From the NCBI GenBank assembly GCA_007132585.1, contig SLOJ01000025.1, positions 1-52,696 on the forward strand: a stretch of 52,696 nucleotides of DNA. Direction: 5' to 3'. Position 1 is the stretch's first letter, and each line of letters starts with the position of its first letter. Source of the DNA: Bacteroidales bacterium (GTDB lineage: Bacteria; Bacteroidota; Bacteroidia; Bacteroidales; UBA7960). The notes under the pieces are model-generated. The model was given only the letters and a program-made list of their open reading frames with translations, was not told the DNA's origin and did no database searches. A program made the translations under genes and the position numbers. This document shows positions 1-52,696 of this stretch, piece after piece.

Positions 1-99
1 ATGGTTTTATATAAGTTTTCAAAAATACTAAATCCTTTAGAAAAACGGTCAGAAACAGGCAATCGTTTTTCCAAAAACCATAATTGGGACTGTGTGGTT

Positions 100-132
100 A
101 CTCGTCAGACGACTTCAAGTCGGCAGACGAGT
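100..132. other. imperfect stem-loop downstream of fabH (possible non-canonical terminator)
   Basis: ACTCGTCAGACGAC-TTCAA-GTCGGCAGACGAGT; 12 of 14 stem positions pair. There is no T-tract on either side. Confidence 0.3.
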
Positions 133-190
133 TGGAGCTATAAACGAGAAAATGATTTCTAACCGAAAAATAAGGAAAGGAAAAGTTTTA

Positions 191-1180
191 TCAGTAAGCC
201 CACTTAAGCAAGACAGATCCCCATGTAAATCCACCTCCAAAAGCAGCAAGTATAATATTGTCTCCTTTTTTCAGTTGGTTTTCCCATTCCCATAAACAAA
301 GAGGTATGGTAGCATTGGTTGTATTGCCATATTTGTGAATATTGACCATTACCTTCTCCATAGGGACGCAACTTCTGCGGGAAATTGCTTCAATAATACG
401 CATGTTGGCCTGATGGGGTACAAGCCAGGCTACATCTTCAGAAGATAGATTATTCCTGTTCATTACATCAAGAGCCACATCTGCCATATTTCTGACAGCA
501 AACTTAAAAACAGCTTGTCCTTCCTGGTACACGTAATGCTCGCGGGCATCAATATTTTCGTGGGTGGGAGGATAAGCAGATCCGCCCGCTTTCATATGAA
601 GGTGTATATGTCCACATCCATCTGACTGAAATTTATGATCCATTACTCCAACTTCCTCTGTTGTAGGTTCGAGGAGCACTGCAGCGGCCCCATCGCCAAA
701 AATTACGCAAGTCTGACGATCGGTATAATCAACAATTGATGACATTTTATCGGCGCCAACAACTACAACTTTTTTATATCTGCCTGTTTCAACATACTGA
801 GCAGCTGTTACGAGGGTATAGATAAAGCCTGAGCAGGCAGCATTGGTGTCAAAACTAAAGGCATTTTTGATTCCGGCCTTATGACTGATCAGATTGGCTG
901 TTGCCGGAAATTTCATATCAGGTGTAACGGTAGAGCAAATTAAAAGATCCACCTCGTCAGGAGATATACCACGTTTCTCAAGCAATCCTTTAACAGCCTC
1001 TGTGGCCATAACCGATGTCCCTTTGCCTTCTCCCTTCAGAATTCTTCTTTCTTTGATACCTGTTCGGGTAGTTATCCATTCATCAGTGGTATCTACCATC
1101 GTTTCCAGTTCTGCATTGGTAAGAACGTAATCCGGAACATAGCCATGGATTGCTGTAACTGCTGCCCTGATTTTAGTCAT
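191..1180 (-). CDS. fabH: 3-oxoacyl-ACP synthase III (KAS III)
   Basis: 329-aa ORF with the [16 protein letters not shown]-terminal motif, active-site Cys context NAACSGF, and the HQAN and GNTTNATIP motifs. It lies in the conserved yceD-rpmF-plsX-fabH block. Confidence 0.92.
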
Positions 1181-1234
1181 GCTTGAATTTATATAGATAG
1201 TTAGAAAAATTTCAGAGAAAAATTATTTCGGGTA

Positions 1235-2197
1235 TTAAATATTTTTGTCTTGAGTATATCGACTTAAAGCATCGGATATTTTTCCTGCCACATTGGCTTC
1301 ATGCACATCTTTGGAAAGAATTACAATATTTTTAATGGCTATATCATTGGATATACCATGACCAATTATTACAGTACCATTTACTCCAAGTATAGGGGTA
1401 CCTCCATAGTTTTCATAGTTCATACGGTCAAAAAACTCATCCTTAATACCCCTTTTCTTAACCAAACGATACATTGATTCGGCCTGTTTCAGTACAATAT
1501 TACCGGTGAAACCATCACAAACAATAACATCAGCCTTATCATTAAACAGATCACGGCTCTCAATATTTCCAATAAAATTATAATCCTGGGTATCTTTCAT
1601 CAACCGGAAGGCGGATTGGCTCAACAGGTTACCTTTCTCTTCTTCTTCGCCAATATTGAGAAGACCAACTTTAGGATTTTCAATGCCGAAAACGAACTGT
1701 GCATATATCGATCCGAGCAGTCCGAATTGATAAAGGACATCGGGCTTACTATCCGGATTGGTACCCACATCAATCAACACACCCACACCTCCATTTTCCT
1801 TGGGAAGAACTGAAGTTGTGGCAGGGCGGATAATACCCTGAACCACATTTACGCTATACACCGAACCCACCAGCATAGCGCCTGTATTTCCGGCACTGGC
1901 AAAAGAATCGATCTGACCGGTTTTAAGCAAACGAAAACCTTTACTTATGCTGGAGTCGGGTTTTTGTGTAAAGGCTTTGGTAGGTTGTTCACCCATAGAA
2001 ATAACATCAGATGCATGCACTATGTCAAACAGTGATGCATCAGAATGAAACTCTTTAAGCTTATCCCGAATTACGCTTTCCTGCCCGAACAATACAATAC
2101 GGTCGGTTTGCGGTAGTTCTTTCTGAGCAAGTATAGCTCCTTTTAAAATGCTATCGGGGGCAAAATCACCACCCATTACGTCTAAGCCGATTTTCAT
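1235..2197 (-). CDS. plsX: phosphate acyltransferase PlsX
   Basis: The start was moved to the internal Met (MKIGLDVMGGDFAP), the typical PlsX N-terminus. The track ORF carries an 11-aa upstream extension. The gene sits between rpmF and fabH as in many bacteria. Confidence 0.9.
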   Translation of the reverse strand: MKIGLDVMGGDFAPDSILKGAILAQKELPQTDRIVLFGQESVIRDKLKEFHSDASLFDIVHASDVISMGEQPTKAFTQKPDSSISKGFRLLKTGQIDSFASAGNTGAMLVGSVYSVNVVQGIIRPATTSVLPKENGGVGVLIDVGTNPDSKPDVLYQFGLLGSIYAQFVFGIENPKVGLLNIGEEEEKGNLLSQSAFRLMKDTQDYNFIGNIESRDLFNDKADVIVCDGFTGNIVLKQAESMYRLVKKRGIKDEFFDRMNYENYGGTPILGVNGTVIIGHGISNDIAIKNIVILSKDVHEANVAGKISDALSRYTQDKNI

Positions 2198-2249
2198 AGG
2201 AGTCTGTTTTGTGAGCTGGAAAAATCTCACGTGGCTAAATCACTCAACC

Positions 2250-2435
2250 TTATATGGCTGCAGACTTTTCAATTGCCACCTGTCCTCTGTAAAAACCACA
2301 CTCAGGGCATACTCTGTGCATAAGCTTCATTGAACCGCAATTTGAACACGTTGTCAAAGCAGGTTCAGTTGCTTTATAATGGGTACGTCTTTTATCTCTG
2401 CGGGTTTTAGAGATTTTACTTTTTGGATGTGCCAT
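2250..2435 (-). CDS. rpmF: 50S ribosomal protein L32
   Basis: 61 aa. It has the MAHPKSKISKTRRDKRR basic N-terminus and a CxxC...CxxC zinc ribbon (CSNCG...CPECG). Confidence 0.93.
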   Translation of the reverse strand: MAHPKSKISKTRRDKRRTHYKATEPALTTCSNCGSMKLMHRVCPECGFYRGQVAIEKSAAI

Positions 2436-2464
2436 AATCTAAGCAGATATTAAGTTATTCTATG

Positions 2465-3088
2465 TTAATTGAATTTCAGGTTTTTCAATGCATCCCAACG
2501 TGAATCAGTGGATGAACCGTCCTTTTCTTTTTTATTTCCTTTATTTTTACCGAAAGTGAGATATTCATCCAGTTGTTCAATAATCCCTGGATCGCAATTA
2601 TCTTCTTTTTTATTACCTCCCGGGTGTACTCTTTTTGCAGGAAGCCCTAATATTACGAACTCATAAAGGTACTGCGAAATATCAAAATGACTTTCTGTTG
2701 AAGGAATGATGATCACATCATCACTTTGTTCCTCATGCTTGTCGCCAAATTTTACATACAGCATTTTATGAACATCAAGCTCCTGCCAGTAATTTTCCAT
2801 GCATCTGTCACACCCTAACTCAACCTTTCCCTGGATAAAGAATTCCATATCAAGCATGTTATTCTTCTTGTAAAGAATAAATCGGGCATTAAGTCTGGCA
2901 TGGGTTATTTCGGAGTCACTGAAACATGAAAAAAAATCATCATTCAGTTCAAAAAAAAATTCATGTGCTCCGTTGGGAAGACCTACAAATGCTATATCAA
3001 ATGGCTTTAAAGCTTTCAAAGTACTATCCTGTTTTTCAAAGGCTGCAAAGATACAACTTCTAAGGAAAAATAAAAAATTTATTCGCAT
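2465..3088 (-). CDS. YceD/DUF177 family protein
   Basis: It lies immediately upstream of rpmF, which is conserved synteny. It has an acidic protein with a CDRC motif and the FDIAFVGLPNGAHEFFFELNDDFF N-terminal pattern typical of DUF177. The true start may lie downstream of the annotated Met, because the N-terminal 20 aa look non-native. Confidence 0.7.
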   Translation of the reverse strand: MRINFLFFLRSCIFAAFEKQDSTLKALKPFDIAFVGLPNGAHEFFFELNDDFFSCFSDSEITHARLNARFILYKKNNMLDMEFFIQGKVELGCDRCMENYWQELDVHKMLYVKFGDKHEEQSDDVIIIPSTESHFDISQYLYEFVILGLPAKRVHPGGNKKEDNCDPGIIEQLDEYLTFGKNKGNKKEKDGSSTDSRWDALKNLKFN

Positions 3089-3145
3089 TTTGCATACTGC
3101 CCTTGCAAAAGAGTATTCAGCACCTTACGGATCTTCTAAAAAAAA

Positions 3146-6100
3146 TTATTTAAATGCCTTTTCGGGTAATGCGTCACCTTCTGTACGAAGACGGTTAAAA
3201 TACTCAGGCACATCCTTACCGGTAAGTTGGTCAACATAAAGTTTTGCCAGGTATTGTGCCAGCATAAATCCCTGGCCGCGAAGTCCAAGGAAAAGACCTT
3301 TTTCCACATCAATAATCATGCGGGGTTCAATATAATAGCCGGCCCATAATGCCTGAAATCCTACTGCTGATATACGGGGAATCCAATCCACAAATATTTC
3401 TGAAACAATCTCGGCAAAATCTCTGGAGTTAACCTTTACATCTTTATCCGTTTCGCTGGGTTCAACAGCCGGGGAAGCACAACCGATGATCTGCCCTGTT
3501 TCGCCAAGCTGCTGTCCGTAAACAGCTGTAAATCCTTTATAATTTCTCCGATCGATAAGCATATCCAGGGGTTTGTCATTATTTCCCAACATGGGTAGCC
3601 TTCGTGTAATAAATGCCTGATGTTTCACGGGATATAAGCCGGTTTCGACACCCAGTATTTTGGCAAATTTATCACCTTCAGCACCCAGAGCATTTATAAA
3701 TACCGGTGTGTGGTACTCAACAAACTCGCCCTCATGGGTTTTTATGATCAGTTTATACGTTTCTCCATTTTTCTCAACATCAATAAGACGGGTATCTTCA
3801 AGTAATGTACCTCCTTTTTCTACACCAATTTTACGCAAGGCATCAATAACCTTACCCGGGGTTGCCTGCCAGCATTCGCTGGTTTTAAGGGCGGCAATGT
3901 ACTTATCATTTGAATCATTGAAATAGGGTGAAATTTCTGATTTGAATTCAGAAGGTTTTAACATTACTGCCTTTTGCCATGCCATTGATTCTTCCAGGGC
4001 TTTGTACATTTGATCATCATGAGCAAAGGTTATATAATTAATAAGCCGGAAATCAATCTCAAACTTGTGAGATAGTTTTTCAAATATCTCAAGGTTATGC
4101 CTGGCAATATCTGTTAACTCAGGTAAACTGAAAACCGGCCGGCCCCCTGCGATATTTCGCCACGACCCGCCAAAACCATAATTTATCATTGTGGGCTCAT
4201 AACCTGCTTCTGAAAGAAACCGGAATAATGAGCTGCCACCGATTCCGCCACCAGCCACAAAAGATTTTACTTTAACCACTCGTCTTTTAACGGTGTTCAT
4301 ATGTGTATTAACCCTGTCATGAATATCAGCCGGGTAGAGCTCACCAAGACTGATCTGGTTTGACATGGGTGCTCGCGGAGTACTTCCACCAATAAGACGT
4401 ATTCCTTTGGGTCTGAGATTCTGCTTTAACCGCTGAATACATCTTTTACCCCGGCATGGCCCCATACCCAGGTGGGTAGTATGTTTTACTTCCTCAACCG
4501 AAATAAATTTACGATCGCCTATGATCCTCATCACATCATCAAATTCTACATCATCGCAATGGCACATAAACACATCCGACAAGAAAGATTCCTTATGGGG
4601 TTTTAACTCAAGTTTTTCCGGATAATCACGCTTAATAATAAATCCACGGACCTTCACCTTATCTTCATCTTTCATCCCTTCCGACTTGATACGTGCAACA
4701 TGGGTAAGGTTTTTCTTGCGCAGTACCTTCTGTATAATACCTTCTCCAAGGATATTGGCATCATTATCCACCAGAAACACCTCCTCACCTTCCTTCATAT
4801 CAAATTCGATGGGTAAGAAAAAGGTGCCTTTTTGAATATTATAACCGAATATGGCCAGCCCGGGACACTGATAGACACAATCCATGCAACCCACACATTT
4901 TTCGTAATCAATCTGGGGAATTGTACTTGTAGATGATTTTGTAATGGCACCGTAAGGGCATGCAAATGCACAAGGGTTACAAGCAAATCCGTAAAGACAA
5001 TCAATGATAACGAATGGTTTTTTCATCCTGTCAGGCTCCGGCATATAAGGTTCATCGATAACCTTTAGCGGATGCTGCTGCGAGTCAATATATTCTTTTG
5101 ATACCAGCAAATAATCATCATAGTTGTATGGTTTCATAATGGTATCAAGAATTTCGTATGCCACCTGTTTCCCTCTTAAAACGGCGCTGGTACCTTCACC
5201 AATGCGCACAGCATCACCGGCACCCCAGCATCTCCTGCCAAACATTTCTCGTCCTTTGATAAGCAGTGCATCATCGGGCATTAAACCGGTACATATATTG
5301 ATGGCATCAATGCCTTCAATCAGCTTTTCAGTTCCGGGTATAGCTTTGAAGTTTTCTGCCAGTGCAACCACAGCAGCTTTAATACCATCGCCTTTATCAT
5401 TGGGTATAGCTTCAAGAATTAAATGAGAAAGCAGAACAGGAATGCCAAGCCTGCGAACCCGGTTGGCCTGCACAGGAAAACCACCTTCATGTGATTGGGC
5501 TTCTATAATCGCCTTTACTTTCGCCCCCGCCTGGGTAAGCTGATAACTCGTCAGATAACCAATATTTCCTGCACCTACTGTCAGGATATTTCGGCCAAGT
5601 AAAGTAAGCTCGGTATTCATCATTTTCTGGATCACTGCAGCAGTGAATACACCGGGAAGATCATCATTGTGAAAAGTGGGAAGAAAAGGTACGGCACCGG
5701 ACGCAACAACAAAATATTCGCAGTCAATGTAATATATTTCCTGGGTTTTGAAGTTTTTAACAGCAACCCTGTTTTTTTCAAATATATCCCATACTGTAGA
5801 ATCGAGCATTATGCCTTCGTGATTATCACCGGCAAGCATCTTGGATATTTCAAAACCTCGCAATCCGCCATATTTTTTCTCTTTTTCAAAAAAGAAAAAC
5901 TGGTGGGTTTGCATGTTAAACTGACCACCTATCTCGGCATTACTATCAACCACAATATTGCTCACACCGTGCTCATTAAGTATTTCACGAGTTGCCAGCC
6001 CAGCAGGTCCTGCGCCTATAATAACTACCTGGGTTTTATATACATTGGTGGGCTTGAACTTTCTGAAATCACTTGCCTCGGCAACATAATCATGCGGAAT

Positions 6101-6376
6101 CTCTTCAACGGTTTTAATATCATCTACCAGGGTAATGCAAATTCTTTTAATCTCTCCATCAACAAGCATTTCACATGCTCCACACTTTCCTATTCCGCAC
6201 TCAAGACTACGGCTGCGGTTTTTTAAACTATGACTGTGAATTGGGTAACCGGCCTGGTGCAATGCTGCGGCAATGGTAAATCCCTTTTCTCCTGTTACCT
6301 TTGCTGCATTATATTGAAAATCAGTTTTTTCAGTTTCCGGTATTTGAATGATCGGATGTTGAGATATTTTGTGCAT
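3146..6376 (-). CDS. single-chain multidomain FAD/NAD(P)/Fe-S oxidoreductase (2Fe-2S + pyridine-nucleotide-disulfide reductase + 2x[4Fe-4S] + BFD-like 2Fe-2S + DAO-type flavoprotein)
   Basis: 1076-aa uninterrupted ORF. Motifs in N-to-C order: ECGIGKCGACEMLVDG; VVIIGAGPAGLA and ILTVGAGNIGYL (two Rossmann GxGxxG); CNPCAFACP...CVGCMDCVYQCP; CHCDDV...GPCRGKRC; FVAGGGIGGSS followed by about 370 aa of D-amino-acid/sarcosine-oxidase-beta-like sequence. Confidence 0.8.
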   Translation of the reverse strand: MHKISQHPIIQIPETEKTDFQYNAAKVTGEKGFTIAAALHQAGYPIHSHSLKNRSRSLECGIGKCGACEMLVDGEIKRICITLVDDIKTVEEIPHDYVAEASDFRKFKPTNVYKTQVVIIGAGPAGLATREILNEHGVSNIVVDSNAEIGGQFNMQTHQFFFFEKEKKYGGLRGFEISKMLAGDNHEGIMLDSTVWDIFEKNRVAVKNFKTQEIYYIDCEYFVVASGAVPFLPTFHNDDLPGVFTAAVIQKMMNTELTLLGRNILTVGAGNIGYLTSYQLTQAGAKVKAIIEAQSHEGGFPVQANRVRRLGIPVLLSHLILEAIPNDKGDGIKAAVVALAENFKAIPGTEKLIEGIDAINICTGLMPDDALLIKGREMFGRRCWGAGDAVRIGEGTSAVLRGKQVAYEILDTIMKPYNYDDYLLVSKEYIDSQQHPLKVIDEPYMPEPDRMKKPFVIIDCLYGFACNPCAFACPYGAITKSSTSTIPQIDYEKCVGCMDCVYQCPGLAIFGYNIQKGTFFLPIEFDMKEGEEVFLVDNDANILGEGIIQKVLRKKNLTHVARIKSEGMKDEDKVKVRGFIIKRDYPEKLELKPHKESFLSDVFMCHCDDVEFDDVMRIIGDRKFISVEEVKHTTHLGMGPCRGKRCIQRLKQNLRPKGIRLIGGSTPRAPMSNQISLGELYPADIHDRVNTHMNTVKRRVVKVKSFVAGGGIGGSSLFRFLSEAGYEPTMINYGFGGSWRNIAGGRPVFSLPELTDIARHNLEIFEKLSHKFEIDFRLINYITFAHDDQMYKALEESMAWQKAVMLKPSEFKSEISPYFNDSNDKYIAALKTSECWQATPGKVIDALRKIGVEKGGTLLEDTRLIDVEKNGETYKLIIKTHEGEFVEYHTPVFINALGAEGDKFAKILGVETGLYPVKHQAFITRRLPMLGNNDKPLDMLIDRRNYKGFTAVYGQQLGETGQIIGCASPAVEPSETDKDVKVNSRDFAEIVSEIFVDWIPRISAVGFQALWAGYYIEPRMIIDVEKGLFLGLRGQGFMLAQYLAKLYVDQLTGKDVPEYFNRLRTEGDALPEKAFK

Positions 6377-6630
6377 CGGAAATTTTTATTATTTTGTATG
6401 CAGTTATGGCAGCTTTGTGATATTTTCGAACTGTAAAAGCTGCCAGTTGCCTGATTAATAAGGATTTTGCAAGCAAAGGTAATTTTTTTAAAAGATTTAA
6501 ATTCGTGGTTTTATCAATTTATAATCATTCTAAATTTTCAGTAATTAAGTATGACCGGAATCCTTTGCAAAACAGACTATGAAATAACTTATTTTTACAA
6601 AAAATAATACATTAAAAAACTCACGTCAAA

Positions 6631-7371
6631 ATGAAAAAAATAATTTACATTTTCGGAATTTTTATAGTTCTTGGCGGACTTGCATTTGTCACTCTTAATA
6701 CTTTTACAGAGATTTCGACTCAACCTGTCAATCAAATATCATTAAGCAACACAAACCAAAACTTTGATTCAGAAGACATGATTCAATTACCCGAACCCAC
6801 AACCGATGGCAAGGTTAGCTTAGAAAAAGCATTAACACTTCGCCGATCTATAAGAAATTACTCAAATGAGGCTCTTTCTCTTGAAGATATTTCACAACTT
6901 TTATGGAGTGCACAGGGGATAACAAATGAGCGTGGATTCAGAACAGCACCCTCTGCCGGAGCCACATTTCCTCTAGAGATGTTTGTGGTTGCCAATAATG
7001 TAGAAGGGTTATCAAAAGGTATTTATCATTATTCGCCCTTTGAAATCACTCTCGAAGTGATTCACCTTAAGGATATTGCTGCAGAATTGATGCGTGCATC
7101 CCATAGCCAGTCAATGATAGCTGAATCAGCGGTAGTATTGGTATTTGGTGCAGTTTTTGAAAGAACCACCGATCGATATGGAGAAAGAGGCATCAGATAC
7201 GTACATAATGAAATTGGACATGCATCGCAGAATGTACACCTGCAGGCAGCGGCTATGGATCTGGGAACAGTAGTTATCGGAGCTTACCGCGATGAAGAAG
7301 TGGAAGAAATACTGGATCTCGACCCCGACATAAGAGTTTTATACATGATGCCGGTAGGCAAACTTAAGTAA
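6631..7371 (+). CDS. SagB-type dehydrogenase / nitroreductase-fold protein with N-terminal membrane anchor
   Basis: The N-terminal hydrophobic helix is MKKIIYIFGIFIVLGGLAFVTL. It is followed by RRSIRNY...LSQLLWSAQG...RTAPSAGATFPLEMFV...GIYHY, the signature of the SagB/ThcOx subfamily of nitroreductases. Confidence 0.75.
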   Translation: MKKIIYIFGIFIVLGGLAFVTLNTFTEISTQPVNQISLSNTNQNFDSEDMIQLPEPTTDGKVSLEKALTLRRSIRNYSNEALSLEDISQLLWSAQGITNERGFRTAPSAGATFPLEMFVVANNVEGLSKGIYHYSPFEITLEVIHLKDIAAELMRASHSQSMIAESAVVLVFGAVFERTTDRYGERGIRYVHNEIGHASQNVHLQAAAMDLGTVVIGAYRDEEVEEILDLDPDIRVLYMMPVGKLK

Positions 7372-7394
7372 TGTAAGTTGCCCGAGGTTTTTTT

Positions 7395-8750
7395 TTACAG
7401 ATCGTATTTTACCCCCATAAACAGTGAATAGGTGTAGGGGTAAGTATCTCTTGTAAGATTACGTAACTGACCCATTGAAGTTAAAAACATTGTAAAGGTA
7501 GGTTCAAGAGAAATATTTACACGATCACTTACAGTATAGTCAAATGATACACCACCTATACCCGACCAGCTTATTGGGCTTACCCCTGTGCTTTCACCTA
7601 TAGACCTGGTATTTGCACTTCCCTGCAGGTAAACATTATTTGTCAGCAGGAAATTGGCTGCAATTCCGGATTTCACAGAAACCCCTAACATACGGTCGAT
7701 AAGAAGGTAACGGAAAATCACCGGTACTTCCAAATAGCCAAAATGCTGGATAAGGCCGGAGCTCGATTTATTCAGCAGATTTATATTACCCTCATCATAG
7801 CTCCCCTTAAGGGTGAATATCCTTGAGGAAGCAATATCAGCAAAATAGAAACTCTGATCGGTAAAGCTGATGCCTCCCATAGAGGTACTCATACTTTGGG
7901 GGTGTGAACTGATAGTTTCTCCTTTTGTGGAATACAGGGGCATCATGGATGGGTGACTGAAGGCAGTGATATCATTAACTGCCTGCCCGATAAGGTTATA
8001 AGCCACGCCACTTTCCATATTCCACCTTTCATTAATTCTGTATTGCATGCTTACACCCAATGCAAAACTGAAAATATTGCTTTCCAGAGCTTCGTAAGGA
8101 TAAAAAGCAGAGTTTCGCTGATAGCGAAATGATTGCTGTGGAACAATATAACCCATTATCGACAGAACGGATTGGTTGCCCTGAGCGACTGATACAATAT
8201 CTAAACGGTCAAAAAAGTCTTCCTGCTGATCATTCAACACGTTTTCAGCAAATATTTTACTGATATCTGATCTGTTAAGAAATTCGCCTGGAGAAGACCC
8301 GGCTGATGCAAGTTCGTTATTATACTCCAGAGTTTTAAGTTCATCCGGGGTTGCAGCAATAGCTGTAGTGGTTTCAGGCATCATTTCTGAAACACCTGAG
8401 CTTTCGGCCAGCAAAACTGAGGGAGTAACTCCGATTATTCTTTCATGCCTGCCACCTGTAATCTTTTCGGCATTTTCATATTCACCGGAATCAATGGGTT
8501 CAGGACCGATAGGTGTTGTGTAGGTATATGACCCGGCAAATGGTTCGGAGGGTTGCATATCGGGCCATAAGAGCCATAGTGAAACCATACTGATGATCAG
8601 AAAAACAACAGCTGCTGCTACCCTGTACCAGATAAATCTACTTCCGGAGCTTTTCGTCAAACGCCTTTCAATAGCATTCCAGGCATCCTGAGGGGGTTCA
8701 TCCTCAAAATTCCGAAATCTTTCTTGTATATTTCTTTCAAACCTTTCCAT
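7395..8750 (-). CDS. membrane protein translationally coupled to the ECF sigma gene: short cytoplasmic N-terminus, one TM helix, C-terminal beta-barrel-like domain (possible anti-sigma role)
   Basis: The start codon lies 3 nt after the sigma stop. The N-terminus is ~35 charged residues, followed by a TM helix (WYRVAAAVVFLIISMVSLWLLW). The C-terminal ~230 aa show alternating aromatic/hydrophobic beta-strand patterns ending ...FMGVKYDL. Confidence 0.55.
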   Translation of the reverse strand: MERFERNIQERFRNFEDEPPQDAWNAIERRLTKSSGSRFIWYRVAAAVVFLIISMVSLWLLWPDMQPSEPFAGSYTYTTPIGPEPIDSGEYENAEKITGGRHERIIGVTPSVLLAESSGVSEMMPETTTAIAATPDELKTLEYNNELASAGSSPGEFLNRSDISKIFAENVLNDQQEDFFDRLDIVSVAQGNQSVLSIMGYIVPQQSFRYQRNSAFYPYEALESNIFSFALGVSMQYRINERWNMESGVAYNLIGQAVNDITAFSHPSMMPLYSTKGETISSHPQSMSTSMGGISFTDQSFYFADIASSRIFTLKGSYDEGNINLLNKSSSGLIQHFGYLEVPVIFRYLLIDRMLGVSVKSGIAANFLLTNNVYLQGSANTRSIGESTGVSPISWSGIGGVSFDYTVSDRVNISLEPTFTMFLTSMGQLRNLTRDTYPYTYSLFMGVKYDL

Positions 8751-8753
8751 TAT

Positions 8754-9305
8754 TTAGATAGCTTTTTCAATCTTTTGTGAATGGAACTGTAATGTTTCTT
8801 TCAAAATCATTTTTGCTCTCGCAAGATTGGAACGGGATGTTGACTCAGCAATGTTGAGCATTTCACTCAGTTCCTTATGCGAATAACCTTCAATTATATA
8901 AAGGTTAAAAACCATTCGATACTGATCGGGTAATTGCCTGATAAGATTTAAAATTTCTTTTTCTGAGATAGAATCCAGAGCATTAAGCTCTCCATTGGAC
9001 ATTTCTATGGTTTTGGAAGCATCTTCAAGTGATAAAAGGCTTACCTTACTGCGATATTTATCCAGTGCCAGGTTTACAAATATCCGTTTCATCCATCCTT
9101 CAAAAGAACCTTTCCACCTGAATTTATCAAGATTTTCAAAAACCTTAACAAACCCTTCCTGGAGGATATCCTGTGCATCATGCGAATTGGCAGTATAACG
9201 CAAACACAAACCGTACATTTGGGGAGCAAACATTTTGTACAGTGTGCTTTGCATTTGCCTGTTGTTCTTAAGGCAACCCTTTACAATATCTTTGAGTTTT
9301 TCCAC
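8754..9305 (-). CDS. ECF-type RNA polymerase sigma-70 family factor
   Basis: 183 aa. Region 2 is DAQDILQEGFVKVF...W and the region 4 HTH is SHKELSEMLNIAESTSRSNLARAKMILKE. Confidence 0.88.
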   Translation of the reverse strand: MEKLKDIVKGCLKNNRQMQSTLYKMFAPQMYGLCLRYTANSHDAQDILQEGFVKVFENLDKFRWKGSFEGWMKRIFVNLALDKYRSKVSLLSLEDASKTIEMSNGELNALDSISEKEILNLIRQLPDQYRMVFNLYIIEGYSHKELSEMLNIAESTSRSNLARAKMILKETLQFHSQKIEKAI

Positions 9306-9493
9306 CAGAAATCAGGAATTGAGCCTTTAACAAAAATAACAAAATTATTGCACCTTTTACTCCCGCAAAATGCAGGCCAAAGGTTAAACTATTAATGCTT
9401 AAACCCTTTTATAGCAGAAAACCCTATTTCAATGAACTTTTTCATCAATCAATTGCATCAAAAATTGTTAACAAAAAAGTTTTGATGCTTCAT

Positions 9494-10285
9494 TTAAAAA
9501 AGAAAGCTCTCGCCCCTGGTATTGAATAATCTTATATTCATGTGGCTTATATCGTATATATCAAGATATTCCTGAAATACATCGGCCAGTATTTCCATAT
9601 CTTTTTCAAAGTATATTGTAAACCCTTCTATTTCATTGTCTCCACCGGAGAAGAAAAATACTGACTGGTCCTCATCAACAAGAAAATAATGATAATCTCC
9701 TTCGTCAAGTGGCAACAATTCTGCTCCGTAATCTTCAAAAATGATCATTAACTCATCAGGAAGTACTATTTTTTTATCAATGGAATCAGATACGAGATAC
9801 CCCCATACGGTATGATCAGGGATACGCATAAGTTTTTCACGAACAAACGTAAGTCGATCATCAAAGAAGGATCCTTCAACCATATCAATAGACTCATCAT
9901 TCACAGTCAGGTTGAAATCGTGCCTGAGATCATTCACCCAAAACGAGAATGAACCCACGTTTTGATCTGTATCTCCAAGGATTAAATTTCTTGTTGCAGG
10001 CCCAATAGATGTAATGCAATATGAAGGGATATCAATGTTACTTGCGTGGATTTCAACGTAATTGCGCAGTGTTGTTACCTGGGTACTGATTTGGAAATTG
10101 TTACAGGGAAACTCTTCAAGAGTTTCGAGGTAGAACACAAGTTCCCGCCCCTGACTTGAAAAATTTTCAAAATGCATTAAATGAATATGGGTAAAAGGGA
10201 AATCCGTATCATCATCACGAGAACATGATAACAATAAAGAGATCCCTAAGAAGGTCAAAAAGATACTTAGTAATTTTCTTTTCAT
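9494..10285 (-). CDS. hypothetical lipoprotein
   Basis: The start was moved to the internal Met, giving MKRKLLSIFLTFLGISLLLSCS (signal peptide plus lipobox Cys). I recognise no domain. Confidence 0.6.
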   Translation of the reverse strand: MKRKLLSIFLTFLGISLLLSCSRDDDTDFPFTHIHLMHFENFSSQGRELVFYLETLEEFPCNNFQISTQVTTLRNYVEIHASNIDIPSYCITSIGPATRNLILGDTDQNVGSFSFWVNDLRHDFNLTVNDESIDMVEGSFFDDRLTFVREKLMRIPDHTVWGYLVSDSIDKKIVLPDELMIIFEDYGAELLPLDEGDYHYFLVDEDQSVFFFSGGDNEIEGFTIYFEKDMEILADVFQEYLDIYDISHMNIRLFNTRGESFLF

Positions 10286-10931
10286 TAAACTTTTCTTAAC
10301 CTCAATACCAAAAAAAAGACAGGCTAAATTTGGCTGTGCAGGGATGACCAAATGTAAGCCTGCCGACTGCAAAATAAGTTTGACAGGGAAAACACATGAA
10401 ATAATTGATCCAGGGCAATGGCCGCAGGTTAGCTGAATTTGGTCAATGTTGTTTTAAACTTTTCATACTTTGGTGATTTAACACAGAAAAGCTCGCGGCC
10501 ATTTTCTCAAACCCTGAGATCAAATAATGACAATATGTGAAAAATAAGGAGAAACAAACTCACATAATCATAAGTGAAAAACAATGCTTTGGTGGAGGCA
10601 TAGACGAATTTTGCTTTTCCCTGATTTCTCTTATTTCAACAAATAAAGAACAATGAACAACTTAAATTATATATAAAGTTTTTTATATTTCAGAAAAAAA
10701 ACCGGGAGTACCTTCCAATGGACAAGCTATGATTATTGGGGAGTCTTGGTTCAATTAAAAAGTCTGATAATTAAGGCAGAAAGGCAATAACCCCGGTTTT
10801 TTAAAAGAGCGTTATGATTATAAGACGATATTAAAAGGTAAAACGCTGCGCGGGTTTTGATCTTTTTAAAAAAAAAGTTGACATAACATGTGCAACATGC
10901 ACAGTTATAGGAGAAAGTTAAAAGGCAGGAG

Positions 10932-13169
10932 TTAATTCTTTTTTGTAGCTTTCATTTTCAAGTACTCGAGCATGAGATCAATATCAAAGGAAGGAATTCC
11001 TTTACGAATCAAGTGTTTTCTATCCTCCAGGAAAGAATTCTCAAAAGAACTGATGTTTTTAGCTTGTTGCAAGCTCATTGTATAGTATTCAAGGGCCATT
11101 TCATCGTCATTCATGCACCAGCATACATGCCCCAGGTTTAAAAGATCATGAGTATTGCCGGGATCAGCCTGAAGGAGTCTTTCAAGGTAATCTCTTGCTG
11201 TATCGAGTTTATCGATCAGAAAAGAACACCATGCAAGGGGTCTTCTTATTTTCTCATTCTCGGGGGCCAGCACCTCAACCTTAAAATAATACTCCAATGC
11301 TTCTTCATATTCTTCAAGATGAATAAGGCACTGTCCAATATTTGCCTGGATTTTCAGGTCTTCCGGAGCTTGTTTTTCTGCTTCGCGGTAATACATAAGG
11401 GCATCTTCCCAGTTATTGAGATATTTGGAGCACAAAGCTAATTTTTTTATGATCCACAGTCGCCCCGATTCAATAATATCAGCCCTTTTATAATAGTCGA
11501 GAGCTTTTTCAAAATCTCCTGTGTTTTCATAGCAGAAAGCTATTTTTTCAAACAACTCAATATTACTCCTGTCGCGTTCAATTAAGCTAAGGAAAATTTT
11601 CAATGCATAAGGATAGAATTTCTTGTCGAAGTAAAACTCGGCAATATTTCTTATGGTATGAGAATCTTTCAATAGGTTCCCGAAGAATGGATTTTCAAAA
11701 ACATCAGGTTCCATATCAAATACATCATCAAACTCTTTCCTCCATGGATGAAGTTTGTAAAACCTGTAAAGATCCTGAAAATACTGGGTGTAGATACTCT
11801 TAATCTTAGCAAATTCATTTATAAGCTCATCCCCCTTTTCAATTTCCGAAACACTGTCCATTTCGGCACTGGCCATATTCATCATCATATTCTTTTGTTG
11901 CTCAGGAATCATTCCCAGGTTTATGCAAAAAGAATATTTATCACTATTGCACATAAAATGGGTTTGTTCAAGTTTCTTTACCAACGGTGTAAGATCAACA
12001 CCGTCGCCCGAACCTTTAAGATAAGGCTGTATAGATTGATTATCATGGTAAAAAGGTACAAACCAGTTACTTATTTTATTAAAGAACGGAAAATTTTTTA
12101 GTTGTGAAAAAGCACTCATAAATACATCCATTCCTTCCATTTGCATTTCGGTAAACTCCTGCAGTTTATCAAGCAAATCAGGTGCATCTTCAAAAACCGT
12201 TTCCCAATCGGGGTTTTTGTCTTCACCAAACTCATCCTTAAAAATATTTTCAAGGTCCAGTTTGTCTTCGATCTTTGGTCGTAGCTTCATCATTTGCGGA
12301 AGAATATCTTCCTTCCATTTTCGACTTACACTTTCGGTTTCCCTGGTTTTGGTAAACTGTATCAGAATGGCTTCGATGTTTTTTTCAATATTCGGGAATT
12401 CAAGCAATTCAAGCGTTTGTTCTTTAAGCATGGGGTACAGATAAAACCGATCATTATACTTCAGGAACCCGAAAAACAATCCGATAAGTGCTCTTTGCCA
12501 TACGAACTCTTCCCTTGTCTTTACAAATGCGAACAAGAGGTTGAATTTATTCAAATCAAAAAACCTGAGTAAGCTCAATGTAAGAGCACTTACGATAAGG
12601 CTTTTATCATGCCAGGGTAATTTTTCAGATTCACAGGCTGCATTCAGCAATTCCATTTCCGATTCACTGTATTTGTCGGATAGCCAAATGATATTAAAAA
12701 CTTTTACCAGCGCTTCTTCTCTTGACAGCATTGCGCCTTCCTTGTCAATATTTACACCTTCCAGAATTTTAGCCAGTTCAATGTCGTATGTAAGGCTTTC
12801 GAGATAGGCCAGGGCTTCCTTTCGCTCAATCCGCCGGCTGCGTTCCAGTTGTCTTTTGAGTGGAAACACATTCCCGGTGTCTTTTTCAGTCAAAATGCTT
12901 TCCTGCAGTTCATCGCCCATTTCCAGAAGATTTCTGACCAGAAAGAAATATACCTTCTCCCTTTCAGGATCTTTAGCGGCACTAAATGAGTGAATCAGAA
13001 TATTTTCATAGGTAGTTGAGTGCCGATCTAACTGATCAGTAAAATACTCTTTACCGGATTCAGCAATTAATAGTTTTAATCTTTTTATGGCACTTAAAAC
13101 TTTTCTTTCGTGCAGGTCAGCTGAAATATGTCGATATGTTTTTTTTACTGCAGCAGTATCCATAATCAA
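10932..13169 (-). CDS. tetratricopeptide-repeat protein (unknown N-terminal ~500 aa + C-terminal TPR array)
   Basis: 745-aa ORF. The C-terminal third carries repeated A..YY..A motifs (ALDYYKRA, ALMYYREA, ALEYYFKV, ALEYYTMS). Confidence 0.75.
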   Translation of the reverse strand: MIMDTAAVKKTYRHISADLHERKVLSAIKRLKLLIAESGKEYFTDQLDRHSTTYENILIHSFSAAKDPEREKVYFFLVRNLLEMGDELQESILTEKDTGNVFPLKRQLERSRRIERKEALAYLESLTYDIELAKILEGVNIDKEGAMLSREEALVKVFNIIWLSDKYSESEMELLNAACESEKLPWHDKSLIVSALTLSLLRFFDLNKFNLLFAFVKTREEFVWQRALIGLFFGFLKYNDRFYLYPMLKEQTLELLEFPNIEKNIEAILIQFTKTRETESVSRKWKEDILPQMMKLRPKIEDKLDLENIFKDEFGEDKNPDWETVFEDAPDLLDKLQEFTEMQMEGMDVFMSAFSQLKNFPFFNKISNWFVPFYHDNQSIQPYLKGSGDGVDLTPLVKKLEQTHFMCNSDKYSFCINLGMIPEQQKNMMMNMASAEMDSVSEIEKGDELINEFAKIKSIYTQYFQDLYRFYKLHPWRKEFDDVFDMEPDVFENPFFGNLLKDSHTIRNIAEFYFDKKFYPYALKIFLSLIERDRSNIELFEKIAFCYENTGDFEKALDYYKRADIIESGRLWIIKKLALCSKYLNNWEDALMYYREAEKQAPEDLKIQANIGQCLIHLEEYEEALEYYFKVEVLAPENEKIRRPLAWCSFLIDKLDTARDYLERLLQADPGNTHDLLNLGHVCWCMNDDEMALEYYTMSLQQAKNISSFENSFLEDRKHLIRKGIPSFDIDLMLEYLKMKATKKN

Positions 13170-13229
13170 TAAAATAATTTAATGATGTTTAAGAAACCCA
13201 AGCTACCGGCATGAAAAAACCAGAATCAA

Positions 13230-14093
13230 CTAAAGGATAATTCTTTCTGCCAGGTAAGGATCAGAAAGAGAGAATTTTATCATTGCCAACCCTGGCCCTT
13301 CAAACGCAGCCGACATAGTAATTGTTTGATCCAGTTTCTCTTTCCATACACCTGTAAGCCTTGAAGATTCATGTATATGTCCGTGAAGAGTGAGGTAAGG
13401 TTTTCTTTCTTCGATAAATTCCCTTATAGCAGCACTACCGACGTGGACATCCACATCGTTTTCTTCTATTTTTATTCCGTCAAGTGCTGCTCTGTCGAGC
13501 CCGGTTCGGTAAGGGGGCGAATGAAACATGAAAATTGTACGTTCCATGGGTAGATTATCGGGAATACTATTCAAGTCATTCCTGATTGTGGATTTTTCGA
13601 TCACCTTGCCATTATCAAAGGTGCGAAATCCTTCGGTGGGAGGAATACAGCCCGGTTGTACTGTTTCCATCACATCATATTTTTCCCAGTCCTTTAGCAA
13701 AAAGGGTGTGGGAGGAACATAAGCATATCCCATCACATGATAATCACCAATGCTGACAGCTTTATTATGAACATAATTCCATAATCCCTTTTTCTCATGT
13801 TCAATTATAGCAGCCTCTTCAATGCGTGGATCATCATTGCCAAAGATCAAAAAAACCTTAGGATATGAGTTTTTCATTTTTTCTTTGAGGTTCTGGAATT
13901 TGGTGGCAAGATAATCGGTTACAAAATCAGGCATGTTTTCGCCCGCTCTGAAGCTATGCAATATGCTTGAAGGTAGAAGATCGCCACCAAGAAAAACCGC
14001 TAAAGGTTTTTCCTGCTCCAGGAATCTGAAAAACCTTTCATACCTGTTTACTTTTCCATGCAGGTCAGATACAAACAAACAATAATCTGTCAT
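13230..14093 (-). CDS. calcineurin-like metallophosphoesterase
   Basis: The motifs occur in order: VSDLHG, GGDLL, FGNDD, FHSPP, GHIHES. Confidence 0.8.
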   Translation of the reverse strand: MTDYCLFVSDLHGKVNRYERFFRFLEQEKPLAVFLGGDLLPSSILHSFRAGENMPDFVTDYLATKFQNLKEKMKNSYPKVFLIFGNDDPRIEEAAIIEHEKKGLWNYVHNKAVSIGDYHVMGYAYVPPTPFLLKDWEKYDVMETVQPGCIPPTEGFRTFDNGKVIEKSTIRNDLNSIPDNLPMERTIFMFHSPPYRTGLDRAALDGIKIEENDVDVHVGSAAIREFIEERKPYLTLHGHIHESSRLTGVWKEKLDQTITMSAAFEGPGLAMIKFSLSDPYLAERIIL

Positions 14094-14371
14094 AGTTGCT
14101 CTCCTTTTAATTCCGTTTAAGTGGTGGTTTTTTCATACCAGATTTTCGGTTTCCCACCAGGTAAAAATACAAAGGAATTATTGTAAGTGAAAAATAAATA
14201 ATGATATTTCAAATAAAAAACAAAGAGGTTGCTGTAAAACCCTTTAATAAAACTGGTTATGAGTCTGTTAGAATAAAAACAACTTAAGATATAAATGTCG
14301 TTTCTACTGACTCAACGATCAAAAAAGGCCTTTCTCAACAACCTCAATGTTATGTAAGATCAATGTTTTAT

Positions 14372-16030
14372 TTAATTATTATCCTTTTCAAGATAATAAG
14401 TATTTTGCGAAACTTCCTGTGTTTGAGTTTCAATCACCTCAATGTTTTCACCGGTCTGCTGGCTTGCTTCATAATAGATCGGTCCTTCGATACCCAATGG
14501 GAGTCCAAGCCATATCCAAATAACAAACATTGGAATCCTTGCAATCATAAAAGCAATAGCATAGGGTAACATCATGGAGATAAGTGTGCCTATTCCGGCA
14601 GTTTTATCATATTTTTGCGCAAATACAATTACAAGGGGGAAATAAGGAAGCAAAGGTGTAAGGATGTTTGAATAAGAGTCACCGATACGGTATGCTGCCT
14701 GAGTTACTTCAGGTGAATACCCCATAAGCATAAGCATAGGAACAAAAATAGGAGCAAGCAGAGCCCACTTGGCTGATGCACTGCCCATGATCAGGTTCAC
14801 CAGGGAAGCAATAAGAATAAAAGCTATAAGAAGTGGTATTCCGGTAAATCCTATTGCATTGAGCCCGTCAGAGCCTTTTACTGCCAATACGCTACCCAGG
14901 TTTGACCAGTTAAAATAGGCAACAAACTGCGCAGCAACAAATGCAATTACGATATAAAGTCCCATGGTTGACATGGATTTGGCAGTCATGTCAGAAACAT
15001 CCTTATCATTTTTGATGGTTTTTGAAACAATTCCATATACCAAACCAGCCACAAAGAAGATAATAAACATGATGGGGACCAGCGAGTTATAAAAAGGCTG
15101 CATGCTTGGGTTGCCGGTTGCAGGATTGATATCCCCTCTTAAAAGCCCGTCGGAAGGAATAATTGCTATTGCAACCAAAACAAGCACTACTAAAACAGAG
15201 AACATAGACCATTTTAATGCTTTACGCTCAAGAGGCGTAACTTCATTATTCATATCCTCTGTAATCATTTCACCTTCAGGGCGATATTCTCCAAGCCGAG
15301 GCACAAGAATCTTTTCAGTAACCCAGGTACCTGCAACCCCTACCAAGGGTACTGAGGCAGCCATCAGAAGCCAGTTTGACAAGGGGTTAACTGTATATGC
15401 GGGATCAATGAGATTTGCCGCGGGTTCGGTAAAGGCGGCGATCATGGGGTCAAGTCCTGTAGGAAGGATGTTGGCACCAAAGCCACCTGAAACACCGGCA
15501 AATGCCGCTGCTATACCTGCAAGCGGGTGACGCCCCATCCCCATAAAAATTGCGGCCCCCATGGGTATAAGAACCACATAACCGGCATCTGCAGCAACAG
15601 AGCTAAGCATACCTGCAACAACAATGGAAAATGTTATGAGTACTTTTGGTACCTTAGATACAAACGTTTTCAAAGCAACTGCAATCATTCCTGTATGTTC
15701 GGCAACACCTATACCCAACATTACCACCAGAACAAGCCCCAATGGAGGGAAAGTGGCGAATACATTTACCATACTGGTAAAAATTCTTTGAATACCCTCT
15801 TTGGTAAGCAGGTTTTCTACCACGATAAAATCTTCAGGCACACCTGTTACGCCCCCGGTACCGGGTTTTAAAACGCTTACTCCTCCAAAAATCCATGAAA
15901 GAAGCAATACTACCCCCATTAGGATTGCAAACAAGGTTACCGGCTGCGGGAGCTTGTTTCCGACTACCTCAACTTTATCAAGTATTTTTTGAAAAGTCCC
16001 TTTCTTTTTTAATTTGTCAGTTTCACTCAT
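14372..16030 (-). CDS. AbgT family transporter (p-aminobenzoyl-glutamate / dipeptide-type)
   Basis: 552-aa polytopic membrane protein. The N-terminus (ILDKVEVVGNKLPQPVTLFAIL) and overall hydrophobic pattern match AbgT/MtrF family members. Confidence 0.85.
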   Translation of the reverse strand: MSETDKLKKKGTFQKILDKVEVVGNKLPQPVTLFAILMGVVLLLSWIFGGVSVLKPGTGGVTGVPEDFIVVENLLTKEGIQRIFTSMVNVFATFPPLGLVLVVMLGIGVAEHTGMIAVALKTFVSKVPKVLITFSIVVAGMLSSVAADAGYVVLIPMGAAIFMGMGRHPLAGIAAAFAGVSGGFGANILPTGLDPMIAAFTEPAANLIDPAYTVNPLSNWLLMAASVPLVGVAGTWVTEKILVPRLGEYRPEGEMITEDMNNEVTPLERKALKWSMFSVLVVLVLVAIAIIPSDGLLRGDINPATGNPSMQPFYNSLVPIMFIIFFVAGLVYGIVSKTIKNDKDVSDMTAKSMSTMGLYIVIAFVAAQFVAYFNWSNLGSVLAVKGSDGLNAIGFTGIPLLIAFILIASLVNLIMGSASAKWALLAPIFVPMLMLMGYSPEVTQAAYRIGDSYSNILTPLLPYFPLVIVFAQKYDKTAGIGTLISMMLPYAIAFMIARIPMFVIWIWLGLPLGIEGPIYYEASQQTGENIEVIETQTQEVSQNTYYLEKDNN

Positions 16031-16077
16031 AGTATTGTTTTATTGATATTCAATTGATTGGTTTTAACTTGAAGGCT

Positions 16078-16108
16078 CAAAAATAAATCTTTAGACCTTA
16101 CCCGCAAA
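16078..16108 (-). promoter_or_regulatory. Bacteroidota sigma-A type promoter candidate for the AbgT gene
   Basis: The minus strand reads TTTG-cgggtaaggtctaaagatt-TATTTTTG. That is the -33 TTTG, a 19-nt spacer and the -7 TAnnTTTG box, ~48 nt upstream of the ATG. Confidence 0.4.
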
Positions 16109-16255
16109 AATTATTTTATATTTTATTATTTTTCCATGCATTAAGAAGCCACAAAACTGTACCTTATAAATGATGTTTGCAATATGCAAAACAAATAATA
16201 CTCGGGCAATACAACATATACAAGTTAAAGTATTTAAATATGAATTTATATCATA

Positions 16256-18346
16256 TCAGCGCACAATTGTAATTACCCCCTGTGTTTGTTTTCTTTCTCC
16301 CTGTTTAACATAGGTAAGGATATAATAGTAAGTGCCATCGGGCTGATTTCCCCCATCCCACCAGTTACCATAATAGTCGTTACTTTCAAAAACTTTTTTG
16401 CCGCTGCGGTTATAGATTACAATATTGCTTCCCGGGTAGAATTCAAGATTGGTTATTTCAAAATTGTCATTAATTCCATCACCATTGGGTGTAAAAACAT
16501 TGGGGATTTCCAGGTCGCAATTCTGGGTTGTGAGGGTCAAATCAAAAAAGTCGGAACAACCGTTAATAGTATCGGTTACCCGCACCATATAGGTAGCAGG
16601 CTCTTTTGCCATAATTGTGTCATATATCCTGCCTTCAAGCTCTGCTCCTTCAAGCATCCATTGATATATCCAGTTAAAATCATCTCCGGAGTTAACAGGT
16701 TCAACTGTAAACAAAGTGGAGTCTCCTTCGCATACAGGTATTTCAAGTTCTGACACAATTTCAGCCCTGGGCAGCGGTAAAACTGTAACATTGATAATAG
16801 TATCCCATTCACATCCAAAATCATCTCTGGCTCTGAAAGTATATGCATAATCTCCCTCTACATCTTCACTTACAGATACGGGATTCCCTTCAAGTGGTGT
16901 ATCATTCATATCAAACCATTGCTCTTCAACAATTTCGGGGGTAAAAATAAGACTGTCGGGATAAAATTTATCATCAAAAAACAGGCTCCAGCCCAACACG
17001 TGACCCGATGTACCTGTAATGATATCTGATACCGTAAGCGTCCATTCTCCATTCAGTGGGCAACCCACGAATGCATCAAAAGACTGATCGGGGGTATAAT
17101 TACCAGGCGGCATATAGGGTTGATTTACATAATAATTGCCGGCCTGATCAAGATATTCATGAAACTGAAAAGATGTTTCATCCATGGTACCGTATTGCGG
17201 TGTAGTATTAAAACAGTATTCATAGCCAATACCCGGAATATTATCATGGGGTACAACAGGTTCTCCCAAATGCGCACCTCCGGGACCGATATCTTTCAAT
17301 AACACCATTTGCTCATTGGGGCATTCCAGTTCAAACATGAGGTGTCCAAAATCAACATGCTCAATGTTGATACACACCCTGCCAAAATCCTCCAACTGAT
17401 TCAATTGGGCACCGTCTTCAAAGACTTCAAAACTGAGAGTTGATGTGAATTCAACGGTATCATTTATAAAAACTACAGTATCAATTTTGGTTGGGAAACC
17501 TGTCCAGGTAACGGGGTTTATGCTTCCTATGATTGAAAAAGGCTCTTCTGCACAAACCGTATCAGTTGTTGCTATGGTATTGTTAAAATTGGGTATGGTA
17601 GCAATCCTGATTGTTTCTATTGTATCGGTTAAACAATTATTTACCGGGTCCGTAACGGTGAGTCTGAAAGGGTAAGCACCCGGCCCGTTATATGTATTGT
17701 CAACAGTTGGTCCTTCTTTTATGTCCCCATCAAAATACCATTCAAACAGGAACTGATCTCCACCACCGGCAGGATCACCTCCGTAATACCCGGCAGAACC
17801 GAAAAAAGTAACGGTTTCAACATCAGGGCAAAAGTCAAAACTACCACTGTCTGTATCCACATCTGCATAAAAGGCATCGCATAGAGAGAAACATTCAACA
17901 TTCGCTAACCAACCCAAACCCACATTATCGGGTGAAGATTCAAAACGGAAATGAAGAGATGACCCACCTGCAAAAATCTGTTCGCCGGCAAGTTCATTTC
18001 CACCAGCATGAATTATCAAGGGTGCTGTTTCATCTTCACCATCATATACATATAGGTAATCACCTTCACCCAATTGAAAGAAAATAAAACTCATCTTCAT
18101 ATAAATATTCTCATCTGAGTCAGATGTGAAAGTCACAGAGAAATTTTCATTATTACCGTAGGGTGTAAGGGTATCACCACCGCTATCAGCAAAAAATCCT
18201 GAGCACGTTTCAATAACTTGTCCGTCATGGAAATTTATCGGGAAGGTAATGTCCTGTGCATAGCCGGTTTTGAAAAAAGCTACTGCACAAAAAAACAGGA
18301 GAAGCGTTGATCCTCGTATCATAAAAATAGGTAAGTAGGTTTTCAA
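16256..18346 (-). CDS. secreted multidomain protein with proprotein-convertase P-like domain and T9SS type-B (CHU_C / gliding-associated) C-terminal sorting domain
   Basis: A signal peptide ends ...KTGYAQ. The C-terminus is NVFTPNGDGINDNFEI...IYNRSGKKVF...WDG...PDGTYYYIL...GVITIVR, the classic type-B CTD. The middle contains GHLMFELECPN...GEWTLTVSDIITGTSGHVLGWSLFF, which is P-domain-like. Confidence 0.8.
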   Translation of the reverse strand: MKTYLPIFMIRGSTLLLFFCAVAFFKTGYAQDITFPINFHDGQVIETCSGFFADSGGDTLTPYGNNENFSVTFTSDSDENIYMKMSFIFFQLGEGDYLYVYDGEDETAPLIIHAGGNELAGEQIFAGGSSLHFRFESSPDNVGLGWLANVECFSLCDAFYADVDTDSGSFDFCPDVETVTFFGSAGYYGGDPAGGGDQFLFEWYFDGDIKEGPTVDNTYNGPGAYPFRLTVTDPVNNCLTDTIETIRIATIPNFNNTIATTDTVCAEEPFSIIGSINPVTWTGFPTKIDTVVFINDTVEFTSTLSFEVFEDGAQLNQLEDFGRVCINIEHVDFGHLMFELECPNEQMVLLKDIGPGGAHLGEPVVPHDNIPGIGYEYCFNTTPQYGTMDETSFQFHEYLDQAGNYYVNQPYMPPGNYTPDQSFDAFVGCPLNGEWTLTVSDIITGTSGHVLGWSLFFDDKFYPDSLIFTPEIVEEQWFDMNDTPLEGNPVSVSEDVEGDYAYTFRARDDFGCEWDTIINVTVLPLPRAEIVSELEIPVCEGDSTLFTVEPVNSGDDFNWIYQWMLEGAELEGRIYDTIMAKEPATYMVRVTDTINGCSDFFDLTLTTQNCDLEIPNVFTPNGDGINDNFEITNLEFYPGSNIVIYNRSGKKVFESNDYYGNWWDGGNQPDGTYYYILTYVKQGERKQTQGVITIVR

Positions 18347-18536
18347 ATATTCATGTAAAATGAAATACGTGTAATTTGTCGGTTTATTTTACAGAGGTTT
18401 AAATAAGGTACAAATATAAGTCAATTTTGTGTTGCGAACCCGGCATGAAGTTTTCGATAAAAACTTGTTTAAATTTTGCTCTGCAAGTGTTTAAAAACAA
18501 TTGGGGGTATTGTTTTTAGTTGTAATTTTGCAGGCT

Positions 18537-20327
18537 ATGAAAAACATTCGCAATTTTTGCATTATTGCACATATCGACCATGGTAAAAGCACCTTGGCCG
18601 ACAGGCTTTTACAAATGACCAACACCATCAGCGTACGTGATTTTCAGGATCAGGCACTTGACAATATGGATCTTGAACGCGAACGCGGAATCACCATAAA
18701 AAGTCATGCTATTCAAATGGAGTACGAACAGGGAGGAGAGCACTATATTCTTAACCTGATTGACACTCCCGGACATGTTGATTTCAGTTACGAAGTTTCA
18801 AGAAGTATTGCTGCCTGCGAAGGGGCCTTGTTAATTATTGATGCAACACAGGGCATCGAGGCCCAAACCATTAGTAATCTTTACCTTGCCCTTGAACATG
18901 ATCTTACAATTATTCCTGTTCTTAACAAGATGGACCTTGACAGCGCAATGCCTGATGATGTTTCTGATCAGATCATTGATCTGATCGGTTGTGATGTAGA
19001 TGATATAATTCCTGCAAGCGGGAAGACCGGTTTTGGTGTTGATAAGATCCTCGAGGCCATTGTAGAGAAAGTTCCACCACCCACGGGTGACCCCAATGCT
19101 CCTCTGCAGGCTTTGATTTTCGATTCTGTTTACAATTCTTTCCGGGGTGTGATTGCCTATTTCCGTGTTTTTAACGGAAAAATTTCACAGGGTGATCTGG
19201 TTAAGTTTATGGCTACTAAGAAAGAATACGATGCCGATGAAGTTGGAGTTTTAAAGATACGCCAGGTACCCCGTAAAACCATTTCAGCCGGTGATGTGGG
19301 TTATATCATATCGGGTATAAAGGATGCACGCGAGGTAAAGGTTGGTGATACAATAACACATATCAAAGGGGGAACTACCGATCCTATACAGGGGTTTGAA
19401 AACGTAAAACCCATGGTATTTGCCGGAATTTACCCGGTTGAAAATGATGACTTTGAAGAATTACGTTCTGCCATGGATAAATTGCAACTTAATGATGCAT
19501 CACTCACTTTTGAACCGGAATCATCTGCTGCTCTGGGGTTTGGGTTCCGCTGTGGTTTTCTTGGGATGCTTCATATGGAGATTGTGCAGGAGCGACTTGA
19601 ACGCGAATTTGAAATGACCGTTATCACCACTGTACCTAACGTTTCTTACTGGGCATATACAAAAAAGGGTGAAAAGATGATTGTAAATAACCCTTCGGAT
19701 ATGCCGGGCCCCAATGTGCTCGAATATATTGAAGAACCTTATATTAAGGCACAGATCATTACCAAATCAGAATACATCGGACCGGTCATGTCATTATGCA
19801 TGGATAACAGGGGACAAATCAAAAACCAGGTTTATCTTTCTACCGACAGAGTGGAATTATCATTTGAGATGCCGCTTTCTGAAATCGTTTTCGATTTTTA
19901 TGACCGGCTGAAAACCATATCAAGAGGGTATGCCTCTTTTGATTATTATCCGATCGGATACCGCGAGTCAGCCCTTGTAAAACTTGATATTCTTCTTAAC
20001 GGCGATCAGGTTGATGCCCTTTCTGCGCTTATACACAGAGATAACTCTTACGAGTTTGGCAAAAAGATCTGTGAAAAACTTCGTAAACTTATCCCCCGTC
20101 AACAGTATGATATAGCCATTCAAGCCGGTATCGGGGCAAAGATCATTGCCCGTGAAACGGTTAAGGCTTTAAGAAAAGACGTTACGGCAAAATGTTATGG
20201 TGGTGATATCACGCGAAAACGAAAACTGCTGGAAAAACAGAAAAAAGGGAAAAAACGAATGCGTCAGATTGGTAATGTTGAAGTACCGCAATCGGCATTT
20301 ATGGCGGTATTGAAGCTTGACGATTAA
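18537..20327 (+). CDS. lepA: elongation factor 4 (LepA)
   Basis: The start was set at ATG 18537 ([25 protein letters not shown]). It has the G-domain motifs DTPGHVDF and NKMD, and a LepA-specific C-terminal region. Confidence 0.95.
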
Positions 20328-20335
20328 TAACACTA

Positions 20336-21010
20336 TCAGGGGTTTTTCCCGGCCACTACGAGGCTTATTTCGCCCTTAAGGGTATGGGTCTGATAATAAT
20401 TGATTATTTCCTGTAAACTACCCCTGACAGTTTCCTCATGTATTTTTGAAATTTCTCTTGAGACACTCGCCGGGCGGTCAGCTCCCAATACATTTATAAA
20501 ATCTGCAAGGGTTTTCATTAGTTTGTGGGGTGATTCATAAAACACCATTGTCCGGGTTTCTTCTCTCAGGTTTTCCAGGCGAGTTCTTCTGCCCTTTTTT
20601 ACTGGCAAAAAACCTTCAAAACAAAAACGGTCAGCCGGCAAACCACTGTTTACCAAGGCCGGAACAAAAGCCGTTGCTCCCGGCAAGCACTCAACCGGGA
20701 TACTGTTACGGATGCATTCTCTTACAAGCAAAAAGCCGGGGTCAGAAACTGCCGGTGTGCCGGCATCACTCACCATACCCATTACAGTACCTGTTCGTAT
20801 TTTCTCAATAAGTCCTTCAAGTGATTTGTGCTCGTTAAAGGCATGATACGACTGCATCTTCACATTCAACCCCAGGTGTTTGAGCAGAATCCCTGTTTTG
20901 CGTGTATCTTCTGCCAACAAAAGATCAATTTGCCCAAACACTTTTTCTGCCCGCCGCGTAATATCGTCAAGGTTTCCAACCGGAGTGGGTATAATATAAA
21001 GTTTTGACAT
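20336..21010 (-). CDS. rsmI: 16S rRNA (cytidine1402-2'-O)-methyltransferase
   Basis: It has LYIIPTPVGNLDDIT...LLAEDTR...SDAGTP.VSDPG...YESPHK, the typical RsmI tetrapyrrole-methylase-fold motifs. Confidence 0.9.
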   Translation of the reverse strand: MSKLYIIPTPVGNLDDITRRAEKVFGQIDLLLAEDTRKTGILLKHLGLNVKMQSYHAFNEHKSLEGLIEKIRTGTVMGMVSDAGTPAVSDPGFLLVRECIRNSIPVECLPGATAFVPALVNSGLPADRFCFEGFLPVKKGRRTRLENLREETRTMVFYESPHKLMKTLADFINVLGADRPASVSREISKIHEETVRGSLQEIINYYQTHTLKGEISLVVAGKNP

Positions 21011-21037
21011 CCTTTCAGGATTACTTTGGCTAACAAT

Positions 21038-21844
21038 TTACATGTATCTTCTCTGAACGAGGTTAGCAAACTTCTCTATGGTATCAGCGCTGCGTTGTCC
21101 GTCCCATTGAAATTCATGGGTAAGTTTATTCAAAAACTCAAATGCCTCATGAATAGAAGGAAATTGATTGAGCCTTTCAACTGCCTCATTATATGATTTC
21201 AGGTCACCATTGAACAACTCATTGATAAAAAGGAATTTCTCATTAACCCCAATAGCATCTTTAATGCTTTTCACCGGCTTATACTGCATGCGGGCTCCAA
21301 TACTTTTATCTTCCTTTATTTCAAGAAGACGCTCATATATGGAGCTTTTTTCATTTGAAAATTTTTCGGCTACAATGGTTGAATTTTGTTGCACCGGTTT
21401 AGCCGGAGTTTCTTCGGGTTCCACTTTTTCAGGTTTTGAAGCCACAATAGGTTTTTCAATATCAGGTTTTTCAGGTTGTTTTTCCTGATCTTTTACAACA
21501 TTCTTCGCCTTTTCTTCAGCTGCAGGTTCAGGCTTTGTTTCTTTTTCCTGTTTAACAGGTTTTTCTTCTTTTAAAACATCCTTTACAGGCTCCTCATAAG
21601 CTTTTTGGGGAGCTTCCTTTGTCTTTCCGTGATCTCCTGAGATCACATGTGCTTCGGAAAGATTCCCGGCTTCTGATAACTTTCGCATTAACTCAAGCTC
21701 ACTATAAAGAGATCTTACATCTTCCATGGCAAGGTCAATCTCAAGAAGGTTTCTACTACCCGATTGCCGTTCAATTAATTCAGTCCTTTTGATTATGTTT
21801 TCAAGCAGATTTACAATATTTTCTTTTGTTTGTGTTAAGCTCAT
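21038..21844 (-). CDS. hypothetical protein with central K/E/P-rich low-complexity linker
   Basis: 268-aa ORF that is strongly preferred over the overlapping antisense ORF. It has a structured N-terminal ~60 aa and C-terminal ~100 aa. I recognise no family. Confidence 0.55.
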   Translation of the reverse strand: MSLTQTKENIVNLLENIIKRTELIERQSGSRNLLEIDLAMEDVRSLYSELELMRKLSEAGNLSEAHVISGDHGKTKEAPQKAYEEPVKDVLKEEKPVKQEKETKPEPAAEEKAKNVVKDQEKQPEKPDIEKPIVASKPEKVEPEETPAKPVQQNSTIVAEKFSNEKSSIYERLLEIKEDKSIGARMQYKPVKSIKDAIGVNEKFLFINELFNGDLKSYNEAVERLNQFPSIHEAFEFLNKLTHEFQWDGQRSADTIEKFANLVQRRYM

Positions 21845-21999
21845 ATAGCGTTACAGGTTTTAATATCTGAAATAAAAAGCGATAAAAATGAATTCTTATT
21901 GTATCTGATGGTTTATCTTTGCATGGAAAAATTCATTTCCTGGTTTAAAAACGGAAATCAAACCCTGCAAAATTAGCAAAGAAAAACAATTACCCTTTC

Positions 22000-22578
22000 A
22001 TGTTTCTTGAAAAAGATATTGATACATCAAAAGGTCGGGGCTGGATAGAGGTAATATGTGGAAGCATGTTCTCTGGCAAAACCGAAGAATTGATAAGAAG
22101 GCTCAAACGTGCCAAAATTGCACGCCAGCAGGTAGAGATATTCAAGCCGGCAATTGATGTGAGATACGACGAAGAAAAAGTAGTCTCGCATGATGCCAAT
22201 GAAATCATGTCTACCCCTGTGCCTTCATCTTCCAATATCCTACTTCTGGCAAATAATGTGGATGTTGTGGGTATTGATGAAGCCCAGTTTTTTGATGCCG
22301 AACTCCCCAATGTATGTTCCCAACTTGCTAACCAGGGAATAAGGGTAATAGCAGCAGGACTTGATATGGATTTCATGGGCAAACCCTTCGGCCCCATCCC
22401 CAACTTGCTTGCCGTGGCAGAATACATTACAAAGGTACATGCCATATGCGTTAAGTGTGGCAGCCTTGCCCATTTTTCGCACCGCACCATAGTAAGCGAA
22501 AAACTTGTTGTGCTGGGTGAAAAGGAATCTTATGAGCCATTGTGCCGCTCTTGTTTCGAAAAAGAAACCGGAAAATAA
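22000..22578 (+). CDS. tdk: thymidine kinase
   Basis: It has the P-loop [16 protein letters not shown], and a C-terminal zinc ribbon (CVKCG...CRSC). Confidence 0.92.
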
Positions 22579-22724
22579 TCTACTATCCGTAAAATAGAAT
22601 CTTCAGTCAAAAAGTCGAGAAAAAACATAGTCTTACCTGGTATTTAGGTGTATTACTTAAAACCTGAAAGACTCTTTTTCCTTTATTTGTCCTGTATTTA
22701 ATTTAACCCACAAAAACAATTATT

Positions 22725-23105
22725 ATGAAAAAAACAGGATTATTATTTTTAGCAATGAGTGCTATGCTGATTGTATTCAGCAGTTGCAGTAAAGACGGAT
22801 TCGAAATCGAAGGTACTTGGAATATAGATAAAGTTGAAACCTACATGGGAGGTGAATTAATTGAAACTGATGAAAATGAAGGTACTGTAACTTTCAATTC
22901 TGACGGAACCGGTAGCTCCACCGATGATGGTGAGACAGATGAATTTAACTGGACACTGATTGATGATACACTGACACTCGTATTTGATGATGAAACAACC
23001 ATTCTTAATTTAACTACCAAAACAGAAGACAAAATGGTAGGTGAGTTTGAACAAACATGGGAGGGAGTAACATTTAAAGTAGTTATTTCCATGACTAAAC
23101 TATAA
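22725..23105 (+). CDS. small lipocalin-like lipoprotein
   Basis: A signal peptide with a lipobox (LIVFSSC) is followed by the G.W motif (IEGTWNIDKV) and about 100 aa of beta-rich acidic sequence. Confidence 0.65.
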   Translation: MKKTGLLFLAMSAMLIVFSSCSKDGFEIEGTWNIDKVETYMGGELIETDENEGTVTFNSDGTGSSTDDGETDEFNWTLIDDTLTLVFDDETTILNLTTKTEDKMVGEFEQTWEGVTFKVVISMTKL

Positions 23106-23157
23106 AACAACTTTTTTTAGAAAAATAAATTGGGGTTAATGTAAACCTCATACAATC

Positions 23158-23192
23158 AAAAAACCACCTTGTCATCGGCAAGGTGGTTTTTT
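23158..23192. terminator. bidirectional intrinsic terminator between convergent genes
   Basis: AAAAAA-CCACCTTG-tcatcgg-CAAGGTGG-TTTTTT: a perfect 8-bp stem with A6 and T6 flanks. Confidence 0.8.
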
Positions 23193-23206
23193 GAAATTGA
23201 GCATTA

Positions 23207-24940
23207 TTAATTATTTAACTCAGGGTTTAACACAGCATCAATAAGTTCTTTTGTATAGCTTTTCTTAGGATTTTTGTAAAGTTCATCTGCCTCTCCGCTT
23301 TCTACAATTTTTCCGTGTTGCATTACCATAATCCGGTCTGACATGAATTTTACTACTGAAAGGTCATGCGATATAAAAATATAGGTGAGATCAAATTCCC
23401 TTTTCAAATCATTCAGCAGGTTCAGCACCTGTGCCTGAACCGATACATCCAGTGCTGATACTGATTCGTCACAAATAATAAAGTCTGGTTGCAAAGCCAA
23501 TGCTCTTGCAATACATATACGCTGACGCTGCCCCCCTGAAAATTCGTGGGGATAACGGTAATAATGTTTTTCTTCCAGACCTACCTTTATGAGCAAATCA
23601 ATGATTGTCTTTTTCCGTTCAGTGTCATTCTTACCAATTCCATGAATACGCATGGGTTCAATCATGGCAATTCCTACCTGTATACCTGGCGTAAGTGAAG
23701 AATAAGGGTCCTGAAAAATGATCTGGATTCTTGGCCTTAGTTTTCTTAGTGCATCGCTTTTCAGTTTTGCCAGATCGGTTCCTTTGTAGACCACTTCTCC
23801 GGCAATCGGTTCAAACAATCGCAACAATGTGCGCCCCAGGGTGGTTTTCCCGCAACCCGATTCACCAACCAGCCCAAGGGTTTCGCCTTTATATACCCTT
23901 ATACTCACATCATCTACGGCATGAAACCAATCTTTGGGTTTTCCCCAGAAATTTTTTCGGGTTACAAAGCCTGACTTCAAACTTTTTACCTCCAGCACAG
24001 GAGATTGAGAATAAATTTTGTCATGACGTTTAAGCCGTTCCTCGGGATCTTCTTCAATGGCAAGGAAGCCCTGTACACTATCACCGGATTTTTCGAAATC
24101 GGCTACCACAGGCAAATGATATGGCCTAACATGTATGCCGGGGCGACAGGCAACCAAACCTTTGGAATAGGGGTGCTGCGGATTTCTGAAAAGTTCTTTT
24201 ACTTTTCCATTTTCCACAATTTCTCCTTTTCGCATAATGGCTGCCTGATCTGCAACTTCGTGGATTACACCCAGATCATGAGAAATAAACAAAACACTCA
24301 TATTGTGCCGGATTTGCAATTCGCCGATAAGCTGCAGGATGTTTTTCTGTACAGTAACATCAAGAGCAGTAGTTGGCTCATCGGCAATAAGCATCAACGG
24401 ATCGCAGGCAATGGCCATGGCAATCATTACCCTCTGGCGCTGGCCACCGGAAAGCTCATGAGGATATTTGCGGAAGGTTTTTCGTGGATCAGGGAGTTTT
24501 ACTTCTTCAAACAACTGAAGAACCTTATTGCGGGCATCCTTTTCACCGGATTTTCTGTGCCAGAGAATACTTTCCATTACCTGCACGCCACATCGCTTTA
24601 CCGGGTTAAGTGATGTCATAGGTTCCTGGAAGATCATGCCAATATAGTTTCCACGAATATGTTGCATCTTATTCTCCGATACCTTCAGAAGATCAATTTC
24701 TCCTTTTTCAGGATGCTGAAAAAGGATTTCACCGGTAGTTATCTTTGATGTGCGTCGGGGCAATAAACGCATTACCGACAATGCGGTAACAGACTTTCCG
24801 CTGCCCGACTCCCCCACCAAGCCAAGGGTTTCTCCTGCCTGTAAATCGAAGTTTACATGCTCAACAGCCTGAACAAATCCCTCATCGGTTTCAAAACCAA
24901 TACTTAAATTGCGAATGCTCATTAAAGGAGATTTCTGCAT
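23207..24940 (-). CDS. ABC transporter ATP-binding protein with two fused ATPase domains (Dpp/Opp D-F or YejF-like)
   Basis: The start was set at ATG 24940 (MQKSPLMSIRNLSIGF). It has two Walker A motifs (GESGSGKS, GESGCGKT) and two signature motifs (LSGGQRQR, FSGGQRQR). Confidence 0.88.
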   Translation of the reverse strand: MQKSPLMSIRNLSIGFETDEGFVQAVEHVNFDLQAGETLGLVGESGSGKSVTALSVMRLLPRRTSKITTGEILFQHPEKGEIDLLKVSENKMQHIRGNYIGMIFQEPMTSLNPVKRCGVQVMESILWHRKSGEKDARNKVLQLFEEVKLPDPRKTFRKYPHELSGGQRQRVMIAMAIACDPLMLIADEPTTALDVTVQKNILQLIGELQIRHNMSVLFISHDLGVIHEVADQAAIMRKGEIVENGKVKELFRNPQHPYSKGLVACRPGIHVRPYHLPVVADFEKSGDSVQGFLAIEEDPEERLKRHDKIYSQSPVLEVKSLKSGFVTRKNFWGKPKDWFHAVDDVSIRVYKGETLGLVGESGCGKTTLGRTLLRLFEPIAGEVVYKGTDLAKLKSDALRKLRPRIQIIFQDPYSSLTPGIQVGIAMIEPMRIHGIGKNDTERKKTIIDLLIKVGLEEKHYYRYPHEFSGGQRQRICIARALALQPDFIICDESVSALDVSVQAQVLNLLNDLKREFDLTYIFISHDLSVVKFMSDRIMVMQHGKIVESGEADELYKNPKKSYTKELIDAVLNPELNN

Positions 24941-25062
24941 TTTTTTCCTATTAGTAATGGTGCAAAACAAGACCGGAAGTCTGCAGCCCGGTTCACAACC
25001 CAACAAAGCTACAAACTTCCGGTATTATAATTTAATATTTTACATAAAACCCTAGCTGAAGC

Positions 25063-26706
25063 CTACTTAATAGGCTCACCGGGTTTGCGCCATCTTACAT
25101 CATAATATCCCGGACGTTCTTCCACAGCGCGGCGAAGGTGATCTTCAGGGTAACCCACACCACTGGGCCATGGTCTTAAAGCATCCTCGGTACGAATATA
25201 ACGGTCATTATATTTTGAAAAAATATGATATCCCAGTTCTCTCCACCGCTGAACGGTATATTCTGCATTGTTTACGCTGAAATCGGTAAGATATTCGTAC
25301 ATCATCTCCCTGTCGGTATCATAAAGGGATTTAGCTGCCATATCAACAGCTTTGGTCATTACATGCGAACGGTTTTCCACTTCCTGCTGCACTTCCTTGA
25401 TATCTTCAATGATATAACTGTAAAGACCATAAGCATAGTTGGCCACCAGGTTGAATACCCAAAATGCCGAATCCCAGTCAAAATCTACAATATTACCGGT
25501 TGTAAGAGAAACAGGTGCTCTCTGCATACCCACATAAAGTGGCATATAGGCATTGGAGTAGGTATCATCAACACCATACCAGAAGATACCGCCGATGGGA
25601 TCAGGAAGGAAATTTCTGGATTGAGAAATAAATGAGAACCCGGTTTGTGGTTGTGAAATTGTACGCGGCCAAGCATATTTTTGCTCATCCAGTTCAAAAT
25701 AAAGGGGTCTCCAGCGATAAGGGTTGTTGTAGGGTCCGGCACTGTAACCTTCGGCTGTATAGAACGCAGAATCGTGGAAGTGATCGCGCACAAAACCGAT
25801 CATGTTCTGTACCGTAACTTTACTGTCGGGTTTTACAAAAAGCGGATAAGGTTCAGCACCTTCCACACAACGCCAGTATTCGGCAGGAAAATCCTGTGAA
25901 GGAGCAGCATTGCGGAAAACACTCCACACACGACCTTCGCAAAGCAGCAAAGATTCGCAGGTAAGGGGATTGTATGCTTCCACAAAGTTGAATTCTTCTT
26001 TGGGACCGTTAAACCAGCCCATTTCGCGGGCAAAGTCAACAAGGTCGTCCGACCACATCCAGTTGTCAGTATCTTCCCAGTCAACGGTTCTGATACGCGC
26101 CTGGTTGGCATGAGCGGCAATGTAACCGTCAGGAACTCTTGCGGCAACCCAAACGGCACCTTCGCCATGCTCACCCTTGCCAATGAACTCCATGACCCAT
26201 GCTTCATTTTTGTCGGCAATGGAAAAAGATTCGCCGGTGCTGTTGTAGCCATGGGCATCAACCAGTCCGGTCATCACCTGTATGGCTTCACGGGCGGTTT
26301 TAGAACGTTGCAGTGCAATGTACATCATAGCACCATAATCGATAAACCCATTTGGGGTATGCAGCTCAGAGCGGCCGGTAAAGGTGGTTTCACCTATGGC
26401 AACCTGGTGTTCGTTCATGTTACCTATTACGCGGTAAGTTTTACTTACCTGAGGAATTCTACCCAGCAAATGACCGTAATGCCAGCAAATGATATCAAGA
26501 GAATCACCTTCTTCATATTCATTTCCCGGATAATAATAAAGAGGGTCCATAAACCCACCTGCATCAGCAAGGTAGCTGATCATTACACTTCCATCGGCAC
26601 TGGCGCCGGCGGAAACAAGTACATTGGTACAGGCATTGGTACGCGGGGTAAACAAACCCACAAGCATTACCAGAAAAATGATTTTGAAAAAATTGTTTTT
26701 TGTCAT
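25063..26706 (-). CDS. secreted peptidase family C69 dipeptidase (paralog 1)
   Basis: A signal peptide is followed directly by CTNVLVSAGASADGS, the N-terminal nucleophile Cys of C69 enzymes. 547 aa. Confidence 0.85.
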   Translation of the reverse strand: MTKNNFFKIIFLVMLVGLFTPRTNACTNVLVSAGASADGSVMISYLADAGGFMDPLYYYPGNEYEEGDSLDIICWHYGHLLGRIPQVSKTYRVIGNMNEHQVAIGETTFTGRSELHTPNGFIDYGAMMYIALQRSKTAREAIQVMTGLVDAHGYNSTGESFSIADKNEAWVMEFIGKGEHGEGAVWVAARVPDGYIAAHANQARIRTVDWEDTDNWMWSDDLVDFAREMGWFNGPKEEFNFVEAYNPLTCESLLLCEGRVWSVFRNAAPSQDFPAEYWRCVEGAEPYPLFVKPDSKVTVQNMIGFVRDHFHDSAFYTAEGYSAGPYNNPYRWRPLYFELDEQKYAWPRTISQPQTGFSFISQSRNFLPDPIGGIFWYGVDDTYSNAYMPLYVGMQRAPVSLTTGNIVDFDWDSAFWVFNLVANYAYGLYSYIIEDIKEVQQEVENRSHVMTKAVDMAAKSLYDTDREMMYEYLTDFSVNNAEYTVQRWRELGYHIFSKYNDRYIRTEDALRPWPSGVGYPEDHLRRAVEERPGYYDVRWRKPGEPIK

Positions 26707-26809
26707 GTTAAGATTTTTATGGGAATTATTGAGTATTTAATTTAATATTTCGGAATTAGCTTCGCTGAGCTCACCTTTTGCTCAGTTCGTACTTCATATT
26801 TCAGATATG

Positions 26810-28468
26810 TTACTTAATAGGCTCACCCGGTTGTCTCCATCTTACATCAAAGTAGTTGGGGTTTTCATCTACAACCCTTTGCAGGTACCATTCGGGATAT
26901 CCGATTCCTTGTGGCCAGGGCCTTAACACATCTTCATCACGAATATAGCGATCATTATATTTTGAAAAAATCTCCCTGCTAAAGTCCCTCCAGCGATTTA
27001 CCACATATTCGGTATGGTTTACGCTGAAATCGGTAAGATAATCACGCATCATTTTCTTATCTGTTTCATATAGTTGCTGTGCAGCAATATCAACAGCATG
27101 TGTCATGGTAAAAGCACGGTTTTCCAGTTTTTTCTGTTCTGCCTGAATGTCGTCAATTACAATCCCATATTGTCCGTATGCATAATTGGCCAAAAGGTCA
27201 AACGTCCAGAATGCAGATTCCCACTCAAATTTGATGGGATTAGCGATAGATAATGATGGAGGTGCTTTGGTAATTCCTGTATAAAGCGGCATAAATACAT
27301 TGGTATGATTATCATCAACACTGTACCAGCAAATACCGCCAATTTCATCGGGGAGCCAGTTGCGTGCCTGGGTAACGAATGAAAAAGCTGTCTGGGGTTG
27401 AGAAATAGGTCTCTCCCATGAATAAGTAATGGTATCTCCGTCCATTTCCAGATCAAAAACAACCGGTCGCCAACGGTAGGGATTATTATGGGGACCTGCA
27501 GCATACCCTTCTCCGGTGTAATAGGGCGTACCGTGGAAATGATCACGTATAAGACCAATCATTGCATCCACTGTTATTTTTTCATCGGGTTTGATAAACA
27601 AAGGATAAGGCTCTACACCTTCTACGCAACGCCAGTAATCAGCAGAAAAATTTTGCGATGGTGCAGCACGGTTATACACACTCCATACCCTGCTTTCGCA
27701 TAGCAGCAGCGATGTAGGAGTTACCGGGTCATAGGCTTCACGAAAACTGAAATTACGGTTTCTGCCTTTATACCAGCCCATTTCTTTGGCAAAATCAACT
27801 ACATCTTCGGCCCACATCCAATTGTCGGTATCTCTCCAGTTTACTTTTCTGATGCGCGACTGGTTAGCATGAGCAGCCATATATCCTTCAGGAACTCTTG
27901 CTGCAACCCACACAGCCCCCCGACCATGTTTACCTTTACCAATGAAATCCATGATCCATACTTCGTCTTTATCTGCAATGGAAAAAGTTTCACCGGTATC
28001 TCTGTATCCATAAGTTTTGGCAAGCTCATCCATAATCATGATGGCTTCTCTGGCTGAACCGGCCCGTTGTAAGGTGATCCATATTAAATTTCCATAATCA
28101 AAAACTCCCTCTCCATCATGTAATTCTCTGCGCCCGGTAAAAGTAGTTTCGGTTATGGCAACCTGTTTTTCATTCATATTACCTACAACACGATAAGTAC
28201 GGGCAGCCTGGGCTATTCTGCCAAGGTAATCATCATCGCGGAAACCGAAGATATCAAGTGAATCTCCTTCTTTATATTCTCCGCCTTCATAGAAATACAA
28301 TGGCTGGGCAAAACCGGCTACATCATAGGTCCAGCTGGTCATAACACTGCCATCAGCACTGGCTCCACGCGACACCAGCACATTGGTGCAGGCTCTGGCC
28401 TGTTCAACTGATCCGGCTAGCAATAGAATAATAAGCAATTGTAAATAAATAAAACTGTTTTTCTTCAT
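26810..28468 (-). CDS. secreted peptidase family C69 dipeptidase (paralog 2)
   Basis: It has the same architecture (…ARACTNVLVSRGASADGS) and is colinear with paralog 1 along all 552 aa. Confidence 0.85.
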   Translation of the reverse strand: MKKNSFIYLQLLIILLLAGSVEQARACTNVLVSRGASADGSVMTSWTYDVAGFAQPLYFYEGGEYKEGDSLDIFGFRDDDYLGRIAQAARTYRVVGNMNEKQVAITETTFTGRRELHDGEGVFDYGNLIWITLQRAGSAREAIMIMDELAKTYGYRDTGETFSIADKDEVWIMDFIGKGKHGRGAVWVAARVPEGYMAAHANQSRIRKVNWRDTDNWMWAEDVVDFAKEMGWYKGRNRNFSFREAYDPVTPTSLLLCESRVWSVYNRAAPSQNFSADYWRCVEGVEPYPLFIKPDEKITVDAMIGLIRDHFHGTPYYTGEGYAAGPHNNPYRWRPVVFDLEMDGDTITYSWERPISQPQTAFSFVTQARNWLPDEIGGICWYSVDDNHTNVFMPLYTGITKAPPSLSIANPIKFEWESAFWTFDLLANYAYGQYGIVIDDIQAEQKKLENRAFTMTHAVDIAAQQLYETDKKMMRDYLTDFSVNHTEYVVNRWRDFSREIFSKYNDRYIRDEDVLRPWPQGIGYPEWYLQRVVDENPNYFDVRWRQPGEPIK

Positions 28469-28738
28469 GTTTTGATTTTTGATTGATTAGGTGTAAATAA
28501 TCTGATTTAATGTATATGATGAAAACTTCAACCTTTTAGCGTGTAGCAATTAACAGTATTGCTCACGTTATTGAAGCTACAAAAATAACAAAATGAAGAA
28601 ATCAGAATAATGTTATCCTTAATACAAACCTGTATTCGATTTATTTTTCAGGATAAACAATAATATTCCTGTTGCCAAACAGGCTTTTTCTATGCGAAAA
28701 ATATTTTGACAGAATCTCACAATCAGTATTTAAAAAAA

Positions 28739-29245
28739 ATGATTAGGTTTGTTAATGGAAGTACATCCCAAAAAAAAACCAACATGAATGATACAAGTGG
28801 ATATCATAAATCGAAAAAATTCCTTAAGCTCCCCCGGATGCGCGAAAGTAAGGAGCAATTTAAAAAATTTATCAGAGAAAATCAGAAATATCCTGCTGCT
28901 GCGATTGAAAATAAAATTGAAGGCGATGTAATTATAAAGTACAAGATCACCGATAACGGTGATGTTTTTGACCCTTCAGTAATTAAAGGATTGGGGTATG
29001 GTTGTGATGAAGAGGCTGTAAGGCTGGTAAAAATGATTCGTTACAATGCCGTGAAAAACCGGGGAGTTAGGGTTACAGCCCATAGCAAAATTAAGATACC
29101 TTTCAGGCTTCCCAAAGAAAAGAAGCAACAGAAGATTAAGATGGTTTACACCCAAACTCCTGCTGCAAAAGAACCTGAAAAAAAGAAAAAGGAACAGGAA
29201 AAATCTCCATACCAAAAAACCTACAACTACACCATCAAATTTTAA
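28739..29245 (+). CDS. TonB C-terminal-domain protein lacking an obvious membrane anchor
   Basis: YPAAAIENKIEGDVIIKYKITDNGDV...VIKGLGYGCDEEAVRLV matches the TonB_C fold signature. The ATG at 28739 is preferred to the TTG at 28706. No hydrophobic helix lies upstream. The C-terminal tail is K/E-rich. Confidence 0.55.
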   Translation: MIRFVNGSTSQKKTNMNDTSGYHKSKKFLKLPRMRESKEQFKKFIRENQKYPAAAIENKIEGDVIIKYKITDNGDVFDPSVIKGLGYGCDEEAVRLVKMIRYNAVKNRGVRVTAHSKIKIPFRLPKEKKQQKIKMVYTQTPAAKEPEKKKKEQEKSPYQKTYNYTIKF

Positions 29246-29345
29246 ATAACTTTGCAGCCTTTACATCCACTTGTTACTAAGAGTTATTATTGCTAACTTC
29301 ACAACAAGAATATTTCAAAATCTTTTATTTCAACTCCGATTTCAA

Positions 29346-29801
29346 ATGAAGTCTGTAAACATTCGAATCACCAAAGAGTTCCGTTTTGAGGCCGCCCATG
29401 CTTTATGGGGTTATGACGGAGCCTGCCGCAATATACACGGACACAGTTATCTTTTATATGTTACACTTATTGGTAAGCCCAATACTGACACCTCTCATCC
29501 CAAGTTCGGCATGGTGATGGATTTTTCGGTTTTAAAGAAAATCGTAAATGAAGCAGTAACCAATCCTTTCGATCACGCGCTTTTGGTTCGTAAAGGAACC
29601 CCACATGCCGAACTGGCTAAAAATTCAGAGCTGGTAGGCAAGATAATGGAAATGGATTACCAGCCTACCTGCGAAAATATGGTCCTGGATTTTGCTGAAA
29701 AGATTTCATCGCGATTGCCTGCCGAAGTAAAGTTATTCAGCCTGCGATTGCACGAAACCGCAACTTCATATGCCGAATGGTTTGCAGATGATAATATCTG
29801 A
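29346..29801 (+). CDS. queD: 6-carboxy-5,6,7,8-tetrahydropterin synthase / PTPS family
   Basis: The start was set at ATG 29346 (MKSVNIRITKEFRFEAAHAL). It has the CRNIHGHSY catalytic/zinc motif and is ~150 aa. Confidence 0.85.
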   Translation: MKSVNIRITKEFRFEAAHALWGYDGACRNIHGHSYLLYVTLIGKPNTDTSHPKFGMVMDFSVLKKIVNEAVTNPFDHALLVRKGTPHAELAKNSELVGKIMEMDYQPTCENMVLDFAEKISSRLPAEVKLFSLRLHETATSYAEWFADDNI

Positions 29802-29806
29802 TATTC

Positions 29807-30631
29807 TTATTCCACAGTAATATTCAATTCAGCAGCTATAACCGCCTCCCTGTCACCATAATCTACCACACCCAGAACAGAGTAATTACCCGGGTCAAGA
29901 TTTTCGGGCAGGTTAAAATTCATTTTTCTGCTATGACCGGGCAGCGTTGTAAAAGCTCGTGCTTTCTCACGTATGGTTTCACCGGTTCGAAGGTTAGTAA
30001 GTTCAAGATAGGTAGCTACATCAATGATGGCTTCACCGGTGTTTTCCACATGCAGCATAAGTGTCCTTTTGCCCTCTTCATCTTTTCCGGAATCTTCAAA
30101 AGCAAGGATACGTGCATCTTTGTATGTAACACTGGGTGGTGTCTGGAAAACGTGAATTACAAACTGAAAAGTATGCATGATACCAAAGCCCATAGCATCT
30201 TCTCCCAACCCGGGAGCATCAGTTCTTTCCCTTGCCAGCTTTACCAGTGTGGTAGCCCAGATAACCCTTTCGGCATCGGGCGAATCAGGCAACTGAAGGA
30301 TGATCTCTACATCGCGCGATTCACCTGCGGCCATTTCTACCAGTGATGGAGATGCACTCAACCAGCGACTGGCAGAATGTGGGTTCTCACCCGGATCGGC
30401 CAATTCTGTTTTTCCATCGGTACCCGGTGAAGAAAAATCAGCAAAGTTTACCGTAAAGGACTGTGGAGTATCGGAATTATTGGTTACTGTAATACGCCTT
30501 ACCTGCGATTGCCCGGGCTCGGCGTTAAAATACAATCGCGATGGCGATACCGATGCACTTTGCCCGAAAGTAAATCCTGTGCCCAAAATTGCAAAAAATA
30601 AGATGGATAAGTTTCTTCTGATTGTATTCAT
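29807..30631 (-). CDS. secreted two-domain Ig-like protein, candidate periplasmic chaperone of the 29807-35077 cluster
   Basis: A signal peptide (…GFTFGQSA) is followed by SVSPSRLYFNAEPGQSQVRRITVTNNSDTPQSFTV, which is PapD-like/DUF916-like. A second beta-rich module follows. That it is a CDS is well supported; the function is inferred (~0.35). Confidence 0.5.
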   Translation of the reverse strand: MNTIRRNLSILFFAILGTGFTFGQSASVSPSRLYFNAEPGQSQVRRITVTNNSDTPQSFTVNFADFSSPGTDGKTELADPGENPHSASRWLSASPSLVEMAAGESRDVEIILQLPDSPDAERVIWATTLVKLARERTDAPGLGEDAMGFGIMHTFQFVIHVFQTPPSVTYKDARILAFEDSGKDEEGKRTLMLHVENTGEAIIDVATYLELTNLRTGETIREKARAFTTLPGHSRKMNFNLPENLDPGNYSVLGVVDYGDREAVIAAELNITVE

Positions 30632-30689
30632 ACTGGTTTTGTTTTGTTTTATATTTAATATTTAAAAATTCTTATCGTTTTTACTGGTG

Positions 30690-33617
30690 TTACTCGGGTT
30701 CATCATTTTCCGGCCTTTGAATTCTTATCTGTCTGCCTCTTTCCCGTGCCACAAAACTGATATTCAACTCTTCATGCTCATGCATTATTTCTATGGGAAT
30801 ATCATTATGCTGCAGGTTAAAGTCGGCTCCAAATACATTTTCATTGATTGACAATGTATATTTGCCCCGGGGCAAATATAAGCTGTATTGTCCGCTTTCT
30901 GTAGTAAGCGTATTGAAGGTATCTCCTGCGTCATTGGTAGCGGTAACCCTTATTCCGCCAAGCGGAAAATATTCTGCCCGTGTAAACTGATCGCGTTCCA
31001 GGCTAATACTGCCCGAAACTTTGGCGCCACGATCAACTGATAGGTACATGGTTTGGTTCCTGTTAATCATCACTTCCCATGTGCGGGTTTCATGGCGTTT
31101 ACCAGCGGCCCCAACAGGTACCATGGTAAGCAGGTAATTCCCCGGTGGAATATTCACAAAACCAGCCTTACCATCTTTTCCGGTAAGTGTTTCAAAGGTC
31201 TTTTGCCCACTCATTGCAAGAATACGGTCTTCGGTCATGGGTTCCAATTGCTGCAAGCGTATCCAAATGTCGGGGACTCCCGGGTCACCGATCTGGTAAG
31301 TACCTGTGCCACTGATATCCCTGTAAACCATTACGTTGTAATCATAATATCTGACTCCCGAAGCCGGTACATTCATATCCTTCCTGATGCTGAAACCAAA
31401 CTCATACCGGCTTGAAGAATAAGCTGCACCTTCAAAACCCAGATCAGGAATGCCGATCATATCATCCTGGTCAACAGATAGTCCATAGTAGCGTCCGTAT
31501 ATACCAAAACGCAAACCGGGCTGGGGAAAATAAAACAGCTCGGGCCGCAATGATAAAGAATTCTGTTTGTTATAAGTGGTATAATTATAGATTGCCGACG
31601 CTTGAAAAAACAAACGTCCATCGGCAAAAGACTGATCAAAGTTCATGTTGGCACTGAAACGGTTGGCATTGCGACGATCTTCAGCAAACCGGCGAAGCTC
31701 ATTATTATAATACGGACCAAAATAATACCGTACATTCAAAGAGTAATCAAAATACCTGATACTCATGCGCAATCTTGCCACAAAGAACGGATCAATATCC
31801 TGAAGTTCAGGCATTGCAGTATACCCGGCAAAAACACTGGAGAAAAAGCGAATATTGTACAGATCCTTTAGTCTGTAATCAAGCTCCATACCGGAGTTGT
31901 TATACACGATAAAAGGATCTTCACTGCGGGTATGCAGGGGTTGAAATGTTACATCAGACAGTTGTCCGCGGTATTGATAACCCAGCCTGTATAGCTGTCT
32001 TTTTCTGAAAAGCGACATTTCCCTGAGCTCACCCCGGAAATAAAAATCCGGGTCAGAAGTATATTGTGAAAAGCTTGCAAAGATATTATGGATTGTATTA
32101 AAGCGCCATGCCAACCTGGTGTTCAGGTTATCCATTCCTCTGCGTGCAATATGGGTTGGTGTGCTGCTTGACCATGAAACATTATAATTCAATCGGTCAT
32201 AAGACCCATTGTAGTTGATCCTGTAACCAATACCCATGAGATCAAAAATACTGTCGGGGTTCCATCTATGCGTTTGCCGGCTTACCCCGGCCGAAATCCT
32301 GATAAATTGGTTTCGCAGGAATCGGTAGCTAACATGTCCGCCGGTAATTTCTTCTTCCGTTTTTTGAGTAAAATTTTCACGAACCTGCAACCAGGCTCCA
32401 CCCCTGATTTCTCTTCCAAAATAATTGTATTCAACGCCCAGGGCATTAATATGCTTTTGCGAAGAAAACATGCCCGGGTTTCTCATGTATGCTACATCCA
32501 GTTGATGCTGTTCATAACGGCCGGTTATTCGGGCTCCTTCGCCACTAATACCGGCTCCTTCATTGTTCTGTGTAATATTTCCCAACTCCACTCCAAAGAA
32601 TTTCGATTGAAAGTTCAGTTGCAGATACTGCCCCAGGAAGGCCTGCGGGTTCAGATAGTTACTCGAATAATTGGAAAGGAAATAATATGTAAAAGTAGTT
32701 TCAGGATTAAAAACATGACTACCATAAAGTGCAAAAGTACCGTATGAATTCTCCTGCATAATATCGTATGCATTGAATTCGGCCGTTAGGGGCATGGTAA
32801 GGCGTGTTGATGTATTTTCTATCCAGCGGTCTTCGAGTTTTTTGATCTCCACATTGGAGCCCCATGTTCTTGCCTGACTGTCACGTTCAGAAGCAATGGA
32901 TGCTCTAAGCCTCATGCTTCTTCTGGTGGGTGGAAACAAAACCGATGCCATTTCAGACTCCTGTTCCATAAACCGCAGAAACACCCTTAATGTTGTGTCT
33001 TTTTGCGGATCAATAGGTAGTCTGAGGCTTTTGCCATCAAGTGGTTCACCTCTTTCATTGATCTGAAGCAAACCATCAGGAAGGTTTAGATTCAGATTAA
33101 GCACTTCTGCCAGATCCCCTTCATTCCTTATGTGGATTTTGAAAGAAGTGGTATCGGCATCAGCAGGCAATACAATACGATTGCGCTCAATGCGCGCCGA
33201 CCACTCATATCGTAAAAGCGGAGTGATTACCCAGTCTATATTTACCAGCGGACTTCCAAAACGAAAAAGCGATATTCTTGCAATCTGGGATCGTTCGCTG
33301 CGAATTTGATGCGATGTAATTACTCTTACGGGGAAGAAAGCTGTATCACCGGCTTCCAGGGTAAAGTTTCTTCGGGTTGCACCCACCACACTCCAACCTG
33401 CCGGTTGATTAACTTCAAGAGTATATTCTGCACTTCGATTTGTTACGTTAACTACTCGTACCACATTGGAAACCAGATTGCCGGGCTTCACCTGCGACTG
33501 TCTATCTTGAAGACTAAGTGGCCCCTGCCCTGAATATTCCTGTTGGGAAAAAAGGTTCCAGGGGGCCATAAGCAAAATACAGCACACAAATATTGTTATG
33601 TTAAAAGTTCTACCCAT
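30690..33617 (-). CDS. 975-aa outer-membrane barrel-like protein flanked by beta-sandwich modules, candidate usher/pore of the cluster
   Basis: It begins with a signal peptide. Residues ~40-260 are Ig/CARDB-like (VVRVVNVTNRSAEYTLEVNQPAGW). Residues ~270-740 are aromatic-rich alternating strands. The C-terminal ~230 aa hold two CarboxypepD_reg-like modules (GKAGFVNIPPGNYLL; ESGQYSLYLPRGKYTL). The function is inferred. Confidence 0.5.
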   Translation of the reverse strand: MGRTFNITIFVCCILLMAPWNLFSQQEYSGQGPLSLQDRQSQVKPGNLVSNVVRVVNVTNRSAEYTLEVNQPAGWSVVGATRRNFTLEAGDTAFFPVRVITSHQIRSERSQIARISLFRFGSPLVNIDWVITPLLRYEWSARIERNRIVLPADADTTSFKIHIRNEGDLAEVLNLNLNLPDGLLQINERGEPLDGKSLRLPIDPQKDTTLRVFLRFMEQESEMASVLFPPTRRSMRLRASIASERDSQARTWGSNVEIKKLEDRWIENTSTRLTMPLTAEFNAYDIMQENSYGTFALYGSHVFNPETTFTYYFLSNYSSNYLNPQAFLGQYLQLNFQSKFFGVELGNITQNNEGAGISGEGARITGRYEQHQLDVAYMRNPGMFSSQKHINALGVEYNYFGREIRGGAWLQVRENFTQKTEEEITGGHVSYRFLRNQFIRISAGVSRQTHRWNPDSIFDLMGIGYRINYNGSYDRLNYNVSWSSSTPTHIARRGMDNLNTRLAWRFNTIHNIFASFSQYTSDPDFYFRGELREMSLFRKRQLYRLGYQYRGQLSDVTFQPLHTRSEDPFIVYNNSGMELDYRLKDLYNIRFFSSVFAGYTAMPELQDIDPFFVARLRMSIRYFDYSLNVRYYFGPYYNNELRRFAEDRRNANRFSANMNFDQSFADGRLFFQASAIYNYTTYNKQNSLSLRPELFYFPQPGLRFGIYGRYYGLSVDQDDMIGIPDLGFEGAAYSSSRYEFGFSIRKDMNVPASGVRYYDYNVMVYRDISGTGTYQIGDPGVPDIWIRLQQLEPMTEDRILAMSGQKTFETLTGKDGKAGFVNIPPGNYLLTMVPVGAAGKRHETRTWEVMINRNQTMYLSVDRGAKVSGSISLERDQFTRAEYFPLGGIRVTATNDAGDTFNTLTTESGQYSLYLPRGKYTLSINENVFGADFNLQHNDIPIEIMHEHEELNISFVARERGRQIRIQRPENDEPE

Positions 33618-33628
33618 TCACAATTTGC

Positions 33629-34258
33629 TTACAAATCTTCCACTATTACGTATTTGATCAGGAGATTATACAAACCCGGCTTCAGATCAAAACCAGGCAC
33701 AACGCGCATATCTACATTAAAAAGATAACACTGTGGTTCGGTAAGATAACTACCGGGAGTATTGGTGCCTTGTCCGGGACAATTTACCGAAGGATCACCC
33801 GGGTTTTCAGAACCTATGATAAAGACAGGAGTGTTGATATCGGAAACAGGAAACCACCCGAACTGCTGCGAAGTATTAGCCGTATTGCGGAAGCGGAGTT
33901 CCAGCATTTCGGTAGTCGGTTCATTTCCATGGGTTGAATAGGCAGTAAGTTCATTCCAGTATCCCGGAGAATCGGTTTCGGCTCCAACGTAAAGATCCCA
34001 ATTTACTCCATCAGCAATTATACGGAGGGATATGGCATTGGGAACAACTACACCGGTCTGGTATTTTTGAACGGTGTTGAAGACAAACTCCACATCGGGA
34101 CTTTCTTTGAGCTCAAATGACAGTGACTGTGCAGAAACTATCAAATTACACGTAACAAACCCTGCAAGGAGCATAAAAACCTGCAATTGCCTTACTATAC
34201 TTGTTGTTCTATAATTTTTCTTACCCTGACTTTCTTTGCCTGATATGGATCTCTCCAT
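33629..34258 (-). CDS. small secreted subunit B (paralog of 34388-35077)
   Basis: A long n-region is followed by a hydrophobic core ending ...LIVSAQS. It shares the blocks VEFVFNT.QKY, NWDLY, YSTHG...EMLEL and VDMRVVPG, and the C-terminus Y.IVEDL, with the upstream gene. The start could be a later codon. Confidence 0.5.
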   Translation of the reverse strand: MERSISGKESQGKKNYRTTSIVRQLQVFMLLAGFVTCNLIVSAQSLSFELKESPDVEFVFNTVQKYQTGVVVPNAISLRIIADGVNWDLYVGAETDSPGYWNELTAYSTHGNEPTTEMLELRFRNTANTSQQFGWFPVSDINTPVFIIGSENPGDPSVNCPGQGTNTPGSYLTEPQCYLFNVDMRVVPGFDLKPGLYNLLIKYVIVEDL

Positions 34259-34319
34259 TACAACCTCCCTTGATATAGTTAATTATTCGGTTCAGTAATT
34301 CAGGTATACGCAGAATTAT

Positions 34320-34378
34320 AAAAAAAGCTACCCCCGGAGGCAGCTTTTTTCAAAAAAATGCATTTTTCCCGGGGGTAG
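34320..34378 (-). terminator. compound intrinsic terminator/attenuator between subunit A and subunit B genes
   Basis: The minus strand reads CTACCCCCGG-(30 nt)-CCGGGGGTAG-C-TTTTTTT. A nested proximal hairpin GCTGCC-tccggg-GGTAGC uses the same 3' arm. The 10-bp outer stem is perfect and T7 follows. Confidence 0.6.
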
Positions 34379-34387
34379 AATGATTTC

Positions 34388-35077
34388 TTATAAGTCCTCT
34401 ACCAGTGAATAAACTACTTCGAGGTAATAATAACCGGCAGCGGCATAATCATCAACACCGGCCGGAGCTCCTATTGCTGCATCTATATCAAGTGCAGAAT
34501 TGGGAAAAGTGGCCGGAATATCAGGAACCAGTCTCATATCCAAACGAAAACGGTGTGTTCCAGGGTTTGCCGCAGCAGTTCCTGGATCAAAAGATTCACC
34601 TGCAGCGGTACCAAACTGACCGGCAAGGAATTGAGTGTTATTTGTAGGAATACCTCCGCCTACTTCAGAGTTTTCAAGTCCTAAAATAGAAGTAAATGAA
34701 TTTAAATTAACAGGCGCACTGCTGAGCACCGATGATTGAATTTCAAGAATTTCGGCAGGAAGTACCCCGCTGCCGTTAGTGGAATACTGTTCAACCTGAA
34801 CCCAGTTATTGGTGCTTGCATAAGCAAAAAGGTCCCATGCCATGGTGGCATCCACCTCCAGTTGTACGGCATTGAAACGGGTGATACCGTTCATATACTC
34901 CTGAATGGTACTAAAAACAAAATCTACCTGTGGATTGGTAGTCATGGTGAGGTTAAGGATACCCCTGAGGTCCATGGTTACATAATTGTACTCTTCATCT
35001 GAAAGCTGTGCATAACTTTTAGTAGTAAAGCAGCCCAGCGCCAGGATTGCAACAAAAACAAATAAAAACTTTCTCAT
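34388..35077 (-). CDS. small secreted subunit A (candidate major subunit)
   Basis: Its signal peptide is MRKFLFVFVAILALGCFTTKSYAQ, with SPI cleavage likely after YAQ; a weak lipobox LGC is an alternative. It is paralogous to 33629-34258 and ends YYYLEVVYSLVEDL. Confidence 0.5.
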   Translation of the reverse strand: MRKFLFVFVAILALGCFTTKSYAQLSDEEYNYVTMDLRGILNLTMTTNPQVDFVFSTIQEYMNGITRFNAVQLEVDATMAWDLFAYASTNNWVQVEQYSTNGSGVLPAEILEIQSSVLSSAPVNLNSFTSILGLENSEVGGGIPTNNTQFLAGQFGTAAGESFDPGTAAANPGTHRFRLDMRLVPDIPATFPNSALDIDAAIGAPAGVDDYAAAGYYYLEVVYSLVEDL

Positions 35078-35341
35078 AGTTTAATAGATTTAAGTGTTAA
35101 TAATGATAATTTTTTGTGCTTTTTACAGCACGGGTTAAAATAAATACAAGGAAAACATTCCTGTTATTTTCTTATGTAAAAAGATTGGATAAATCCGTGG
35201 CTAAAATAATTGAAAAGTATGCCCGTATTGTAGGTATATCACGGGTTTTAAAGAAATCTTATTTCAGTGTTTCTCTTAGTAAGAAATAATATTTCAATCC
35301 GATATATTATGACCAAATACGATAAAACACTGTAAATCAAC

Positions 35342-35381
35342 AAAAAAGCCCGTCATATTCTGTTGAAGAATACAACGGGCT
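35342..35381 (-). terminator. intrinsic terminator of the DUF1573 gene
   Basis: The minus strand reads AGCCCGT-(21-nt loop with inner TATTCT/AGAATA pairing)-ACGGGCT followed by TTTTTT. Confidence 0.7.
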
Positions 35382-35413
35382 TTGGGTTACCTTGTGGTTT
35401 ACTGTAAACCGTT

Positions 35414-35809
35414 TTATCTTTCCACTACTTCACCAACAATCCTAAATATAGATGTTGCCGGGTCGGCATTGGAAGTAACAGTAACTGTTCTGCTTATTCT
35501 ATGAGCGCGTGGAGCAAGGCGAAACTCAACCTTGATGGAGCCTTCTTCACCTGGCATAATGGGTTCGCGTGTCCAGCTGTTTACCCGTGTGCCGCAACAT
35601 GCTCTCACGTGCGACAATACCAGGGGCTCATTACCTTCATTGGTAAATTTAATGTCGAGCTTGGTTTCGGGCAGATCATCAAGATATACCGTTCCGTAAT
35701 CGTAGCGATTAAGTTCCCATTTTAATTCGGGACCATCTTTTTTCTCCTGGGAAACTGCAACTCCCATTCCCATAAAAACAGCAAAAAAGAACCAAATAAT
35801 ATTTTTCAT
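35414..35809 (-). CDS. DUF1573 domain protein (small secreted Ig-like protein)
   Basis: 131 aa with a signal peptide. YDYGTV......FTNEGNEPLVLSHVRACCGT matches the DUF1573 pattern. Confidence 0.75.
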   Translation of the reverse strand: MKNIIWFFFAVFMGMGVAVSQEKKDGPELKWELNRYDYGTVYLDDLPETKLDIKFTNEGNEPLVLSHVRACCGTRVNSWTREPIMPGEEGSIKVEFRLAPRAHRISRTVTVTSNADPATSIFRIVGEVVER

Positions 35810-35973
35810 AATAAAGATTTTTTTATTTGATAAAAAACAGTTTTATGTGCAGCAATAAATCTGCCAAACATTTCATAATAATTTTTTAAAGAAATAAAAT
35901 TATAAAAAAAGCTATAACATCATTTCCATCCTGGTTAATAATTAGATTATTTAACATATTTATCCTAAAATAG

Positions 35974-36005
35974 TCAGCCCCCAAAATGCATATTCCGGGG
36001 GCTGA
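35974..36005 (-). terminator. stem-loop downstream of the ArsR-family gene
   Basis: TCAGCCCCC-(14 nt)-GGGGGCTGA: a perfect 9-bp GC-rich stem. The T-tract is stronger on the plus strand (TTTTACTTT) than on the minus strand (CTATTTTAGG), so orientation is uncertain. Confidence 0.5.
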
Positions 36006-36030
36006 TTTTACTTTCAGATTAGATAAAGGA

Positions 36031-36324
36031 TCAATGGCATTTATTGATGCAATCAATAATTTGTGCCAATGCATTTTCCTTCAGATAGTAAAAAGTTTTC
36101 TTTCCGCTGCGCCTGGAATCGAGAACACCCTTTGTTTTAAGGATATTCAGATGATGAGATGCTGATGCCTGTTCAATTTTTAAAGACTCGTATATTTCAG
36201 TAACATTCATTTGCTCTTTTCTTTCAAGCATATCAATGATGGCAATACGCATCGGGTGAGCAATGGCTCGCATTTTACTAGCAGCTTCTTCCAGTCTCTT
36301 CGAATCAAGTTTTGTTTGTGCCAT
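36031..36324 (-). CDS. ArsR/SmtB family transcriptional regulator
   Basis: 97 aa. It has a winged HTH: AIAHPMRIAIIDML...MNVTEIYESLKIEQASASHHLNILK..GVL. Confidence 0.88.
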   Translation of the reverse strand: MAQTKLDSKRLEEAASKMRAIAHPMRIAIIDMLERKEQMNVTEIYESLKIEQASASHHLNILKTKGVLDSRRSGKKTFYYLKENALAQIIDCINKCH

Positions 36325-36349
36325 AATGTAAAATTTTTAATTGGTACTC

Positions 36350-36395
36350 TCGTGAATATTTTGTCTTAACAAATATATAAATATATTTCACACGA
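36350..36395. promoter_or_regulatory. nested imperfect palindrome overlapping a -7 box; candidate ArsR-type operator
   Basis: The sequence is TCGTG-AATATTTTGT-ctta-ACAAATAT-...-CACGA. The minus strand carries TATATTTG (36370-36377) ~46 nt upstream of the ArsR ATG. Confidence 0.3.
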
Positions 36396-36585
36396 ACGTC
36401 TGTTTTGCTAAATATTTTTATCTAACAAATAGCTTTTTATCAGTTTTTTACAAGAATAATAGTCCGTTTTTTATAGCCTAAAAAGGCTATACAGAAACAA
36501 TTGTTTAAAACTGATTGATTTTCAGGAAATTAATAAGCAGACATATATTAATATATCTCCTTATTAAAAAAAACGGACTACAAGG

Positions 36586-37338
36586 CTATCTTTTAGATTT
36601 ACACACCCTGGCTGAAAAGAATTCGCGGTTCATCTGGGCGATAAATTCAACAGAAATTCCTTTGGGGCAGTCATATTCACAACCATAAGTATTTGAACAG
36701 AAGCCAAATCCCACTTCGTCCATTTTGGCCACCATTTTCTCCACTCTGTCTTTTGCTTCCACTTTTCCTTGTGGCAACATAGCCATTTGCGATACTTTGG
36801 CAGAAACAAACAACATAGCAGAAGAATTTTTACATGCAGCCACACAGGCACCACAGCCAATACAAACGGCAGCATCAAATGCTCTGTCGGATATTTTCTT
36901 GTTGATCGGGATGTTATTAGCTTCCTGTGCTGAGCCTGTATTGACATTCACAAATCCTCCTGCTCTTATAACCTTTTCAAAAGCCGACCGGTCAACCACC
37001 AGGTCTTTTATTACCGAAAAAGCTTTGCTTCTCCATGGTTCAATAACGATGGTAGAATTATCTTCAAACTCGCGCATGTGCAGTTCGCAGGTTGTGGTGT
37101 GTGTAACGGGGCCATGAGGCCTGCCGTTAATATACAACCCGCAGCTTCCGCAGATCCCTTCGCGGCAATCGTGTTCAAAATGTACCGGCTCGCCGCCCGA
37201 TTCAATGATCTGCTGATTAAGATAGTCAAGCATTTGCAGAAAAGACATTTCTGCAGATACATTTTTGAGGGTATGATTTTCAAATTTACCCTTGGCTGAA
37301 GCGTTTTTCTGACGCCATATTTTTAGTTTAAACTCCAT
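36586..37338 (-). CDS. sdhB: succinate dehydrogenase/fumarate reductase iron-sulfur subunit
   Basis: It has three Cys clusters: [21 protein letters not shown] and [12 protein letters not shown]. Confidence 0.92.
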
Positions 37339-37355
37339 ATGTTCGGTACTTAAGG

Positions 37356-39275
37356 TTATTTATAACTTCTTTCTTTCAGCTCAACATTTTCAAAAACCAG
37401 CGGCTCCTTGTGAAGGATCTCACTCTGGCGGTTTCCTTTGTATTCATAAGCCGAAACATGTGCATACTCGGCGTCATTGCGCTTTGCTTCACCCTGTTCT
37501 GTCTGATACTCTTCACGGAAATGGGCACCGCATGATTCATCTCTGTCAAGTGCATCCTGGCACATCAATCGTCCTACTTCAAAAAAGTCGGCAACCCTGA
37601 TGGCTTTTTCCAGTTCCTGGTTGTACTCACCAGCCGTAGCAGGTACTTTTACTTCTTTCCAGAATTCATCCTCCAGCTGATCGATCATTTCAATCCCCTT
37701 TTGTAACCCTTCCTTGCTTCTTACCATTCCGCAATGATCCCAAAGAATTTTACCAAGTCTTTTATGGAAAGAAGTAACCGTTTGTTTTCCGTTAACAGCC
37801 ATAAGCCGGTCAATTCTTTCTTTAGCAGCTTTTTCGGCTTTATCAAATTCTTCATGGTCTGTTTGTATGCGTGGTGTCCTGATTTCATCGGCAAGGTAGT
37901 CGCCAATGGTGTAAGGCAGGATAAAGTACCCATCTCCGGAGCACTGCATCAGGGAGCTGGCTCCCAGCCTGTTGGCTCCGTGATCAGAGAAATTACTTTC
38001 ACCCACTGAATATAAACCCGGAATGGTAGTCATCAGGTTATAGTCTACCCATAATCCGCCCATGGTATAATGCCCTGCAGGATAAATCCGCATGGGCTCT
38101 TCATAAGGGTTGATTCCGGTTATTTTCATATACATTTCAAACAAGTTACCGTATTTATCTTCAATGCCTTTCTTGCCTTGTTTTTCAATGGCATCTTTGA
38201 AGTCAAGATAAACAGAAAGGCCTGAATCACCAACGCCATAACCTGCATCACAACGTTCTTTGGCAGCGCGAGATGCCACATCGCGGGGTACCAGGTTACC
38301 AAAGGCTGGATACCTTCTTTCAAGATAATAATCGCGTTCGGCTTCCGGAATTTGATTGGGATGCCGATTTTCATCTTTTTCTTTAGGTACCCATACCCTT
38401 CCGTCGTTTCTCAGTGATTCTGACATAAGTGTAAGTTTCGACTGATAATCGTTAAGTACAGGAATACTTGTAGGATGAATCTGAATAAAACTGGGGTTAG
38501 CAAACAATGCCCCTTTTCTATGAGCTGCCCAGGCTGCTGATGCATTGCTGCCAAGAGCGAGGGTAGACAAATAAAATACGGTGCCATACCCACCTGTTGC
38601 CAGTACCACAGCATGAGCCGAATGTCTTTCAAGTTCACCGGTTAACAGGTTACGTGTAATGATACCACGTGCTTTGCCATCAATAACGACCAAATCGAGC
38701 ATATCGCGGCGTTCATACATTGTAACGGTTCCTTTGGCAATCTGCCTGCTCAAAGATGAATATGTACCCAGCAAACACTGCTGCCCTGTTTGTCCTTTGG
38801 CATAGAAAGTGCGGGAAACCTGAACTCCACCGAAAGACCGGGTTTCAAGCATACCACCGTAATCCCTTGCGAAGGGCACACCATGTGCAGCAAAATGGTC
38901 AATTACATAATTGCTTACTTCAGCAGCCCTGTATACATTGGCTTCGCGTGCCCGGAAGTCGCCTCCCTTAATCATATCATGAAAGAGCCGGTAAACACTA
39001 TCGCCATCATTTTTATAATTTTTGGCTGCATTTATTCCTCCCTGGGCAGCAACAGAGTGCGCCCGTCGGGGAGAATCCTGGAAACAAAAGACCTTTACAT
39101 TGTACCCCAGCTCGCCAAGTGCACTGGCTGATGAAGCTCCGGAAAGACCTGTTCCCACTACTATAATATCAATTTTTTTCTTATTGGCAGGGTTTACCAG
39201 GCGTAATGAAGATTTATAATCACTCCATTTATCGGCTAGCGGCCCCTTAGGTATTTTGGAATCAAGCTTTATCAT
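37356..39275 (-). CDS. sdhA: succinate dehydrogenase/fumarate reductase flavoprotein subunit
   Basis: It has [14 protein letters not shown] (FAD), [16 protein letters not shown] and GHYTMGG motifs. 639 aa. Confidence 0.94.
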
Positions 39276-39303
39276 TGCTTAAAATTTTAGTATCCTGAAT
39301 GAA

Positions 39304-39975
39304 TTATTTATACAAAAACAAAAAGTACAGTGGGATGATGGAAAAACCAACGGCTATAACCACTGCATAGATGGTTCCCACAACTTTAATGGCAGGCATG
39401 TATTTGTCATGGTTTAAACCAAATGACTGAAATGCCGATTGGAAAGCGTGTTTCAGGTGAAAACCCAGGAACACAAATGAAACAATGTAAATGATGGCAT
39501 AAACAGGGTTTTGGAGTGTTACAACAACCATGGGGAAAAAATCATGGCTCGATTCAGCCCCACCATAAACAGGGAAGAGGCCCAGTTTTACAAAGAAAAA
39601 GTTGTAAAGGTGAATCAGCAGAAAAATAAAAATGATAATTCCACTGTGGATCATGAACCTTGAAAAAGCCGATGTGTCTGATTTTAAAGCCACCTTGTAT
39701 CCTACCGGCCGCGATTTTCTGTTATGAAGCTCAATGATTACACCAAGAATAATGTGAATAATAAAGCCTGCAAACAATACATACTCAACAATTTTAATTA
39801 CCGGATTGGTGAGCAGAAATTCTACAGCCTGGTCGAACTTTTCTCCGCCGTCACCTGCCAGCAATAACAAATTGGTGGTCAGGTGCGATATCAGAAAAAG
39901 CATCAGAAAGGCACCGGCCGCAGCCATAACATATTTATGACTGAGGGAGGACAATCGAAATCCTTTTTTACTCAT
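39304..39975 (-). CDS. sdhC: succinate dehydrogenase/fumarate reductase cytochrome b subunit
   Basis: 223 aa with about five hydrophobic helices bearing conserved His. It is the first gene of the C-A-B arrangement typical of Bacteroidota. Confidence 0.8.
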   Translation of the reverse strand: MSKKGFRLSSLSHKYVMAAAGAFLMLFLISHLTTNLLLLAGDGGEKFDQAVEFLLTNPVIKIVEYVLFAGFIIHIILGVIIELHNRKSRPVGYKVALKSDTSAFSRFMIHSGIIIFIFLLIHLYNFFFVKLGLFPVYGGAESSHDFFPMVVVTLQNPVYAIIYIVSFVFLGFHLKHAFQSAFQSFGLNHDKYMPAIKVVGTIYAVVIAVGFSIIPLYFLFLYK

Positions 39976-40172
39976 AGGGTGAAGATTTGAATTAGAAAAT
40001 AACTTGTTTTAGTAACTTTTTGATCAAAATTTATGTAGGTTTGTATTTTATTGATAATGCAGGTTTTAAGCCATCAGGGGAGTTTTAACCCCTTTGGCTC
40101 ATCATATGAAGAACTGTTTCTGGTTTTGGGTTTACATAATCGTGTGAAGGTTTTTCTGAATATAATACTTAA

Positions 40173-40204
40173 CAAATGTAGATTTTCCGGCTATTATTTG
40201 CAAA
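40173..40204 (-). promoter_or_regulatory. Bacteroidota sigma-A type promoter candidate for the sdh/frd CAB operon
   Basis: The minus strand reads TTTG-caaataatagccggaaaatc-TACATTTG with a 20-nt spacer. It lies ~195 nt upstream of the ATG, implying a long leader that contains the hairpin GCCA..AGGGG/CCCCT.TGGC at 40070-40098. Confidence 0.4.
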
Positions 40205-40274
40205 CAATTCGGTAATTTGAAATAATTATAAATAAAACATAAAAAAATCATATACTTATTAAAAACCATAAAAT

Positions 40275-41663
40275 ATGTTCAAAAAAGAAGTTTATAAGGA
40301 AAGAAGAAACCGTTTAAAGAAATCTGTAAAGGACGGGATCATACTTATATTGGGAAACTCTGATGTTCCGATGAATTATCCTTCCAATACCTACAAGTGG
40401 AGACAAGACAGCAATTTTCTTTATTTTTTCGGTCTTGACTACCAAGGTATGGCGGGTATTATTGATATTGATAATGATACGGAATATATATTCGGAAATG
40501 ATGTAAGCATAGATGATATAGTATGGATGGGACCTCAACCCACAACCGCTGAACTTGCTGCACAGGTTGATGTTTCAAATACGTTGCCATTTTCGGGTTT
40601 GCGCGAAAAAATTGCAAAGGCCTTTGATTTGGGACGCAAAATCCATTTTTTGCCACCTTACAGGGCAGAGAACAAACTTTTGCTTGAAAATTTACTGGGA
40701 ATAAATACTGCAGAACAAAAACAACTGGCATCGGTAGAATTGATAAAAGCCATAGTTGCGTTACGTTCCGTCAAGGATAATTATGAGATTGAAGAACTGG
40801 AAAAAGCCATGGAAACTGCCTGGCTTATGCATACCACTGCTATGAAAATGGCCCGCCCTGGTGTATATGAGCGGGAGGTAGCCGGAAGAATTGAAGGAAT
40901 TGCTCTTGAATCAGGGGGTATGTTGTCATTCCCGGCCATAGTAACCAAACGTGGAGAAACCCTACACAACCACTACCACGGTAATAAACTCGAAAAGGGT
41001 GATCTTTTGCTGGTAGATGCAGGAACAGAAACCAGCCTTCATTATGCCACCGACCATACACGTACCAGTCCGGTAGGTGGAAAATTCACATCAAAACAAA
41101 AAGAAATCTATGAAATAGTTTTACAGGCACAGAAAAATGCAATCGAAGCCATTAAACCCGGTGTAACCAACAAAAGCGTTCATATGCTGGCAGCAAAAAC
41201 ACTGGCAGTCGGGCTCAAGAGCATCGGCCTTATGAAGGGCAATACAGAAGCCGCTGTTGAGCTGGGCGCACATGCCCTTTTCATGCCCCATGGACTTGGC
41301 CATATGATGGGGCTCGACGTGCATGATATGGAAGATTTGGGAGAAGATTTTGTAGGATACGATGATGAGGTGAAAAGGTCAGATATTTTTGGTACCGCGT
41401 TCCTCCGGCTTGGTCGCAAATACCAGCCCGGCTTTGTACTCACTGTTGAGCCGGGATGCTATTTTATTCCTGCACTTATCGAAAAATGGAAAAGTGAAAA
41501 TAAGTTCACCGACTATATTAATTATGATAAAGTAGCTGAATATTTTGATTTTGGTGGAATCAGGATTGAGGATGATATTCTGGTTACCGATAACGGGCAT
41601 AAATTGATGGGAAAACATATACCCAAAACGGTACAGGAAGTAGAGGATCTTATGGCTGATTAG
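40275..41663 (+). CDS. pepP: Xaa-Pro aminopeptidase (M24B)
   Basis: It has the AMP_N-type N-terminus (YPSNTYKWRQDSNFLYFFG) and the metal ligand motifs DAG..., HGLGHMMGLDVHD, VEPGCYF and GIRIEDD. Confidence 0.88.
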   Translation: MFKKEVYKERRNRLKKSVKDGIILILGNSDVPMNYPSNTYKWRQDSNFLYFFGLDYQGMAGIIDIDNDTEYIFGNDVSIDDIVWMGPQPTTAELAAQVDVSNTLPFSGLREKIAKAFDLGRKIHFLPPYRAENKLLLENLLGINTAEQKQLASVELIKAIVALRSVKDNYEIEELEKAMETAWLMHTTAMKMARPGVYEREVAGRIEGIALESGGMLSFPAIVTKRGETLHNHYHGNKLEKGDLLLVDAGTETSLHYATDHTRTSPVGGKFTSKQKEIYEIVLQAQKNAIEAIKPGVTNKSVHMLAAKTLAVGLKSIGLMKGNTEAAVELGAHALFMPHGLGHMMGLDVHDMEDLGEDFVGYDDEVKRSDIFGTAFLRLGRKYQPGFVLTVEPGCYFIPALIEKWKSENKFTDYINYDKVAEYFDFGGIRIEDDILVTDNGHKLMGKHIPKTVQEVEDLMAD

Positions 41664-41695
41664 AAAGTTACTTTAAATTCCATTTAGAATTAAGA

Positions 41696-41717
41696 AACCC
41701 CGTCAGTTGACGGGGTT
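41696..41717. terminator. stem-loop between convergent pepP and a small ORF
   Basis: AACCCCGTC-agtt-GACGGGGTT: a perfect 9-bp stem with weak T-rich tails on both strands. Confidence 0.6.
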
Positions 41718-41795
41718 CTTACCTTGGGGAGGCTGTTAATTCCATAAAAATGGAACAACTATTATTACAGTGTTGGGGTGTGCTTTACTATATAA

Positions 41796-42005
41796 TCAGT
41801 TATTATTTTCCTTTATCGTTAACTGGATTTTCGGAACTTCATCACTCTCCAGTTTGGCAAATTCTATACCATGTTTTATACACCATGATTTGAAATCATC
41901 GCTATCGCCGTTGTTATTTTTAAAATCACTCATCAGATGCTCTTCAAGGCAGATGATATCCCTGCGATTTTTTAAAAGCTTTAAAACAAGTTCTCTGTAG
42001 GTCAT
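41796..42005 (-). CDS. hypothetical small protein (69 aa)
   Basis: The ORF is in the track and I see no recognisable motif. It lies in an AT-rich gap between pepP and pgi. Confidence 0.4.
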   Translation of the reverse strand: MTYRELVLKLLKNRRDIICLEEHLMSDFKNNNGDSDDFKSWCIKHGIEFAKLESDEVPKIQLTIKENNN

Positions 42006-42039
42006 AAAAAAGTATTAACAAATGGATTTTCCGGTTTTG

Positions 42040-42210
42040 TCAGCCTTCTTCTTTGCTGATCTGTAATGCCCTGAGCTGCCTTTGAATTTCTTTATAGCTC
42101 CTTATTAACTTTGAGATCAATTCGCATTCCCTGGTATTCAGCAGATATACTACTTCTTTATTGTTTTCAAGCTCTTTCAGGTATTCCAGTTCTTTATCCG
42201 ATAGCATCAT
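42040..42210 (-). CDS. hypothetical small helical protein (56 aa, below the track cutoff)
   Basis: Hand translation of the minus strand gives MMLSDKELEYLKELENNKEVVYLLNTRECELISKLIRSYKEIQRQLRALQISKEEG*. The stop lies 34 nt before the next small ORF. Confidence 0.3.
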   Translation of the reverse strand: MMLSDKELEYLKELENNKEVVYLLNTRECELISKLIRSYKEIQRQLRALQISKEEG

Positions 42211-42296
42211 GATATTCTTCCTTTTGGTTAAACTGAGTTGTGTTGGTGTATGTGTTGTAGCAAAAATAATCTTCTGAAGCGCAATAGCGCCTAAAG

Positions 42297-42323
42297 ATTT
42301 TACCTGTTTTTTTCAGGTAAAAT
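42297..42323 (-). terminator. stem-loop downstream of pgi
   Basis: ATTTTACCTG-ttttttt-CAGGTAAAAT: a perfect 10-bp stem. Only a weak T-tract (CTTTAGG) follows on the minus strand. Confidence 0.4.
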
Positions 42324-42434
42324 GCATTGGTTTAAAAGTGCAAAACACTAAGGGTTTACCGAAAAGTAAAATTGAAAGACAAAACCCGGGCCTGAACTTG
42401 TTCAGTCTGGTTTATTTTAAGGAAAGTAGAGGAG

Positions 42435-43781
42435 TTAAAGTCTTTTTCTGATTTGTGCAGTTTCTTCTTCAAATCCTGGTTTCTCGAGCAAGGCAAACAT
42501 ATTTTTTTTATATGCTTCAACACCCGGCTGATCAAAAGGATTTATTTCCAGGATATAACCACTGATGGCACAGGCCATTTCAAAGAAATATACCAGTTCA
42601 CCCAACACATTTTCATTGATGCGGGGCAAAACGATTTCTATATTGGGGACTTCACCATCCACATGTGCCAGCATAGTGCCGGTTTCTGCCATTTTATTTA
42701 CATAGCTGAGTCGCTTTCCGGCAAGAAAATTTAATCCATCTAAGTTATCTTCGTCATACGGTATTTCCAGCGATTTTTCCGGCTGTTCAACTCTCACCAC
42801 GGTTTCAAAAAGATTTCTCATTCCATCCTGAATATACTGACCCATGGAATGCAGATCGGTGGTGAAATTAACTCCTGCAGGGAAGATTCCCCTCTGGCCT
42901 TTTCCTTCACTCTCACCATACAATTGTTTCCACCATTCAGTAAAAAACAACATATTCGGAGTATAATTGGCCATTACCTCTGTGGTTTTCCCCTTGCGAT
43001 AAAGAATATTCCTGACCACGGCATACAAAGCAGCGGGATTTTTGAACAAATCATCTTCCTTGGCAAGGTATTGCTGCATGGTTTGTGCTCCCTTAATGAA
43101 GGCACCTATATCAAAACCGGCAACAGCAATAGGTAATAAGCCAACCGGAGTAAGCACTGAATAGCGACCACCCACGTCATCGGGTATAACGTAAGTTTTG
43201 TATGACATTTTATCGGAGAGGGTCTTCAAGGCTCCTTTGGAAGCATCCGTAACAGCATATATCCTTTGCGATGCTTCTTCTTTCCCGTATTTTTCTTCCA
43301 GATGTTTCCTGAGTAAACGGAATGCTATTGCAGGCTCGGTGGTAGTCCCGGATTTGGAAATTACAATAACAGAATACTCTTTATCATCAAGAAAGTCGAG
43401 TAACTCGGCAGTATAATCTTCACCGATATTTTGCCCGGCATACACCACAAGCGGATTTTCCCCTTTGGTATGCTGCATCATGTAAAAATTATTGCTCAGG
43501 GCATCAATTATGGCCCGTGCTCCCAGGTAAGAACCTCCTATACCCACAACAACCGCAACCTGTGATTTTTTTCGTATTTGTTCGGCATCCTTCCTGATTC
43601 TCTCAATAAGATCTTCCGGAATATTACCGGGCAGATCAACCCAGCCAAGAAAATCACTACCTTCTCCCGTTTTTTTATATACCTTACGACGTTGCAGTTC
43701 CACTTCCGATTTGAAGAGCTTAATCTCATCCTTTCTGACAAAATCTTTCGTATTGTCGATCTTTACTTTTACCTGAACCAT
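42435..43781 (-). CDS. pgi: glucose-6-phosphate isomerase
   Basis: 448 aa with VVVGIGGSYLGARA and the SIS-domain pattern. The length and motifs fit the short bacterial PGI class. Confidence 0.92.
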   Translation of the reverse strand: MVQVKVKIDNTKDFVRKDEIKLFKSEVELQRRKVYKKTGEGSDFLGWVDLPGNIPEDLIERIRKDAEQIRKKSQVAVVVGIGGSYLGARAIIDALSNNFYMMQHTKGENPLVVYAGQNIGEDYTAELLDFLDDKEYSVIVISKSGTTTEPAIAFRLLRKHLEEKYGKEEASQRIYAVTDASKGALKTLSDKMSYKTYVIPDDVGGRYSVLTPVGLLPIAVAGFDIGAFIKGAQTMQQYLAKEDDLFKNPAALYAVVRNILYRKGKTTEVMANYTPNMLFFTEWWKQLYGESEGKGQRGIFPAGVNFTTDLHSMGQYIQDGMRNLFETVVRVEQPEKSLEIPYDEDNLDGLNFLAGKRLSYVNKMAETGTMLAHVDGEVPNIEIVLPRINENVLGELVYFFEMACAISGYILEINPFDQPGVEAYKKNMFALLEKPGFEEETAQIRKRL

Positions 43782-43795
43782 AATACAATGCTTGA

Positions 43796-46700
43796 TTATT
43801 CGAGTTTACGGGCAATTTCAACTGTTTCAAATGCTTCAATAATGTCACCTACTTTAATATCGTTGAACTTATCCACATTCAAACCACATTCATATCCTGA
43901 AGAAACTTCTTTTACGTCATCCTTAAACCGCTTAAGTGAGCCGAGGAAGCCTGTATAAACCACAATCCCATCGCGTATAACACGAATATTCGAATTGCGG
44001 TGAATTTTACCGTCGAGCACCATACAACCTGCCACAGAACCCACTTTGGTGATTTTGAAAACTTCTCTTACTTCAAGATTGGCATTAATCTTCTCTTCAA
44101 TTTCAGGTGCAAGCATACCTTCAATGGCCGATTTAATTTCATTGATAGCATTGTAAATTACAGAATACAACCTGATATCAATTTCTTCTGTTTCTGCCAG
44201 TTTCCGGGCAGCAAGAGACGGACGCACCTGAAAACCTACAATAACAGCATTGGATGCCGAAGCCAGCAGAACGTCACCTTCAGTGATAGACCCTACAGCT
44301 TTGTGGATGATATTAACCTGAACTTCTTCAGTTGAAAGCTTCAGCATTGAGTCGGCCAGTGCTTCAACGGAACCATCCACATCACCTTTTATAATGATGT
44401 TCAGCTCTTTGAAATCGCCTATAGCAATTCGGCGACCAATTTCATCGAGCGTAATATGTTTCTGAGTTCTGAGGCCCTGTTCTCTGATAAGCTGTTGACG
44501 TTTTGATGTAATAGCCTTTGCTTCACTTTCTTCATTTACCACGTGGAAGTTATCTCCTGCCTGGGGAGCCCCGTCGAGACCAAGCATTAGCACAGGAGTT
44601 GCCGGTCCGGCTTCGTTGATTTTCATGTTCCTTTCGTTGAACATGGCCTTAACACGACCATGCATGCTCCCTGCTACAACAATATCACCCATCCTGAGTG
44701 TTCCGTTTTGAACCAGTATGGTAGCCAGATATCCTCTTCCTTTATCAAGAGAAGATTCTATAACTGTACCCGTGGCACTGCGGTTTGGATTAGCTTTCAG
44801 GTCAAGTAGTTCGGCTTCAAGCAGAACCTTTTCGAGCAGTTTTTCAATATTTACTCCATTCTTGGCAGAAATTTCCTGGCTTTGATACTTACCACCCCAG
44901 TCTTCCACAAGGATATTTATATTAGCCAGTTCCTCCTTCACTTTTTCTACATTGGCATTGGGCTTATCAATTTTGTTGATAGCAATAACGATAGGAACTC
45001 CAGCCGCCTGGGCGTGATTGATAGCCTCAATGGTTTGGGGCATAACATTATCATCGGCCGCTACCACAATAATGGCAACATCTGTAACCTTAGCTCCACG
45101 GGCGCGCATGGCAGTAAATGCTTCATGACCAGGAGTATCCAGGAAGCTGATCATTTTACCATCGTCCATTTGCACTGAGTAAGCACCAATGTGCTGAGTA
45201 ATGCCACCGGCCTCACCGGCAATTACATTTGCGTGTCTGATCTGGTCAAGTAACGATGTTTTACCATGGTCAACATGACCCATAACCGTAACAATGGGAG
45301 CTCTACCCCTAAGATCTTCAGGTTTGTCCTCTTCTTCTTCGATGGTTTCCTGGTCTTCGACACTAACAAAATGTGCTTCAAACCCAAATTCGTCAGCCAC
45401 AATGGCGATGGTTTCGGCATCGAGGCGCTGGTTGATCGAAACAAACAGACCCAGGTTCATGCAGGTGGAAATTACTTCCGTAACGGGCACATCCATCAGG
45501 CTTGCCAGCTCATTGGCTGAAACAAATTCGGTAACTTCCAGAGTCTTCTGATCAGTTTCAGCCATTTCAGCATCCATTAACCTTTGTTTCTGCTGAAGAT
45601 CTCTTTTCTGGCGGCGATGCTTGGCTCCTTTAGATTTACCGATACCACTAAGGCTTGCCAGTGTTTCGCGAATTTGTCTTGAAATTTCTTCATCACTCAC
45701 CTCAGGTTTCGCAAAATCTTTTCTGGGAGCTTTTCTGCCTTTTGCAGCCTGCTGAGCTGCTTTGCCTTTTCTACCTGCTTGTTTTTGCTGTTCATCAGAT
45801 TGTCCTTTTCTTTGGGCATCCTTTTCCTTACCGGCCACCTGGCCTTCCTGCGACTTTTCTTTACGAATGCGTTTACGCTTTCTCTTCTTTGGCTTTTCGG
45901 GGTCTGATGACGATGCAACCGGCTGCTTTTTTGATTTATCTTTAGCAGCAGGAAGATCAATTTTACCCAATACCGTTACTCCTTCAAGCTTTTTATATTC
46001 GGTTTTATGACGAGCCTTTTCATCTTGTTCAACAGCTGCCGGCTTTTCTTGAACCGGTTCATCGACCGGCTTTTCTTCAACAGGTTTTTCTTCAACCTTC
46101 TCGGCCGGTTTCTCGGCAGCTTTTTCTTCTTCTTTTGGTTTTTCTTCTTTGGCAGCTTTTTCCTTTACGTCTTTTTTCTTTTCCTTCTCAGCCTTATCTT
46201 CCAGATCTATTTTGCCCAAAACTTTAGGCCCTTTTGATGGAGTTTTCTTTGGCTTTTCTTCAGAAGTTTCAGCAGCAACATCTTTCTTTTCTTCCAGAGC
46301 AGTTTCTTTGGGCTTTTCTTCTTTGGGTTGTTCCTTTTCGGCTTCCTTTTTCTTTGCAGGCTTTCCTGAAAGTTTATCTGCATCAAGTTTACCAACTACC
46401 TTTGGACCTGTAACCGAAGGTTTTTCTTTAGGCTCGGCAGCAGGAGCTTCTTTCTCGCTCATCATAGATTTCATATCCTTAATGAAAAGCTCTTTTTCTT
46501 CGGCTTCCTCTTCTTCTTTTTCGGGTTCCTTTTCTTTAGCAGGAACTTTTTTCTCGTCATCCTGGGAACCAAGGCTTTCGCGGCGTGAAAAACTCAATCC
46601 GGTTTTTCTCACCTCATCTTTCAGGCTTTTTTCTTTCTGAAATTCTTTGGCAAGTATTTCGTAAGCTTCGGGCGAGATCTTTGTATTGGGATTGGGATCT

Positions 46701-46804
46701 ACGGATATACCTTTCTTACCCAGAAAGTCTACAATGGTTGAAATACCAATGTTGAACTCCCTGGCAAGTTTACTTAATCTTAATACTTTGGTGCCCTCTG
46801 TCAT
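43796..46804 (-). CDS. infB: translation initiation factor IF-2
   Basis: The start was set at ATG 46804 ([28 protein letters not shown]). A long K/E/P-rich N-terminal region precedes the G domain ([21 protein letters not shown]). It follows nusA. Confidence 0.95.
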
Positions 46805-46868
46805 ACTGGAATTCTCGTTTACAAAAAATTTTTGAAACCTTTGAAAAATGTTTGCAAAGTTATATAAT

Positions 46869-48104
46869 TTATTCAAATTCTGCTTTTAATATGCTTATTA
46901 CATCCTTGATGGTTTCCTCTTCCAGGTCAACTCTTTTCACAAGATCTTCAAGACTCAGCTGAATGATACTTTTTGCTGTATCAAGACCCACAGCTTTGAA
47001 CTCATCAATGATCCACTGTTCAATTTCATCAGCGAATTCCTGGATGTCGACATCTTCAGTATCCTGGTCTGTGTCGCGGTATACATCAATCTCATAACCG
47101 GTAAGTGTTCCTGCAAGTTTAATGTTGAATCCACCTTTACCAATAGCCAGTGAAACCTGGTCGGGTTTCAGATACACCTCTGCCCTCTTGGTTTCTTCTT
47201 CAATGTTGATAGAAGAGATCTTTGCAGGGCTCAGTGCCCTTGAAATATATAGGCTTGGGTTTTGGGTAAAATTGATCACATCAATGTTTTCATTGCGCAG
47301 CTCGCGCACAATACCGTGTATACGTGACCCTTTCATTCCCACACATGCTCCCACAGGGTCGATACGATCGTCATAAGATTCAACGGCAACCTTGGCTCTC
47401 TCGCCCGGTGCACGTACAATCTTTTTTATGGTGATCAATCCATCATGCACCTCGGGAACCTCCTGCTCAAATAACCGTTCCAGGAAAACATCGGAAGTAC
47501 GTGAAAGAATGATCAACGGATTGTTGTTTTTTATTTCCACGCGGGCCACAACAGCTCTTACGGTATCTCCCTTGCGGAAGAAGTCAGATGGGATCTGCTC
47601 TGTTTTTGGCAGTATAAGCTCTATGCCTTCATCGTCAAGTGCAAGCAATTCTTTTTTCCATACCTGGTAAACCTCGGCTGTTATAAGGTCGCCGATACGC
47701 TCCTGGTATTTCTGGTAAATACTGTCCTTTTCCAGTTCCAGAATTTTTGATGCCAGGTTCTGGCGGATAGCAAGGATCTCTCTGCGGCCAAAGTCAGACA
47801 TCCGCACCGGTTCAGAAACCTCTTCGCCAATCTCAAAATCGGGTTCAATTCGGATGGCTTCGGAATACTCAATTTCCTCATTGGTATCTTCTGCAGCACC
47901 GTCTTCAACAATAACACGGTTACGCCATACTTCAAGGTCTCCCTTGTCAATATTTACGATAATATCAAAATTATCGGCCGATCCGTATTTTTTCTGCAAC
48001 ATATTGCGGAATACGTCTTCAAGGATCAGCATCATGGTAGAGCGGTCAATGTTTTTAAACTCCTTGAATTCGGAGAACGACTCAACCAAATTAATGTTTT
48101 CCAT
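46869..48104 (-). CDS. nusA: transcription termination/antitermination factor NusA
   Basis: 411 aa with the NusA N-terminal domain, S1 and two KH modules ([21 protein letters not shown]). It lies in the rimP-nusA-infB synteny. Confidence 0.94.
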
Positions 48105-48149
48105 CTGTAGGTATTGATTTAAAAATAGATTGTAGAATCTGTTAAATAT

Positions 48150-48629
48150 TTATTTTTTTGTAGGTTTTTTAAAAGATACCTGCACCTTAACATCCGATAC
48201 ATCGTTGTATGAAAATTGTTGCACAGGGTCTTCATGTTCCTGCTGTTTCTTTTTTTTCTTCTTTGAGATTTCTTTTTCCGCCACAAAACCGGTTTCATGA
48301 GCTTCCAGCAGAGTTGCCCTTAGTTTTTTCCCTTCGACATCAGTAAACACAATGTCTCTTCCCACATTTTTCTTAAACTGCCTGGGCAAGAAAAGCGGGG
48401 TATCCACTCCTACCGAAGAAACTTCAAGCTCAAAGTCTTCTGCATCGCGATCGAGCTGCGATTCAATAAAACGGCTTATTTCTGCGCATCTGCTGATAGG
48501 TACACCCTCATCACCATCCAGAAAAACCATGATCTTGTTGCGGCCCGAAACTTTTACTTCCACCAGAAAGAGATCTGAATCCTTCAGGTGCTCATCAACT
48601 ATTTTTATTATTCCGGCTTTATCGATCAT
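48150..48629 (-). CDS. rimP: ribosome maturation factor RimP
   Basis: 159 aa, located immediately upstream of nusA. It has the pattern LVEV...G....L.VF.D...GV....C..SR. Confidence 0.9.
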   Translation of the reverse strand: MIDKAGIIKIVDEHLKDSDLFLVEVKVSGRNKIMVFLDGDEGVPISRCAEISRFIESQLDRDAEDFELEVSSVGVDTPLFLPRQFKKNVGRDIVFTDVEGKKLRATLLEAHETGFVAEKEISKKKKKKQQEHEDPVQQFSYNDVSDVKVQVSFKKPTKK

Positions 48630-48748
48630 AAATTATTATCTGGAAACCTTTAATCTTCTTTGTGCAAAAACTACTGCACAACCTTATATTAATGAAACAG
48701 GGGACTTAAAAGGCCCCCTGTACGTTATTGCCATTGCAAATTTCGCTG

Positions 48749-48779
48749 CAAAGTTACACAAAATCTGATACAATGCAAA
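48749..48779 (-). promoter_or_regulatory. Bacteroidota sigma-A type promoter candidate for rimP-nusA-infB
   Basis: The minus strand reads TTTG-cattgtatcagattttgtg-TAACTTTG with a 19-nt spacer, ~120 nt upstream of the rimP ATG. Confidence 0.4.
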
Positions 48780-48894
48780 AAATGTATTGAATTTTAGGAG
48801 ATTATGCAGAATTTATGGGTTGATAAGTTTATAAGCTTAAATATTCAGATGTAATCGGTACACCCATCAACTTATAAACTTATCAACTTGTCTT

Positions 48895-51800
48895 CTATAT
48901 CCCCTGCATATACAGATTATAGTAATGGTCAAAAATATCGCCTGATTGTTCTGCCAGTTCATCCTGATCATTAATTGTTGTAAGGTGGCTGATGCGCTGC
49001 ATGATTGCAAGCGATTCCTGTTTATTGGATTCAACCATGTTGGCACGTCTTCCCCTGAATGAGAAGTAGTACCTGAGATTTTGCTCTTCCAGGTCAACCA
49101 TTCTTGTAAAAATTTCATTTCCTTTTTCAAATGCTCCGGCATTGTAGTAAGCTTCGGCAATGAGCATGCTGAAATAGTTGTAGGGTACATTGTGCTCGGG
49201 CATCACTTCCATAGCTTTATCAAGAACTTCCACAGCCTTTTCAATTTGTCCTTCCCGAACGAGCTCGTTGGCAAGGCGCTGGAAGATATTGCGGAAACTT
49301 ACAGTAAGCCTGATATTATCTTCATTAAGATAAACAGAAGGATCATACATATTGCCCCACTGGAACTTATTCATTATATTATCATACAGGATGCGGGTAT
49401 TTACTCTGCCCGTCTGCCCGTCTCTGTTATCGGGAGTTTTGATGGGCACCAGCCTGTATGCCATCCCTTCAAGCTGGAAATATTCTTCCAGTCCAATATA
49501 GGCGTCTGACCCAGTAGTAATGGCATAATATACCGGGCGTTCCCAGTTATTTGTAGCCAGAAAATCCAGCATCATCAGGTTGTTTTTCTGCATACTGAAA
49601 TCGGGATACTGCCACCTGATCTCATCTACTATCAGGTGAGCATCTTCGGGTGCTACGGTGCCATTAGCAACTACTTTGGCTGAATCAACGGGCAACCTGA
49701 AGTTACGTGTGGGCACGAAATTTTCCCGGGTTCTGCCAAAAGTCCGTTTATTATCATCGTTGCTGACAAAATTAATGATGCTCCTCAAATTCACATACTG
49801 ACCTTCAAGGCGTGGATCTTCCATCACATATAACACATCGCGGGTTCCATCGCGGTACTGAAGCGGATGGAGTGAGAAGGGCACAGGATCGGCATCATAG
49901 GTTTTGCGGCGCATCATACCATCGATATACCAATCGGTATTAAGCAAACTTAGATTCACCACTTTTATATCGGTTCGTATACCTTCTACTTCCTGCGCAT
50001 ACCATAGCGGGAAGGTATCATTATCGCCCATAGTAAAAATTATGGCATTGGGAGCACAGGATTCAAGGTAATTGATGGCCACATCGCGGGTAGTATAACG
50101 ACCCGAGCGATCGTGATTGTTCCAGTTTTCTTTGGCCATAATGGTGGGCACCAGCAAAATACACAGCAGGGTGGCCACCACTGCCGACATTTTACCTTTT
50201 AGCTTGCGCTGCAGGGTATCGGCAACAGCCAGCACTCCTAATCCCACCCATATGGAAAACGCATAAAAAGATCCTATGTAGGAGTAATCCCGCTCCCTGG
50301 GCTGGAAGGGTGTCTGGTTAAGGTAAATAATAATGGCTATACCTGTCATAAAGAACAGTAAACCCACTACCAGGGCGTCATTGGGTTTTCGCGATGCCTG
50401 GAACACCAGGCCTATTATTCCCAAAATAAAAGGTAACAAGAAATACTTGCTGTGGCCGGGGTTACCGGTAATGCTTTCAGGCAGGTTATCCTGCGGGCCG
50501 AGAAATACCGAGTCCAGTGGTTTGATACCGCTCATCCAGTTACCACGTGTGGGTTCTCCATGCCCCTGTAAATCGTTTTGCCTTCCGGAAAAATTCCACA
50601 TGAGGTAACGCATATACATATGCCCCAGTTGATAAGAGAAAAAGAACCTGAGGTTTTCGGCAAAGGTGGGTTTGTTTATCACCTGTGTGCTTCCATCGCG
50701 TTGCTGCACGCGCAACGGCCGGCCTTCTACTCTTCCCCAGCTTTCATAGGCCCTCACATGCTGCGCCCGGCTACTGTGCATACGCGGGAAAATGGTTGTA
50801 AACTCCGGATTGTATACCGGTACTGTGCCGATACTCTCATTGGTAATTATATAACGCCCCTGTATGGTATCTCTGCGCCAAACGGGTTTGCCGTCTTCAA
50901 TACTTTCGATCGGGGCATTATAATAGGGACCATACAGTAAAGGCCATGCGCCATATTGCTCACGACCCAGGTATGATTTCAATGCCAGTGCATTTTTCGG
51001 GGCATTTTCATTGATGGGCACATGGGCATTGGAACGGATCACCAGCATCATAAATGATGTATATCCTATCAGGATAAAAGTAAATGCAAGGATAATGGTA
51101 TTGAACAGCACCCTTTTCTTTTTATGGGTATAATACAATCCGTAAGTGATCAGCGCAATGATCAAGAGAAAATAAAAAATGGTGCCGGTATGGAAAGGCA
51201 GTCCCAGGGTATTCACGAAAAACTTCTCGAACCACCAGTCAACCGTAAGCACACCGGGGATAAAAACACTCTGGATAAACCATAACAACCCCACAGCTAC
51301 AATACTTGCTACGATAATTCCTTTACGGGTAGTTTCATACTTCTTGAAATAATACACAAACACAATGGCAGGAATGCCCAGCAGGTTGAGCATGTGCACC
51401 CCAATTGACAAACCAATTACAAAAGCGATTAACACCAGCCACTTCAACGAGTCGGGTTCATGTTCAGTGGCTTCCCATTTAAGTATTGACCAAAACACAA
51501 AAGCTGTAAGAAACAGAGAAGTGACATATACTTCTGCTTCCACTGCGGCAAACCAGAAAGAGTCGCTGAAGGTAAGTGTTAAACCACCCACGATTCCGGC
51601 ACCCCATACAGCCCAGGTTTTGGAGCTACTGATATCGGGAGTAGCCTTAAGCAGGCGATGCCCAAGCATGCTAATGGTCCAGAAGAGGAACATAACGGTA
51701 AGTCCGCCTGCCACGGCCGACATGGCATTGATCCAGTATGCCACACGCGTTACATCGCCCAGGGCCAGCAGTGAAAACATGCGTGCCAACATCTGGTACA

Positions 51801-51972
51801 GCGGTGCCCCGGGTGGGTGTGCCACCTGTAGCTTAAAAGAAGTAGCAAGTCGTTCGCCTGCATCCCAGAAACTGGCTGTGGGCTCCAGTGTCATCATGAA
51901 TACGGCAGTGGCCGTTAAAAACATCAGCCACCCGATAATGTTGTTGATCGGTTTATATGATTTCAGGTCCAT
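48895..51972 (-). CDS. DUF2723 domain membrane protein (glycosyltransferase-C-like, PMT/TMEM260-related) with C-terminal TPR-like region
   Basis: 1025 aa. The N-terminus LEPTASFWDAGE...QVAHPPGAPLY is characteristic of DUF2723. It has about 11 TM helices followed by a large soluble C-terminal half. Confidence 0.85.
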   Translation of the reverse strand: MDLKSYKPINNIIGWLMFLTATAVFMMTLEPTASFWDAGERLATSFKLQVAHPPGAPLYQMLARMFSLLALGDVTRVAYWINAMSAVAGGLTVMFLFWTISMLGHRLLKATPDISSSKTWAVWGAGIVGGLTLTFSDSFWFAAVEAEVYVTSLFLTAFVFWSILKWEATEHEPDSLKWLVLIAFVIGLSIGVHMLNLLGIPAIVFVYYFKKYETTRKGIIVASIVAVGLLWFIQSVFIPGVLTVDWWFEKFFVNTLGLPFHTGTIFYFLLIIALITYGLYYTHKKKRVLFNTIILAFTFILIGYTSFMMLVIRSNAHVPINENAPKNALALKSYLGREQYGAWPLLYGPYYNAPIESIEDGKPVWRRDTIQGRYIITNESIGTVPVYNPEFTTIFPRMHSSRAQHVRAYESWGRVEGRPLRVQQRDGSTQVINKPTFAENLRFFFSYQLGHMYMRYLMWNFSGRQNDLQGHGEPTRGNWMSGIKPLDSVFLGPQDNLPESITGNPGHSKYFLLPFILGIIGLVFQASRKPNDALVVGLLFFMTGIAIIIYLNQTPFQPRERDYSYIGSFYAFSIWVGLGVLAVADTLQRKLKGKMSAVVATLLCILLVPTIMAKENWNNHDRSGRYTTRDVAINYLESCAPNAIIFTMGDNDTFPLWYAQEVEGIRTDIKVVNLSLLNTDWYIDGMMRRKTYDADPVPFSLHPLQYRDGTRDVLYVMEDPRLEGQYVNLRSIINFVSNDDNKRTFGRTRENFVPTRNFRLPVDSAKVVANGTVAPEDAHLIVDEIRWQYPDFSMQKNNLMMLDFLATNNWERPVYYAITTGSDAYIGLEEYFQLEGMAYRLVPIKTPDNRDGQTGRVNTRILYDNIMNKFQWGNMYDPSVYLNEDNIRLTVSFRNIFQRLANELVREGQIEKAVEVLDKAMEVMPEHNVPYNYFSMLIAEAYYNAGAFEKGNEIFTRMVDLEEQNLRYYFSFRGRRANMVESNKQESLAIMQRISHLTTINDQDELAEQSGDIFDHYYNLYMQGI

Positions 51973-52243
51973 GGAAAAAAGGATTGGTGATCATTGGGAA
52001 AAATTGCTTCTTTTTTTATATGGTAGTTTTTCGCCTGCGAAGATAAAAAGAAAAACAGGAAGTGAACGAGTATTTTAACAATCAATTACTATTAATACGC
52101 TTACACATGAGAAAGTTTGTTCATTATGAACACCTAAATAAAACTAAAACCGGGTCATATAATTGTATAATCGGAATATTTTAATAAAAATTTTGTCTGA
52201 AAAAAATATTTTATCTACTTTTGCAGTCCGTTACGAAAAACAT

Positions 52244-52314
52244 TGACCGATGGTGTAACGGTAGCACTACAGTTTTTGGAGCTGTCTGTCCAGGTTCGAA
52301 TCCTGGTCGGTCAA
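52244..52314 (+). tRNA. tRNA-Gln (anticodon UUG)
   Basis: Manual cloverleaf: acceptor TGACCGA/TCGGTCA, D arm GTGT-AACGGTA-GCAC, anticodon arm ACAGT-TTTTGGA-GCTGT (UUG), T arm CCAGG-TTCGAAT-CCTGG. CCA is not encoded. Confidence 0.9.
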
Positions 52315-52322
52315 CGCAAGGT

Positions 52323-52353
52323 AAAACCCCCGGATTAGATTCGGGGGTTTTTT
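52323..52353 (+). terminator. intrinsic terminator after tRNA-Gln
   Basis: AAAA-CCCCCGGA-ttaga-TTCGGGGG-TTTTTT. Confidence 0.8.
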
Positions 52354-52440
52354 GTTGGGGGAAGTTTTTATACGCACTAAAAAAACAATTAGCCAATTAT
52401 TGGGTTTGTAGATAAAACCCAATCAAGAAAAATTGCATCA

Positions 52441-52696
52441 ATGAACAACTCCAAAGAAAATGCATGGAACTTTACCAGCCTCTTCCTTTTCTTTGCATTG
52501 GTAGCCATTACAGGCTATTTTATGGAAGCCGGCAATATTGATATAAAAGATATAAGCACAACCGATCTGATCATCCTTACCCTTGCCATATACAGGGTGA
52601 CCCGGGTTGTGGTATTTGAGAAGATATTCAAGTACTTCAGAGATTTTGTAAAAGCCAACAGCCGGGTTTACTTCATGCGTACACTTCAATCTATCA
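52441..52696 (+). CDS. partial (5' end only) small membrane protein, DUF1360-like
   Basis: An ATG at 52441 opens a frame that runs off the window: MNNSKENAWNFTSLFLFFALVAITGYF...LIILTLAIYRVTRVVVFEKIF. The LAxYRxTRxxxxxxI motif resembles DUF1360. I prefer it over the antisense 83-aa track ORF. Confidence 0.5.
   Translation, partial: MNNSKENAWNFTSLFLFFALVAITGYFMEAGNIDIKDISTTDLIILTLAIYRVTRVVVFEKIFKYFRDFVKANSRVYFMRTLQSI

Follow-up and report, generated by a model that had tools for sequence, protein, structure and literature searches.

A four-gene Bacteroidota cluster with homologues of TLP-1 fibril subunits and a PapD-type chaperone, a probable fibre assembly module on the chaperone–usher principle

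We characterized a cluster of four genes in the window (the whole 52,696-nucleotide stretch of DNA that was analysed, from a Bacteroidales bacterium). The four open reading frames span positions 29807–35077, all on the minus strand, and in the order of transcription encode subunit 1 (34388..35077; 229 amino acids (aa)), its paralogue subunit 2 (33629..34258; 209 aa), an outer-membrane protein of 975 aa (30690..33617) and a two-domain PapD-like protein of 274 aa that is predicted to be a periplasmic chaperone (29807..30631). Intergenic gaps of 129, 11 and 58 nt separate them, exactly as the original prediction gave them, according to the list of open reading frames. The upstream boundary of the transcription unit of the cluster is an intrinsic terminator of the preceding DUF1573 gene (35345..35383, minus strand), a strong one with a 17-bp stem followed by a T-run. 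All four N termini resemble signal peptides, with positive charge at the start, then hydrophobic residues and finally A, G or S followed by Q, although this was judged by inspection only and without a predictor; the earlier claim of a signal peptide on every product agrees with this inspection. In subunit 1, the signal peptide comprises residues 1–23 (35009..35077, minus strand; by inspection), with cleavage predicted between A23 and Q24, and residues A23, Q24 and L25 hardly vary within the subunit 1 family. Pfam and NCBIfam scans of the four proteins returned, above the cut-off, only generic beta-sandwich domains, and these lay in the 975-aa protein.

The subunits belong to a fibril family that is known from structure alone. 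TLP-1 fibrils (8 nm) were imaged by cryo-EM directly from pond water in 2024, and the organism, gene and assembly machinery were not identified (PMC11494351). In the cryo-EM structure, the N-terminal beta1 strand of one protomer is inserted in another and completes its Ig fold, and the donor strand connects protomer n with protomer n+4, so that each fibril consists of four separate chains (PMC11494351). A profile of 59 subunit-family members matched the TLP-1 structures (PDB 9IKK/9IKJ; E = 2e-23, chain residues 5–236), and BLASTP of TLP-1a against subunit 1 of the window gave 29.6% identity (E = 1.6e-14; overall identity approximately 25–30%). The AlphaFold2 (AF2) model of subunit 1 (pLDDT 81) matched 9IKJ in Foldseek with an E value of 9e-13 and a TM score of 0.67. 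After TLP-1, nearly all of the supported matches listed were donor-strand fibre subunits, among them TasA, CfaB, AbpA, CS20, CupE, EcpA, PapA and CsuE. By sequence and fold homology, the two subunits are members of the TLP-1a/b family (PDB 9IKJ/9IKK, PMC11494351), and for them the original statement that the cluster fits no named pilus family has to be withdrawn. None of the Pfam families Fimbrial, SCPU and DUF4402 matched either subunit or any of the 59 family members at E ≤ 1. The subunits have no match to the type IX secretion system (T9SS) C-terminal domain Por_Secre_tail and no conserved lipoprotein cysteine; the cysteine in the signal peptide of the window protein is not kept in the family.

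Subunit 1, for which 58 orthologous open reading frames were collected from related loci, is predicted to be the major polymerising subunit of the fibre. Its mature protein begins with an extension (residues 24–40, QLSDEEYNYVTMDLRGI; 34958..35008, minus strand) that is nearly invariant across Bacteroidota orders, is disordered in the monomer AF2 model (pLDDT < 50) and is predicted to be the donor strand. The extension aligns with EQNVTVTMDLQPVLQL of TLP-1a, the beta1 strand of the fibril, and likewise NYVTMDLRGILNL on VTVTMDLQPVLQL; the motif VTMDL, nearly invariant in subunit 1, is common to the TLP-1 donor strand, and the C-terminal strand ..V.VE is also common to both proteins. The TLP-1-like protein of contig L102 reads ..AKAQ followed by LIDEQNVTVTMDL at the predicted signal cleavage, and in the TLP-1 cryo-EM chain EQNV is preceded by four residues, so the chain begins at the cleavage site predicted for this protein, which supports the assignment of signal peptides. 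By homology to TLP-1, subunit 1 is predicted to be an incomplete Ig fold that is finished by the N-terminal strand of another subunit, although polymerisation of the window protein itself is inferred. The window protein is a distant member of the family, and its helical arrangement may differ from the 8-nm tubule with an n+4 donor.

Subunit 2 is paralogous to subunit 1 (30% identity, E = 9e-16), which bears out the original description of two paralogous proteins of about 200 aa, and the two share the C-terminal motif ..Y.IVEDL. It lacks the donor strand: for 49 of the 57 subunit 2 orthologues, alignment with the family profile begins at positions 40–43, mostly 41–42, after the extension, and the VTMDL donor motif is absent from 49 of the 57 open reading frames. 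Inspection of 30 subunit 2 N termini indicated that nearly all of the mature proteins begin directly at the first core strand. Given this lack of an N-terminal donor strand, subunit 2 is likely to be the distal tip or initiator subunit, a role inferred from sequence.

Sequence profiles identified the 274-aa protein as homologous to PapD/FimC chaperones, a relationship that is remote but specific. In hhalign, an alignment of 60 members of its family matched an alignment of six Escherichia coli chaperones (FimC, YadV, YehC, YraI, SfmC and EcpB) with 90.5% probability (E = 1.4e-6) over 201 columns that covered both domains, whereas control comparisons with other Ig-like alignments reached at most 27.6% over no more than 30 columns. 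In PapD and FimC, the cleft residues Arg8 and Lys112 anchor the C-terminal carboxylate of the subunit. FimC Arg8 corresponds in the alignment to R32 of the window protein, which is invariant (60/60), and Lys112 to K131, a position occupied by K or R in 58 of the 60 members; over a wider set of 85 open reading frames, the arginine is kept in 78 and K or R in 77, with the TLP-1 clade differing. Carboxylate binding by the 274-aa protein is inferred from these aligned residues. Single-sequence Pfam searches gave only sub-threshold matches to PapD_N, MSP, DUF916 and Fn3-like families (PapD_N, 15.6 bits against a cut-off of 23; 8 of 60 members matched PapD_N at E ≤ 0.1), and an HMM search of the PDB with the chaperone profile had no match. 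Some database sources name homologues 'P pilus assembly chaperone PapD'. The original reading of a two-module protein resembling PapD-like and DUF916-type proteins was therefore confirmed for PapD by the profile match, with DUF916 remaining below threshold; the protein is Ig-like, and a finding to the contrary would have counted against that reading.

The AF2 model of the 975-aa protein was of moderate quality (mean pLDDT 72, pTM 0.42). It contains two N-terminal Ig-like beta-sandwiches (residues ~34–261; 32835..33518, minus strand), whose periplasmic location is inferred, a predicted beta-barrel of about 24–26 long antiparallel strands (residues ~292–746; 31380..32744, minus strand) and two C-terminal beta-sandwiches (residues ~758–959; 30741..31346, minus strand) that are predicted to be periplasmic. 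The strands were counted approximately, from the secondary-structure string without coordinates. They are uninterrupted, with pLDDT values of up to 96 in residues 500–650, and the DSSP string has no insertion of more than about 20 residues between barrel strands (secondary structure only). No inserted plug domain was seen in the modelled barrel, which leaves the gating of such a pore unexplained. FimD and PapC were the only outer-membrane barrels among the 50 Foldseek matches listed from the PDB; these alignments were colinear, with E values from 2.6e-10 (FimD) to 4e-6, and TM scores were low (0.19–0.32). A barrel flanked by beta-sandwich modules, as originally proposed, is thus present in the model and has ushers among its listed matches, but the claim is weakened by the low TM scores. 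The flanking parts gave the generic Pfam matches: FixG_C, an Ig-like family, in the N-terminal part (residues 45–111, E = 5e-5), and CarboxypepD_reg (E = 4.8e-9) together with the prealbumin-like folds SdrD_B and SpaA in the C-terminal part. Longer or more distant relatives append OmpA, SPOR or LysM peptidoglycan-binding domains at the C terminus, which places this end in the periplasm, as in ushers. With 230 cluster representatives at E ≤ 1e-30, the family is large, and Pfam has no dedicated entry for it.

We considered and rejected membership of the usher family for the 975-aa protein. Pfam Usher (PF00577) had no match at E ≤ 1 in the 975-aa protein and none in 40 distant relatives, and an HMM search of the PDB with its profile retrieved no usher and nothing relevant. 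In hhalign, an alignment of 17 family members against six E. coli ushers gave 0.6%, and values ranged only from 0.6% to 1.3% over the whole protein and its N-terminal, barrel and C-terminal parts, the parts being cut from an alignment of 59 sequences drawn from the genome loci. As the probability remained at or below 1.3% even after the rebuilt, part-by-part comparison, we claim no sequence homology to ushers, and the role of the protein as a usher-like translocation pore is inferred from the model. The original statement that the cluster is not recognisably homologous to classical chaperone–usher systems therefore stands for the outer-membrane protein and fails for the chaperone.

The four genes form a conserved unit. 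They lie side by side in 41 of the 48 related loci with enough flanking sequence, in several Bacteroidota orders and in two gene orders, a co-occurrence far beyond chance that fulfils the original expectation that the four families would be found together in other genomes. Of the 64 loci in which it would fit, 58 have the 975-aa gene directly upstream of the chaperone gene. When all neighbouring genes were clustered, no fifth gene proved to be conserved across lineages, and the flanking genes differ by lineage. DUF1573 and ArsR, the upstream neighbours in the window, are kept only in the closest relatives and are divided from the cluster by the strong terminator, and were rejected as a fifth component. 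Cultured hosts of the cluster include Pedobacter, Pontibacter, Paradesertivirga, Carboxylicivirga, Geofilum and Saccharicrinis, and homologues of subunit 1 are also recorded from Natronoflexus and Alkalitalea. Individual carriers in culture are Pedobacter sp. SYSU D00535, Pontibacter harenae, Carboxylicivirga sp. A043 and Geofilum rubicundum. Just 3' of the subunit 1 stop codon is a terminator-like hairpin (34319..34378, minus strand) with an 11-bp G+C-rich stem followed by UUUUUUU. Of 50 related loci, 41 have a comparable hairpin and U-run after subunit 1, compared with 53 of 400 random windows (13%). The hairpin is likely to act as an attenuator that sets a high ratio of the major subunit to the machinery, although this function is inferred. 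No description of this machinery was found in the literature (open-access papers and preprints), including follow-ups to the TLP-1 paper.

Genes closer to TLP-1 occur on freshwater Bacteroidota contigs. These genes encode proteins 50–56% identical to TLP-1a and have the same chaperone-like and usher-like genes as neighbours, giving a cluster of a chaperone, two subunits and a large outer-membrane protein; the contigs also carry T9SS-tagged genes. Members of this TLP-1 clade do not have the Arg/Lys pair in the aligned positions of the chaperone-like protein, and their second subunit bears an N-terminal segment rich in Cys. The exact source of TLP-1 was not recovered, the best metagenome relative being only 56% identical. 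Clusters of this type probably show how TLP-1-type fibrils are made. Where the TLP-1 authors could not find the organism, gene or machinery, the cluster type suggests a phylum, a four-gene locus and an assembly route.

Taken together, the homology of the subunits to TLP-1, the homology of the chaperone including the alignment of its Arg/Lys pair, the fold predicted for the 975-aa protein and the linkage of the four genes make it probable, in our judgement, that the cluster is a self-contained Bacteroidota pilus (fibre) assembly module that works on the chaperone–usher principle. The original proposal of a subunit–subunit–pore–chaperone fibre module is supported on the same grounds (TLP-1 and FimC/PapD homology, fold matches and linkage). 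All of the assembly steps are inferred, as are the pore role, the tip role and the attenuation. In the proposed mechanism, all four products would cross to the periplasm through Sec signal peptides, where subunits 1 and 2 would adopt Ig-like folds one strand short of complete, leaving a groove beside the C-terminal strand ..YSLVEDL. The 274-aa chaperone may fill this groove with a strand of its own, with Arg32 and Lys131 holding the C-terminal carboxylate; this complementation is inferred, as there is no structure model of the 274-aa protein and no multimer model. The Ig-like domains that the 975-aa protein is predicted to expose to the periplasm would then bind chaperone–subunit complexes, and donor-strand exchange could take place at this protein, the extension of the incoming subunit 1 (QLSDEEYNYVTMDLRGIL) ousting the chaperone strand from the previous subunit, and the growing chain would thread out through the barrel. 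Subunit 2, with a groove and no donor strand, could occupy only the distal end and would probably enter first, while the hairpin 3' of the subunit 1 gene would ensure that the major subunit outnumbers the machinery. The resulting fibre would be a relative of the 8-nm TLP-1 fibrils from pond water. Several observations count against a chaperone–usher reading: sequence similarity between the 975-aa protein and ushers is lacking, structural similarity to FimD is low (TM 0.21–0.32) in a model of moderate quality (pLDDT 72), and the chaperone-like protein of the TLP-1 clade lacks the Arg/Lys pair. A single-pore usher model also does not explain a fibril with an n+4 donor and four chains. All of the functions proposed for the cluster rest on computation, and there are no experimental data for any of the genes.

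A rival explanation is polymerisation outside the cell without chaperone or usher, as in TasA, archaeal bundling pili and cannulae, with the 975-aa protein as an anchor or porin and the 274-aa protein as a structural component or adaptor. TasA is the third-ranked structural match after TLP-1, with archaeal chaperone-free fibres also listed; the 975-aa protein has neither usher sequence similarity nor a plug domain, and the four-chain architecture of TLP-1 could arise by extracellular self-assembly. However, a diderm cell would still need a route across the outer membrane, and without a Por_Secre_tail match the subunits have no T9SS C-terminal domain. The 274-aa protein is specifically of the PapD type with its carboxylate-binding pair kept, and its gene adjoins the barrel gene in nearly all loci (58/64). 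We regard this explanation as unlikely, if the strongest of the competitors.

The sub-threshold DUF916 signal raises a different possibility, that the cluster is a diderm counterpart of Gram-positive WxL/DUF916 (Csc) clusters and encodes a non-fibrous surface complex held at the wall, without any polymer. WxLIP_PGBD (DUF916) matched 26 of the 60 chaperone-family members below threshold (best E = 4e-4; 2.6e-4 for the L102 homologue), one subunit 1 homologue is named 'WxL domain-containing protein' in UniRef, and WxL clusters combine two paralogous WxL proteins, small and large, with a two-Ig-domain protein (PMC9772566, PMC10599100). Yet the Pfam WxL domain matched none of the 59 subunit-family members at E ≤ 1, the Asp, Arg and GTxAG features described for WxL domains are absent around W81 (PMC9772566), and the 274-aa protein ends in ..AELNITVE without the hydrophobic C-terminal helix of DUF916–DUF3324 proteins. 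The subunits are, moreover, homologous to a solved polymer. With no WxL matches and no WxL motifs, we dropped this explanation and keep it only as a weak rival, one that we think very improbable. Least credible, to the point of being hardly tenable, is a variant of type V pili (FimA/Mfa1 class), or a TonB-dependent or SusC-like transporter (the 975-aa protein) with cargo-binding neighbours. The phylum fits both, and CarboxypepD_reg is common in SusC-like receptors; here, however, this domain is C-terminal rather than N-terminal, Plug and TonB_dep_Rec had no Pfam match at E ≤ 1, and no TonB-dependent receptor was among the 50 fold matches listed for the 975-aa protein, so that a TonB-dependent receptor, which would have refuted the original prediction, was not encountered. 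A type V variant is opposed by the lack of a conserved lipoprotein cysteine and of any FimA/Mfa match in the subunits, and by the N-terminal position of the donor strand, as in chaperone–usher pili.

If the cluster is an assembly module on the chaperone–usher principle, as we favour, the orphan TLP-1 fibrils gain a genetic home, with Bacteroidota as the phylum and a testable assembly route. The chaperone–usher principle would be widened to a phylum for which the described pili are of type V and have no usher, and a translocon that is not recognisable as an usher poses the question of convergence or extreme divergence. The presence of the cluster in cultured strains makes the proposal testable by genetics. 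We see roughly even chances for a broader hypothesis: that Bacteroidota have a widely distributed pilus pathway of their own, which would be a fourth kind in addition to type V pili and in which a PapD-related chaperone works with a translocon (lacking a plug, bearing two N-terminal domains and in many cases attached to peptidoglycan) that either evolved independently or diverged past recognition by sequence, and that this pathway builds the four-stranded donor-strand tubules known only as the orphan TLP-1, fibrils plentiful enough in fresh water for their structure to be solved straight from pond samples.

Chaperone–usher operons consist of one or more subunits, an outer-membrane usher and a two-Ig-domain chaperone. 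The parts list of the cluster matches that of classical and archaic systems (Fim, Pap, CFA/I, Csu and CupE), with a major subunit that has a donor strand, a minor subunit that lacks one, a two-Ig chaperone and an outer-membrane barrel, here predicted from the model, with flanking beta-sandwich domains, and in both a hairpin follows the gene of the major subunit. The cluster differs in that its 975-aa protein is not of the usher family, has two N-terminal domains and no inserted plug in the model, and occurs in Bacteroidota, and the donor in the related TLP-1 comes from protomer n+4 rather than n+1. With TasA of Bacillus and the archaeal bundling pili and threads, it shares a fold class and an N-terminal donor strand (Foldseek 8AUR, E = 1.6e-3; 7UEG and 7PNB); those systems, which are chaperone-free or primed by TapA, have no outer membrane to cross and neither a PapD-like chaperone nor a barrel gene, whereas the window cluster has both, linked. 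Like the WxL/DUF916–DUF3324 (Csc) clusters of Lactobacillales, it combines two paralogous secreted beta proteins with a two-Ig partner, but it adds an outer-membrane barrel, and its two-domain protein is without a transmembrane anchor. Type V systems lack an usher; their pilins are lipoproteins that mature by proteolysis, and the strand that they exchange is C-terminal. The type V pili (FimA/Mfa1) and the fibres proposed here belong to the same phylum and are both strand-exchange surface fibres; in contrast to the former, the window cluster has no conserved lipobox cysteine, places its donor strand at the N terminus and encodes a dedicated barrel and chaperone.

The cluster comprises four minus-strand genes, which in order of transcription encode subunit 1 (229 amino acids; 34388–35077), subunit 2 (209 amino acids; 33629–34258), a large outer-membrane protein (975 amino acids; 30690–33617) and a chaperone (274 amino acids; 29807–30631). 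The intergenic gaps of 129, 11 and 58 nt in the original prediction agree exactly with the ORF coordinates, and the two small proteins are indeed paralogous (30% identity, E = 9e-16). Signal peptides had been proposed for all four products, and their N termini are Sec-like, followed by Gln (by inspection only). Apart from generic β-sandwich domains in the large protein, no Pfam or NCBIfam family scored above cut-off for any of the four. The cluster is a transcription unit of its own, given the strong terminator (35345–35383, minus strand) that ends the upstream gene for a DUF1573 secreted protein of the PapD-like clan (35414–35809, minus strand; Pfam E = 7.5e-22). This gene and that for an ArsR-family regulator (36031–36324, minus strand) share the strand of the cluster and sit a short way upstream of it but are probably not part of the system, as the terminator cuts them off and only the closest relatives retain them (loci L001 and L005–L009 of the genome scan). 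Two adjacent, paralogous peptidase-like genes with signal peptides (25063–26706 and 26810–28468, minus strand; ~550 amino acids, 62% identical) are conserved beside the cluster in close relatives only.

Searching one genome per species with the chaperone profile, we obtained 79 loci and identified the neighbours of the chaperone gene in them by six-frame HMM searches. The loci belong to Marinilabiliales, Bacteroidales, Sphingobacteriales (Pedobacter and Paradesertivirga), Cytophagales (Pontibacter), Chitinophagales and Flavobacteriales, with one in a 'Chlorobiota' MAG. The predicted module recurs: 41 of the 48 loci with room for all four genes had the full set, in two gene orders (26 with the subunits upstream, 15 with them downstream), and of the 64 loci with enough flanking sequence for the large gene, 58 had it immediately upstream of the chaperone gene. 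Flanking genes are kept within sub-lineages only, and no fifth gene was common across lineages among the neighbours. Some genomes carry extra major-subunit genes (three in tandem at L026, 3917–6223; a second copy 3 kb downstream at L037, 14658–15371), which may allow fibre variants. Just past the subunit 1 stop codon is an 11-bp G+C-rich hairpin with a U-run (34319–34378, minus strand); of 50 related loci, 41 have a comparable element after subunit 1, compared with 53 of 400 (13%) random windows. The hairpin sequences vary between lineages (L001–L078), such that the feature is conserved and the sequence is not, and we infer attenuation, which would maintain an excess of the major subunit.

The subunit family (312 cluster representatives in a word-indexed search) is nearly all from Bacteroidota and unnamed. 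An AlphaFold2 model of subunit 1 (59 sequences; mean pLDDT 81; residues 19–38 disordered) matched, far ahead of all else in the PDB, the cryo-EM structures of the fibrils TLP-1a and TLP-1b (9IKJ and 9IKK; Foldseek E = 9e-13, TM 0.67, 25% identity). The kinship is also seen from sequence alone, with E = 2e-23 for the subunit-family profile against each of the two TLP chains. The weaker fold matches, a few glycosidases excepted, were nearly all donor-strand fibre subunits, including TasA, CfaB, Pyrobaculum bundling pili, CS20, CupE, EcpA, PapA and CsuE. TLP-1a/b are 8-nm fibrils imaged straight from pond water in 2024, in which protomer n+4 supplies the N-terminal strand that the Ig-like fold of protomer n lacks; their authors did not identify the organism or gene, and neighbouring genes, chaperones and ushers appear in that paper in reference titles only (PMC11494351). 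The UniRef name of the subunit 1 homologue of Alkalitalea saponilacus (P0145) is 'WxL domain-containing protein'; none of 59 subunit-family members had a Pfam WxL hit at E ≤ 1, and this annotation seems to be either an automatic one without support or a trace of a very distant relationship.

The donor strand of TLP-1a, EQNVTVTMDLQPVLQL, aligns in the profile match with an extension after the signal peptide that is near-invariant in subunit 1 orthologues from several Bacteroidota orders (QLSD(E/Q)EY.(Y/A)VTMDL(R/Q)GIL). In nearly all the N termini listed, nothing precedes the first core strand of mature subunit 2, and 49 of 57 orthologues match the family profile only from about position 41–42; a conserved C-terminal strand (Y.(L/I)VEDL) ends both paralogues. 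Since an acceptor groove without a donor strand permits no other place in a donor-strand chain, we infer, on the model of the tip subunits of chaperone–usher pili, that subunit 2 would occupy the distal tip.

Using a TLP-1a query rebuilt from the profile alignment, we scanned metagenome contigs and obtained 30 loci (37–56% identity), mostly from freshwater samples, and an additional fragment (L115) that matches only TLP-1a residues 1–54 (76%). On long contigs, a second subunit-like gene and a ~1180-amino-acid usher-like gene come after the TLP-1-like gene (L087, L096, L102, L107 and L110), and a chaperone-family gene lies before it in L101, L102, L110, L113 and L114, which indicates that fibrils of the TLP-1 kind are encoded by clusters of this type. 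Contig L102 can be assigned to Bacteroidota on the basis of neighbours with T9SS sorting domains and SprB repeats. Its TLP-1-like protein reads AKAQ followed by LIDEQNVTVTMDL, with cleavage predicted after AKAQ, and thus the cryo-EM chain begins at the predicted cleavage site. The second subunit of this clade (L102, 10815–11555) departs from most subunit 2 orthologues: a Cys-rich stretch of ~27 residues at the N terminus comes before the first core strand.

The 274-amino-acid family comprises over 100 cluster representatives; annotation pipelines already call some few of them 'P pilus assembly chaperone PapD' or 'fimbrial biogenesis chaperone'. Pfam matches of the window protein were sub-threshold (PapD_N, MSP, DUF916 and Fn3-like), and an HMM search with the family profile gave no PDB match. 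Profile–profile comparison with six Escherichia coli K-12 chaperones (FimC, YadV, YehC, YraI, SfmC and EcpB) aligned both domains (90.5% probability, E = 1.4e-6, 201 columns), against ≤27.6% and ≤30 columns for other Ig-like alignments from the locus. In PapD-like chaperones, the Arg8/Lys112 pair holds the C-terminal carboxylate of the subunit. Arg32, invariant in 60 of 60 sequences, falls on FimC Arg8, and Lys131 (K/R in 58 of 60) on Lys112. Chaperone-like proteins of the TLP-1 clade (L101, L102, L110 and L114) have T/S and D at these columns, and an Arg two residues beyond the aligned column. Orphan chaperone paralogues without usher-like or subunit genes nearby occur at L036, L042, L053, L060, L070 and L074, with L053 and L060 adjoining a cyclophilin-type prolyl isomerase gene.

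The AlphaFold2 model of the 975-amino-acid protein (17 sequences; pLDDT 72, pTM 0.42) has two N-terminal β-sandwiches (residues ~34–261), an unbroken run of ~24–26 long antiparallel strands (residues 292–746, pLDDT up to 96) with no inserted domain, and two C-terminal sandwiches (residues 758–959). FimD (E = 2.6e-10 to 1e-7) and PapC were the only outer-membrane barrels among 50 listed Foldseek matches in the PDB, the others being proteins rich in Ig-like domains; the usher alignments are colinear over 780–1000 columns, yet TM scores are low (0.19–0.32). The protein has no Pfam Usher match, an HMM search of the PDB with its family found no usher, and comparison with six E. coli ushers gave 0.6% in hhalign and ≤1.3% with a 59-sequence profile of this family cut into parts. 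An exhaustive profile search recovered 230 cluster representatives (E ≤ 1e-30); of the 150 listed, most align over their full length. Many members reach 1100–1500 amino acids (P0350 and other distant relatives in alignment A7; L013, L044, L054, L057 and others), the extra length being C-terminal only in the genome orthologues checked. Among 40 more distant relatives, none has an Usher domain, and the C terminus carries OmpA (9), SPOR (7) or LysM (2) peptidoglycan-binding domains, which places this end in the periplasm, as in ushers, and suggests that those species anchor the translocon to the cell wall. The protein therefore resembles ushers in its predicted fold, its topology and its genomic role, and membership of the usher family is not demonstrable.

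The best-supported model, which we consider likely, invokes donor-strand exchange, assisted by the chaperone, at a translocon in the outer membrane, in which subunit 2 would enter first as the tip and subunit 1 would then build the shaft. It leaves unexplained how one pore coordinates the four chains of the TLP-1 tubule (four because donor-strand links join n and n+4) and how a plug-less barrel is gated. The main rival, in which the fibre self-assembles outside the cell without a chaperone and the barrel serves only as an anchor, retains a small share of our belief; however, the subunits need a route across the outer membrane and carry no T9SS signal, and the chaperone homology of the 274-amino-acid protein is specific. 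A WxL/DUF916-type surface complex failed its defining tests and seems improbable, and a type V pilus variant or a TonB-dependent transporter, each of which failed its own, can together be given hardly any credence.

We found no description of this Bacteroidota fibre-assembly machinery in the open-access literature. Already known are the subunit family, by structure and as an orphan only, and the chaperone–usher principle; new are the assignment of the fibre family to Bacteroidota, the conserved four-gene assembly module, its PapD-related chaperone and a large, unnamed family of usher-like proteins without sequence similarity to ushers.
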